A stretch of 61,680 nucleotides of DNA, filler included, from Choristocarpus tenellus KU-1152 (lineage: Eukaryota > Protista > Phaeophyceae): assembly GCA_964200185.2 (NCBI GenBank). It is 12 parts of 12 records of this genome, joined end to end, with 100 filler letters (N's around TTAATTAATTAA, not from the genome) between each part and the next. Parts side by side here need not be neighbours in the genome. Positions count along the whole stretch, not along the records: positions 3,665 to 7,171 come from CAXNAD020019562.1; 11 more parts are not named here. One strand, 5' to 3'. The notes beneath the pieces are model-generated. The model was given only the letters and a program-made list of their open reading frames with translations, was not told where the DNA came from and made no database searches. The position numbers and the translations under genes are program-made. Numbering within the stretch: position 1 is the stretch's first letter; each line of letters starts with the position of its first letter. Below are positions 1 to 61,680 of the stretch, piece after piece.

Positions 1-299
1 GTGTTGCGTTGTGCAGGTGTTTGAAGGGTCGTGGGGTGTGGGGGGGGGGGGGGGGGGGGGGTGTCATGCAAACACTCTTGACACATGATGAGCACTTCAA
101 ATTATAACTAACATTATGCTCATATGTGAAGGACACTAGTCCAGGCATGACCTCTCCCACTGACATCTGTTGGAACATGTTGGAGCATGTTGGAGCACCT
201 CAGTAAAAAAAATATAAAAAAGAGTGATAATGGGGTCGATGAACAGCATTAACAAAATATCGACCCTTATTTCAGGAACTTTTTTTTTCCTTGTTCATG

Positions 300-415
300 G
301 TCAAGGTTTATATTTGGTTATATTTGGTTTATATTTGGGGTATATTTGGTTTATATTTGGGGTATGTTTGGTTAATACTTGGTATATATTTGGTTTATAT
401 TTGGTTTATATTTGT
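300..415. repeat. 11-bp minisatellite (TATATTTGGTT)n, about 10 degenerate units
   Basis: Repeated tatatttggtt/tatatttgggg units; explains the spurious GLYLVYI ORFs. Confidence 0.9.
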
Positions 416-562
416 AACACAAAAAAAACATTACTTTTTCTCCTCTTTAAAAATCCCTCTTCATCTATCCATTCGGACTCATCACCCGATCAGTCCACTA
501 TACAAGAAAAAAAAAAATGGTGAAAAGATTATATTATTGGGGCACCTTCAGGGTAAATAATG

Positions 563-2050
563 AGGGTTAGGGTTAGGGTTAGGAACGGAGTAAGAACGAA
601 GATCCCTGTGAGCAGACAAGACAGACACAGAAGGTTGGAGGGACACATCCATGTCTTACCTTCAGTCCAGGTGATGGTATCAGGCTCAAACAAAAGCTGA
701 CAATACCCACAATCATCCGGTGGAGGGGTCGCATCGGGTTGAAGTTTGGACCGCCTCCTAACACACGTAGAAAACCCACTGCAGCAAATATGACACCCAC
801 TTGAAATCGTGCGTTTCTTGCAGACTCCTCCAGAGGGATGTCGCCTGAAGCATTTGTGATGCATGTATTTTTGTGTGTGAAGAACTTAGGGTTAGGGTTA
901 GGGTTAGGGAAATGAGCTAAATTCGTTTCATTTCTTGTTACTCAATAAAAAAAATATATAGTGCCTCAAGGATAGGGTTAGGGTTGGGGGAGTGGGGGGG
1001 GGGGAGGTGAAGAAAAAATAGAGATTATTGTTAGGGTTAGGGATGTACTGGTTAATGAGTCCTGATGCTAAGGCCAGGGGTTTTGTAGAGAATGTCAGGG
1101 TTGAAAATGTTGGAGACAGGTATAGGTTTAGGGGTGTAGAGTGGTCAGAGATGTTTAGGAATGGGGTTAGGGAAGTACATTAAATTAATAGTATAATGTT
1201 GTATGGGATATAGGGTTAAGGATGTCAAGTATAAATATGATAGGTCTAGGTGTCGAGAGATTTAAACTACAACCTGTGGGGAAGGTTAGGGTTAGGGATA
1301 TATAGGGAATGGGTTAGGGTTAGGGCTAAAGGCATCTTAAGAGTTAGAGCAATTACATGAATAAAACAGTCCAGTGGGTTGAGATTGTAAAATCAGGAAT
1401 ATTTTCAAGCTCCCGATTTCTGGGGAGATTCGAATCCCACACGAAGTCCCACAATAACGCCTTTTCAAAAATGAACAATGGAAACACAGTACTACTAATC
1501 ATCAACACCAGAACAGATAAAACCACTACATACCAGTGTAAATGTACGACGATGTCACCTTGGACAACTAAGCAACCAACATTTGCGTACCCCTATGAGA
1601 TCTTACGCCAAGCACTAAAACACAATAGTAAAGGTTGATGGGGTTAGGGCCGAAGGGTGTACACAAACAGGCGGTTTCAACAGAAGCACAGTTACTTCTT
1701 TACTTTCATCAAAGGCAGTTAACAGTTAACAGTTAACACCTGTCCAGTTCACATCACAATTGCAAGTTGTGGCGGCAAGTCCATTCACCTCACTGACTGC
1801 CGGCGGTTAATTGATCACTATCTATCTCTTCAACTCAAAGTTGTTCACACATAGGATGGGTCTTGAATAACAGGGGTGAGGAGGGGGAGAGGTCATGGAT
1901 GACAAGCTCGAGGTATTTCAATATTAATAGATGCATTTCTACATAACTTAGATCTGGTGTATGATCCTTTGGATGAGTCTATAGAAATCGTTGAGCAGGA
2001 AAGATACCTGGAGAGGGTTAGCGTCAGACTTAGGGTTAGACTTAGGGTTA
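563..2050 (+). repeat. Dispersed interstitial telomere-like (TTAGGG)1-4 clusters in AT-rich spacer
   Basis: gggttagggttagg runs at about 563-582, 887-909, 974-986, 1030-1042, 1284-1326 and 2030-2050. Confidence 0.8.
660..844 (-). CDS. Isolated internal exon of an unidentified protein with two hydrophobic segments (DIPLEESARNARFQVGVIFAAVGFLRVLGGGPNFNPMRPLHRMIVGIVSFCLSLIPSPGLK)
   Basis: Minus-strand acceptor gcttcag| and donor AAG|gtaaga flank a 185-nt open frame that is more GC-rich than its flanks. Confidence 0.5.
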
Positions 2051-3564
2051 AGAGTAAATGTTCACTTTGACCTTAACTGCAGAAACATAAACAAAAAAAA
2101 GAGAAACGCTCAGTTCCTACCTACCCTTCCCAGCAAGGACTAACTTATTTATTGCATGACCTATCACATGACACAGCCCTTGATACCCTTTCTTGGCAAG
2201 TGTCAGGAAAGGGTACCACGGAGGGGTTGGAGCTATTCTAGAGATATTTTTCACAGCGAGTCAGCCAATAAGAAAGCTCCTTTCAACTCTCGGCTTATAA
2301 TTTTTTTCTTAAATCCAACATTTCCAAAGTCAATAATCCACCATACATATATTTATCAAACCCATGAAGACCTAGCCTAGATTAAAGCGTCAAACTTTGT
2401 AACAAAACAAAAAGCAGAGCGCGTTTGAACTATTCCACCTACCAAGTACCAAGTACCAAGTAACATCAAAAATTAAACTCCTCAAAACCTTTCAAGACAC
2501 TTAGTACACTTAGTTTGCCCTGTAACCAGTATTTCCACACACACTAAAGCGGTGTTTTTATTGTTCTACAATGGAAGCAACAAAAATGGAAGCAACAACG
2601 ACGCAACAATGTGTCCTGCTCACTTACAGCCACAATCAGAGGGTACAATAAATCAATACACCACAACGGTACCATTTTCTATATAAAAAAATAAAAACCG
2701 ACAAAAAAACACAAAAAATACTTACAAGAAGTACAGCGTGGTACCTAAATTACTCCCTCACCAAGAAAGTACTCCCTCAACACCTCGGTTCCAGTCGGAA
2801 AAACACGCCTCTCCTCATCCCAGGACCAGCCAGGCGCACTACAAAACATGTACCACAATGCTCCATACAGAGCACTCTGCACAGTCCACGACCACTCCTT
2901 CCGGTCCCTGCCTTTGTACCTTCCTCGGTCCCCCCCCCCTGGACCGGTTCCAAAGCGCTGCTGGATCCGGACCGATGCACGGTGCCGGTCCCTGTCAGAA
3001 CCGGTTCTGGTACCAGTATCTCCCCCTTCCTGCTGACGACGACAGCTTCGGTCCAGGCTACTCACAAAATTGGAAAGCAAGACCACGGCAGCCCCCGTCA
3101 CACAACCACCCAAGACACCGGCGGCAGCAAGTACCAAGGGGACCACGGTCCCAACAACTGAGGAGGTCAGACCATCAGCAGCGAGGACGGCGGGAGGGTC
3201 ACCCAAGTTTTCAGGTGTTGAAGAAGGGAGTTCAAAGGTCCGGAGGGCATTAAAGGTGACAACAGTGGCAAGAGAGACCGAATCGCACACGGCTGCAGCC
3301 CTCAGCATTTCCGTGAGTGCAAGGAGGGGGAAGTGGACCTGGCAAAGGTGGAGGGACACAACGAGGTGTGGATTGACAGAAGGGACAAAAGGGACAGAAG
3401 GGACAGAAGAGACACATAAATACGCCTGATATCACGAGAAAACTGATATATATATATTTTTTTAAGATGTCTGTCGTAGGGTTTAAAAAAAAAAAAAAAA
3501 AATGGAGGGCATGTTGGGCCAAGGTGAACGTCATCCTTCTTTCTGTGGGAGGGGGGGGAGAGGG

Positions 3565-3664
3565 NNNNNNNNNNNNNNNNNNNNNNNNNNNNNNNNNNNN
3601 NNNNNNNNTTAATTAATTAANNNNNNNNNNNNNNNNNNNNNNNNNNNNNNNNNNNNNNNNNNNN
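3565..3664. other. Artificial contig linker 44N-TTAATTAATTAA-44N; also at 7172-7271, 12182-12281, 16056-16155, 23270-23369, 29302-29401, 32027-32126, 36504-36603, 39884-39983, 42514-42613, 55699-55798
   Basis: Eleven identical 100-bp blocks whose core has stop codons in all six frames. Confidence 0.97.
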
Positions 3665-4136
3665 CAGATACTTTGAGGCAGGGGCCTGCCTTATTATTAT
3701 GTAATATGGTGTCTCACATTTTATCATGTGTTACGGAAAAAGCAAAGCAGTATCATAATGTACACAACACAGTATATGTACGTACTACTTCATATACAAG
3801 TGAGAGTTTGTTGTAGCATATTAAATAGTACGTACGTAGGGGGCGTCCTGGGAGAGGGGTTTCTCGGAATAACCATATTTTCGAACATGTGTTATACCGA
3901 TACGGGGATTACTGTGCCTCAACGGTCTATCCTCTGTCCTCTCTTCATTTGTGTGTGGCAATCACTTCGAACCCACCTCTCCTTTTTCCATCTACCAATT
4001 ACCAAGGGGAAGTGGGTCATGATGATCTAGGGGTGGTCATTTGAATCCCCCAGCGAATAGAAGAAGTTTTGAATATTGATCAACCGAAGTCAAGAGACTC
4101 AGTTCAGGGGTAGTACCTGGTGACTGTTCTATAGAG

Positions 4137-6907
4137 ATGGACCCCTCGTTGGTCATCTCCCTTGCTTACGCCGTCTCTCGCATCCCCGCTGAAGTAAAGG
4201 TAAATCAGGCACAATGTAACCTTCTTGTGGAGCGGGTGCTGATGCTTTCGAAGCATATGGAGAGGATGCAACAGGGGAGTCTTGACAAAAGGCTTGGGAC
4301 GGCACACCAGGTACGTTCGAGGGCTCATAAAGGGTGCAGTGATTGTAGGAGGAAGGAGTGGTAATCGAAGCCGAGGATTTCTCGCAACGATACGAACAGA
4401 CAAGCGACGATTTGAACACTCTATAACCTGGCATGGGACAAACCATTGACTGCTGACTCGGTCTCCAGGAAGCTCTAGTGGAAGTCCACGACCTACTCTG
4501 TGAGTGCCGAGACTTTATGCAGACTTTCATTGATTCCTCCTGGATGACAAAGGCGCTCTACCGCACGACGCACAATGAGAAGTTTGGCTCCTTGCACAGC
4601 AAAATCACCTACATGCTACAGGTACCAAGAACGTGTATGCCTGTTGAAAGAGATCTAGAAGGGAGGCTACTCTCAATCATGTTTCCCCGATTAATTCCAT
4701 TTAAGCGAATTGCTGAATCACAACATCTAATCTCCAGAGACCATTTAGCTTTATTTATGCGCATATAAGGACACTTAGGCACTTCGTCCTTTGGAATGCC
4801 AGGGATGAGATACACACCTCAAATTGACATGGAGGTTTTCAGGATCTGCTCCCATGATCACCCGTTACGACCTATCGACGTTTCTGTTTATCGATTGTCG
4901 GTCGGATACAGATGCTCCACATGGAGATCGACTATCAATCGCTGGCCACTAGAAGAATGCAGGCGGAAGCTGTCGACCTTGCTGACATGGAGAAGGAACT
5001 CCAGAAAATGGCTACAAATATGGAGGTGCAGGATGGAAAGGAACTCTCACCTGTGGGCCTCTTACATTCAACTATTGGGAGAACGGTGTTTGAGTGAAAT
5101 TTTCTGTACCATCAGTGCTTTTATCTCAGGGGAGGAGGAGGGAGTATATGGTCTTCTGTAGGCACGGGGGGAGGGGTGGTTTGTACGCGGATTGTCGTTA
5201 TTTTGTAAATGCGGTCAAATATACTGTTCTACAGGTTCGTAGGAATGGATGATCTCCATGCACATTAGTTCCTTCATTTGGAGGTAAAGACATTGTGGCA
5301 CTTGCCTGCTGATGTACATCACAATGAGTCCTAGCCTAGAATGAACGTTTCCTTCTATTACTCCTGAAATGAACAAGCCTAGTCGACCTAAAACACTACA
5401 CGATCCTCTAACCACTGCGAGCAGAAGCTGGAACACTCGGTGACGACCTTGACTGAGGAAGGGCACAAAAAGCATGTGGAGGTTATGTCTGCCCTTCAAA
5501 ACCTACGTATATATCGACGAACATTTGACCAAGAACAGCTTCAGGAGTGAGTGCAGGCAATATCATCATGTGTGCCTTCCCAAACCCTACTACTACTTCC
5601 TAATGCTTACCCTAATTCTAAGCCTATAATACAGCATCACATCCAAAGTTCCCCGAACAATAGCTGTGCTGATCGGCTTTGAGACTTCAGCGACTTTTTT
5701 TTCTGTTTTTAGTGGTGTGAAAAATGCATGGGATTGGACGGCAATCGCCTCCTTTTTTTTTGTCCTGATTGATTCCAAAACCTCATTTATACAAGTAGAG
5801 TTAACTTGCCATGTCATCCAATTTTTTCCGCCACACCCTCATCAAGCATCCGCCTTTGCATGTACCGTCAACACCATGTATCAGTACACAAGACTTACCC
5901 CTATGCCCAGAGCATTTCTTCCGTTCTCATCCCCCCTCCCCTACCCCACCACGGTCTACAACTCTACTGCACACACACACATATATATACATATTGTTTC
6001 CTCCTGCTCACCTCAATATGGTGCAAGGATTGCTGCAGCAGCTCGTGCCGGAGCAGTGGATGGTGCTTCTGCAACAGAGGGAGTGGTGGTGGGAGGGGTA
6101 GGAGGAGGGGGAAGGGGAGGGGGGACGTCAGGGGGTGAAGGTTCTTCCTCATGCGCAACACACAACTGGCAGAGGAGGGTGCTAGTTGCACCTCCATTGC
6201 ACAAACAGGTTGTGGTCAACAACGATAACAAGGAAAAAAATAGACTTTGCCACGATAGCAACGAGGCTTCGTTAGTATCACCACCATCAGAAACCGTGAC
6301 CAAGCCCTCCCACCACCCTGATGCGAGAGCAGCGCCTGGGATGCTTTGTGAAAACCCAGGTCCAGACCTGGCAGGGACGCAACTCTTGCAAGCTGTAACG
6401 GGAACGGATACGAGTGTTGGAACTGGTGTGGTTACTGTTGGCGGAGCAGGTACGCCTCCTTCTTCTGCCAGGCCAACAGAGGAGAACAGCGCTGCTACCC
6501 TTGATGGGAATGAACCTCATGATACTTCGGGAGGTGGAACAGGGACAAGGCGAGGATCAAGCGGTACGCCTTCTGGCCCATCGTGTCCTCGACGTCCTCC
6601 TCCCCCTCCCCCTCCTCCTTTGCCTATTCGACCGGGAAAACCCTTACTAGGGAAGAGTCGCGGGGCTGTGTTGAACGGCTCTGGGGCTGTGCTGAACGGC
6701 TCTGGGGCTGTGCAAAACAATGCTAGACAGAAGGTTTTGGAAAATATTCGTTCGTCCCCTGGTCTTAGGGGGCACAACAGACCCTACAGTCAGGGTATGA
6801 TCAAGATGAGGAGCGGGGGGGATTTGGTGGGTGGTGATGTGGGCGCTGTGCACCCTTACAGCAATTTGGGGGCTGGTGAAGGAGGGGCTAGGCGAGGAGA
6901 GTATGAG
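4137..6907 (+). CDS. MLKL-like N-terminal four-helix-bundle + brace protein, probably 3'-partial. Exons 4137-4310, 4469-4621, 4912-5025, probable microexons 5425-5439 and 5539-5546, then 6028-6907 (disordered, Gly/Pro-rich)
   Basis: GT-AG junctions are phase-compatible. The spliced N-terminus MDPSLVISLAYAVSRIPAEVKVNQAQCNLLVERVLMLSKHMERMQ...EALVEVHDLLCECRDFMQTFIDSSWMTKAL...EKFGSLHSKITYMLQMLHMEID...QAEAVDLADMEKEL aligns by eye with the MLKL N-terminal domain and brace helices. Confidence 0.75.
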
Positions 6908-7103
6908 GTGTGTGTATACGAACTAAGAGCTTAGTCTTGCGGTTGCCTACCTGACTGGGGAGGGGGGGGGAGGAAATAAGTTGTTAGGGTTAGGGTTAGG
7001 GTGACTATAGTGCCTTTCTTAATGATATGTGTAATAATACATGTACCAGTATACTTGAGTATGTAAATGACCCCAGAAAAACAACAGTAAGAATAGATGA
7101 ACT

Positions 7104-7171
<68 letters not shown>

Positions 7172-7271
7172 NNNNNNNNNNNNNNNNNNNNNNNNNNNNN
7201 NNNNNNNNNNNNNNNTTAATTAATTAANNNNNNNNNNNNNNNNNNNNNNNNNNNNNNNNNNNNNNNNNNNN

Positions 7272-7318
<47 letters not shown>

Positions 7319-7999
7319 CGGGGGCTCATAAAGTGGTGGGAATTGGCACTCATAAGTTGCTTGAACTAGGTCGGAAATTGAGGGTCCGAGGAGGCAGCCC
7401 AGGCGGTTATCATGCTCATCGCATTAGTCATTTCGTACCAAAAAAATACATTAGTTGTGACACAGAGATCATACACAGTAGCTCCTATTGAAAGAAGCCG
7501 TTCTCTTTCTTTATTGTCCTCAAGGAAGCTGCAGGCATTTTGTGTTTCACTGTAGCACTATCCGTGTAGAGTAGGAAATTTGTTGTCACGGAGCGAAAAG
7601 GAATGGGTCGGGAAAAAGCATTGTGCATACCAATGATCCTCCATTTACAAAGTGGTATAGATTTATTACCAGCTAAGGGCAGCGAGGTAGGGACAAATAA
7701 TGGGGCTGACAGGCGCAGAGAACGATAGGAAACAACAACCGTGCCTTGCCCCTACACGAATATACAATAGAGTTTCCCTGGTAAATAGATTACGGCAAAG
7801 CTTTCAACATCCCGCAGGTACTCCAATATCTGATAAAACTATTGTTATCCCCGACAGAGTCCTCGTTGTTCAAAGGTGGAGCAGTACCTGCTCAATGGTT
7901 GGTTCGCCGGTCTCCTCATCCACGGTAACGACAGTCACGACCAGGCATTTGAAGGCGGCCGTGTTCCATCCAATGAGATAACCTCTCCTCTGCCCTGAG

Positions 8000-10900
8000 C
8001 AAAAATGCATACGCATCACACGGGGAGAGAGAATCGTTTATGGTTGTGTGCCGGAGGTGCTACTGTTCATTTTGTAGGTCAATCTAGACCTAAGAACTCC
8101 AAACTTAAAGTGTCCTCCTGTTGACAACGACGAACTGTTCGTGCCTGGAAGCATGCGCTTGATCTGGGGGGCAACTATGCGAATATGCAAGTTTATGTCA
8201 ATAGGAGAAGTTTGCTTATTTCACAGCTGCCCCAGCCGAGATGTGATGAGAAAGGTACTGACGCTCTCGTGATTCTAGTAATCACGTAGATAACGTTCAT
8301 TAAACATTCGAAGGAGTCAATGGTCTGGGTTATTGATTTCGCCCACAGTATGTTGAGCTTATCAACCAGGATACCACAGACACATTGCTTCAGCACTGTT
8401 TCATCAATATTGGGTAACCTCAACCTCAAACGACAGTCGTTCTAGGTCAAGATTCGAGGGAGGAGAATAGTAGTCTCTGGAGTTTGGGTTTCACCAGGAG
8501 CACTTCGTTCCACCAAGAGACAAAAGTAGGCACTCAGACCAAGTAACCATGAGGGTTTTAAACAGCATATTTAATATTTCCAGGAGTTGAGTGGAAGATA
8601 TTAAACTGCATTAGACATCCGTAGCTATCCGAGCCAATCTCGACCTACAAATGATGAACCTTGCACTTCAGGCACTTGTCGGTCTCGGTTGGCCTACATA
8701 CACTCAAACAAGCCAAGATGGATACACCGCTGGTGGCAATGAGATATCAAGGCTATCATCGCTGACCCGCACTCCACCATACTCTAATCATTCAAAAATT
8801 GGTCTCATTGGAAGAGAAGGAAGAGGCAAGAGCAGGCAGGGTGAGCAACCATTACCACCAATGCCAGAGAAAAATACATAGCATACCGTACCCAGACTCA
8901 AGCAGTGCTCTGGCCAGAATATCTGTGACGTAAAACGGCTGGAGCCCCCAAAGCTCACATCTTGACTCATGTTCTTTTTGTTTACCTAGAGAAGTGGTGT
9001 TGTAGAACTTCAGAGTTTTTAAAAATTATTGCAGGGTTAGGGCTTTTGCTTGTGAACGGAGAATCAGGATTGTCAATGTTAGGTTGCAGTCTCAACAATG
9101 GAACGCTAGAGGACCCTAACCATTGGAGAGACGTCACAGGGATACCGGTCCAGTTGTTCTATGTGAAGTGCGAGCGCGATGACGTAGCTTTCGGTGCGAG
9201 TGGGTCTCAGCATATCTGTGGTAGACCTCACCGCAGGTCAACATCGTTCAACTTAGTCGAGACGAGGAACGGTCTAACTCAAGTTGCAACTTACAGACCA
9301 TGCTGACATCCTTTTCATCCATGTGGTCGGGGTGAGCTTTCAATTGGATGAGTTGGTTGGGAGACATTTTGGTGATACCAAGGTTCCTTTAGGCTATGCT
9401 TGACCTTGAGTAGAGGACAAAGGACTGAGCTCTCCGCTAGCTTCATGCTTTCGCCGACAGGCAAGACGACTACAGGTTGCCAGGATCACACTACAGGCTA
9501 ACACATTAATTTTTTGCAGGGTGGGGAGAGAGTGTTCTTTCCATAAGATCGTTGTCTACTTCACGCCGACAGAATGTCAATGACCCATTTCCATTTAACT
9601 TCGACCTCTCGCTCTTCATTTTCACCAACTCCCAGTTCTCTGGGTGTTGGTGACGACCCCAGTGGCTTCGAAATAGGAGAAGACGGGTGGAAAAGCTGGT
9701 CTCCCCCTAAGACACCACCACCCCAACAGCTCTCACACCGAAAACCCAACACCGACTCTATCAAAAATGTACCGAGCTCAGATTGGGAAGGACCCTCGAC
9801 CCTTGGCGAGGGAATCCCACTCACGTCTAGATTGATGGCTTCATTTCAAGGATCTCTGCTCAGCAGACGCTTGGGAAAGGGCAGGGGTAGGGGAAGGGGC
9901 AAGGGCAAGGGTTTAGACGGGGATGGCGATCGTGACTCCACTGCATCTATGCGGGCGTTAGAGCAGGGTGGAAAGGAAAATCTGTCTGCTGAGGTGAGAA
10001 GGGGCGGGGAAGAGAAACAGAAGAGAGAACCAGGTGTAATGCCTATATGGCAGGCAATATGAGGGGTGTTGTTGCTTACAATCGTGATCTTCCTCCACAT
10101 ATCTCCACCCAAACGCTCACTATAAGTCCAAGTCTCGAGAGGTTCCGTTTTCTGGGATCTTCTCTTTTTCCCTTTAAAATGACGTGTTTTTATCCTCAAG
10201 GAGAAAGGACCTTACCTAATCTTGCCACCCTTTCCCTATTATGTTGTGTTTCTCACTCCCCTCCATTTGCCCTTCAAGCCTTGCTCGAATTTTCGCCTGC
10301 ACATGTTGCAATGCAACAGTCCATCAACATACACGCAACCCACCCCCGCAACACCCCTGTCCTCCCCACAGCATTTGTTGGTCATCTTGGAAAGAGCACA
10401 AGAATATTGGTCACAACAGTGGTCAACAGATGAGGATGAGGATGATGACAGAAACAGTCCCCAAGGAGAGGACAGCATGGGTAAGAAGAACTTGGTGTCT
10501 CATGGAGTAGGAGGGTGGTCTGGTCAAGAGGGCCTGGGGGTGGGGCAGAGATATGGATTAGGACGCCGAGAGGGAATAGTGACATTAACACCACAGGCTG
10601 TTGAGCGGCTTACGGAAATCCTCCAGCTGCACCACTTTGTGTCTGAGCCAACAAGAACAAATGCTTCACTGCAGGGGACGGTTCCTGATAGGAGGTGGGA
10701 AGGAAGGGCGGTGATGAGGACAACGGCGGCAAGACTTCATGAGCTTGTCAGAGGCTGCTCGGGCCTGCGGGTACATAGGTGGGTCTGACGGGGGTAGGCA
10801 AGGCAGGGTGCACTTGGCCCGAGGGGAGAATGGTCCAGGAGGTATTGGTTTGACATAGTGTGCTAGAAGGAGGAGCCCCTTAAGCTCATTGTAGCTTCTT

Positions 10901-11300
10901 ATCCCTTCATGCCTTCTGAAATGCCTACTTGATCATGTTCTTGTCTCAGGTTGCAAATGATGCATGTTGCAGGCTTTCAATGTCGCGAACTAGTCCCACT
11001 AGAGTCTTGTCGCGGTTGTCGTCTCGATGGAAGGGGAGAGTAGCATGCTTGATGTTGCATTCTGGAATTTATTCTGCCCATCGAGTCTCAAGCGTTCTTG
11101 CTAGGATACAACTAAGCGTTGAACATTGAGCTATCGTGCACAAAATACTTGGCAATGTGCATGATGTCTTCCGTTGTCGAAGAACTGGGCTACATCTTCT
11201 GCCGTGAAAGTGTTGACATGTATGTTTTCTTCTGAAATGCCATCTCAAAATGATGGATCGAAGTTGTTATGGCACATGATAGCTTTACGATATTTTCTGT
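8000..11300 (-). mobile_element. Highly decayed Ty3/gypsy-like LTR retrotransposon relic
   Basis: Weak minus-strand remnants: RLPNIDETV (cf. YPLPRIDD), VLLVKPK, GHFKFGVL (cf. GLFEFLVMPFG), and an eroded zinc-knuckle-like stretch near 10800-10870. Many stops and frameshifts. Confidence 0.3.
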
Positions 11301-14300
11301 ATCCGGTTCGTGACAACACGTAATTCTGTAGAGGAATGCAAGAGATATCGTCCGATGTTGGCGGGCTGAATGCCCACAGAATGCATCCGTGCCAACCGCT
11401 AGGTCAGTCAATATAATAGGGTTAGGGTTAGGCGCTCTACTACAGTGCCGATGTCACTAAAAACCCAACCGAAATGAACAAGTTGGTTTGGTTTGGTGTA
11501 GTCCAGACTAAACCAAGCAACATCTTATTCTGTCTTGTCTGAGGTTCGAAGTATCTAATGTTTCGTTTTTTTCCTGGCTTGTTCATGAATTTAATGTATG
11601 GTTGTCCCAGCAGTCCCTGTTTCTATCACCTGCTTGAACTTAGAGAGGAAGGGCAAAGAGTGAGAGACCCTGTGTGATTCGAAGTCTTATAGCCTGAGAA
11701 CAAGACTGTTCCGCGAGGAGCGAGAGAATCTCAGATTCATGCACTTGACTGCAATATTAATACTAGCTGTGTTCGGTGTGAAGCAAGGTTTAGCTGATCA
11801 AAACACTTCTGCTGCGTGTTCCTTCTTAAGACTTGCTGCAGATGTAGCCCGGAAGGGACTTGACATTTACTCTCATGCTGGTGCCTCTGTTGACCGGCCA
11901 CCATCAGGTCCTGCATATTGTTCTAGAATCTCCCCCCCTCCCATACCTCTCTACCCTCAGCAGCCTTGTCATCCCAACATTGAACTTACTTCCCAAAAGG
12001 GTTTTCCACAACTACTTCAAGGCTCCTGTCAATAGGCCGTAAAAATGGTACTCTCAATGCTGCTATCCTTTAAAAAGTTTATTAGCCTGCCACCTCTGTT
12101 GCAGCCTTTCCTCCAACCCCCCCCCCCCCCCCCCCCCCCTCTCTTTCCCCCTCCCCTTCCCCCCCGCTCTTCCTCCTCCCCNNNNNNNNNNNNNNNNNNN
12201 NNNNNNNNNNNNNNNNNNNNNNNNNTTAATTAATTAANNNNNNNNNNNNNNNNNNNNNNNNNNNNNNNNNNNNNNNNNNNNACTCCCCAATGGGGCCTTT
12301 TGGGGTGGCCCCCCCCCCCCCCAGATACTTTGAGTCAACAGTATTGTTCCGGACTTGCTAAAATAATCACCTGCATACAGCAGATGTAGTTATTTCTTCT
12401 GACACTTTTTGATTGGGAGGAAACCCTGACAGTGCAGTCGACTACTTGAGACCTCTTCCTCTCCCTCGCACTACTCCTCAATATCGTAGCTTTGATGATT
12501 ATATTGTTGGAGCGAATCACGATCTCAACCAGTGCAAATACACATTTTATTATTGCAATAGTGACAGTATTGATACCACGTAGATCACAACAAAAAAGCA
12601 CTCACCTCTGAAAAACTGCACCTTCTCTACAATTGGCTGCTAGAAAATACCAGAATGTGCCCTCCCACTTATTTATTGCGTATGGAGTCTGCTGTTGCAT
12701 GTCATCATCTTGTGTAATCCCTTCAGTTACACAACAACCCAACAGTCATCTTCCTCAATTTAATACTTTAGTACAATTCAGCTCCACCTGTTGTGTGATA
12801 CATCTATCAACGAGATAAGATAAGCAGGTGCTGTTTGGAGTTAGAAATCTCTCACAGTCAACCAAACCTGTTCGACCACATGTGGTAAATGTTTCCTTGT
12901 GCATTACTAGGCATCAAGAGTTCTGCTACGGAGAATAATGTACTCCATATATAAAGTGGTAGTGAGTTCATGGGTGTTGCATATAGATCCTTGGCCACAG
13001 AAAAATAGAGAGCTTCGACACTCCCACCTCTCAAAACATGTGTATTTGCTCCTCCTAGAGGACAGCGTTTCACATCGCTCAATCTATTGTGTGCAGCAAC
13101 CCACAGACATGATTTGGAGTTACCATCATAATTATTTAAATCATCATCATCACTCAGTGCTTGAAGTGTATTGCATTTCATGGTAGCGTTCTGCGGAGCA
13201 TGTTGTACGTCATATTACGTAAAAAGGATGAAGTTTGTGAGGAGGCGAGAATACTACCCGCCAACTGAAGACACCATGGACTTCCTATTTCAACAGCATG
13301 TCACAAATAGTGAAACATAGATGGCCGTCTTTTGGGCAGGCTGCCGACAACATTCAGAATATATCCGTTTTAGACTAAGTGATGGACGACGGTGTGACTG
13401 GATGAAAGATATTGCTGACAGTTCAGGGCATGCTCAAAATGCTGTACTGTTAACCAAATTGACTCCTATATTTCACTGCCCACGAACTCTGTGTGTTCGT
13501 TTTGGCATCAGAAACGAGGAAAATAGTGGGTATTAGCCCATTAAGAGTAGTGTGGCCCTAGATAATGCCTTCTATAAAAACCCTAAAGAATCATATGCAC
13601 TAATGTGAACGTCAATATGTTAGGGGTACATTTTGCTTGGAAGATGCTGGCAACAACAGTGACTCTCTGTAATATAAAACAGGGCTCATGAAGAAATGTG
13701 ATAAAAAAAATCGGCATTCCGTCAAGCAATGATCTCCTCACTAAGGTGATAAACTCCCCTACTGAGATTAGTAGTGTCTATGAATTAACCTTACAGCACT
13801 CCTTCAAGTACCCCGTCTCATCACCATAGCTTGTTCAAGCAGGATTGAGGTCCTTGAGAACATTGCCCCCAAGCCTTTTAATGCCCCCATGGATTGTGCA
13901 CTTGGGTGCAGTGTCCATTATTGTCATATTTATCATACCACCACTAAAGTGGTATTCTGCTTGCTTAATCCAATACAGACAATGCAGGATCAGGTTGATA
14001 ATCTTGTCTACTCGCCTGCATCAGCTCGTCCCCCTTGACCACGAATGAAGGCCTATGAACCCCTTCCATTTGGCAAGCATCCTCACACTCTCCCATTTCC
14101 ATTGATACCTTGAGCATTATACTTGCTACTCCAACTACCATTATTCTCCCACTGGTGGTACAGTGCTGTGAGATGAGACCCAGTAGGGGAGCATGCCCTG
14201 ATCTCGGAACATCTACAGGTGCTGCGTAGGCACATGAGCTTCAAATGTGGATGGCCAAGTAGTCCTTCTCAATGTCTCCACCCCTCGCCTTTCCTGTTCG

Positions 14301-14443
14301 TCACCTCAGTGACACTCCTGTCTCCCATTTGCACATTTCCCATCTATGGTTATTTTCCTCACCCATAAACCCTGTTTGAGACTTTGTTCCTCCCCCAACT
14401 TCCACCCCCAACTTCCACCCCTTTCCCCTCTCTACTTCCTTTC

Positions 14444-15406
14444 CTACAGTTTTCGCCGCCCCCGCCTCCCCTCTATTCCTACCCTACCAAGTTCAGTTCT
14501 AATGGTTCCTTGACCAACACCAATATTATGCAACTCAAGATTTTTAGGCTGTAAGACGCGATAGAGGATTTTCCTTCCACTAGCAGATGGGCCCCAGGAG
14601 CCCCTCATGCCCCCCTCTATCACACTACCTCTACTTCCCCTTCGTGCAACAGCATCAGCATGGTAGTGTTTCTTGTGTGGCCGCCTGGGGAGGTGGCACC
14701 TCTTGTCGAAGTCTGGATACCATGCCTCTGGCAACCGTTGTTGCCTGTGTTTCCCCCCCTCTTCTTGCTGTATTACACCAGCAGGCACCACTGTAACTGT
14801 CTCCCTCGGCACCAACCCATATCCTAATTCTGGCTCTACGTCTGACCCAAATTGGAACCCTGATCTTGAAACTGCCCATGGCTGTGACTCTGAGCATGTC
14901 TCTGACTGCAAGCACGAACTGGATCCAAGTGAGGGATTTTGTGCACAATCAGGGACGATACTCAGGCCTGGTGTCTGCCATTCCTTATCAGGCGTGGATT
15001 TTTTTTCTCCACGCCCTTGAGACTCAATGAGTAAGCTCTTTACCCCTACCGTATCTGTCTCGTGTCCCATAGATGGTCCAGCTCCGGTTACATCCACTGC
15101 TGTCGTCACATCCTCTTTTTTCACCTGATCCCCTTCACACATCTGAAAGAGTTTTTCGCTATGGAGAAATTCACTTGCTGTTGCCTGTGGTGCTACAGTT
15201 GCAGGTCGCATGCTGGTCTCCCCCCAAGACCTCACTCTCGCTGTTGCTGATGGAACCAAAATACCCTTCATGCCAGAGCCAGTCTTGACATTCTCTGTAA
15301 AGGCCTCTTTTGTCCATCTCCCTTCTCTGGACCCCAAGCTGGCCCAAAGGTGTGGGCCTTGAGTACTTCTCCTTTTTGGTTTTGGTGTCTTTTTTTTTGT
15401 GTGCAA
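14444..15406 (-). CDS. 960-nt open frame encoding low-complexity S/G/E/P-rich sequence; possible large exon of an unknown gene
   Basis: Unusually long stop-free frame; no recognisable domain; splice sites not fixed. Confidence 0.3.
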   Translation of the reverse strand: MHTKKKTPKPKRRSTQGPHLWASLGSREGRWTKEAFTENVKTGSGMKGILVPSATARVRSWGETSMRPATVAPQATASEFLHSEKLFQMCEGDQVKKEDVTTAVDVTGAGPSMGHETDTVGVKSLLIESQGRGEKKSTPDKEWQTPGLSIVPDCAQNPSLGSSSCLQSETCSESQPWAVSRSGFQFGSDVEPELGYGLVPRETVTVVPAGVIQQEEGGKHRQQRLPEAWYPDFDKRCHLPRRPHKKHYHADAVARRGSRGSVIEGGMRGSWGPSASGRKILYRVLQPKNLELHNIGVGQGTIRTELGRVGIEGRRGRRKL

Positions 15407-15482
15407 GTTTACAGGAACATCACACGCAGCAGAGATTTAGAAGGTTGTTATTAGACAAGCACACAATCTTAGAATAATGATA

Positions 15483-15701
15483 GGCTCGAAGTATCTGGAG
15501 GGGGTGGCGGCTGTCCAATTGGGGTCAATTTTTTCATGTCATGATTTTTGGGTGATTTGGTTCCATACATTGGATGGATAATGAAAGTGCACCTTTCCTG
15601 GTTTGGTCCAAATGGACACTCTGATGTAGACCCCCCCCCCCCCCCCCCCCTACATCGGAGGGGTATGCATCTNNNNNNNNNNCCACCCAGATACTTTGGG
15701 G
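15483..15701 (+). mobile_element. MITE family A, full-length copy (~220 bp)
   Basis: Termini ggctcgaagtatctgg ... cccagatactttgggg flanked by GATA/GATA; body matches the copies at 52936-53113, 43068-43486 and 15985-16055. Confidence 0.8.
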
Positions 15702-15984
15702 GATATCGCCTGCTGCACAGTCTTACTTGGATGGTGTGGATTGACTTTGTAGATCACCAAGGGGTAAACAGTACAAGAGCTTAAGGTTACGCTTTTGCCG
15801 TGCTTTTTGGAGGGGGGGCAGGAGCAGGTAATGTCAAGCACTGTTGAGGGGTAATACTAGAATGGGAAACATATGCTAACATCAGGATTGCTTGCCATGC
15901 AATAGAAGTAGGACAGAACATGGGATGGTTTTGGAAGAGATGGGATTGGATCAAGATTGAATATAAGTAATATGCTGTGGCTTT

Positions 15985-16055
15985 CGTTCAAAGTGTCTGG
16001 GGGTGAGAGTGGCGGCTGTCCATTTGGGGTCAATTTTTTCATGTCGCAATTTTTG
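15985..16055 (+). mobile_element. MITE family A, partial (runs into linker); other A termini at contig edges ~3665-3680, ~12283-12336, ~29268-29301, ~40015-40048
   Basis: tcaaagtgtctggggg...ggcggctgtccatttggggtcaattttttcatgtcgc; the cagatactttg terminus recurs at contig edges. Confidence 0.75.
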
Positions 16056-16186
16056 NNNNNNNNNNNNNNNNNNNNNNNNNNNNNNNNNNNNNNNNNNNNT
16101 TAATTAATTAANNNNNNNNNNNNNNNNNNNNNNNNNNNNNNNNNNNNNNNNNNNNTCCCTTGTTTGTGTTTTTTTGTGGTGTGTGT

Positions 16187-16220
<34 letters not shown>

Positions 16221-16768
16221 GAAGAATCAGGCCCCGAGCATAGTGTCTCTGAGAAGAAATGTATGTTACACCAGAAAATAGTCTCAACTATACAGGCAAA
16301 GTGGTAGGCATCAAGTCTTGACACGACCCAAGGCACCTATGCATGACTTCTCCAAACATCATCTACTACAATAATTTTTCCTCCAGGAGGGTCACACACA
16401 CACACGCGCGCGCGCGCGCTTGCAAGAGCAGACAAGAGGAACAGTCCCAGCCCCTTCCAGTCCCAGTCAACTTTGTTTTTATTCTTCGTCGATTGAGTGT
16501 GATCTTTACAAGGTAAGGAAGAACGCTTTGTGTGTGAGTGCAGCACCTACTTGGCAGGCGATGAAGATGATCTGCCTTTACCCTGTACCCCATCCCGTCA
16601 GTGACGCGACACAAACCACAAGACTACCACAGGTCAAAAATGACAGCAAATTCTCAACCAAAATTAGGTAAATTAGGTAGCATACATTATTTTTGTGGCT
16701 GCTCAAGAAGAAGTGCACAGGAGGACAAGACAGGCTCTCATCACCTTTACTATCCTATAAACACGCAC

Positions 16769-16769
<1 letters not shown>

Positions 16770-16799
<30 letters not shown>

Positions 16800-16811
16800 T
16801 GTATGTATGTA
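16770..16811. repeat. (GTAT)n microsatellite
   Basis: About 10 perfect units. Confidence 0.95.
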
Positions 16812-16898
16812 TTACGTATTGCCTATACACACATATTTAATGTACAATTCTTCATGCTACAAAAAAAAAAAAAGATGAACTTCCTCTCACTGTTCAGG

Positions 16899-17262
16899 AC
16901 CAGTTCGGACGGTTTTCCGGCACAGGAAAGAGTAAAAAAAATCACATCAGGAAGGCGTTTATAGCGGCATAGAACAGGCAGACCGAGTCAGATCTTGCTG
17001 ACATTTCAGGGTGTACCTCACAATGGATTTTTGCAAAACAGTCACATAATATATATTTATAGACATATGCATATGCTCTCTGTACTTATTGTAGTACTCT
17101 ACAGACTGGTAGGATTTGTAACAGTAACAGATATGGATTCGTATTTTAGAAGATGCCGTCAGCTCCAGGCACATGGTGGAATGAATCAAGAGTTTTACAT
17201 GAAACCGTTACTTTCCGGAAGAAATGGATCCAGTGTCCCGGAGAACTGTCCGAGAACAGTCT
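16899..17262. repeat. Imperfect ~30-bp inverted repeat pair enclosing ~300 bp (possible old MITE)
   Basis: gaccagttcggacggttttccggcacagg versus the reverse complement of ccagtgtcccggagaactgtccgagaacagtc. Confidence 0.45.
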
Positions 17263-17799
17263 GGTTTTTATAGACTTGGCATCTGGAAGGATCTAGGAAG
17301 ATCGAGACGTTTGGGACTTCCAGAAGTAGGGTTGTTTTTGATGACTACCAGCGGTAGTAGCAGTAGCAGTAGTAGCAGTAGCAGTAGTAGCAGAAGCAGC
17401 AACCGTTACTTTGTACACAGGGTTGGCCTGGATCACTAACGCCTCAAGGAACGCACCAGCACAACAACTCTGACTCATCCATCTCATTGATTCAGTCTTC
17501 TTTTTCCAAACTGCACACCCACACCCACTGATTGGGTAGCAGCCGTGTGTGGGCCATTGACAAAATATTATTATTATTAATAGTAACAATACTGTTACAA
17601 TATTATTACAAATAATAAAACCAACAAAACTTACACAGCGACAATCTTCTAGGACACGCCAGAGACTGTCAGAGTTTATCTCAACCACCAACAGAGGAGA
17701 GCGTGTGTCAGCATTCAGCGGAATATCTCAACACCTTGTAAGGCATTTCCAAAACAACTAGCCACAAAGTCCGCAGGTTCACAAGAAGATAGGATGGAG

Positions 17800-20679
17800 G
17801 GGGATCAGAACATCGCAATGGAGAGCTTTGTCTGCTGCAATTCAGCATCGCAAGTGCAGTCCAAGCTCAGCAGCAACAGCAGCAGCAGCAGCAGCAACAT
17901 CAACAGCCGCAGCTGCAACAACAGCACCAGCAACAGCAACAGCCACAGCAACAAGTGACAACGAGGGCTGTCACAAACCTCAAGGACAAGGCTGGGCTGC
18001 ACAAAACCTCTGCGGGGGAGATTGAAAGAGGATCGGATCGACACGCGCGGCCCAAAATTTGCATCTAACCCTGACGAGAACTCTTGGAACTCTTACTCTT
18101 GGGTGTGCGGATGCATTAAGAACGTCCAAGGAAAATAAGGTTGACACGGCCAGTCGAGAGACAACTTCGACGACGACGGCAACAACTATGATCGACCGCA
18201 CCAGGCAGAGGCAGAGGTAGGTGGCGTGGAGATCGCTGATCGCTCACTAGATGCAGGGGATGGGCATTCGAGATCGCAGAGAGCTCAGGATCACCTGGCG
18301 TCGCCTAGAGCGGAGCTTTCCGAGTACTACAGGGTGGACGGGTTCAGTGAAATGCGCTGCCTGCGTGCAACCCGAAGTCAATGCAACAAAGACAGACATC
18401 GACAAAAGGGGCCCAAACAGTCGGCATAGCTCGCCCTCGGGGTCGACTGAACAGACGACACCGGCGTTAACAACATCATCATCAGCGGACCGGCTCGTGA
18501 CTACGGGTTCGAATGACAAATTTCGGGCAAGAGACAAAGGCCGTCGGTTCGAGGAAGCCTCGACAGCACTCTCTCCCAGCGCTACGACAGAATGAAGAAG
18601 GAGAGATCCAAGGCAGGTGCAAGGGGGAGCTGGCGGCGTCGACCAAGGGGACGACGACAAACTTGGCCAGCTGCGCCGCAAGCAGGGTCTCCCCACGCGA
18701 GGCGAAAGCTGTGCAGAAACTCTGGAGAGAGGCACGGACCGTCTGGCAGCGAACGCGTCCCACTTCGTCAGGGCATTTGGCGGGCTGGACATTCCGGTCA
18801 AGCAGTCTGACGGAATCAAGATTGTGACTCTACAGGAGGTCGCATTCGTACCAGGGCTGGGCCGAAACCGATTGTTCACGAGCCAAGCCTCTAAGACAAT
18901 CGGTAAGCCAGTTAGGTACCTTCTAACCAGGCAAGGTTATTAACACGAGCAAGGGTAGTTCTTGCAGTTTCAACAAGAAGCCCAGCTCAGGGGTGTACAC
19001 AATGGAGGTGCAGCAGTGCACAGAAAAAAGCGACATCTTTGGCTACCGCACCTTCACAACAGCGCAACATCATAACGGAGTTTCATAGGTATATTGGGAC
19101 ACCTGCACGAAAGCGTAACACAGGAGACAGCAGAAGCGATTGGCATCACACTGGTGTACGACGGGAGATCATGCACAGGGTGCTCCAAGGCGAAGGACCA
19201 CCGCAACACAGTCACCAAAACCATCTGAGACCTGGTCAAAGGAAAGGACTCGGCACATGTACATGTACATCGAACTCACGTGAACAATGATGGTGCCAAA
19301 TTTTGGTGGAAACAGCTACGCCACGATCTTTGTACACGACTACGCAAGAATGAAGTTCATCCAGTGCCTGCAAAGAAGAGTGACACAGCATAAGCACTCA
19401 AGAGCTTCATCACAGACATCGCGAAGACAGCTGGATTGAAGATAGGCACCATCCGAAAGGACAAGGGAGGTGTATTCGAGGGAAGTTTCCAAGAGCTGGC
19501 AATACGACTAAAAGGACGAGCTGGCAATCACACATGAGCGCACGCACTCCCCCTGGGACCTCGCAGAACAACGGGTTGGCCGAGAGAGATCGCTTGGTCT
19601 CCTGAAGGAAAAGACAATCGCGAAGCGCTGGATGACCTGACGGAAGTACATGGTGAAAGGCTGTGGGCAGAGGCAATCAGCACAGCAACGAACATGACAA
19701 ACTTATTCATCACAACTGCCAATAAGGGCAGCACTTCACCATACGAGATGTGGCAGGGGAAGGTATCCCTGTTGTACCTAATGCAACCATTCGGCACTGT
19801 GAGGTACACGTGCACTACGACCAGGAAACACAAGCTGGAACTGTGTGGGGTCAAGTGCGTCATGCTGGGATCGGCATACAACCACCCGAGGGACATGTTC
19901 AGGGAACAAAATCTCGACATCGGACTAATCGTGTGTCACCAAGATGTATCCTGGTACACCTGTAGATACCACAAGAGAAAGAGAAGAGTCTGGAGCGCAG
20001 AAATAAGGGAGGCGACTCACTCAGAGTGTCATCCGGGGGGGAGGATTTTGGCACTGTAATTCAACCCCAACTTGATATCACTCAAACCCCAGGGAACCAG
20101 GAAAACCAAGACAAACTGCTAGACAAAGAACCGGAGGAGCAGCTGGAACATCAGGAGCAACGAGGACAGCAGGAACTGCCAGGGCGGAAAAGTCAGCAAC
20201 AACGACCTTCCAGAAAAAAAAATATATTATTCTATGGGACAACAATGTAATTTCATGAGTATAAGCGCCAAGTGTGGTTGGTTATAGGAACACCAATAGA
20301 GTCGGAGGTGGTGGTGGTTCACTCTGCGACATGCTTAGACAGGGCGGTATGAAGAAGGACACTGCCATGGCGGAGGGCTTGCAGACTGGAGACAAAATGG
20401 CAATGCAAGCCACGTTAACGTTACCGCAGGGACTGGAAAGCCTCATACCACCAGAACCAACAACCGTCAAAGAGGCGTGAACTTCTCGCCTAAATGGTAC
20501 TTCTGGAAAGGAGCGAAAGGTGCAGCGATGACCGATATGATTGACAACGGACTGTGGGATCAAGTACCACGCCCTAAAGTCAAGCTCATGGTGGGGACCA
20601 AGATGCTCTACAACAGAAAAATTTGGAAAAACTGGAGAAAGCGAAAAATGCAAGTGCAGACTGTGTGTGTGTTATGTGT

Positions 20680-20738
<59 letters not shown>

Positions 20739-21690
20739 ATACCAGGGATTACACTTTCAGGAAACATTTTCACCTACACCCACGGCAGCCAGCATCAGGA
20801 TGGTACGCGCAACTGAAGCCGTAGAAGACGCGGATCTGCGATACCTTGGCATGGAGCAAGCTTTCATCAAGGCAGATGTTGATGAAGAGATCTACATCGA
20901 CATTCCTGAGGACTAGAAGCATTCCCAAGAGTGGTTGGAAAGCTGAACAAAACAAATTATATAGTCTGGTCCAAGCAGGGCGTTGCTGGAACACGAAGCT
21001 CACAAAACGGAATCAAGAAGATAGGGCTTGAACAATCACACACTGACCCTTGCATTTTCAGGAAGATTGTGGATGGAGAGGCAGAACTAGTGGCTATATT
21101 TCATGTAGACGACATTCTGGCGGCCAGCAAGACAGTCAAAACTATTGACTGTCTCATCGCTGAACCAGGCAAACAAGGGAAGTTCAAGGTCAAGGACTTG
21201 GGCATGGTTGAGTTCTACGAAGGATGCCACATGTCTCATGACCGATCAGTGAGAAGGCTCAAGTTAGACACAACACCTGTACCTCCAGACCATCACAGAA
21301 CGATTCAGTGTGGCCAAGACGTGGATAATCCTGGCAGCCGCTGGAGTACTTACTGCCTCTGTCAAAGAAGGGTGGACCGCAAACACGCCCAAACAGGAGG
21401 CAACGGTGCTGGATGTTCCATGCAGTGGGGTCGATGCAGGGAGGCAGTGGGGGTGCTCATGTGGGCATCGACAATGGCACGCCCAGATATCGCGTCAGCT
21501 GGAAGGACAGTAGCTAAGTACTACGATAACCCAGGAAAAACACACTGGAAGTGTCGTTTTGTTTTGAGGATATTGCAATGCTTCCTTGCGGACCAAGGAA
21601 CTGGGTATCACGAATAATGGTGGACTAATAACGACAGGAGTAGAAATGTCAGCATACGTGAGCTCCGATCGCGTCACCTGCCTGGTACGT
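17800..21690 (+). mobile_element. Degenerate Ty1/copia LTR retrotransposon (gag-PR region, integrase, RT, start of RNase H), 3'-truncated
   Basis: Motifs in copia order: VTLQEVAFVPGLGRN; HHCC finger FHRY.GHLHE...CTGC; GGNSYATIFVHDYARM; RKDKGG; QNNGLAER; LWAEAISTA...SPYEMW...PFG; EPTTVKEA; QAFIKADVDEEIYI; LVQAGRCWN; DPCIF; FHVDDIL; REAVGVLMW...RPDIA; SAYVSSD. Many frameshifts and stops. Confidence 0.93.
20663..20735. repeat. (TG)n microsatellite inside the copia RT
   Basis: TG run immediately after KCRL, interrupting the RT frame. Confidence 0.9.
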
Positions 21691-22208
21691 CAGTTCCAGT
21701 CCTCCGTATATGATACCCAGGTCCTTGGTCTGCAAGCAAGTATGGCAACATCCTCAAGACGGCCCTTCCAGTGCATTTTTTCTCGGGTTATTGCATTGCC
21801 TAACTGTCAAAGGAGGAAGCCATATCAGCATTCAAACGGAATAGCTGAACAAATTGTGAACCCATCATGTGATTCTTAATTTTTTTATGTGTATAATGCA
21901 CCCCACAAACTGTTCTACTGGTGTCGAACAGAGGGAGTAGATTCTTATGTGGACAAGCACGGAGGGGGGGGGGGGGGTGGAGGTTGCATTCTACACACTA
22001 TACACATACTCCACTGTCTTTCCACAAAGGTGTGACATTCAGCATGCCTAACAGTCAGTCTTTGAGACACGATCTTACTCAAATCATCCTGTCTTCAACA
22101 AGGACGTGTCGAGTCATTTTCCCGGAACATTCCGCACAAAGATACACATAACGTTTGCACTTGGCACTTGAGGTGTTTGATCAGAGTGCGCAATGGTATT
22201 TTTCCGTT

Positions 22209-22345
22209 TCTACTGCACCCTTTCAGTGTAGAGAGCACTATCTGCCTAACTAACATTAATGTTAATTTCAAGGTTGTGTCTACTGCACCTTTTCAGTGTA
22301 GAGAGCACTCTCCGCCTAACTAACATTAATTTTGATTTCAAGGTT
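22209..22345. repeat. Direct tandem duplication, 70-bp period x2
   Basis: tctactgcacc(c/t)tttcagtgtagagagcact...taactaacattaat...ttcaaggtt occurs twice. Confidence 0.9.
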
Positions 22346-23030
22346 AGGGTTGGGGAAAAATCAAACGATACGTAACAATCCGAATAAGCATAAAAGGGCT
22401 ATAGAGTTAAATTATGACTACATTGTGGTTGGCATTTAATAAAAGGTTGAACAATACAACTAGGGTTGGGGTTAGAGCTAGGGTCTAATAAAATGTTGTA
22501 CAACAGTTGACGTCAAGGTTGAGATTGCAAGATTTAATCATATATGATATGATGCTAAGGTTCAGGGCTTTCTCAAATGGTGAATAGCAATTGGGATCAG
22601 GACTAGGTTTAAATAAAGGGCTACGTAACAATTGGGGTCAGGGTTAGAGTTCAGGTAAATAAAATGTTATATGATGATCAGGGTCACGGTTAGGGCTAAA
22701 TTAAACATTGTCTAACACAATTAGGGTCAGGGTTAAGGCAGGGGCTGTAGAAGACAGAGTTAGGGTTAGAACTGGCAGTACTCTTTTTGAAGTAAGAGTA
22801 CTGGATATATTCAAGACCATAACACTAATATCAAACATCAACAGACAAAAAAAAATCTAAAAAATAGGATACCGTTATCAATCTCTCTTAATAGAACTTC
22901 AACGCAGGACAAAGGAGAGATTATAATACCGGTTACTACTATACCTACCACAATCAACAACAACAAAAAATCACATTCCAGTCACAAACGAAAAATATGG
23001 TTACAAATAATATCAAGGGTTAGGGGGGTA
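22340..23030 (+). repeat. Degenerate TTAGGG-punctuated AT-rich repeat block
   Basis: gggttaggg/gggtcaggg/gggttagag motifs recurring every ~40-70 bp. Confidence 0.7.
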
Positions 23031-23218
23031 TTTTCATCAATTCTTACAACAGTAGTAGGAACTACGGGGGTGGGGTCCACACATCCACCTCTTTAAGGAG
23101 TCGCCTGGACACCATCCACACGTTAGTGCTGAGCCACAGGTGTTTTGGGAGAAACTCAGCGCTTATAAGTCCCTCAGTGTACCATCCCTTATACTAAAGG
23201 AGATCACCCACCAAGAGG

Positions 23219-23253
<35 letters not shown>

Positions 23254-23369
23254 GAGGATATGGCACCACNNNNNNNNNNNNNNNNNNNNNNNNNNNNNNN
23301 NNNNNNNNNNNNNTTAATTAATTAANNNNNNNNNNNNNNNNNNNNNNNNNNNNNNNNNNNNNNNNNNNN

Positions 23370-23572
23370 AAGTTAATCTATGTATGCACACCATCTCCAA
23401 AAGTTAATCGAGGTATGCACACTATCTCCAAAAGTTAATCAAGGTATGCACACTATCTCCAAAAGTTAATCGAGGTATGCACACCATCTCCAAAAGTTAA
23501 TCAAGGTATGCACACTATCTCCAAAAGTTAATCGAGGTATGCACACTATCTCCAAAAGTTAATCGAGGTGCA
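23370..23572. repeat. 31-bp minisatellite (AAGTTAATCGAGGTATGCACACTATCTCCAA) x ~6.5
   Basis: Head-to-tail units without spacers, at a contig start. Confidence 0.95.
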
Positions 23573-23883
23573 CGCACCGCCTAAAACTTACAGCACAGGA
23601 ATGCATACAGCATTGCCCACAACATAACAACATAACAACATTTTCACGTTCAATGCCTCTCCACTCTAGCCCAGGGGCCACCCCCATCCACAGCCAGAGC
23701 CACCACAAACCGCACTACACTTCTCACACAAACTAACAACGCTGTACCTGACTATTGCCATGTGACTATCGCTACGCGACTAATTCCACCGCCTCTGTTC
23801 CCGCATTCGCTCCTCACACGGTTTAGGTTCGGTCGTTGCGCTAACTAAAACTAGGCACCGCCGCTCTCGGGGCGATGTATCAG

Positions 23884-23939
<56 letters not shown>

Positions 23940-23965
23940 AAGAAAAAAAAAAAAAAAAAAAAAAA
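23884..23965 (+). repeat. Long poly(A) tract (~80 nt), possible retroposon tail
   Basis: Near-pure A run preceded by a GC-rich stem-loop-like segment (cgccgctctcggggcg). Confidence 0.6.
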
Positions 23966-24204
23966 TTACTGCCGCGACTCACTCTCGGGTCCTGTGCACA
24001 AAAAATATTAAAAATTAAAAATTAAAAAAAAAGTGGTTCGTCACTAAAAACAAAAAAAGCAAAAAAAGCAAAAAAAAAAAATGAGAACACACGGGGGATG
24101 TACTACGTACGTATGCGCGTGTGCTGTATACACGGGCGCACTCTCATATGCGGCGCTCGCTTTACATTAAGGTTTTTGGATCATGGAAGAACCAGATTTC
24201 CATG

Positions 24205-24207
24205 AGA

Positions 24208-24244
<37 letters not shown>

Positions 24245-24278
24245 AGAATAAGAATAAGAATAAGAATAAGAATAAGAA
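24205..24278. repeat. Compound (AG)n-(AATAAG)n microsatellite
   Basis: Seen directly. Confidence 0.95.
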
Positions 24279-25147
24279 AACGCCTGACACCGACGGGGTT
24301 TAGACCCGCCAAAAAAAATTGACGCAGGTAGGTGGTGGTAGTACCATCCCAAAAAAAAAACTAATGGCGCATGGTTCTTCGTCCCTCCTTCCGCTGATCG
24401 CACCAATCAACACCGGAAAAATAAAAAAAATAAAAACATTCCCTTACTTGATGCTCTTGATACGCTAGCTAGTTAGCTAGCTAAGGAACAGGAACTCTCC
24501 GGGAAAAAAAAAAATCTCTAGGAGGAAGTTCCTCGAACCCTGTTGCATTGTGTTCCACTTCCTCCCGTAGAGATAGAGAGAGAGAGAGAGAGAGGCGATC
24601 AGGGTACTGCAGTAGAGTTTGTTTTTCTTGCAGCATCTCTCTCTCTCTCTCTCTCTCTCTGCCATGCTTGCTCAGAAAGAGGAGATTCTACCTACGCTAC
24701 ACTTGTAGTGCCACGGAGCATGTTTAGGGTGGGCGGATCTTCACACCCTCATCAGGGCATCCCTACGACAGAGATGGTCATCGGACATTTTTCAGACATC
24801 GAATCTTTTTGAGACATTGAATCTTTTTGAGACGTAAGAATGTCACCACCACCTGCGTGATATGTTCTCGCCTTCACATGAACCCTTCTCCCTAAAATAT
24901 ATGGATCCAACCAACCCTTTACACCGGACAAAATATATCAAAGACAAGACTTGTTCACCTCCTGTCTACTAGCTAATCTCGTCAGACTCGAAATAAAAAA
25001 CCAAAAAAATGATCGCATGTAATACCCTCCTCCCCACCACTGCTCCTTCCCTTCATCTGATGGATCTATCATTGTCAACAATCAAAGAGAGAATCTTAGC
25101 ATATAATGTTTGCAAACTGCAGTAATGTCTCCCTTCCTACGCCGCAC

Positions 25148-26148
25148 CTTATCTGCACATGCAGTGCTGTAAACTATAGTGTCGCCATCCCTTGCCAACA
25201 CAGACCCTGCTGCCTGACGACCCATTTTCCCTGTCTCGAAGCTAATCTGAGGAGTTGGCGAAATACTCGGGGGAGGTTAGGCACTGCGGGGGTAGTAGGG
25301 GAAACGTTCCACTGCATAGGAACATGTGCCGTTGTATCCATGTTACCTCAACTAAATCATGTGGTCCGTGCGTAAGACCTTGTGTACAATCTGTATCAAG
25401 TTTAGTGCCTGGTTTCAGATACAGAGAGTTGCACGAATGCATAGAGAAGAGCTCACCTGTTTTCCCCCAAAGACAACTGTCAGTTTACTCTCCCCGCCTT
25501 CTCCAGTCTCGATGTTGAAAGTTGGGGATGATTCATGGTCCTCTCCATCACCACCATCACCTGATTTGCAATGACGGGGATAGTTGACTTGGGGACCAAC
25601 CCTCGACGCAGGCGTAGTAAGCCAAGGAGAGTTGCGAGGTCCAACAATTAGAGCTCCAGTATTCCCTGAGGAAGAGCAACATACGACGAAACCCATGTGG
25701 GATGCAGCACAGGTGGACTTCAATGCTAGGTTTTTGGTAGGTTTTGATGTTGAGTAAGAAAGAGGAGAGGAGGGAGCTCAGGAAGGGACGAAGTAAGGAA
25801 ACTAGTGTACAAGTATAGCCATATAGCAATCCAACGAGTTGCATAGGCATGCATAAAGGTGGCATGGCGTCTAAACATGCTAACGTAAATTTGCGTGTGG
25901 CACGTCCATCTGAGCCGTGCTCTCAAAAGGGGTTGCACGAGTATCCCAGCTCTAAGCCCGAGTGCTCAGAGTTTCATGCTAACAACTTAGGGAAGAGTAA
26001 AATCATGTGATAGCAAGCATTTGCCCTGGGATACTTGCAAACTCTGATCAAACAAGGTCCATATTCAGTAACCTTGCAGTGGCCCCAGAGGAGTCATGAA
26101 CGCCGAAGTGGAGGCCAGCGCCGAAACAAGGAACAAAAACGATCCCAT
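25148..26148 (-). CDS. PNP: Plastid-targeted polyribonucleotide nucleotidyltransferase (PNPase), 5' partial. Exons 26148-26073, 25725-25457, 25246-25148
   Basis: Phase-compatible GT-AG junctions. LTVVFGGKQ|ISFETGKMGRQAAGSVLARDGDTIVYSTACADK matches the start of PNPase RNase-PH domain 1. N-terminus MGSFLFLVSALASTSA-FMTP is a signal peptide plus ASAF motif, followed by an S/T/R-rich transit peptide. Confidence 0.88.
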
Positions 26149-29100
26149 TCTTTGAGAACGGTTCAATGATGGGCTCCCCCTATTCAGAGACCCACAAGAG
26201 GTCGCCATGACCATCTTGGGGCTAGCAAGGAGTGTGTCACATAACATGAGGCGTCTGCCTGAGTTGATCCAGGGTTAGGGCAAATTATCCAACTCATAAA
26301 ACAATACTACAAAATATAATTGTGAATAGTAGATTTAGGAGGATTTGTTAGTAGTCAGACAACAGACGTACTAATTCCGCTCAGAACAGGGAGCATGTCT
26401 ACATCACATATAAAATAAACTACCAACCAAGACAATGTGTACACTCGCTAAAACGATATCCCCCCATACTACGAATCAGAGTGGGGGATGGGAAGGATGG
26501 TGGGAAGGATGGTGTGAGGGATGGTCTTCATGGAGTTCCTTGTTGTGAAGAATACACCCTGTTGAACATGTGAATAACAGCCGATTTCAAAAATTGAGGA
26601 TGGAGCTTTTCATTGAGGATGGGCTTGACCCAAAATTGACTGGGATAAAGTGTCGATATATATATTTTTTGTAGCATCCCTGTAGAAGAACCTTATTAGC
26701 CTGGTCTAAACTGGAGAATAGGACAACAGGGAGGGGTCGAATTAATGTGTGAAGGGAGAAGAACACGAACGTCGAGTTGCAAGTTACGAGTGCAGCTGAC
26801 AAATGAGCCCAGATGAACGACCTGCAAAAGGTGCCTCAGCTGATGAGGGTCCCAGCTGGAGACTCGAAAACTATTACTTTCATTACTGTGCTCTTTCTAC
26901 ACCGTCAGAAGCGCCATCTCGTGAAATATTAGACATGAACTATTAACTATTAATATCGCTTATGTTTTGAGCCAGAAGAGCGAAGAATATGTGGATGAGT
27001 GGTTGCAAAGGAGAATATCTTTAAAAACAAGTACTGGCTACATGCCCCAGTAATTTAACTTTGCGTGTGCCCATCGACATTGTTGTTACGCCTTCAGGGG
27101 AGAGAAAGGAAGGCAAGAGCGTATGACAAAGAACGAAACACAACAACAAAAAATAAGGGAGTTTTTGTGTCGGTTGGGATTAAACAAACAATTAGAACAA
27201 CGAACAAAAAGAGTTTTTTCACCCAAGACAATACGATGTGAATAGTTTCCCTTTCTCTGACACATGTGTAAAATGTCGAAAGACGTATAATATATGTAAA
27301 ATATGTATGAATGCACGTATGACAAATGAAGTTGCCATACATAGTATATTATAGAGAAATCCCAAGTATGATACTCTTAAACGTTTCCCAAGTTGTAGAA
27401 CCCCTGCTGTGTTTTGGTTCTTCTCAGTTCTATTCAAGCTGTTTTTGCTCTTTTCCAGTCTATTGAAACCAAGCGTGAACGTATTGTTAACGTGCATCCA
27501 GAAAAAGCCTGCTGTTCGCTCCTGTGGAATTATATACGCGTACGTAGTAAGTAGCACAACAATTGTATATTGGGTACGTACGTTGTGTATGTACGAAGAG
27601 TGACCTCGCATATTTAACAACTTAGTTATATCCCAAGCCTACCATAAAAAAATATGTCAGGAGTTCTTTGCAACATTGAAATTATGGAATAGAGATAAAA
27701 GAACACTAGAAGAGTGGAAACTTCTTACTGACTGGTCGGATCTCTGACCAACTCTTGGTATGTTCTTCCTTCCTTCAATGACTTGTGACCTGGATTTCCT
27801 CAAAGCTTTGTCTGTTGTGCTAGGATATATGTGTCTTGCAGATAGATCTTTGAAAAGTTCCCAGAGACTCAAAGCCTTGACAGACCGCATGCATAGTCAT
27901 AGCGATAAATGGAGATATGCAGGGATAAGTGAAAGCGAAATTTTGTTGTGGTCAGGTAGGCGTCGTCCTGTGTGACTCATCCAGGAGCTCAAAATATAAA
28001 TAGAAAATAACCGAATATCACACTCTTTCCCCAATAATAAGTATGTCTGATATTTTTCAACTGATTTATTCAACCTGACTAAACCGTTTTTTTAATACCT
28101 TGTCTTGTAGGAATGCCTTAAAATATATGTGGAGACCCTATATATATATATATATATGTATGTATGGTATACGGTGCAGAGTCCACACACACCAACATAA
28201 TATCAACACCGAAGTCAAGAAAGTCAACCATCCCTGTTTTTTGAGTCCTGTAGGATCCACAATCCCACACAATGCATTCTACGTGGAAATTCACAAATTC
28301 ACACAACGTAGTAATTCATACTACCCTTATAATTGTATTATGTGGTAATTCACAACGCCTAGTGCTTCGAAGTACTAGTTAAGATGTTCATATACCAAAC
28401 ATTTTCTCCAACAAGAATTGCCTGAAAGGAAAGTAATTTTCCGTATCATTATTATATATTTTATACAGTATATAATGCCTAACGACCATTGACAAGTTTC
28501 AGCTGTTTCTAGCAGTAGTAGTTGTAGAGGAGGAGGACAAACAACTTACAAGAGAAAATAAACACTTCCGACAACACAGACAGAGTGTGCATTTGTTGGT
28601 TTCAAGAAAGAAAGGCCATCCTACTATGATCTTGGATTATTCTTTGGGGTACTTACTAATATTGAGTCAAAGTGAACGATAGGTGCCCAGGTTTTGGCCT
28701 TTTGCATTTAGAATAAGCTTTTCAACAAGTTGCAATTCACCCATATTTCTACGACTGAAGTGCTAAGTTTGACAAGTTGAGAGCCTTGATTTCTCTGTTG
28801 TTTGAAGCTCTTTGACAAAATGAATCACTTTTCCTACCCACATTTGCGAAAAAAAGCAGAATTTTGTACGCTTTTATCAGCATCCTCTTGTTTACTTGGT
28901 CATCACATTATGGTCATAATAATAGTACTCTTCTACACCATGTAGTTATCCTCGAGGCATAGGATATAATACAACTATTGTGAATGCGGGCTTATAAATG
29001 TGGGAAGAATTGTAGGAAGGAGTCGGTTAGGTTCTCTATTGTTGTCCCAAACCTTTCATGAAGTGTCGGTAATCAAATATCATTTCTCTGGGGTAGACAC

Positions 29101-29566
29101 TTTATCTGCAATACAGACCATGCCGTATTGTGTTAGCGATTGGTATACAATGCAATATACCAGCAAACTGGTTACTCATTGGGTTGTTGCACTTCAAACT
29201 TTCGGTTTCACTGTCAAACTTAAGTTTAGTCAGCTATATATAATGCTTGATACTCTTATCTCGTACGGTCAAGTATCTAGGGGGTTCTGGGCGGGCGTCC
29301 GNNNNNNNNNNNNNNNNNNNNNNNNNNNNNNNNNNNNNNNNNNNNTTAATTAATTAANNNNNNNNNNNNNNNNNNNNNNNNNNNNNNNNNNNNNNNNNNN
29401 NTAGTCTTCCCCTCTACTGGGGGAACCATCCCCCAATGGCTAGGGTCTTTCATGCAAGGTACCTGTACAAAGGAGGGGAAAAAAATAAAAAGACATGACC
29501 CACAGGTGAGAAGACCTACTAAAATGATTGTATGAGGTATTGGATATATATGGACAAATGTATGTG

Positions 29567-29613
<47 letters not shown>

Positions 29614-29995
29614 ATACCCTGAGCACTCTATGTGTAAATGCGCAGTATACCTAATAAGAATACACCACCAGTCCGATTTATCCTCAAAATCGTCCAGTCA
29701 CTGATTTGATGGCTATACCTACTCGACTAAAAAAACATGGAATAGAAATTGTGTCCAAATAGGGTACAAGACGATATGAGGTACTATAGGAGTAAAATCT
29801 TCTTTGTAGGAGTGAAGTATTTAAATTGCAGCACATACCTGTTTCACGCTATAAAAGTGACAATCTATGCGCTGGCTTTAAATCTGATTCAAGATCCAAC
29901 CTGTGCCATCTCACACCAACAATAATACAATTTCTTGACCAAAAAACGAGGTATTTCCAGTGGTCCAATCCTAGACTGTTCCACCACTACCTGAC

Positions 29996-31756
29996 CTTTT
30001 CAAGAAGCCATGGTGCCACTCGAACTCTACTGTGTCTAGCTTCATCCTGCCCAGGAAGGTTCTTGAGCTCATCGCTCACATTGGCATCTGCGAGGGCAAA
30101 GCGCTACAACACCATAAAAAACAGAACAGATTCCAATGAGATTAAGGTACAATAGAACAGTTATAATTATATTGAGGGACAATAAATTGATTCCAAATAC
30201 AAAACATGTAACACACTAATTCTAGAAAGAATAAGATACAATAGAATATTTCTAATTATATTAAGGGACAATAAATTGATTCCGAAAACAAAAATATATA
30301 ACACACTAATTCTAGTAAGACTAAGATACAACAGAACAGTTCTAATCGATTAAGACGCGATATATTTATGCGATATATTGATTCTAATAAAACAAAAATG
30401 CAATAGAACCATTCAAATAAGATTAAGAAAAAATAGATTGATTCTGATAAGATTAAAACGAAACAGAACAACACTAGCAAGATTAAGATACAACAAATTG
30501 ATTCTAGTAAGATAAGGATGTAATAGAACAATTCTAACAGGTTTAAGATATAACAGATTGATTATATTGACACAAATACCAACCTAATTAAAAACGTTGC
30601 TTGATGTACAGACTACTTGCAATTTACAGAAGAAAAACTTGTACAGTGGTACAAATATTCATTAGAATTTCCCTGATTCCAAATCTCAACCCAGAGCCCA
30701 AGCCTGACACTAATTTCCATCACTTAACCTCCAAAGTAGTTGCAATCCTTGCTGCAAAACCCTGGTGAATAATTCATCAAAAGCACAATGCCGTTTCAGG
30801 TTCTAATCCGGAGTACATGAATATAAAAGCATTACAACGACAGGAGTCATCGCTTTCATCACACTACAAAAACCATCATTTCTTGATCCATCCACTATCA
30901 CACTCACTATTATAATAATAATAATATCAATAATACTACGAAACAGTTCCGACAATAATAACAATAAAAAATAACCCTAATGCTAAGTATATACAAAAAA
31001 GAAGAGAGTACAATCCATACACACAATCTGTAACATCCTTTAGCAATATTAACCCTAACCCTAGCCACCACACAACACATCAATGACCCTAACACTAACA
31101 CAACCCTGAGAAATCTCAAGCAAATCACACATCAGTATCAACCTCGCATCACACACCCCAACCCTAACCCTAACCCTAACACACAATACACACATCACCT
31201 TCTCCACCCACCCACATAAACCTTCAACCCTAACCCTAACCCTAACCCCTCACCTGATACAGTGTCCAGAACTCAACCCATTGGTATCGATCAACAACCC
31301 TCCTCTGAAAACCACTTTCCCCACCCCCCATGGCCTTTCCCTCAGACACTGACATACTGCCATCATCCCCTGACCCTAACCCTACCCCTGTTCCCCCTCC
31401 TCCCCCCAGTCCCTTCCCTCTGATGCTGTCAGTGTACACAGTGACATCCACATGCAGCATGTACCACCCGCAACTTGAGCTAAGGACCCCTTTCCCCCCC
31501 CCTTGCCCACCATCGCCTGTGTTATCACTCTCTCCGTTGGATGTGCCCTGCTTGCCCTTGCCCTTGTCCTTGTCACCTGCATTGTGAATCATTCGACACC
31601 AAATTAGTTTGATTGGATACTCGGGACGAAAGACAACATATTTCCACCAATAGAAAAAGCCAATGCTTCCATTATTGGCCCAATAGAACATGTTGATTTT
31701 GTAAGATCTCCTTACCCAGCCCGTCATCATTTGTCTTCACCTTGTACCTTTGCCAC
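29996..31756 (-). CDS. Two phase-compatible exons of an unidentified gene (31756-31716 and 30087-29996): WQRYKVKTNDDGL-D-ANVSDELKNLPGQDEARHSRVRVAPWLLEK
   Basis: Splice sites ctagtag| ... CTGG|gtaagg and ttgccctcgcag| ... AAG|gtcagg; the phase-1 junction keeps the frame open. Confidence 0.4.
30120..30565. repeat. Degenerate ~30-bp AT-rich tandem array (ATTCTAGTAAGATTAAGATACAA(C/T)AGAACA-like)
   Basis: About 14 diverged units. Confidence 0.75.
31050..31250 (-). repeat. Interstitial (CCCTAA)n clusters
   Basis: aaccctaaccctaaccctaac runs at about 31050, 31160 and 31226-31248. Confidence 0.85.
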
Positions 31757-31767
31757 CTACTAGAAAC

Positions 31768-31993
31768 ACTATTAGAATAGTAGATGGTATCAATAGTAAC
31801 CATCTGACAAATACCATTAGAATAGTAGATGGTAACAATAGTAACCATCTGATAAATACCATTAGAATAGTAGGTGCTACCAATAGTAACCATCTGATAA
31901 ATACCATTAGAATAGTAGGTGCTACCAATAGTAACCATCTGATAAATACCATTAGAATAGTAGGTGGTACCAATAGTATCTATCTGACAAATA
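31768..31993. repeat. 45-bp minisatellite (ATTAGAATAGTAG(A/G)TG(G/C)TACCAATAGTAACCATCTGATAAATACC) x5
   Basis: Head-to-tail units; the period is divisible by 3, which creates repetitive ORFs on both strands. Confidence 0.95.
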
Positions 31994-32126
31994 TTACGAA
32001 TCATACTAACCAGTACATACTTTCCANNNNNNNNNNNNNNNNNNNNNNNNNNNNNNNNNNNNNNNNNNNNTTAATTAATTAANNNNNNNNNNNNNNNNNN
32101 NNNNNNNNNNNNNNNNNNNNNNNNNN

Positions 32127-32199
32127 TAGAAACCCGTGAGAAGCCAATCCCCAAATGGACAAGCAGGGCAAAAATCGTACCCTCTAAGATACTTTCACT
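32127..32199 (+). mobile_element. MITE family B, 3' fragment at contig start
   Basis: cccaaatggacaagcagggcaaaaatcgtaccctctaagatactttcact matches the end of 39279-39532. Confidence 0.8.
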
Positions 32200-34399
32200 T
32201 TGATGTAGGGATCCAGTCTATGCTCCATTTATGTCGTTGAACTAAAAGGCGTCAATGATGCTCTTCCTTTCTCTCCTGGGTGTCCCTTGAAACGACCTTC
32301 TCTGGTGTGCGCTATTTGGTCCTTGTACAAATCATACATTTTCGCTTGTTGACAAAATTACTCTCACACAGACGATCATATTGTAGAAACAATCCTGTTG
32401 AATGGTGTAGCCCTCTTCAATGCCCGTGTGTGTCTCACTTACAGCAATCATGATCATTCTGGGCTGCTGCCAACTTTCCATGACCGACATCACACACAGA
32501 GCTGTGCGTGGGTAGCAGAGGGAGCCTATGCTAAGGGGGAAAAAAGGGGAAATCTCTTCCAGTTAGTAGCCACATTGGTTCAGCGTTTGAGGAGGAAAGG
32601 TGAAGTGGGGGGAGGGGCACCTCAGTAAGCCGGAAGTGCTTTACTGAAAGAGGAGAAGAGAGATCGAGAAGATTTACAAACTAACAGTCACAGTGCTCTA
32701 ACAGGACCAGGAGGAAGGAGCAGTATCGGAGGGTGGGTATTACACCTGGGTAGCAGGGGTGGAGTGTGTTAGCAGCGGTCTTTCGTCTGCCTGTGCAGAA
32801 GGAAATTGCCAACCTAAACATACATACTGAAGAGACAAACCAACGGAGAGGTAGGCAGGGCTGCAATTGTTTGAGGATCCCTAGGGAGAGTATATATTTT
32901 TTTGTGCAATTGTAGAAAGAGCCTTTCCTGAAATATGGTGCCACTTTGTGTGTGGAAAGGGGGAATATCAATTTTGCTTGGAATATTGTGTATATAAAGC
33001 AATGGAATAGAGTGTATTGCACAGGGAGGGCAAGATGCCTTAAAACGCAAAAGGGTCTCAATCCGCTTACCTCTCAGTTGTTATGGCTCTGGAGTTTGTA
33101 ACATTGGGGGCTGTGAGTATGCTAGACCTTTGAATTGGCTAGCAGGGAACAATTTATAAAAACTGATAAAAGGCACCACAGGCAAGGGCCCCATCAAACA
33201 GCATCAATGCAAATCGCATCCTGGACCAAGGAACGAAAATTGTCCAGAAAATAATTGTATCAACGAGTTTGAGGCTAGATCATATATTTCCACCAATATA
33301 AATTGAAGGTTTTGGTGGCATTGCTGACCGCACAATAATGCTTGATACCAGTATTTTTCTCTTCGTCTCATCAGAAATCGGCGGCACTAAGGAGTGATGG
33401 GTGGTGGTTCGAGGTACACATAGTTAGTAGCCAGCACCCCCAGTACCCATGACCCAACCAGGATTCTTCAATAGTATACTGAAGGATAAGTTGTGAGCGG
33501 TGAGATAATATGTAACGGACAATGGAGCCCTGCTGGGTCGTTGGTGGTTGTCACTACCCACAATCAAAGAGCGGGTTGCATTTCTATAATAAGGAGTGTG
33601 GGAATATGCTGCACCACCTATGTGTCCAAAAGTTCTGCATGTGCGACGGTTTGAGGGTTTTGTGGAGGGCTTAACTTCTGCATTCTGAAGGGGAACTAGA
33701 TCGAGGGTGTAGACTGAACTCTGATGTCGACTTCAGATCAAGGCCGGCCTCCAACCCCCAGCACTAGAGATGCTTTTGTATCACCCCATCATGCTCTTCC
33801 TATCCTTCAGGAAATGCTGAACGAATACAAATGTCCCCAAAGAAACTTCACGTTTGGGCGGTTCCCATCAGCAGTTGGGAGGCGTCTATGCTTTCAACAG
33901 GCTCAACTAGTTACTCCCACAACGCACAGGGAGGGTCGGCAGGTTTGCCCGTGGACTTTTCAAATCGTATGGATGGCTCTATGTGTTTCCCATCCCATCA
34001 GACTTGACAATTCTTAAATTGCGAGCCAAAATAATTTATTCGTAGAAGTAAAAAGAGGTCGGCTCGAAATTATTCGATGTATTCGATCATAATCAAACCA
34101 TACGCGAACCCGACATGACTAATGGCGTCCATGGCCCCGAGGTAAGGCCCCTTCATGACAGGCCACACCACAGGCGATTTTTTTCAAAGCATTCTTATTT
34201 CTGTTCTGTTTTTAAAAGCAAAACTAGATACATTTTGATGTGCTGTGTGGTATACTTTTCTTAAATGTATGTGTGTTTTGGAGAAGGAGGCACTTAGGAG
34301 TTGTCACGATATAATGGAATGAGGCATTTTATATTCAAGAGTTGTTTGATCTTGTAACTGTTTTTGTCGGTAGGTATGTGTGCCTTCACATAGCTGGTT

Positions 34400-35330
34400 C
34401 AGTTTTCAGGTGGCATCCTTTCTGCTGCCTAGGTTGGTAGCCTCCCATGTGTCCATCTCCACCAACATATTGCTAAGGAGGACAACGAGCTACACACAAC
34501 CTGGTTCCAGCCTGCTCGTTTTTAGTTCATATTATTCCAAGTTAGCCAATATGCGCTCTGAGTCTGCTTGTTTATTCAGGAATGGTCATAGTGTCGTGAG
34601 GAAGTTTGGCCTGGTACAAACAATTTTTGCTCCCTTCCTGACACCACTTGAGCAGGTTGTTGTAAGCTCCACTGTCCATATCAATTGTTGGGAGCCCTCC
34701 AACAACCTTGAAGGCATCAACCTCTAAATGTGCTGCTTCCTCCATGTTCTCCCATAACAGCGTGTTCTAATATCTCATCACAACCAGCTGAACTCCCCTC
34801 ACACATTGAAAGGGAAGCTCTTATTAACTCCTTTGTGTCATTTATGGGACGGCTGCCCTTGCTCAGGATGGACTGTATGTGGAAGTGAGCTTGAATCCAC
34901 CATTCGACTATTCTCTCCCTCCTATACTCTGTGCTCCTCCTCCACAATGACAAGAGCTTCCAACTCCACCTACCTCCAAATGTACTAATCATGCTCGTCC
35001 TCTGGAATCCCGTAAAATATCTTGGTTGTGGGGTCCAGACAAGTAGTTAGGACCTGGCTCCACTTCAACCCTCTGGGCTACCTGTTTTCACCATTCCTCC
35101 CTGAACCAGGGCGGTCCACAAAATAGTAAACATCAAGCTTGTGCACTGGTACACATATGTTTTCATCCACCTGTGTTCAAGAGTGGTGGCTTTGGAGGTA
35201 CTCAGGCTTCCGCCGCTTCTCCTGCTCCACTTGTACATCATAGATAGTGGGGACAATCAGAGACATTGTCAAGCATGTGTCACCCTTGAGAGTCTCCTGT
35301 GCTTCCACGATGGTCTCAAATAACTATTTG
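34400..35330 (-). mobile_element. Very decayed copia-like RT relic
   Basis: Weak remnants such as LNTQVDENI (cf. FLNGxLDEEIY) and THxEA (cf. HWxAAK); heavily disrupted. Confidence 0.25.
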
Positions 35331-35549
35331 AACTATACTCATCACTTGAGTATATTAATAGAATAAGTAAAAAAGAGGCGAGGTCGGAGACAGGGAAGAA
35401 ATAATAAAGATTAGAGAGGCATAAAACACAAAAAATAAACTTTAAATGACAAATGCTACTACAAAGTTGATGACCTTGACACGGCTTTAACTGTGCAGGA
35501 AGAAGGAACAGATTGGTTCGTTTATTGCACAAAGTATTTGTAAACAGGC

Positions 35550-35610
35550 TTGACAGGTGACAGGTGACAGGTGACAGGTGACAGGTGACAGGTGACAGGT
35601 GACAGGTGAC
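35550..35610. repeat. (TGACAGG)n heptamer repeat, ~8 units
   Basis: Seen directly. Confidence 0.95.
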
Positions 35611-36443
35611 TTACACACTTCCTTCCTCCTACAAGTGATTCCAATTTCTATTTTACGTTCCAATTCCAACTGGTGACCTCGAACTCGAATGTCGACATCT
35701 GTTGTGGGCGACCATAGTTCTTGTTACCATGAAGAACTATGGGAGGATTGAAGCACAAGAAGCGATCCACCGTAGGATAAGTGTATCACCAACATGTTGG
35801 TATACACCCTGCATCACTTTCTTTAGTCTGATCCTCGATATTTCCTGTATATCTCCTCTAAGCGGTCCTTGTACTGGATGAACTTTGAATAGACTCCAAC
35901 AGATATCTCAGCTGATTTAATGACATCTTTTACCCCTTCACTGTTGAATGCTATACCAGGCACACACTCAGTAGTTGGTCGTGATATGATGGTCTTTCCA
36001 TCTTAACTGTTCGTCACTTACTGCTAGCTTTCAAGGTTAATTCTGGCTCTTCTTCTTACCTTACAGCTTCCTTGCCATCATCCTCCACGACCAGAAGAAG
36101 GGTATTATGCATTTCCAGCACATGGGTCGATATCATACTTATGTCGTTACCCAACCTCAAAATCTCCATAGTACCAGAGACATTTTGCCTAATTATGAAG
36201 TCCTAGATATGTGTATGGCGCTTGTTTTATCGTTGTTTGTGAGCCTGTGATTTTCTTAATCTCCTCTAAACATCCCAGAGAAGAGAAACAACAACAACTG
36301 AACAATCGATCTCAAGATTCTTGGTTTCGATTAAACTGTAATTTAATGGAGCATTGGACCGATTCAATCTCTACCGTTCACAACACTACAACTAAAATTT
36401 GTCATCATTCAGAACACGAAATTAGAAACTACAATATAGTATA

Positions 36444-36503
36444 TATATTATTATTATGCCCTCTGACATTTTGCAGATGTGTCAGGGGGAAACCAATGAA
36501 AAC
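36444..36503 (+). repeat. Dispersed hairpin-bearing repeat family C; other copies 38250-38290 (-), 45464-45512 (+), 54762-54835 (-)
   Basis: Consensus ttatgccctctgacattttgcagatgtgtcagggggaaaccaatgaaaac with a CTGACA...TGTCAG stem. Confidence 0.8.
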
Positions 36504-36946
36504 NNNNNNNNNNNNNNNNNNNNNNNNNNNNNNNNNNNNNNNNNNNNTTAATTAATTAANNNNNNNNNNNNNNNNNNNNNNNNNNNNNNNNNNNNNNNNN
36601 NNNCTCTACAGACACCAAGCAATCTCGCCGAGTTTATCACATTTATCCTCTTTGATGATTTTGGGGATACTTTAACAAACGAATAGTTAAAGATTGAGTG
36701 GTTAAGAAAATGACGAATATGCTCTGCATTCAGGGAGGATAGGGGAGCCACCAGGCTGGCAAACCAGGGAGTTTTAGATATGGTAATTCAGAGGGAGGGG
36801 AGATGGAAGTCAAGTGCGTTCATGGTGTATATCAGGGCCAACCAGAGGGACTCGGTGTGGTTTTAGATGGGTCTGGCAGAGAGTAGTAAGAATTGGGTTC
36901 AACCAAGGCAGGACTTAAAGTCTGATCTAGAAGAAATTGACCCCGA

Positions 36947-37923
36947 AGGGGAAGGGAGGTCAACATTGGGTGGGGTAGATGTCTTCTAGCTCAAAGGCGC
37001 GGTATGAAGGGGATGAAGGGGGGTTCTTGGATGATTATGGATTGGTGCTGAAGGGTGCTGAATGGTGTGGTGGAGTGTTAAGTGGAGTGGATTGACTGGA
37101 GTGGTAACTGGTGTGGGGTTGAGTGGGGTCGAAAGGGATTGAAAGGGGTGGTAGAGACCGGAAATCAATGGCGAAAGGGGTCGCATTGGTTGGTCATCGG
37201 ATATGGGGGGTTGAATGGAAATCACTGGAAATCAGTGGTAACAGGGGTTAATCCTGGTTGGTCATCAGAGGTGGATGGTGGTTGGAAACCAGTGGCGAAG
37301 AGGCCGCACTGGTTGGTCACAAGGGTTGCTAGAATGTAGGGAGAAAAGGGAATAGGAAGGAATATAAACGAAGAATATAATAATAATCATCCAGAATTCG
37401 TGAGCAAAACAAAAGTTGAATCGAGTTGTGACAAAAAAGAGTATTATTATCTATTTTAATGCGGAAGTATAAATGGGGTTGTGGGTCAATGAGTTAAATG
37501 ACATCGATCAGAGGGTTGGAACCTCTTCGGCAGCATAGTTTGTTCACGAAAACCGGGTTTCAACGTGGCAAGGACAACGGATTGTAAACTCTGCACTATC
37601 CTCATCTCTTTGCTATACACACTATCCTTATTACCTCACAAATATACGCCCAAATCCACATCTCCAGTCACCACCCACAGCCCCCAACACCTCATATCCA
37701 GTACCAACCAGTGTAGCCAATCTTCGCCACTTGTTTCCAGTAACCAATCAATGTGACCAATTACAACGAATCCATTCCACCTTCCTCCACAACACTTTCC
37801 ACTACACCACACCACACCACTCCACATTCATCCAAGAACACCTCTCAATCATCCACTTCAATACCGTGCCTTTGAACTAGAAGACATTTACCCTGCCCAA
37901 ACTCCACCCCCCTCCCTACCCCC
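36947..37923. mobile_element. ~1-kb fold-back structure with diverged inverted arms of ~250-350 bp
   Basis: ttgggtggggtagatgtcttctagctcaaaggcgcggtat (36966-37004) matches the reverse complement of ataccgtgcctttgaactagaagacatttaccctgcccaa (37861-37900); similarity continues inward. Confidence 0.7.
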
Positions 37924-39278
37924 TACATCCCTCTCAACCGTGAGCAATCAAGAGGGCAAGTGGGTGGGAAAGATTTATCAGAGGCTGCCATGATCTTGCC
38001 CCTCCTTGCCCTACCCCTCCACCCTTTTCTTTATCTTTCACTCTACCCCATTCCTTATTATCCCATGCCCCCATCTACCACTCGTTCCTTTTAACTTCTC
38101 GTATACTTCTCCTACGTCTCAGTCATCCAGTCTATAACCTTTCGTTCAATTCATTTCTGTCCTTGCCAAGACTCAGCTCACCATACATACCCCCTCTACG
38201 AAGTCTCACGCCCACAAAACTAAGATTACCTCATAACTCCCCATTGTAGATGCTGCAAAATATCAGAGGGCACAATAATATATATATGAAACAATGCATA
38301 CATTGTTGTATTTTTCAACTTCAATTATTAAGACAAGGGAATGAGGATGGGACTGTGATGGAGGAGGGAGACCATAACACACAGGACAAGCCAGGTTTCG
38401 TCGGGAATGGGTCTCCCCCTTTCAACGGGGATGGGGAGGAAACAGGAGAGCCTGCAACAGGGTCATCACTGGGATCCTACAGCCAGCTTCCCCCACCTGG
38501 GACCCTAACCTATGTCCTCAGCAACCACACCACCTGACATCGGAATCTTGTACCATCTGCATCTCCCAGATAGAAAGACCAGTATTCTCCTTCACCTGTC
38601 CATACACCCTTGACCTGGGCTGTGCCTTGGCCCTTTATCTCCACGCCTGCCCCCAACACCCCATCTCATGCCCCACCTGCTGCGCCCCTGCCACTCCCAA
38701 ATTATATTACACTGACATGGAGAGGAGTGTGGAAACCGAGCCATCCTCGAATTCATCCACACATGATCATCCTCTGCCCCCTGTGCCATCCCAACCTTTG
38801 GGCTACTCTCTATCTCGCGCCCTTACCCCCCAGTCCCTTCCCCTCCATTCCCTCCCTGCCCAAGTTGCCTAGAGCTGGTCCACCCCCTAACTATCGGGGT
38901 ATCCTCCCTTAGGGTTGCTCGCTCCACCCCACCTGTATGGTCAGCCTCTGTGAAAATCCAAACCAACCTTTCCCAAGCCCTCTCTGTAGAACACACTCAC
39001 CTATTCCCATCCTCTCAACCTAACCCACACCACCTTCGCCATCCAAAGACCCCACCCCCTCCCTAGCGAGCACATAGACCGTCTAAACTCATTGCACCGC
39101 AACCCAAAGTCACTTTTTCTTATCACACAACTTCCCAAGCAGAACTCACACCCCACCCACCTCACCCCAGAGGCCAGGGCAACCCTTCCGCCCACCCCCA
39201 AACCTGCCCTCAGCATCCCTGACCCTGACTTGGAGCAAGACCACGCCCCATTATCTCACCCACTAGTCCTGGAACTTT

Positions 39279-39532
39279 GAGTCGAAGTATCTTAGAGGGT
39301 AGGGCCGTGTCCGTTTGAGGTCCAAAATTCATGTTGCAATTTGATATAATTTCGGCTAGCGTTTTTTAGGAAGTGTCAATATCCTTCTTCTGGACACATC
39401 TTTCCATAACGTACACATTTTTCCTACTCTGAAATATTTCGGAGAATGAAAATGTAATAAAACATCCGTGGGAAGCCAAGTCCCAAATGGACAAACGGGG
39501 CAAAACTCGTACCCTCTAAGATACTTTCACTC
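39279..39532 (+). mobile_element. MITE family B, full-length (254 bp)
   Basis: TIRs GAGTCGAAGTATCTTAGAGGGTA ... TACCCTCTAAGATACTTTCACTC; flanks CTTT/CCTT (4-bp TSD with one mismatch). Confidence 0.9.
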
Positions 39533-40049
39533 CCTTGCCACCACCACCACTCTCCACCCCCCATGGCACATACAACACTACATCCGCCTGGATCACACAG
39601 AACAGTGGGCCCCCCACAGCATCCTGGCTCCATATTCCCCTTCTTTTAGATGCCGTCAGCTTCCTATCCAATGCCTTCCTTTCTGTCCCACATCCACGAG
39701 GATGGGTGGGTCGTGTGTTTGTGCTATGCAATACCCTCTAAGTTGTGGGGGGGATAGTGCTGGGTTTGACCAGATTCGCTCCTGCTGGGAGTTCACCCCT
39801 GGAGGGGTGACATACATACCTCTCACAATCAAAGAGTACCTCCTGGACAAATAGTAGCTCAGAGTGGCTGAAATTGCCCAGTGNNNNNNNNNNNNNNNNN
39901 NNNNNNNNNNNNNNNNNNNNNNNNNNNTTAATTAATTAANNNNNNNNNNNNNNNNNNNNNNNNNNNNNNNNNNNNNNNNNNNNCCCCCTCCCCTTTTGGA
40001 ACCTTGGGTTAAACACCCCCCCCCCCCCCCCCCCAGATACTTTGGGTCA

Positions 40050-42100
40050 AGTGTTTGGGTGGTTGGGAATATGTATAGCAAAACACGTCTATCGAAGATA
40101 CGACTCGATCTATAGTTCAACTCACCTGATACATGTTCAAAATAGCGAGCTTTCATCAGTGACAGAGTTTTCTCGGGCGTGTCATCCATAATTTCTGTGC
40201 AAAGGTGTGTGGCCAAAGAAAGGAAAGTGGCGGGATTGACGCAGATTTACGACGAGATCAGACTTCGCACGCCCCTTATCGATGGTCTGTGACGATGATG
40301 CCTTCTGACCGAGGAAACAGATCAATGCAAAGTCAAATAAGGTAGGCCAAACCCTTCATTCGGGGCGCTCCATGCCCAGGAACTGTTTGGGAGAGTAGCG
40401 ATCTATTCTGCTGTGAGAAAGATCAACAAGATTTTCTTCATATGCAGTACACGAAACTCGTGAACGGTAGAGTTGGTGGTTTATTAAAACAATTGGATCA
40501 CGAATCAGTTTAGATGCACAAAATAAGGGAAGGCGTTTTAGTAGGGAAAAAAGCATTTTGTTTGGGTGACTATCCACTTCAGGAGTAAGACACAGGAAGG
40601 AGAGATTATTAGACAACACATCAAGGTTTTAGGAGTTCTCATCTGTGCTTGCGTCCAGCTTGGGCGAGAGACGGTTACTGGTCAAAAGTAAGGCGGAAGT
40701 GGGAAAGAATCAAGTCTGGTATTGGGGTGAGGCTCTGTGAAGGCGCGCGGCAGTCATGCGGCTCACTGCTGATGTGATCTTGGTGAGTTTAGACACAACT
40801 GAAAAGAGATTCTGCTATAAAGTTGGAGCCATGGGATATTTCTCTAGCAATTGTTTCAGTCCTTTGGGCCGAAAGTATCTGTCGGAGGTGCTTTGATTTG
40901 CTTTTGAGGATTGTTATCACCCCCTTAACTTTGGATGGTGTGGGGAAACACTGTTTGCAAAGTGCAAGATGTTGCCTTGCAACCTACCTGATGATGTGAC
41001 GCCCATGGACGTCCGAGGAGCCTGCTCGACATGTCATTTACCCAAGATTTTTGATAAGATGATAACTTATTTCGGCACCTTGCTAGGCTTATAGACCGAA
41101 GGTCCTCTCCTCTGCCAATTCCACGTCTTCTTGAAGCGTTTCGCCTTGCGGGGCCGCTGTCAATGGTGGTTATTTCCAAATTTTCATTCTGTAGCTCACA
41201 ACACTCCCTTGTTCCCCATCGTAATAACCTGTTAGCATGCCCGTGCAAGCATCAACCCTTGTGATGAGCGGGAGCTAGACTTGAGAGGATACAAGATACC
41301 AATGATTGAGAATCTCGGGGTGAGTAAACCTAGTTGATTTGTACTACTTTCCCCTGTGCCAGCTGTTGATTCCTCCTTTGTTGCCTTCGATTCTTCCTGT
41401 ACCCTAGGATCATGAGGATCAACAACGGCCCATAGGTGGTTGGCACTAGGATACTTCTAGCAAGGGTTTGTCGTGGGGTGTGAGCTACGGTGTGGACTCG
41501 CAAATGAAGCTTCAGTCCTTCTACTGAGCGTAAACCCTGACAAGAAACAGATAGTGTGGCGGAAGGACGTTATCGAGGGTGCAAGTGCTATGAGCATTGA
41601 TTCTCGGTGGCTTCCACGATGAGGTTATCTTGGATCAGAATTGTGTTGAGTTGTAGAGGTGGAATATCACCCTATTTTCTCCCCCCCTCTTGGAAAATAA
41701 TCTCTGGAGTTTAGGAACTCTTGGCTCGCTCAAATGGTGGGCTGACCTGCAACCAACCGCACGCAGGTTGTGGTGGACCTTAAACACTGCAGCTACTGAC
41801 ACTCTTGAGCATCTTGTTGTGTGCCACATCTCACAACCCGACTCCAAACAAACTTACTAGTCAATCAACTCCTAAATTTGCTGCGTGTGGGAAAGTATCA
41901 CCTTCATCCATCAATTCCATTTCCTTCACTAGTCCACCCAAGAAGATGAAACAACCGCCCTTAATAGAAGTCTGTGGTTTTATAGGAGAAACAAGACTTA
42001 GGTCTCTCGTCCACCATATAAAGTGTACACCCCTTCTACAGGTGAAAATATGGGAGTGGTAGGTTTGTTGATCAGGGGGTGCCATATTTTTGCTGTTGTT
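40050..42100 (-). mobile_element. Decayed Ty3/gypsy pol relic (RT, RNase H, integrase Zn-binding region)
   Basis: Gypsy order on the minus strand: KLSSYQKSWV..LLG (RT end), DPIVLINHQL...TAYE (cf. RPIAFxSRQL...YxxxE of RNase H), PEKTLSLMKARYF (cf. GxEKTLxxIxxRYYW). Confidence 0.5.
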
Positions 42101-43067
42101 CCTCTTCTCTGGTTTGGTTTCTCATGCTTTTTCTACCTGTGTTTCACTTCAGGTGTGTTATCCTGCTGCTGCTGGAACAAATATCCATTTCCTTTCCCCT
42201 TTTGTTAACTCCCACCGAGGTGTGCTTTTGTTAACTCCCTGAGTCGATGTGGAAAACGGCAATCACTTGGATTCTCCTATTTTTACTACAATAAACGTCA
42301 GTAATAATTCCTTTTAATTCCAATTTTGTGTACTTGTAGTATGAAATATCTCATGAAATTTCTAGTCTCTTTTTGTTTTCAAGTGAAGTGCTACTTTATG
42401 AATGAGCACCTTGGAGCAAGTCTTCTTGACTCTCCCCATCTCCCCCCGCCCGCTCCTCCCCCTCCACCCCCGCCTCGCCGCGCCCCGCGCTCCGGCCCCC
42501 CCGCCCCCTCCTCNNNNNNNNNNNNNNNNNNNNNNNNNNNNNNNNNNNNNNNNNNNNTTAATTAATTAANNNNNNNNNNNNNNNNNNNNNNNNNNNNNNN
42601 NNNNNNNNNNNNNCCTGTGAGCACACACACGGGTGACTCATACAGCAACATGGACTATGACAGTGAGACAAGGAGAGCCGCCGAGGCCACTCTGCCCCCT
42701 TGATCTACCCTCGGCACCTCCTCTCTTGCCTTTCAACAGAAAAACAAGTACCATGTGAAACTCAGCGCGATTAGGTGACGAGAAAGTGTGTGTACTGTGG
42801 CGCAGCAGCATGATCAAATCGTGCAATGGACCATGCGGCTGCGACACTGACACAGAGAGGAAAATGCATTGAAAGCGTTACCACACAAGCATGGTTGGAT
42901 CTTCAACCGCTGCGGAGCACTGCTCCGTAGTCTCTGCCACTGCGTGAAAGCAGGGAAGAGAGAGCGGTGAGTTCATCAGCAGGTGGTACAGGGACGAAGT
43001 CTGTGATGAAGCCTGGTCACGGTGGGCGAAGGGAGAACCAGGGAGGCCGTCCAAAGGGAAGGTTGGA

Positions 43068-43486
43068 GGGGAGTCTACACCAGAGTGTTCGTTTGGACAA
43101 AACGAGTGAAAGTATCTTAGAGGGTACGGGTTTTGTCCTGTTTGTCCATCTGGGGCTTGGCTTCCCACAAGTTTTTTTATGACATTTTTCCTCATCTGAA
43201 ATGTTTCGGAGTAGGTAAAAGAATACTTTATGAAAAGGTGTATTTGGTACAAGGATATTGACATCTCCTAACAAACACGATAACCAAAATTACATCAAAA
43301 TCGCAACATTGGATTTTGGCCCCCAAATGGACGACGCGGCTCTACCCTCTAAGATAATTTGACTCAAACCAGGAAAAGTATCCTTTCATTATCCATCGAA
43401 CGTATGGAACCAAATCACCCAAAAATCGCGACATGAAAAAATTGACCCCAAATAGACAGCCGCCACCCCCCCCAGATACTTTGACG
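43068..43486 (-). mobile_element. MITE family A copy interrupted by a nested MITE B
   Basis: gtctacaccagagtgttcgtttggac before, and ccaggaaaagtatcc...cccagatactttgacgc after, the B insertion rejoin into the family A sequence. Confidence 0.85.
43104..43365 (-). mobile_element. MITE family B, full-length (262 bp), perfect 4-bp TSD AAAC
   Basis: AAAC|GAGTGAAAGTATCTTAGAGGGTA ... TACCCTCTAAGATAATTTGACTC|AAAC; reverse orientation relative to 39279-39532. Confidence 0.92.
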
Positions 43487-46247
43487 CAACAGTGCAACTG
43501 CGTGCCAATGCATTCAGGAAATGCCTAAGCGAAAACCCAAGTGTAGAATATCTCAGTAGTCGACAGTTGCGGCAGACCCCGACTGTTTGGAAGCTATATG
43601 AGCCGGAGTGGCTTAGGGAAACGAGAAAGAAGGTGTTAGGGTTGGACTACAAGGGCTATGAAGCCTGAAAGAATGTCAAAAGGGCTCGCAAGGCGGAGGA
43701 GAAAGCAATCGTAACAAAGGCAGCTGTGGAGACATTTCGCTACCATCAAATCCTTCACTTTTTTAAGGAGGTCGCGAAGCAGTTGGAGGTAGCCACTGAT
43801 GAGGACGCCAGGGAAGAAGAGAAAGTGAGATTGAGACTATCTGCCCACTGGTGGTTTGGTGTGAAAGGTATTGCAAGATGCCGTACATTCTCTTTTGTTC
43901 CTCGACTTAGGGTTGGACGTATAGAGTTGATTAAGGCTTTCTCCCTGCCTGCATTTATTTGAGAAATCAACACAATTTTCGATCAACTCAAGCCTGTACT
44001 CCCTCGCCCTTGCGCCTTGATGACACAAAATATAAGCCGTCCAGAAAACACGGACAACGCCCGTTTCTGGCGCTCAACAAGGAAATGTGATAGAAAAAGA
44101 CTCTAACACGGCAAATTCTGTACTGTGTATGAACGACGGGAAAGACCATCAAATGGCGCTCGAGATGGCAGCAGGATAAGCGCGATGGTCAGGTCGGAAA
44201 CTGGGAGTAAATGAGAGAGAGAGAGAGATCCTAACTAAGGAGGGCCACATCAAGGTGTTGGGGTATGGGCTCTACGAGAGGTGTTTCGTTCTTGGCCTCG
44301 ACAAGGATATCCTTCCCGAGGTCAATAAGTGGGTGCGCGGACACACAGGAAGAAAGAGTGGAGAGGCTTTTCTCGCCCAAACAAGTATACTTCAATCAAG
44401 TGATAGTGCATCTGTTGTCACTCATGGTGACCTACAACACAGGGTTCGAGCGCCCCTATATTAGCCCTCTTTCTTCAAAAATACAAAACATCGTGCAAAA
44501 AAAAAATGATGTGCGTACTCTAGAGGACCTTGTGACGGGCATCACGAATATGCTTTTAATTTTTTAATCCGATCTTACATCAAAAGTTATGACCTGACAA
44601 CCCCAGAGAGCGAAGCTACTGGTACAATGTATCTCCAAACTATCTCCAACATAAAACATACTCCAGTAAATGATCAGAGTACGCATGATATACATGCTAA
44701 TTATGCTCGTTGACTTGTTGCAGGGATTGTCATGTAGGAAAAGCCTCGAATATTTCGAGGAGAAGGCAACAATGATGAATAGTAGCAAAAATTGAGACGA
44801 AAGACACGTGTAGAAAGCAGGTTTGTCTGTTGTAATACCGTTATTGCCGTATGCGATACACCGTCATACCGATTAGAGTTGTTTTCTGATAACTTCCGTC
44901 CAACCGTGTGGAGGTTCTTTGGAGGGATAGGTTCCCTTGTCTTCTCGTAATGCCTTCTTTTGAGTACGTTTTTCCGAAGGCGGATCTCCCATCTCTATAA
45001 AAGGGTTTATTTTCTGAAACCCATCCGAACCGTGATCCTCCCCATTTCCTCAGTTCCCCATTAGTTCCTGCAAGTCCTTACGGTCTTGCATTTGTCCGAC
45101 CTTCACCTGGTCCTCTCGGTTACGGTTCGTCTTCGTTCGTCTGGTCCGTCTTGCCCAGTGATTCTCTTCACCACCCTTCCTTGACTGAGTGAACCACAAC
45201 ACAATCAAACGATTCATACATGTAGAGAATGCCACACAACGCACAAAAAATCCCAGCTTGAAATCTGGTCACTCGCATTTTACGATCTGCTCATTTCCAC
45301 TCGCGTATTTTCGATTTCAGGAAGGATTGTATCAGAAATACCAACCACATACTCAGTGTATATTTGAATAAATAGACCAGAAAAAAATATAGAAACTCCT
45401 AATAAACTATGAACAAAATATATGTGATGGAAATATTGTGCACCTCGACACCTTCTTTATTATATTATCATGCCCTCTCATGTGTTGCAGATGTTTCGGG
45501 GGGAAAGCCAAACCAATATCTCAAGGACCCCTGTAAAAAGTATCGGTTGTCGCAAATGTGAAAAGTATCTCCCAAATCTATTCATCACCATTTCAGTATC
45601 AGCTATAATACAACGCTCCCATAAAGGCTCGTAATTGCAGTGTGATGTGTACACTACTGCTGTGCCTCCAACCTAGCTTACCCCTACACAATTAATTGGG
45701 TGAGAATCTATGTGAGAATCCCAAGAATTTGACACCTGTCAATATTTCTACCTTCTGTACCAAAACAAGCAATCAATAAATAAAAAAGAGGAAGACATTA
45801 CAACAACTAAGTCGGACATTAACGATTGGTCGGTATCTTTATTGTTCCCCTCTGTTTCTTCAACATTTGTCTTGTACTACTGTAAGAATGGTCCGTCCGT
45901 TCATTGCTTTTCCCCTCACGCATAAGAGTATCACAAACAAACAAAAATATACATTTACATAATCACAATAGTGATACTTCCACACAAAATATTATTGTAA
46001 TTCCTTTCACCTACTATTGAGATATTGGAATACATATACTACAATATATCATTATTGATAGCATTCTTCAACTACGAACAATCATTACATATATTATCAC
46101 GTTGATATATGTACAACTGACAACACAATTTCATTCACTTGATATAATATAATTACCTCCTCCCAATTCAGCGCTTCCCCATTACCGTACTTGGTGCGCA
46201 TCCAGGATACGGATATCGACGATGCCTGGTTGTGGGCTGAGACAGCT

Positions 46248-48975
46248 ATGGTGCTGGAAGGGTCGGGGGGCTGGACAACACAACGCACGAAGGTCGGGCT
46301 TAGGGAGGAGGCAACGCAACAGAGAAGCGATGGTAAGCCGATCCTCAATCCTCCCGTCACGGATGCGGAGCACCCCGTGAACCACGTCCAATTTCAGATC
46401 GGGGTTGTCTTCTCGCAAAATATATAGTCCTCAGTTTGGTAGTATCGTACTGATCAAAGTAGTCCCAGCTCTTTCAAGTTCGCTGAAGTTTACAAGGAAG
46501 GTGGAGGATCAAGATTCGCAACGGGTAAGTCCCCGTTTCGATAGAAGGTCCGTCGGGTTACCCGTACTCGCGGCTTGAAAGTGGTGGCTCACTGCGACTA
46601 ACCCTTCCTGTGATTCATGTGGCTCGCACCTGTGCTGTGTTTCGCACAATGATTGCTACCGTTGAAGCTAAAGATCGACGAACTTGAGGCGCATGTGGAT
46701 GCGCTATCGCAAGCGGCAGACAGAGGGAAGAGAAAGGCCATTTGGGAGGCGGCTGCTTCGGTGGCCAGGGAGAGGAGTTTGGTCGCAGAGATCAAGGCCA
46801 AATCGGCCGTAGAACAAAACGTCATTAGCAATGATCACGAGACCGAGATCACTCGTTTGAAGGAAAAAATCTGCAGAATGGATATACAATTAGACGAGAC
46901 CAAGGCCGAAGCTGCCGAGGAAAAAGACAAGATGCGGGCCGATCACGCGATGCAGATCGCTCTCATGCGAAGAAGAATGAGCAGAATGGAGAGACTCCAC
47001 AACGAGTCGGTTGAGGACCTCGAGGAAGAGCTCAGTGTAGCCAAAGAGGTAATGGAACTCTCCCCTCCCGTATATATCCTCCTCGCGTTTGTGAATAGAA
47101 ATGCTAGGCCCCTCTCTATAGGATCTGGATTGATTTATTCCACCCCCCACCCCTGCTTTCATGGTCGCATCAGTGTGGCACCCCATCACTGTGAGTATAG
47201 TACAAGAGATTGGAAGTATAGGTTGCCAGTGATGCGTTCTTTTGCACTGGAATCCTGTACTAGATAGATGACTTACACAGGGTTATGGATCTAAATTGTA
47301 TACTGCAAATGGAGTATGTATGTTTCCTAGAAGAGTCCTCGTTCCCCTGTCCAGGACATTGATAAGGCTGAGGAAGATGTCGTAGAGATCACCGAGCTGC
47401 TTGACCTCTCTAGGACAGAGACTCTCAATCTGGAGAGGGTGGTCAAGGAAAAGGATGCATTGCTGGATTCATACAAAACGGATTTGCAGGTGTGTTGCTT
47501 AAGTAATATGATGAGATATTCATCAACTATGTCTTATGTTGCCTGTTGCCCCCCCTCCATTAGAAACTCAACATGAGGATAGCAGAAGACAATGCATCTA
47601 TGGCACATGGTATACTCTATGGAGCTGATGCCTAACCTTTGCTTTGTGATAGTTCTGCCATTGAGTATAATCTATTACCTTCAAGCTGAAAAAAAACATG
47701 GTGGTACTGTTTGTGCCCAATACCTAGTGTGTCTACACCTACATGCTACTAATAATCATCTGCGCTTTCTCCCCGTTGGATATTGGCAGCGAGCACTTGG
47801 AGCGTTTGAGGACATCAAACTTGTCTTCAGGAAGGAGTATGACGCTATCGAGGATCGCTGCATAGAGTTGAAAGCAACGCACGCTGAAAAGGAAAAGCAG
47901 CTTCAGAGAGCCGAGAAACGCAATATGGAACTGATGGTGAGATTGGTGGCATAATTTGATCTTCAATGATCTAGATTAGACACCCCCAAGCTTTCATTCT
48001 GCACTATTATACAATGTAACAACATCCTGGTCATTCATTGGAGTAGGATGTTTTCTATCGAGACAGCATGTGGAATATAGTGTATGTGTCCTCTTGTTTG
48101 TCTTGTACCAAACCAAATACTACTGAAGTGTATGGTATAGGTACAACAATGTGCATTGAATGCCTTCTCTGCTTCTCTGCTTCCGGTAACAAGTGTATCC
48201 CTTCCCTTCTCCACTCTTGTGATGCTTTTGAACTGAGGAGGCATACAAGCCAATCATCTCATGTAAATGAACAACAACACAGTTGCGAACTCATTGAGTG
48301 ACTCTTCCACTCCCCTCTCATCCCTCTCCATCTCCTACCTTCTTCTCTATCCTATTGCCAGAAAGCGTTGGAAGATCGAATCCCAGAGGTCTGTGGCCCA
48401 GAAATCCCCGGGTGAGTGTTGCCCCAAGGTCAATTATCATCTCATAGATTGTATTTTTTGGTCCTGGGTTTTCTACACCACTAATACATCACTGTAAGCC
48501 CTGACATCTTCTTGCTCCCCTGCCCACTGCCGTGTCGCATGCGCTTCCTGTTCCGTCTTTCCCCATGCTCATTATTCCCCACCCTTTCAGGTCAAACGGT
48601 CAATACTACCACTACCCACCAGGGTACAGGTCAAAGACACCACCCACCACTACCCGTAACAACGGCGAGACCTTCACGGAGGGTGTGAATGCATGCCAAA
48701 ACCCAACATTTTCCACAGGCAATATCACCGCAGCTTCTGGGTTCATGTTCACTGCTGGCTCATCTACACAGTCCTCCCTTCCCACAACCACGTCCAACAT
48801 GGCATCTTCCGACTTCAGCTTTGATTTTGGGATGTCCGAATCCAAGAACTCAGAATTCTCCACAGCCAAAGCTACTGAGTCCGTTTTCACCTTCAATTTT
48901 AAGGTGCCCAATTCCACCCTGAAGAACCCCTTCCTCAATGTGAGCAAGGCTCCTTCCGCATTTGGATTGGACTGA
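46248..48975 (+). CDS. Complete 7-exon gene for a 412-aa coiled-coil protein with an S/T/F-rich C-terminal tail. Exons 46248-46332, 46469-46524, 46668-47048, 47355-47489, 47790-47936, 48362-48411, 48591-48975
   Basis: All six introns are GT-AG with compatible phases; spliced length is 1239 nt from ATG to TGA; long E/K/L/A heptad region. Confidence 0.8.
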
Positions 48976-50103
48976 AGTGTCGGTGAGCATAAACCAGAGG
49001 ACCACCACCTCCTTCATGATGAGCAAGCCAGCTGCAGCTGAATTGGTCTAGGTGTTATGCAGGGATGAGTGCTGGGTGTCTCTCAGTCTGCCCCAGTGGC
49101 CTCTAATTATTGACTCCGGTTTACAACACTTCCGCACCGCGCTAAACCTGACTACACTGCCAACTTTTTGTTGTTGAATTCCATAGTATATATTTGATGG
49201 AATCATAAGAGTTGTTTACGTGGGTGTAGCCCAAGAGGTTAGGGTGTGTCGAAGAGGTCTTGCAAGGACAAAGAAGTAAAGAGAGTTCCACGGGTGTTTT
49301 GGGTTTGGAGATTGTGCGTCAATTTTGTCTTGAGGTAGTGTTTGGAGTCAGGGCGTGTACCAAGACTTGTGAATGGAAAAGAGAGATGTGTGTCGATGTG
49401 TATTTGGGGTAAGAATTGTACAGCAATAATATACTCCATGTCGTGACGTGAAATTAAAGTTATGTGAACAAGTACTTACGTTGCTTACTCTATGTTTGGT
49501 TATAAATAGTTGTTGCTTGGGTTGGTTGCAATTGGGAGAAAGAAGGGAATGTATTGCACAGCGGTTTCTGTTTGCAACGGTCTCTTGTTTGTGAACAAGG
49601 AATATTTGCTCTCTTTGATATTATTGGTTGGCAGTAACCTGTGGATTTGACTGAGTGAGGTGAACGGTGTGTTTCTGTTGTTGTAAAGTGGTGAGTGCAA
49701 CTGCTGTATGCACTTCCAAATGGTTTTTCCTTTGTCTCATGGGTAGCACAAGGCCCTCGTGGAGGAATGTCGTAATTCTTGGTGGAGGATATTTCTCTGT
49801 GCTCCTATGATGCGGAAGTGTGATGTCACAGAAGTGTGCTCAATGAGTGTTGCCACAAGTCACTTATCTAGACTTGGTGGGAGCTTAAATCATCCGTCTC
49901 ATATACAGCCCTTGAATACTGTGAACAATACCTTTGAATTGAATTGTGTCGTTATTGGCAAATGTCTTGTGTGTCGTGCTTGAGTCGGGTAAACGGAGTG
50001 TGATTTGCTGCACGTACTCAACTGTTTAATGCGTGCTTCTGCTTGTGCACAACATGTTGTTAACCCCCATCACAGCTCTACCTATTTGCGTCCTCTTAGG
50101 CAC

Positions 50104-50196
50104 AGCAATGGGCTAAGCGTTGACATTGGTTAAGGTAGGATTTGAAGCAATGGGCTATGCGTTGACATTGGTTACGGTAGAATTTGAAGCAATGGC
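50104..50196. repeat. 42-bp tandem repeat x ~2.2
   Basis: agcaatgggcta(a/t)gcgttgacattggtta(a/c)ggtag(g/a)atttga. Confidence 0.9.
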
Positions 50197-52935
50197 CCTT
50201 TTGTCATATTGGTCTTGTCATTGGGTCAGTCTCTTGGGTGTGCACTGAAGATATTCTTGCTTAGAGGTACACGCTCACTCGTGAGTATGTTTTTAGGGAG
50301 TAGAACTACTTTCACGGATTTGAACTGAGCGTGTTGAAGTGTGTCTCCATGTTTGCATACATTTCCAAAGAGAGCCATTGTGTACTCACACGGGTTTTGT
50401 TGGCAGTATCTGCTCTCTTCACGGGGTTTGTTTTGATTTTGTGTTGTTTTTTGGTTATTTGCTCCACCATGTACGTTGTGCATCCCATCACCACTGCTGC
50501 CCAAATATGTATTGTATATGAGGAATAGTATAGTATAGCTTCTCCTCTGCCTAGAATTAGATGGAACAGGCAGTGTGCATTGTCCATCTATTTCCGTGCA
50601 TGCCCCCTTTTGGGCAACTATCGTATCTATATGTGCAGAACGGCATAAAAACTACGTAGAGCTTCGATATTCTGCCTTTTAACATAAAATTCTTGTGATA
50701 ATATACTAAGTATATCTTCAGCATACTCGAAAGAGAAAATATGGCGCATCCTCGTGTTCAGATCAAAAATCCTCTACGCCATCAAAATGATTCACCTCCA
50801 GCACACTCATTGGCTACCTTGATCTCATCCTTCCATACCTTAAGGTACTTGACATAACTATATTCCAAGCCTTGGCACAATATTGCAAAGGCATGTACTG
50901 CGGTACTCATGAGTACGGTATTCATTTTTTTTCTGTGCCGTGATATACCGTAGGAGCTTGGTCACGGTAATCGCTACTTTACCGTAGCTTGGGAATGCCA
51001 GAATCAAGTACCGTTGCCGAAAAGTTAAATAGTAATACATTATTATATTTGTGCCCACTCAGATTTTCCAGATTGTCACGGAAGGGATGATACGTAGACC
51101 AGAAAACAAACTTGGAACCTATTACTGGAGTAGCTTATGGATATTTTTTTCCAAACATTCTTAACGAAAGTACATAATATTCATAGAAGTTGGAGACAAC
51201 ATGTCAGTTGGCAAGGAGGGGTCTCACATGTTCTTGGGAATCTTCCCTACTAGCGTCTCAACCACCTTTGTACGGCTAAACTAGACACATAGCAGTGTGA
51301 ACATAGTTTCGTAGGGAACAATCCCTCGAGTAACTTTAGCATATACTCCAGAGTATTTCGAAGAGCTTTTTTTATATTGTAGATTGGAAATGACAACTAT
51401 GTGGCCCCTGAAGTTCTCGAGTAGTTTTAGTTTTCTAGTTTATTTTGGTCTTTGTCTTGTCCCTCCCCTTACACCTCCACAATATATCAGTAGGCACATT
51501 ATGATGTACTACATTCTCCTTAATATCTGAAATAACTCTATCAACAGGAATTGCAACTGTGCTGTATCATGGGAAATGCTAGAAATACTGTTGAAAATCA
51601 AGGGGAAAAACTGCACCATACCATACAGAAACAGGACACATTGTACAAATACCGTATCATACTCCTCAAATCTGTTATTGAATGGATAGATGTATTGCAC
51701 ATCTATTTTTTTATCAAAGCATAGATGAATGAACTATATATATGGAGATATGTGTCATGCAGTTAAGTTCTGTGTGATGGAAGGTGATGAAAACCACTAC
51801 CAGAGATGAGATTTAGGTAAGAAGTGAGAGACGGGGCCGAGGCATGCTGGGCATGCGCTGAGAGTATCAGAAGTAGCAACTTGGCCATTCCTCACTTTCA
51901 CTGGTTGCAACAAGTCCAAATACAAAACGCAATCCACGGGTTGCTGGTTTGAATGCACCGTTCGTGTCAAGGGTACCGTGATCTGGTCATGCATCTGACC
52001 CACACCATATCGCCTTGGCTGACCTGAACAGGAAAAGGGGGCGTGCATGATGAACATCACTGCGCACGGTGTCTAATATCAATCTGTCCGAGGTCCCTAA
52101 TGAGACCTGTTCCTGACATTACCCACCCCCTGGTGAGGATACTGTCCAACATAAACTCATGATTGGCTTGGCCAGCACTCCATGTTGGAGGGAAGAAATC
52201 TCCTGGTTGTTGAAACAACTCAGTGAAACAGGCGGAGTACTAGTGGTAATCATCCCTAGTGGTCACAATCTAGCCCACAGAGTGAACTCAACACCTGTAT
52301 TAACGGTGGAAAGCGCAGTGAGAAAGATGACATGGACATGCCTGTCTCCTACATACCCCCAGGGATCTGAGTGGATGAAGCTCAGTGTCACCACAGCTTT
52401 AGCATCATCGACCCATCCGCTGGGATTGTCGTAGGGATAGTGTCAAGAGTGATTGGAAAAATCATCAATCTCTTACTGTCACCTGGTCGAACATACTGCC
52501 AACCACAATGGTTTCGACATCAGAGGATAATTTTTTGTACTAAAAAATATGTAGATATTTGAAAAATGTGAATGGTATACTTGCTTTTTCACAGGAAAGA
52601 TCACCAACCTGTGTATAGTTCTCTATATCAGGAACTATGTTTCCACCCCATGAGCCTGGGTCACTGTATAGATTGGCTCAAAAATACCACCTGGACTGTG
52701 CCATGGTATGGTCTTCAAAAGAAATTGTCGGGGTCTCTTCTACCATATTGGAATTGGAAAAGAAATATCTTCACTTGGATGGCAACTCATCGAGCCAGCA
52801 ACCCACCAGTACAGGGGAGATCATCGCATGTACTGGTCCAAGGAGGTTTGATAAACATTTGGAGGAGGTGGAGTCGCTTGTTGGTGGAAGTAGGGTTGGC
52901 AGAAGATGAAGTTCTTCAACTGTATTTTAGGGTAG

Positions 52936-53113
52936 GGTCAAAGTATCTGTTGGGTGGGAGGTTGTCTACACCAGGGTGTCCATTCGGACCCTGACCAGGA
53001 GAAGTGCACTTACATTATCCATCCGACACATGCAACCAAATCACCCAAAAATCGCGACATGGAAAAATGGGCCCCAAATGGACAGTCGTCACCCCCCCCA
53101 TATACTTTGAGCC
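52936..53113 (-). mobile_element. MITE family A, full-length (178 bp), TSD GTAG
   Basis: GTAG|ggtcaaagtatctg ... catatactttgagcc|GTAG; body is homologous to 15483-15701 in reverse orientation. Confidence 0.85.
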
Positions 53114-55838
53114 GTAGGGGCTCCTCTTCTATGGCTAGACGCTTGGTCAGTGACTTTTGCATTAGGGATGTCCAACTTGTTCTCTTCCCTGTAGGCTACG
53201 ACCATATCTGCACATTCAAGTACTTCAGCAGGTTTACACCACACATCACTAGTCGGTGAATGCCCTTGGACGTGAACCCTTGTACATGTAATTGTGAGTG
53301 GTCTTCCTTCCCAGACCTTGCTTGTGGTCAATAGCGCAGCAGTTGGCTCTATCTTTGGTCCCTGATCAAGATCTGGTTCATAGGCAACAGCCTTCCCAAC
53401 AAAAAAGTGGCATCCACGCCAGGTTCAGTGGATACACCTTTTCTAAGGGGTTTAGTTAGGTCACACAAACTGTCTCCTCATGTCGGTCTACCAATTTGTT
53501 TCAGGTGATACACAACAGGTCCATATGTGCGCTCTCAATTCATGGGGTCCTCTCTATGGAGATAGAAATTTGAGGTTCGGTGCATCACCTGATGCATGTG
53601 GTTTGTGAAGCCACGCTTTATTCTGTGGCTTAGGAGCTCATGATTTACAATGTCAGATTAATATTTCTCAATGACACCAGACCAATTGTTTTGCCGGGCA
53701 AGTTCATATTCTAGCTGTAAATTTTCTACTACTCTCAAACTTTGTGTTCACGTACGGTTATGGGGGTGGCCTCAGGAGCCTCCGAAATAGTGTCAATTGG
53801 TAAATATTAGGCGCCTTCCAAATATGAGAAAACCGGTGTTTCATGAACAGTGCTATGTGCTAGCCGTATGATGGGCAATATAGGTGCCTACTCAGATTGG
53901 TACATTTTAGGACACATGGCCAGCATACCATGCACTGTGGAAATAGTTCTTTCGCTTTTGTAATAACAGTACACTTCCGGAGCTCTGCCAGGAGTTTGTT
54001 CTCAATTGATCGATGTCTGGGGGGACTGTTGAGGGAGAGGAAGTCAATCGCAGTAGGTGGGGATTTCTGAGTTGGAGTGTCATTCTGTTACCAATTTTTT
54101 TAGCAAACTACCGGAATAGAAACAGCAAGGATAAAGAGAGGTGTTGAGTTGTATCTGGAAGGCGTAAGCCCTCTGTGGTGAGGTTGCCGGGCGTTGCCTT
54201 CCCTTGCATTTCTACTGCTCCCTCCTGTAGTACTGATGCTGAAGGTATTGATGAGGATGCTTCTTTGGAGATGGGGAAGGTGAGAGACCCGCTTGAGACT
54301 AAGATGTATATTTCTTGCTATAATATACTTCCCCTGATACTTGTTGGTACTATTTCTATTTCAGGGTTAGGGGATGCAGTACAAAAATAATAATAACATT
54401 GCCACTGAAAGAACAAAAGCAAATGCACTCTTGTCTTTTCCCTACTCAATAATGAAAAACAATACTATAAATCCAGACTACACCAAATTATTTCGGTGAC
54501 TACGCAAGTGGCACTGTCTCGACGTGTCATGGGTTTTAAGCTGGAGTCACCAGGGAGATCGGCACGGAGGGGTCTGTTGGATTCTTGGGATGCTTCCTTA
54601 GCTTCCCCCCGGGGCACAGGAGTAGGTAGATGGGAAAATACGGAAGACAGTAGTAGTACAATATTTGATAGTGGTGAAGTAACTGATTAGTGGTTTCCAC
54701 ACTTACAATGTTTGATGTGTTCTTATATTTAGGATATTATATTCTTTAGGGTTAATAACGACATATATATAGTTTTCATTGGTTTCCCCCCTGACACATC
54801 TGCAAAATATCAGAGGACAAAATAATAAAGATATATTTGTTAGTCAAGACAGTAGTATTATTTCTAGTTTTTCATCCCACTCCTCCATATATTAGATCTT
54901 AGCTTCATCAACCATACACATGTATGTAAACCTCTCTTGTTTCTGAGGTGTTTGTTCGTTAGGTAGGTGTTGGAGTTTTACTCCACTCTCCATCCCAGCC
55001 TTCAACCATTGCCCCAACAAAAAAAACGCAAGTGTCGCGTTCACTCACATCCTCCTTCTTCCACTTTTAACAAGAAGGATGCAAGGAACTTCATCTCTCC
55101 ATCACATCTTCAAAAAATTAAAATGTATTATCTAAGGAAAGTGTGAAGTAGGTTCGTAGGTTCCCTACACATACAAGTATGTATCAAGTATCGTTACAGT
55201 ACTATATTGGTATTAGTAGTACTAATATCGGTACTACGTTACGAAAAAAGAGTAGTTCCTTAGAAGAAGAAGAAGGTACCACCTTCTAATGTCAGTAAAA
55301 AATATTTTAGGTAAAATACCGTTCTCCTTATTTCGTATACGGTCATGAGTTGGGGTTGGTTGGTTGACCACTACTGTTGTTTAGCTGAAAGTGAGAGAGA
55401 TTTCATTCCAGGAAATGGTAGGGGGATAACTGGAGCCAGGTTGGTTCGTTGTGTACCGAAAATCTGAAGTCTATACACCACGCCAAGGGTGGAGGGCTGG
55501 GGGAGTTCCCCAGTCCTGGAAGTTGGTGCTGTAACAGGATTGTTCACAGTTTGGAAAGGTGAGGGGACTTGCTGTAAACCTGATGTTGGAGGGGAAATCA
55601 TGTCGTGAATGAGATTGTGTTATGAGCCTGCTGAAACTAGTCTTCATTTTTCTGTAAGTTGGTGGAGGTGTCGATGGGTTAAGATGGGATTGCCCTTCNN
55701 NNNNNNNNNNNNNNNNNNNNNNNNNNNNNNNNNNNNNNNNNNTTAATTAATTAANNNNNNNNNNNNNNNNNNNNNNNNNNNNNNNNNNNNNNNNNNNNGG
55801 CGGGGTGGGGGGGGAGGAGAGTATTACTGAGAAGAGAG

Positions 55839-55874
<36 letters not shown>

Positions 55875-56255
55875 GTGGAAATGAATACAGAAGCCATACG
55901 TCATACTCGATGCTTGAAACTGCCAGGCAGGGAAAGACTGCGTACTCCGGTACCCCCTACTATGAATCTACAATGGTTCGTAGTGTACTGGTACAATGCA
56001 GTACTTTTGCAGAAAACGTTTTGACATGCGCCAGTACCCCCCAATGATCCAAACCCTCTTCTCGGCCTTCCACCTCGCTTGCCTCTGCCCTCCTCTCCTC
56101 ACACTGTCGAATCCTCTAATCATCCTCTAATCCATGCAATCACGATATTCGTTTCATGTTTATCGAATGCCCCTCCCCCGTGCTATCCTTACACCATGCC
56201 AATACAATCCTGCCACCCACATACCAGGCTACTCTCCTGTGCCAATGCCCCTCAC

Positions 56256-58231
56256 ATGAATGTTGTTCCGGGAGTAACGGCCACACGGACGAATCCTCCT
56301 GTAGCCAGCCCAGAGCCCAAGAGCACTCCAACTTGTGCCTGCTGTGCCACCATTGTGCTCGCACACTCAGCGGTGGGGACGTACTCCCCGGTGGCTAGCC
56401 CCCTTATCGCCTGTGTTCAGAGTTGGGGGCAAAAGAGAAGGTGGTGACTTTTTAACAAATGAGAACAAATGTGGCTGTGGGGGTGGCGGAGGAGGGCGTA
56501 TACATGGCCTTTGGTTGTAGGCATGGTGCTGTTGATTGTCATAAATGAGAGGGGAAAACATGCATGTGGTGTGCTGTTATGATAGCCTTCACAACCTTCA
56601 CAACACGATATCAAAATTCAGTTGCACACATTGCATTTTGAGTGCATTAGGTAAGCGGAATATAATACTTCAATTTGAAAAGCATGCATGAAAATGATCT
56701 CTACTAGCCCACAACGTTATTTTTGCTGAACCTAACAAAATATACGTTGCGTATCTTTAGGTGCTTTTTAATGTGTAGGCATGTTTACTTCTTAGTCCAC
56801 ATTGTAGGTGCCAGTACATGGGCTATCCCCTAGGCTCGCTTCATTTGATCTTTGGCTGTAATGGCACAACCATGGCAATCAGCCATATTCCAAAGAGCAA
56901 GGCCAGGTCAAAAGTGTCATTACCACAGGTCATGTGAAATGAACCCCTGTGCTCCATAAAGGTTCTGACATTCGTTAAGACATTTGATGTGATTGAGTAA
57001 TTCTCATCAGGCAGATGGAAAGAAGACATTGGTAGACTGTCAAATTGGAACACCATTCATTCTGCCGTGGTCACATGGCACCCCTCACCCCGGTGCAGGC
57101 ATGAAGTGCCAAAAAACCCTCCACAAAAAGCTTTTGGAGGTCGTAATTGACAGCACTCATTATAAGCATTTCTGTATAATGTACTTGCATGTTATCTCAT
57201 GCATTTTTATTATGGGTTCTTATCTGCAGCAGATGAGGTTCATTCAATACTTCAAGATCTTGATATTTGCTAACCTTGATAGCACTCTGGTTGCCTGCAT
57301 TACCCCCAGCACCCACAAGCATAGTCAAGAACAGTGTGACCACCAGGTGCTCACGTAGGAGGTCCTGAACTTGTCGAGAGTGTCCCAGACAATGAGGTGA
57401 CGAGGTAATGCGGAGGAGTTAGAATACCATGAACGTTGACGACGGAAGATAGATCCAAAAAAAGAGTAGAAAGTTATTGAAAGGAAATTGCTAACATGGA
57501 GGGAGCGGAGAAAGGGGTAAGAGAGATGCAGGGAAATGTCAGCACGGATGATATATATGCATCTACATTCCAAGTTCACTCTCGTCCAGTATTCGATACC
57601 TCGCACCTAAAGGGCTTTTTTGTTTCCTTACCCCACTTTAGCCTTCATCAGCACACACCTGGTATTGATCTAATACAAAAGAGCTCGTGGACTGTAATAC
57701 GAGGAGCCCCAGCAGCCACCTCCCTCTTACATACGCTTCTTCGAGAGGGGAGGATTTGACCTTAAGATCTGCTGCTATACTAGTGTCGGGTGCGTCAAAA
57801 CTAGCTTCCGGGCTTCGCATCCCGAGGTCCTGAACTCGTTGTCCCTCATCTCGTCGCTTCTTGGACCCGCGCCAACTTGGTCGGGAGTTCGGTGAATCTA
57901 TCCCTTCACCCTTTTCGTTCGACCGAGGGGATGTAGTCGTTCTCCAGTCATGTCTCTCTCTGACAGACATTTCTTCGGAGGGTATACTACACAAGTCGTT
58001 GTTTCCATGAAACTCTACAGACTCACGACCACTGCTAGGGAAGAACGGTCGGTCTCGACCGCCAATCACGATGTCTTCATCGGTTAAGGAGATTCCATGT
58101 TCTGTGCTATGCCAACGATTCCGGACAAGATTGGATTGACATCTATCTAAGCGTAACAAAGCGGGATTCTGTACCCAAGACGTGCTTCCATCGATACATA
58201 GAAAAACGACCACCACGGGGGTTCTCATCAT
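56256..58231 (-). CDS. MgtE/SLC41-family divalent-cation (Mg2+) transporter, probably plastid-targeted, 3' partial. Exons 58231-57659, 57364-57275, 56410-56256
   Basis: The spliced TM region RGRWLLGLLVLQSTSSFVLDQYQ|DLLREHLVVTLFLTMLVGAGGNAGNQSAIK|AIRGLATGE...VGVLLGSGLATGGFVRV carries the MgtE GGNxGxQS..IRGLA signature. N-terminus MMRTPVVVVFLCIDGSTS-WV resembles a signal peptide with W at +1. Confidence 0.85.
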
Positions 58232-58893
58232 GGATCACAAACAGGTGACATCAATCATTCCCAAGCAATTGAAAAGAGGAGGTATATAGTTGACGTCAGG
58301 GAGACTTAGTAATCAATGATCTTTGTTTAAAATGTTCGAAAAGCAGATATTTTAGAGAACCTCCAAAATCAAGGAAAAACTCAATCATAAAGGGTATACC
58401 CTATTCTGGCTTCTATAATGTGGAGATATCAAAAATATTCCCTAACCCTAGAGCATTGAGATGGACAACTTTTTTGAAAATCGACTCCGATGCTTTTATC
58501 CTGTACACCAACAAAGGTCTATCGTGAGAGATTTGTGGTTGAAAGGAGGGACGGAGAGAAGCAGTCTGGCTCCAGAAAGAAGCGCGATGTATGACTAAAG
58601 ATTTTCGAAACCAGATCTTCGATCAAATCGTGACCATGATCTAACAGGACAGGTTTGTCCATCATGAAAGAGTTCACCTAACCTTACTCATTCGAAACTG
58701 TAACCGAGGGACGCATGGGCTAACCTTCATCGTTAATGATGGAGCCTGGCCCACTCTATCCATAGGCTACATAGTGTACTGTGCTTCTCTTTATCTCAAA
58801 CCCCAAAATGAGACATATGAAGGCATCTGCAAAGCAATATATTAGGTTAGGTCTGAAAAGTATAAACCATGTCGTACCTTTGAAGTTTGGTCG
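58232..58893. promoter_or_regulatory. Probable bidirectional promoter region between the MgtE-like gene and TOP3A
   Basis: Head-to-head start codons 660-780 bp apart in one contig; no specific elements identified. Confidence 0.5.
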
Positions 58894-60293
58894 ATGTACG
58901 CCTTTGCCGACCTCTTCCGTCTGAACCTGTGGTGTAGGATATTTCATCATCACCGTTGCAGAGTGCGTAAGAACCGAGCGCAACGTTATACGGAAGACTT
59001 CCAAACGATGGTGATTAAAGCCCTCAATGTGGCTGAGAAACCTTCAGTGGCCAGGGAATTAGCCAAGATCCTAGGTGGAGGGCAAGCACGACGGCGACAG
59101 GGTCGTACGCAGGCAAGATCACCTCTCAACCGCCTCCTCGAACGTTTGCCTCAACCCTGATCATCGTCGCCCAGGAGATTTCTGCACCTCTCTGATTAGG
59201 AATTGGTCGTCTACCTCCCCTCCAGAAGTACTTTCATCTCATAAGTTGTCAAGAGACTTTAGGTACAGAATGACGACGAAGCAGATATACTTTTCGAAGT
59301 GTCACAATGATCAGTAACACACCACATCAAGACCTCCGTATCATGTTTCTCTCCAAAATAGCATCCAACCATACCTGATTCGTCGTTCCTGCGACTCCAC
59401 GCTTCATCTTGTACGCTGGCAGTACAACCAAATATTTGAGTTCGATTGCAACATGATGAACCAGTCGGTGAGCGTGAAGCTGACGAGCGTGACAGGACAT
59501 CTCATGGAAGTGGAATTCGCCGAGCCTCTTGGAAAGAGATGGAACGCCTGCCAACCTGTGGAACTCTTTACCGCGCCAATCGTCAAGTATGTTAAGGAGG
59601 TGAGAAGGGAGGAGTTCAGTCATCATAGGGGCTTTATATCATGGAACCTGGGTGTAGTGCCTGAGTTATGATGACCATTTTTTGGTGATAAGGATTGCAA
59701 GGTTTGGATGTGAGATACTACTTCTGGAGAACATCAACTTTTTTTCTGCATGTATCAAGGTTAACAATAAGACTGTGCAAGAGTGTATTGTTTTTTCTTT
59801 ATATATGCTAAACCGCTATTAATACTATTCTATGCTTCAATCACTTCAAAAAGGTGCGGAGTTTGTGATGATTTTTTTTCAGTGCTAGGGCTTTTTCTCG
59901 GTAGAGTACACTAAAGTGACAGGTTGGTGACTCTGCATGTCCGTCATCGTTTAGTTTAAGAAATTCATCTAATAACATATTATATGTGACACCTTGCAGT
60001 GTCGTGAGCATGTATGGATGCGGTTTATGTATTCATGCACATAATCTTAACTTCCAAAAACTTCTACACGCAGAGGTGTTTATTGTGAAGAGTTGGGTTG
60101 TGAGTGCAGAGTGACACAGTCTGCAAAGTCATCTAGTCCTGATCAATCAAACCTTCTGCTCTTCTCTTTTCTTTTTTTTTCACTCTCCACATGATGCGAT
60201 TCAATCAATCCGTAAGAGTTACGAATCCGTTCCCACCTCAAAAATAAATATATACTTACATTGTGTATGCATGTGTGTGTGTGTGTGTGTGTG

Positions 60294-60347
<54 letters not shown>

Positions 60348-61617
60348 GAAAGCAAGTGCTTATTGGAGCAGCACCTTGAATCTATTTTGACAACGGTGCT
60401 TGGTGGCATAATAGTCCTGTAGCGTGATTGCAAACATAGCAGCACAGGGTGCCGTGAACAGTAGCTGACTTTTTTCCTGTGGTGTTATAAAGTGATCAAG
60501 AAGTTGGAAGTAAAATGGGGGTGCCTGTTGCAAGAGGGAGAACTGGCAGCTGTCTTGACGGCAATGTATCATGTATAATATTTGGAGTGTACTAAGAACC
60601 ACGTATGAGGAGGCTGGCCTGATGTTTTGTTTGCGTAGGAACCTATTTAGAGGGCTTGTTTTATCTATGGCATCCTTTGATAAATCAGTTTGCTCTTGCT
60701 GACAAACCACTGCACTGTGCAAGCGGTGCTTCTCAGCAATCAGGGGATAGGATAGGGTTAGGTTTTGTTGGGGGTGTTCTTTCTGCTTTAACCTCACCAT
60801 GTTCACACTTCAATAGCAGCATCGATGAGGTTACCTCGAGACATCCGTGTCCTAGGCCTGCCTTTTTTGAAGGAATATGGTGGGGTATTATGTGGTATTA
60901 TGTGGTATTATGTGGCAGTAAAGAACCGTGCAGTCAGTGCTGGTGCAGCAGTAGGGGGTAGCTTTTTTGAACAGAGATCTTGTGTGAGTCTGATTCTTGG
61001 AGGGAAGAGCAAACTTTGCAACATGTCCATCGCTCTGGAGAGAGGTCACACAGGTCACAAGGTGTTTGATCGTCACACTACGGAGTGGCAAACACGCACT
61101 CACATGCAAGACATTTGACACCCATAGACATCAACACACAGGGACAGGCAGGCAGACACACAGACACACAGACACACATGTACGTATTGCTCTTCCTCTC
61201 TTGACGTGGAAAACTCTTAAGGCATTTGCAGGACACAGCTCTCTGCAATCATGCCCAATGCTTTCATCAGTGGGCTGTAGTCGGTTCATTCGCTTTTCGT
61301 GCAGTGACTGCCATCAGGGCTTTAGGCATTTGTTGTTGATGTTTTTGGATTTAGGAACACTCTTCTTCGACTCCCGGGGCCGGCCCGCTGACAACGCTGT
61401 GGATGTGCATCTCAACACACCTTGTGCTCTGACTGGAAAGTGTTTCCTCTCCTCCCCTCCGCCCCGATATCCAACTGTGCCTGCCTGCCCTTCTTCTTGT
61501 CAGGACAATCGAGACTTGGAGAAGCAGCTGGAGAACGAAGCCAGGGGGTGTCAGTGGCTGGTGCTGTGGTTGGACTGCGATCGAGAGGGCGAAAACATTG
61601 CCTACGAGGTCATCGAG
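58894..61617 (+). CDS. TOP3A: DNA topoisomerase III alpha (type IA), 5' partial, TOPRIM domain. Exons 58894/59008-59112, 59423-59599, 61504-61617; continues beyond the window
   Basis: [33 protein letters not shown] and [19 protein letters not shown] motifs; all junctions are phase 0. Confidence 0.95.
60272..60345. repeat. (TG)n-(AG)n microsatellite in TOP3A intron 2
   Basis: Seen directly. Confidence 0.95.
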
Positions 61618-61680
61618 GTGAGGACTGTCGACAGATGGAGACGGACATCCTTTTTCGCTCGAGTCTCCTTGGAGGGTTGG

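Follow-up and report, generated by a model that had tools for sequence, protein, structure and literature searches.

Does this locus of the brown alga Choristocarpus tenellus encode a membrane executor of the MLKL type, and what might switch such a protein on? The initial annotation of the window (the whole stretch of DNA that was analysed, 61,680 nucleotides) read three exons as an MLKL-like helical domain and suggested that missing 3′ exons might encode a kinase or pseudokinase. We therefore consider in turn the gene, the helical bundle, the architecture of its orthologues, and the role that these features may support.

The region covers the 5′ portion of a nuclear gene that is expressed and whose family is conserved across brown algae. 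On a 3.5-kb contig, the gene has five GT..AG exons on the + strand, and a spliced transcript contig (public run X3, record 16; 2180 nt, depth 46) joins these five exons through four junctions. The public C. tenellus protein P0001 (CAM9951733.1; unnamed, partial) corresponds to exons 1–4 plus the start of exon 5. Exons were queried singly, and the spliced N-terminus was analysed via P0001. The features are as follows.

3902–4136, + strand: 5′ UTR, minimum extent (the spliced contig begins at 3902), contiguous with exon 1
4137–4310, + strand: exon 1 coding sequence, 58 aa, α1–α2 of the four-helix bundle; residues 1–58 of P0001
4311–4468, + strand: intron 1, 158 nt, GT..AG; joint in the spliced contig
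4469–4621, + strand: exon 2, 51 aa, α3–α4 of the bundle, including the SSWMTKAL segment
4622–4911, + strand: intron 2, 290 nt, GT..AG; joint in the spliced contig
4912–5025, + strand: exon 3, 38 aa, brace-like acidic helix (net −4), LHMEIDYQSL...QAEAVDLADMEKEL
5026–5424, + strand: intron 3, 399 nt, GT..AG; joint in the spliced contig
5425–5546, + strand: exon 4, 122 nt (40 codons plus 2 nt), KLEHSVTT...QEQLQ; extends the long heptad helix
5547–6027, + strand: intron 4, 481 nt, GTGAGT..AG; joint in the spliced contig
6028–6907, + strand: exon 5, 293 codons, Gly/Pro/Ala/Ser-rich linker; contiguous transcript cover over 6028–6909
6908–7171, + strand: intron 5, start only (donor GTGTGT); the transcript departs at the 6907 donor and the contig end interrupts the intron

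The three phase-0 exons first described (exons 1–3) were exact, and their junctions are present in the spliced contig. The helical N-terminus that they were thought to encode, about 147 aa, is in fact about 188 aa long and derives from four exons, because exon 4, which separates exon 3 from the long exon, was overlooked. Exon 4 supplies residues 148–187 of P0001; its split codon (GA/G) encodes E, and the heptad register is retained. Upstream of the start, an in-frame stop occupies 4077–4079, a reading-frame check found no ATG between it and 4137, and the 5′ UTR contains a tiny uORF, ATGATGATCTAG, at 4019–4030. The long low-complexity exon ending in GEYE at a GT donor (6907/6908) proved real by both translation and transcript. 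It carries a poly-Pro tract and a 21-nt tandem repeat at 6662–6713, and its C-terminal residues, GEGGARRGEYE, are a conserved PDZ lead-in. Read-through to the stop at 6934 (ending GEYEVCVYELRA) was rejected as the principal product: at the 6907 donor the transcript contig departs from the genomic sequence, and it holds ∼500 nt more beyond that point. Two further joints, 6119 to 6981 and 6123 to 6983, were rejected as splices: their ends are non-canonical, their sides are 20 nt long, and they sit in G-rich (6091–6123) and TTAGGG (6983–7002) repeats common to many unrelated contigs. The latter repeat, (TTAGGG)3, lies in intron 5 together with a 67-nt poly-C run at 7105–7171. No Rfam family was found anywhere in the contig. 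The exon-5 ORF (region 122–414) had no match in a word search, and a word search for a C-terminal (PDZ-LRR) fragment from Choristocarpus gave only the Scytosiphon and Hapterophycus orthologues. The transcript source resembles an ordinary culture transcriptome.

The first 110 or so residues fold as a four-helix bundle of the MLKL_N type. Against Pfam MLKL_N (PF22215; gathering score 27 bits), P0001 gives 44 bits (E = 2.1e-11), its residues 6–113 aligning to positions 4–110 of the 142-position profile, and the values for two complete orthologue models from Nemacystus are 46.5 bits (P0013) and 45.8 bits (P0015). Exon 1 alone reaches 22.2 bits (E = 1.1e-4, profile 4–46) and exon 2 alone 12.2 bits (E = 0.13, profile 56–101). 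Since each exon matches MLKL_N by itself and the two are colinear, the MLKL alignment goes beyond chance. Indeed, HMMER gives the same register as the original by-eye alignment with human MLKL. When the family profile was searched against 177,635 PDB sequences, the first ranks were taken by MLKL: the mouse protein (E = 1.3e-3) and five N-terminal domains of the human one. The profile-level kinship envisaged at the outset held for MLKL_N. RPW8 (PF05659), HeLo (PF14479), HeLo-like, and MCAfunc are absent from the P0001 Pfam matches at E ≤ 1, among which MLKL_N is the sole listing. Kinship of the bundle to the RPW8 and HeLo families is visible only at the level of fold and of language-model features. 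In the latter (Atlas), MLKL_N clusters score 0.91–0.94 and an RPW8.2 cluster 0.86; exon 1 alone scores 0.79 or lower. Likeness of the family N-terminus (MVD..S.VKLA..L) to the MADA motif, MADAxVSFxVxKLxxLLxxEx (10.1101/693291), was rejected as out of register, and it is weaker still in Choristocarpus (MDPSLVISLAYAV).

Structure prediction agrees with this assignment. The AF2 model of the N-terminus (pLDDT 80.8) has helices at residues 3–14 and 24–46, both within exon 1, and at 55–80 and 90–189; together they make an antiparallel four-helix bundle that runs into a long heptad helix. The bundle superposes on that of MLKL, as had been anticipated (VIA-align Z 9.7 for 6zz1 and 9.3 for 6zvo; AtMLKL2, Z 9.2). 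The best structural match is the CC-R domain of NRG1.1 (Z 11.9, rmsd 2.6 Å over 108/109 residues), with the Rx CC domain at Z 10.4, and these values must be read knowing that unrelated four-helix bundles (the Cbl TKB domain, IncA, designed proteins) also score Z 9–12. In the Atlas shape search, seven of the 10 nearest family sets are MCAfunc, MLKL_N, or plant-MLKL clusters or a fungal NLR cluster. Thus, Pfam, PDB sequences, fold, and Atlas clusters concur: this ochrophyte protein has an MLKL_N-type bundle and, after it, a brace-like helix.

Helix α4 continues into an acidic helix of ∼80 residues that keeps a single heptad register through exons 3 and 4. Core hydrophobic residues occupy 62% of a/d positions vs. 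23% elsewhere, and two orthologues share the register. Of the 23 columns that are invariant across all six family sequences, exon 3 contains 15, and its AF2 pLDDT is about 85–90; exon 2 has a counterpart of 64% identity in Discosporangium (L001:7140–7289). Hydropathy peaks at α1 in two models (KD19 1.43), with no higher value elsewhere. The net charges of the two bundle halves are +2 and −2 in Choristocarpus; in Nemacystus they are −3 and −2. Since the bundle has no basic character, MLKL-style binding of acidic lipids is not obvious.

What lies downstream of GEYE is best seen in orthologues, which we found in nine species of six other genera (Discosporangium, Ectocarpus, Pylaiella, Nemacystus, Scytosiphon, and Hapterophycus), from the early-branching Discosporangiales to the Ectocarpales. 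The lead-in GEGGA[KR]RGEYE is invariant among them. In the family alignment, all six orthologue models that span the junction continue GEYE/VSFGEGQMG, then a PDZ domain, and then LRRs. Discosporangium also has a phase-0 intron after GEYE (L001:12307–13202), and its next exon begins VSFGEGQMG. Beyond this point, the orthologues carry the PDZ domain, a cysteine-less cap like the plant LRR N-terminal cap, about 13–14 plant-type LRRs, and a conserved C-terminal tail, ...KKKLSxCDVR[F/L]. Pfam PDZ (PF00595; cut-off 23.2 bits) is matched at 23.5–29 bits in 5/5 scanned orthologue proteins spanning the domain. A PDZ profile drew 133 PDB matches at E ≤ 1, the best being syntenin-1 (1.6e-4); among the 60 matches listed, 59 are either PDZ proteins by name or proteases in which PDZ domains are known, and Scribble/LAP4 PDZ domains appear in that list. 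LRR_1 and LRR_8 are matched at E = 1e-26 to 1e-39. An AF2 model of P0012 residues 255–832, from a five-sequence alignment, gives a confident LRR solenoid (pLDDT above 90) whose fold resembles plant LRR-receptor ectodomains; the PDZ part has pLDDT below 45. For the Choristocarpus gene, a PDZ-LRR half is predicted from these orthologues; of that half, the window holds only the lead-in GEGGARRGEYE.

Several other properties characterize the family. The Gly/Pro-rich linker is poorly conserved, with about 290 aa in Choristocarpus vs. about 125 aa in a complete Nemacystus model. Between Discosporangium and the Ectocarpales, the deepest split sampled, identity is 63–65% in the PDZ domain, 55–59% in the LRRs, and 42–46% in the bundle. 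No second copy per genome was seen among the search matches, and there is no sign of expansion. Pfam scans found no NB-ARC, NACHT, or other P-loop family in any orthologue. Neither a signal peptide nor a membrane span was found in the orthologues, which argues that the protein is cytosolic. Public gene models of the family are mostly incomplete, and the bundle is hidden where exon 1 or exon 2 was skipped; the Ectocarpus member, CBJ25910.1, is publicly named “Putative Leucine Rich Repeat Receptor.”

It is useful to contrast this architecture with known systems. With animal and plant MLKL, it shares an N-terminal bundle over the MLKL_N threshold and a brace-like helix, and MLKL provides its top PDB sequence matches and some of its best structural ones. 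However, MLKL has two short brace helices where the brown-alga model has one long heptad helix, and a pseudokinase where the family has, via a disordered linker, a PDZ domain and about 13–14 plant-type LRRs. The likeness does not imply that a RIPK3-like kinase activates the protein. Plant CNL and RNL proteins (NRG1.1, Rx, ZAR1) likewise combine a bundle N-terminus and C-terminal LRRs in one cytosolic protein, the LRRs being known here from orthologues. The brown-alga family lacks their NB-ARC or NOD/STAND domain and has the coiled coil, disordered linker, and PDZ domain in its place; its LRRs look like those of receptor-kinase ectodomains, not like those of NLRs, and Pfam RPW8 is unmatched. 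Fungal HeLo/HELL domains and NLR N-termini belong to the same structural class, and basidiomycete nSTAND1/NB-ARC/TPR and MLKL_N clusters are among the nearest Atlas neighbors, but the family shows no amyloid motif partner, no NOD-TPR/WD architecture, and no Pfam HeLo match. LAP scaffolds such as Scribble and Erbin also place LRRs and PDZ domains in one cytosolic protein. Their order is N-terminal LRR and then C-terminal PDZ, whereas the family runs bundle, PDZ, and then plant-type LRRs; LAP proteins are not known to have an MLKL_N bundle. Among brown algae, candidate immune receptors include LRR-ROCO GTPases and NB-ARC-TPR proteins (Zambounis et al. 2012, PMC3341825), and that survey reported that no Ectocarpus LRR protein has TIR, NBS, or coiled-coil motifs like those encoded by plant R genes (PMC3341825). 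Those candidates resemble the present family as brown-algal cytosolic proteins with plant-type LRRs. They differ in being expanded and exon-shuffled, whereas the bundle-PDZ-LRR family is conserved, with no expansion seen, and has an MLKL/CC-R-like bundle.

The protein is likely a cytosolic sensor-executor or a membrane-signaling protein. Its homology would point to membrane execution and cell death. Specifically, we propose, with about an even chance of being right, a cytosolic bundle-coiled coil-PDZ-LRR protein in which the PDZ-LRR half is a switch controlling a membrane-active bundle. That half would be the sensing and regulatory module and would keep the protein inactive. A ligand or partner arriving there would cause the heptad helix to oligomerize, and the oligomerized bundles, through amphipathic α1 (the protein's most hydrophobic segment), would engage the membrane. 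A channel or pore permeable to cations would then open, as with MLKL and with RPW8-type and CC-type NLR domains, and the outcome would be a Ca2+ or other ion signal or cell death. In effect, the scheme would be MLKL with its pseudokinase switch swapped for PDZ-LRR, or a CC-NLR minus its nucleotide-binding domain. A bolder form, which we advance only tentatively and consider unlikely, is a NOD-less single-chain sensor-executor in which the plant-type LRR directly controls a coiled-coil-driven MLKL/CC-R-type bundle channel and the PDZ domain may clamp the protein's own class-II-like tail, ...CDVRF.

Other readings of the same evidence must be weighed. The MLKL_N match might be convergence or chance in an ordinary helical bundle or coiled coil, with no ancestry or mechanism shared with MLKL, RPW8, or HeLo. 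Helical bundles do score middling against many unrelated folds, Foldseek E-values for the bundle model are weak (about 0.25), and phmmer of exon 1 or exon 2 singly against PDB sequences gave nothing useful. However, the Pfam match exceeds the curated cut-off by 17–19 bits in two independent orthologues and is colinear over profile positions 3–115, MLKL entries top the PDB profile search in a consistent register, and the Atlas shape and feature searches both reach MLKL_N/MCAfunc/RPW8 clusters. We therefore regard convergence as very improbable. Hardly credible at all is the full MLKL-like architecture first suggested, in which a kinase or pseudokinase would follow ...GEYE. It drew on the resemblance of ..EYE to kinase lead-ins and on a Choristocarpus gene that is read only up to intron 5. 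Against it stand the continuation of every junction-spanning orthologue model into PDZ and LRRs, the conservation of the intron position after GEYE in the closest relative, and Pfam scans that found neither Pkinase nor PK_Tyr_Ser-Thr in six models (P0002, P0011, P0012, P0013, P0014, and P0015).

A serious, if somewhat improbable, competitor accepts the same protein and denies that it kills. On this view, the PDZ domain and LRRs would bind partners within a conserved scaffold or signaling protein of the cytosol. The bundle and coiled coil would only anchor it to a membrane or lipid, mediate oligomerization, or form a Ca2+-permeable channel that does not kill, in the manner of plant MCA proteins, whose MCAfunc domain is related to the MLKL_N-type bundle. 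High PDZ and LRR conservation across the deepest split, the one orthologue seen per genome, Scribble/LAP4 among the PDZ matches, MCAfunc clusters among the nearest shapes, and expression in a seemingly ordinary culture transcriptome all suit this reading. Against it, sequence similarity is specific to MLKL_N, with RPW8, HeLo, and MCAfunc unlisted at E ≤ 1, and LAP proteins share neither the PDZ-before-LRR order nor the plant-type LRRs. Conservation is itself no argument against an executor, since the helpers and executors MLKL, NRG1, and ADR1 are conserved and low in copy number. Strong LRR conservation with no second copy seen is unlike arms-race immune receptors and fits recognition of a conserved endogenous partner, and for such a family a housekeeping signaling role fits as well as a death role does.

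Bundles of this kind are switched on by differing upstream modules: a pseudokinase with RIPK3, NOD oligomerization, or amyloid templating. If our preferred reading of a PDZ-LRR switch is correct, the brown-alga family would wire such a bundle in a fourth way, and in a fourth multicellular lineage, with the bundle tied via a coiled coil and PDZ domain to receptor-type LRRs and with no nucleotide-binding domain. We found no literature linking MLKL, HeLo, or RPW8 to brown algae or citing the accessions. Because Ectocarpus is genetically tractable, the family offers research on brown-alga immunity and cell death a concrete, testable gene. It also revises the statement that Ectocarpus LRR proteins lack a CC-like module (PMC3341825). 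For a lineage that became multicellular on its own and was reported to lack LRR proteins with a CC, TIR, or NBS module, a NOD-less sensor-executor, if true, would amount to an independent way of setting off ion flux and cell death in immunity or stress.

The piece at positions 3665-7171 is a short eukaryotic contig from Choristocarpus, a brown alga (Phaeophyceae) that molecular phylogenies group with Discosporangium as a basal branch of its class. It carries a five-exon gene on the + strand, read by translation:

4137-4310, +, coding exon 1
4469-4621, +, coding exon 2
4912-5025, +, coding exon 3
5425-5546, +, coding exon 4; 40 helical residues, ending in phase 2
6028-6907, +, coding exon 5; ends GEYE at a GT donor

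The start ATG (4137) is the first past an in-frame stop at 4077, all four introns (158, 290, 399, and 481 nt) are GT..AG, and exons 4 and 5 share the split codon GA|G (E). The stretch is present in three public sequencing runs, all from one study. In run X1, an unspliced 3855-nt genomic contig spans it. In run X3, a 2180-nt contig (record 16, depth 46) starts at 3902, has exactly the four introns spliced out, spans 6028-6909, and, ~500 nt before its own end, runs off the piece at the 6907 donor. From its start, its joints, and these remaining nucleotides, it follows that the gene is transcribed, that the five-exon model is correct, that the 5′ UTR spans 235 nt or more, and that downstream exons exist beyond the contig. 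The initial annotation had overlooked exon 4; its three short exons, and the long one that runs to GEYE|GT, were placed exactly, as translations and X3 splice joints confirm. Two further joints, 6119->6981 and 6123->6983, were rejected as repeat artefacts, having 20-nt sides and non-canonical ends within G-rich and TTAGGG repeats. The transcribed 5′ UTR also holds a three-codon upstream ORF at 4019-4030 (ATG ATG ATC TAG).

Choristocarpus exons were searched one at a time, and the spliced N-terminus was studied through a public protein. Searched alone against 1.84 billion representative proteins, exon 1 recovered P0001 (211 aa, 100% identity), which is NCBI CAM9951733.1, "unnamed protein product, partial [Choristocarpus tenellus]," with this 3507-nt piece as its source. 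Piecewise comparison showed that P0001 comprises exons 1-4, then the E of the split codon, then 23 residues from the start of exon 5; its model ends at 6097, whereas the transcript supports exon 5 up to 6907.

The N-terminal domain very probably belongs to Pfam MLKL_N (PF22215), being an MLKL-type bundle by sequence and predicted structure, as the initial annotation had proposed. Exon 1 matched this profile at E=1.1e-4 (profile 4-46) and exon 2, colinear with that match, at E=0.13 (56-101). P0001 scored 44 bits (E=2.1e-11; residues 6-113 on profile 4-110 of 142) against a cut-off of 27 bits, and complete Nemacystus models scored 45.8-46.5 bits. RPW8 and HeLo, put forward alongside MLKL as profiles to compare, were absent from the P0001 Pfam matches at E<=1, as was MCAfunc. 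A 15-row family profile searched against PDB sequences placed mouse MLKL at the top (4btf, E=1.3e-3), with human MLKL N-terminal domains in the next five places (E=0.03-0.05), and its register was identical to that of the earlier by-eye alignment.

With the same 15-row alignment, AlphaFold2 predicted for P0001:1-190 a four-helix bundle that runs on into a long helix (pLDDT 80.8), with helices at 3-14, 24-46, 55-80, and 83-88 and a single long one at 90-189. Foldseek matches of this model were weak (E about 0.25), with the highest probabilities for the MLKL executioner domain (0.87) and the NRG1.1 CC-R domain (0.77). VIA-align superposed it on NRG1.1 CC-R at Z 11.9 (rmsd 2.6 A, 108/109 residues), on Rx CC at Z 10.4, on MLKL at Z 9.7 and 9.3, and on AtMLKL2 at Z 9.2; since unrelated bundles (Cbl, IncA, designed proteins) equally reach Z 9-11, Z alone does not discriminate. 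In an Atlas shape search, 7 of the 10 closest family sets were plant MCAfunc/MLKL_N/MLKL-kinase or fungal NLR clusters. Atlas language-model features placed Nemacystus 1-195 at 0.94, 0.92, and 0.91 to the Basidiomycota, Oomycota, and Streptophyta MLKL_N clusters and at 0.86 to the RPW8.2 cluster. The N-termini (1-20) of P0005, P0011, and P0015, three family sequences, read MVD..S.VKLA..L, loosely like the plant CC-NLR MADA motif MADAxVSFxVxKLxxLLxxEx; the resemblance is 3 residues out of register and weaker in Choristocarpus, and may serve as a lead only.

Exons 3 and 4 are acidic (net charge -4 and -1) and share a single heptad register over ~86 residues, with core hydrophobics at 62% of a/d positions vs 23% elsewhere. 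This register, the same in both orthologues examined, fits a coiled-coil "brace." Exon 3 carries 15 of the 23 columns invariant in all six aligned sequences. In exon 5, a TCC/CCT run (6595-6619) codes a poly-Pro tract, PRRPPPPPPPPLP, and a 21-nt tandem repeat (6662-6713; 2.5 copies, 96% match) codes GAVLNGS repeats; apart from a PxRPxKP-like core, both are unconserved in orthologues.

What lies beyond GEYE can be read from Discosporangium genomic DNA (L001), where one exon ends ...GGARRGEYE|gt at 12306 and the next begins VSFGEG at 13203. By this junction, we identify the Discosporangium phase-0 intron with the one cutting the gene at 6907. EYE had been taken for a possible lead-in of a kinase; it instead leads into a PDZ domain, and Pfam scans of six orthologue models listed no kinase and no NB-ARC family. 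Interstitial TTAGGG telomere-type repeats occur in this intron in both species (x3 at 6983-7002, x7 at L001:about 12650-12692) and also terminate many unrelated contigs of the runs. The piece itself terminates in 67 nt of poly-C (7105-7171). The X1 contig reaches ~448 nt past 7090, so this tract may be real sequence or a contig-end assembly or sequencing artefact.

The family is defined by P0002 (Discosporangium mesarthrocarpum, 828 aa, a 59% identical match) and by word-search matches: Ectocarpus sp. 6 (in a cluster with E. fasciculatus and Ectocarpus sp. 4, 8, and 12), Pylaiella littoralis, Nemacystus decipiens, Ectocarpus siliculosus (CBJ25910.1, "Putative Leucine Rich Repeat Receptor"), Scytosiphon promiscuus, and Hapterophycus canaliculatus. 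Eight exon-1-like fragments from Logan contigs (P0003-P0010; MVDVASIVKLA..KIPETVKINRGQCQLLVDRI..GHLERMQ..EKSHEV), 37-44% identical before intron read-through, are probably orthologues from further brown algae.

Order of segments in the family alignment
1-2, bundle, then brace/coiled coil
3, poorly conserved linker (22-29% identity)
4, invariant GEGGA[KR]RGEYEVSFGEGQMG...
5, PDZ domain
6, plant-LRR-N-terminal-cap-like segment with WSGVRxGR
7, about 13-14 plant-type LRRs
8, conserved tail KKKLSxCDVR[F/L]

Five scanned orthologue proteins spanning the PDZ scored 23.5-29 bits against the Pfam cut-off of 23.2. A PDZ-region profile matched 133 PDB sequences at E<=1, and 59 of the best 60 were named PDZ proteins or PDZ-bearing proteases; syntenin-1, DegQ/DegP, site-2 protease, PDLIM2, SNX27, and Scribble are among the matches listed. 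The LRRs matched Pfam at E=1e-26 to 1e-39, and their model (pLDDT above 90) best matched plant receptor-kinase ectodomains (ERL2, MIK2, FLS2, RGFR1; E=1e-26 to 1e-23). No hydrophobic span was found in the models, the highest KD19 being 1.43, at alpha1 in two and not exceeded elsewhere. Ahead of the first LRR, the cap (e.g., P0015 about 440-545) reads GVLLEIYAKASxS..PWVRSxGWD....WSGVRxGRxGKV. Plant extracellular caps have a cysteine pair where the family reads WSGVRxGR; the cysteine-less cap would fit a cytosolic location.

Probably, the bundle escaped notice because public models skip its exons. Only one, Nemacystus g16407.t3 (P0015, 879 aa), is complete. Exon 2, with helices alpha3-alpha4, is skipped in P0002 and in two further orthologue models (P0011, P0012), and was found in Discosporangium DNA (L001:7140-7289, 64% identity); the E. 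siliculosus model (P0014) is without exons 1 and 4. As had been surmised, an automated annotation exists: PF22215 was already precomputed on the Nemacystus protein. In the literature searched, no paper connects brown algae with MLKL, HeLo, or RPW8, none cites accessions of this MLKL_N-PDZ-LRR family, and an Ectocarpus survey reported no LRR protein with a TIR, NBS, or coiled-coil motif (PMC3341825). Lacking a kinase, the protein is not an MLKL; lacking a NOD, it is not an NLR; and its domain order and LRR type are unlike those of LAP scaffolds, so it is not a LAP.

A non-lethal role in membrane signaling or as a scaffold is a serious rival to a cell-death function, because three findings weigh against a receptor of the classical arms-race kind: the searches run gave no second copy per genome; between Discosporangium and Ectocarpales, the LRRs (55-59% identity) and PDZ (63-65%) are better conserved than bundle exon 1 (42-46%); and the bundle is not basic. 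We give about even chances to a sensor-executor mechanism, proposed by analogy, in which the LRRs and PDZ would serve for sensing or regulation, the coiled coil together with the long flexible linker would be an oligomerization switch, and the four-helix bundle, whose alpha1 is amphipathic, would be the membrane effector. The tail KKKLS[E/A/G]CDVR[F/L]-COOH, conserved in P0002, P0011, P0012, P0014, and P0015, ends in -V-R-F/L-COOH, which suits a class II (hydrophobic-x-hydrophobic) PDZ ligand, in a protein bearing its own PDZ domain. Autoinhibition or head-to-tail assembly through the tail is thus conceivable; the PDZ part, where the tail would dock, had no confident fold in the AF2 run. Such a sensor-executor would work like an MLKL whose pseudokinase has been exchanged, or like a CC/RPW8-NLR that lacks the NOD.
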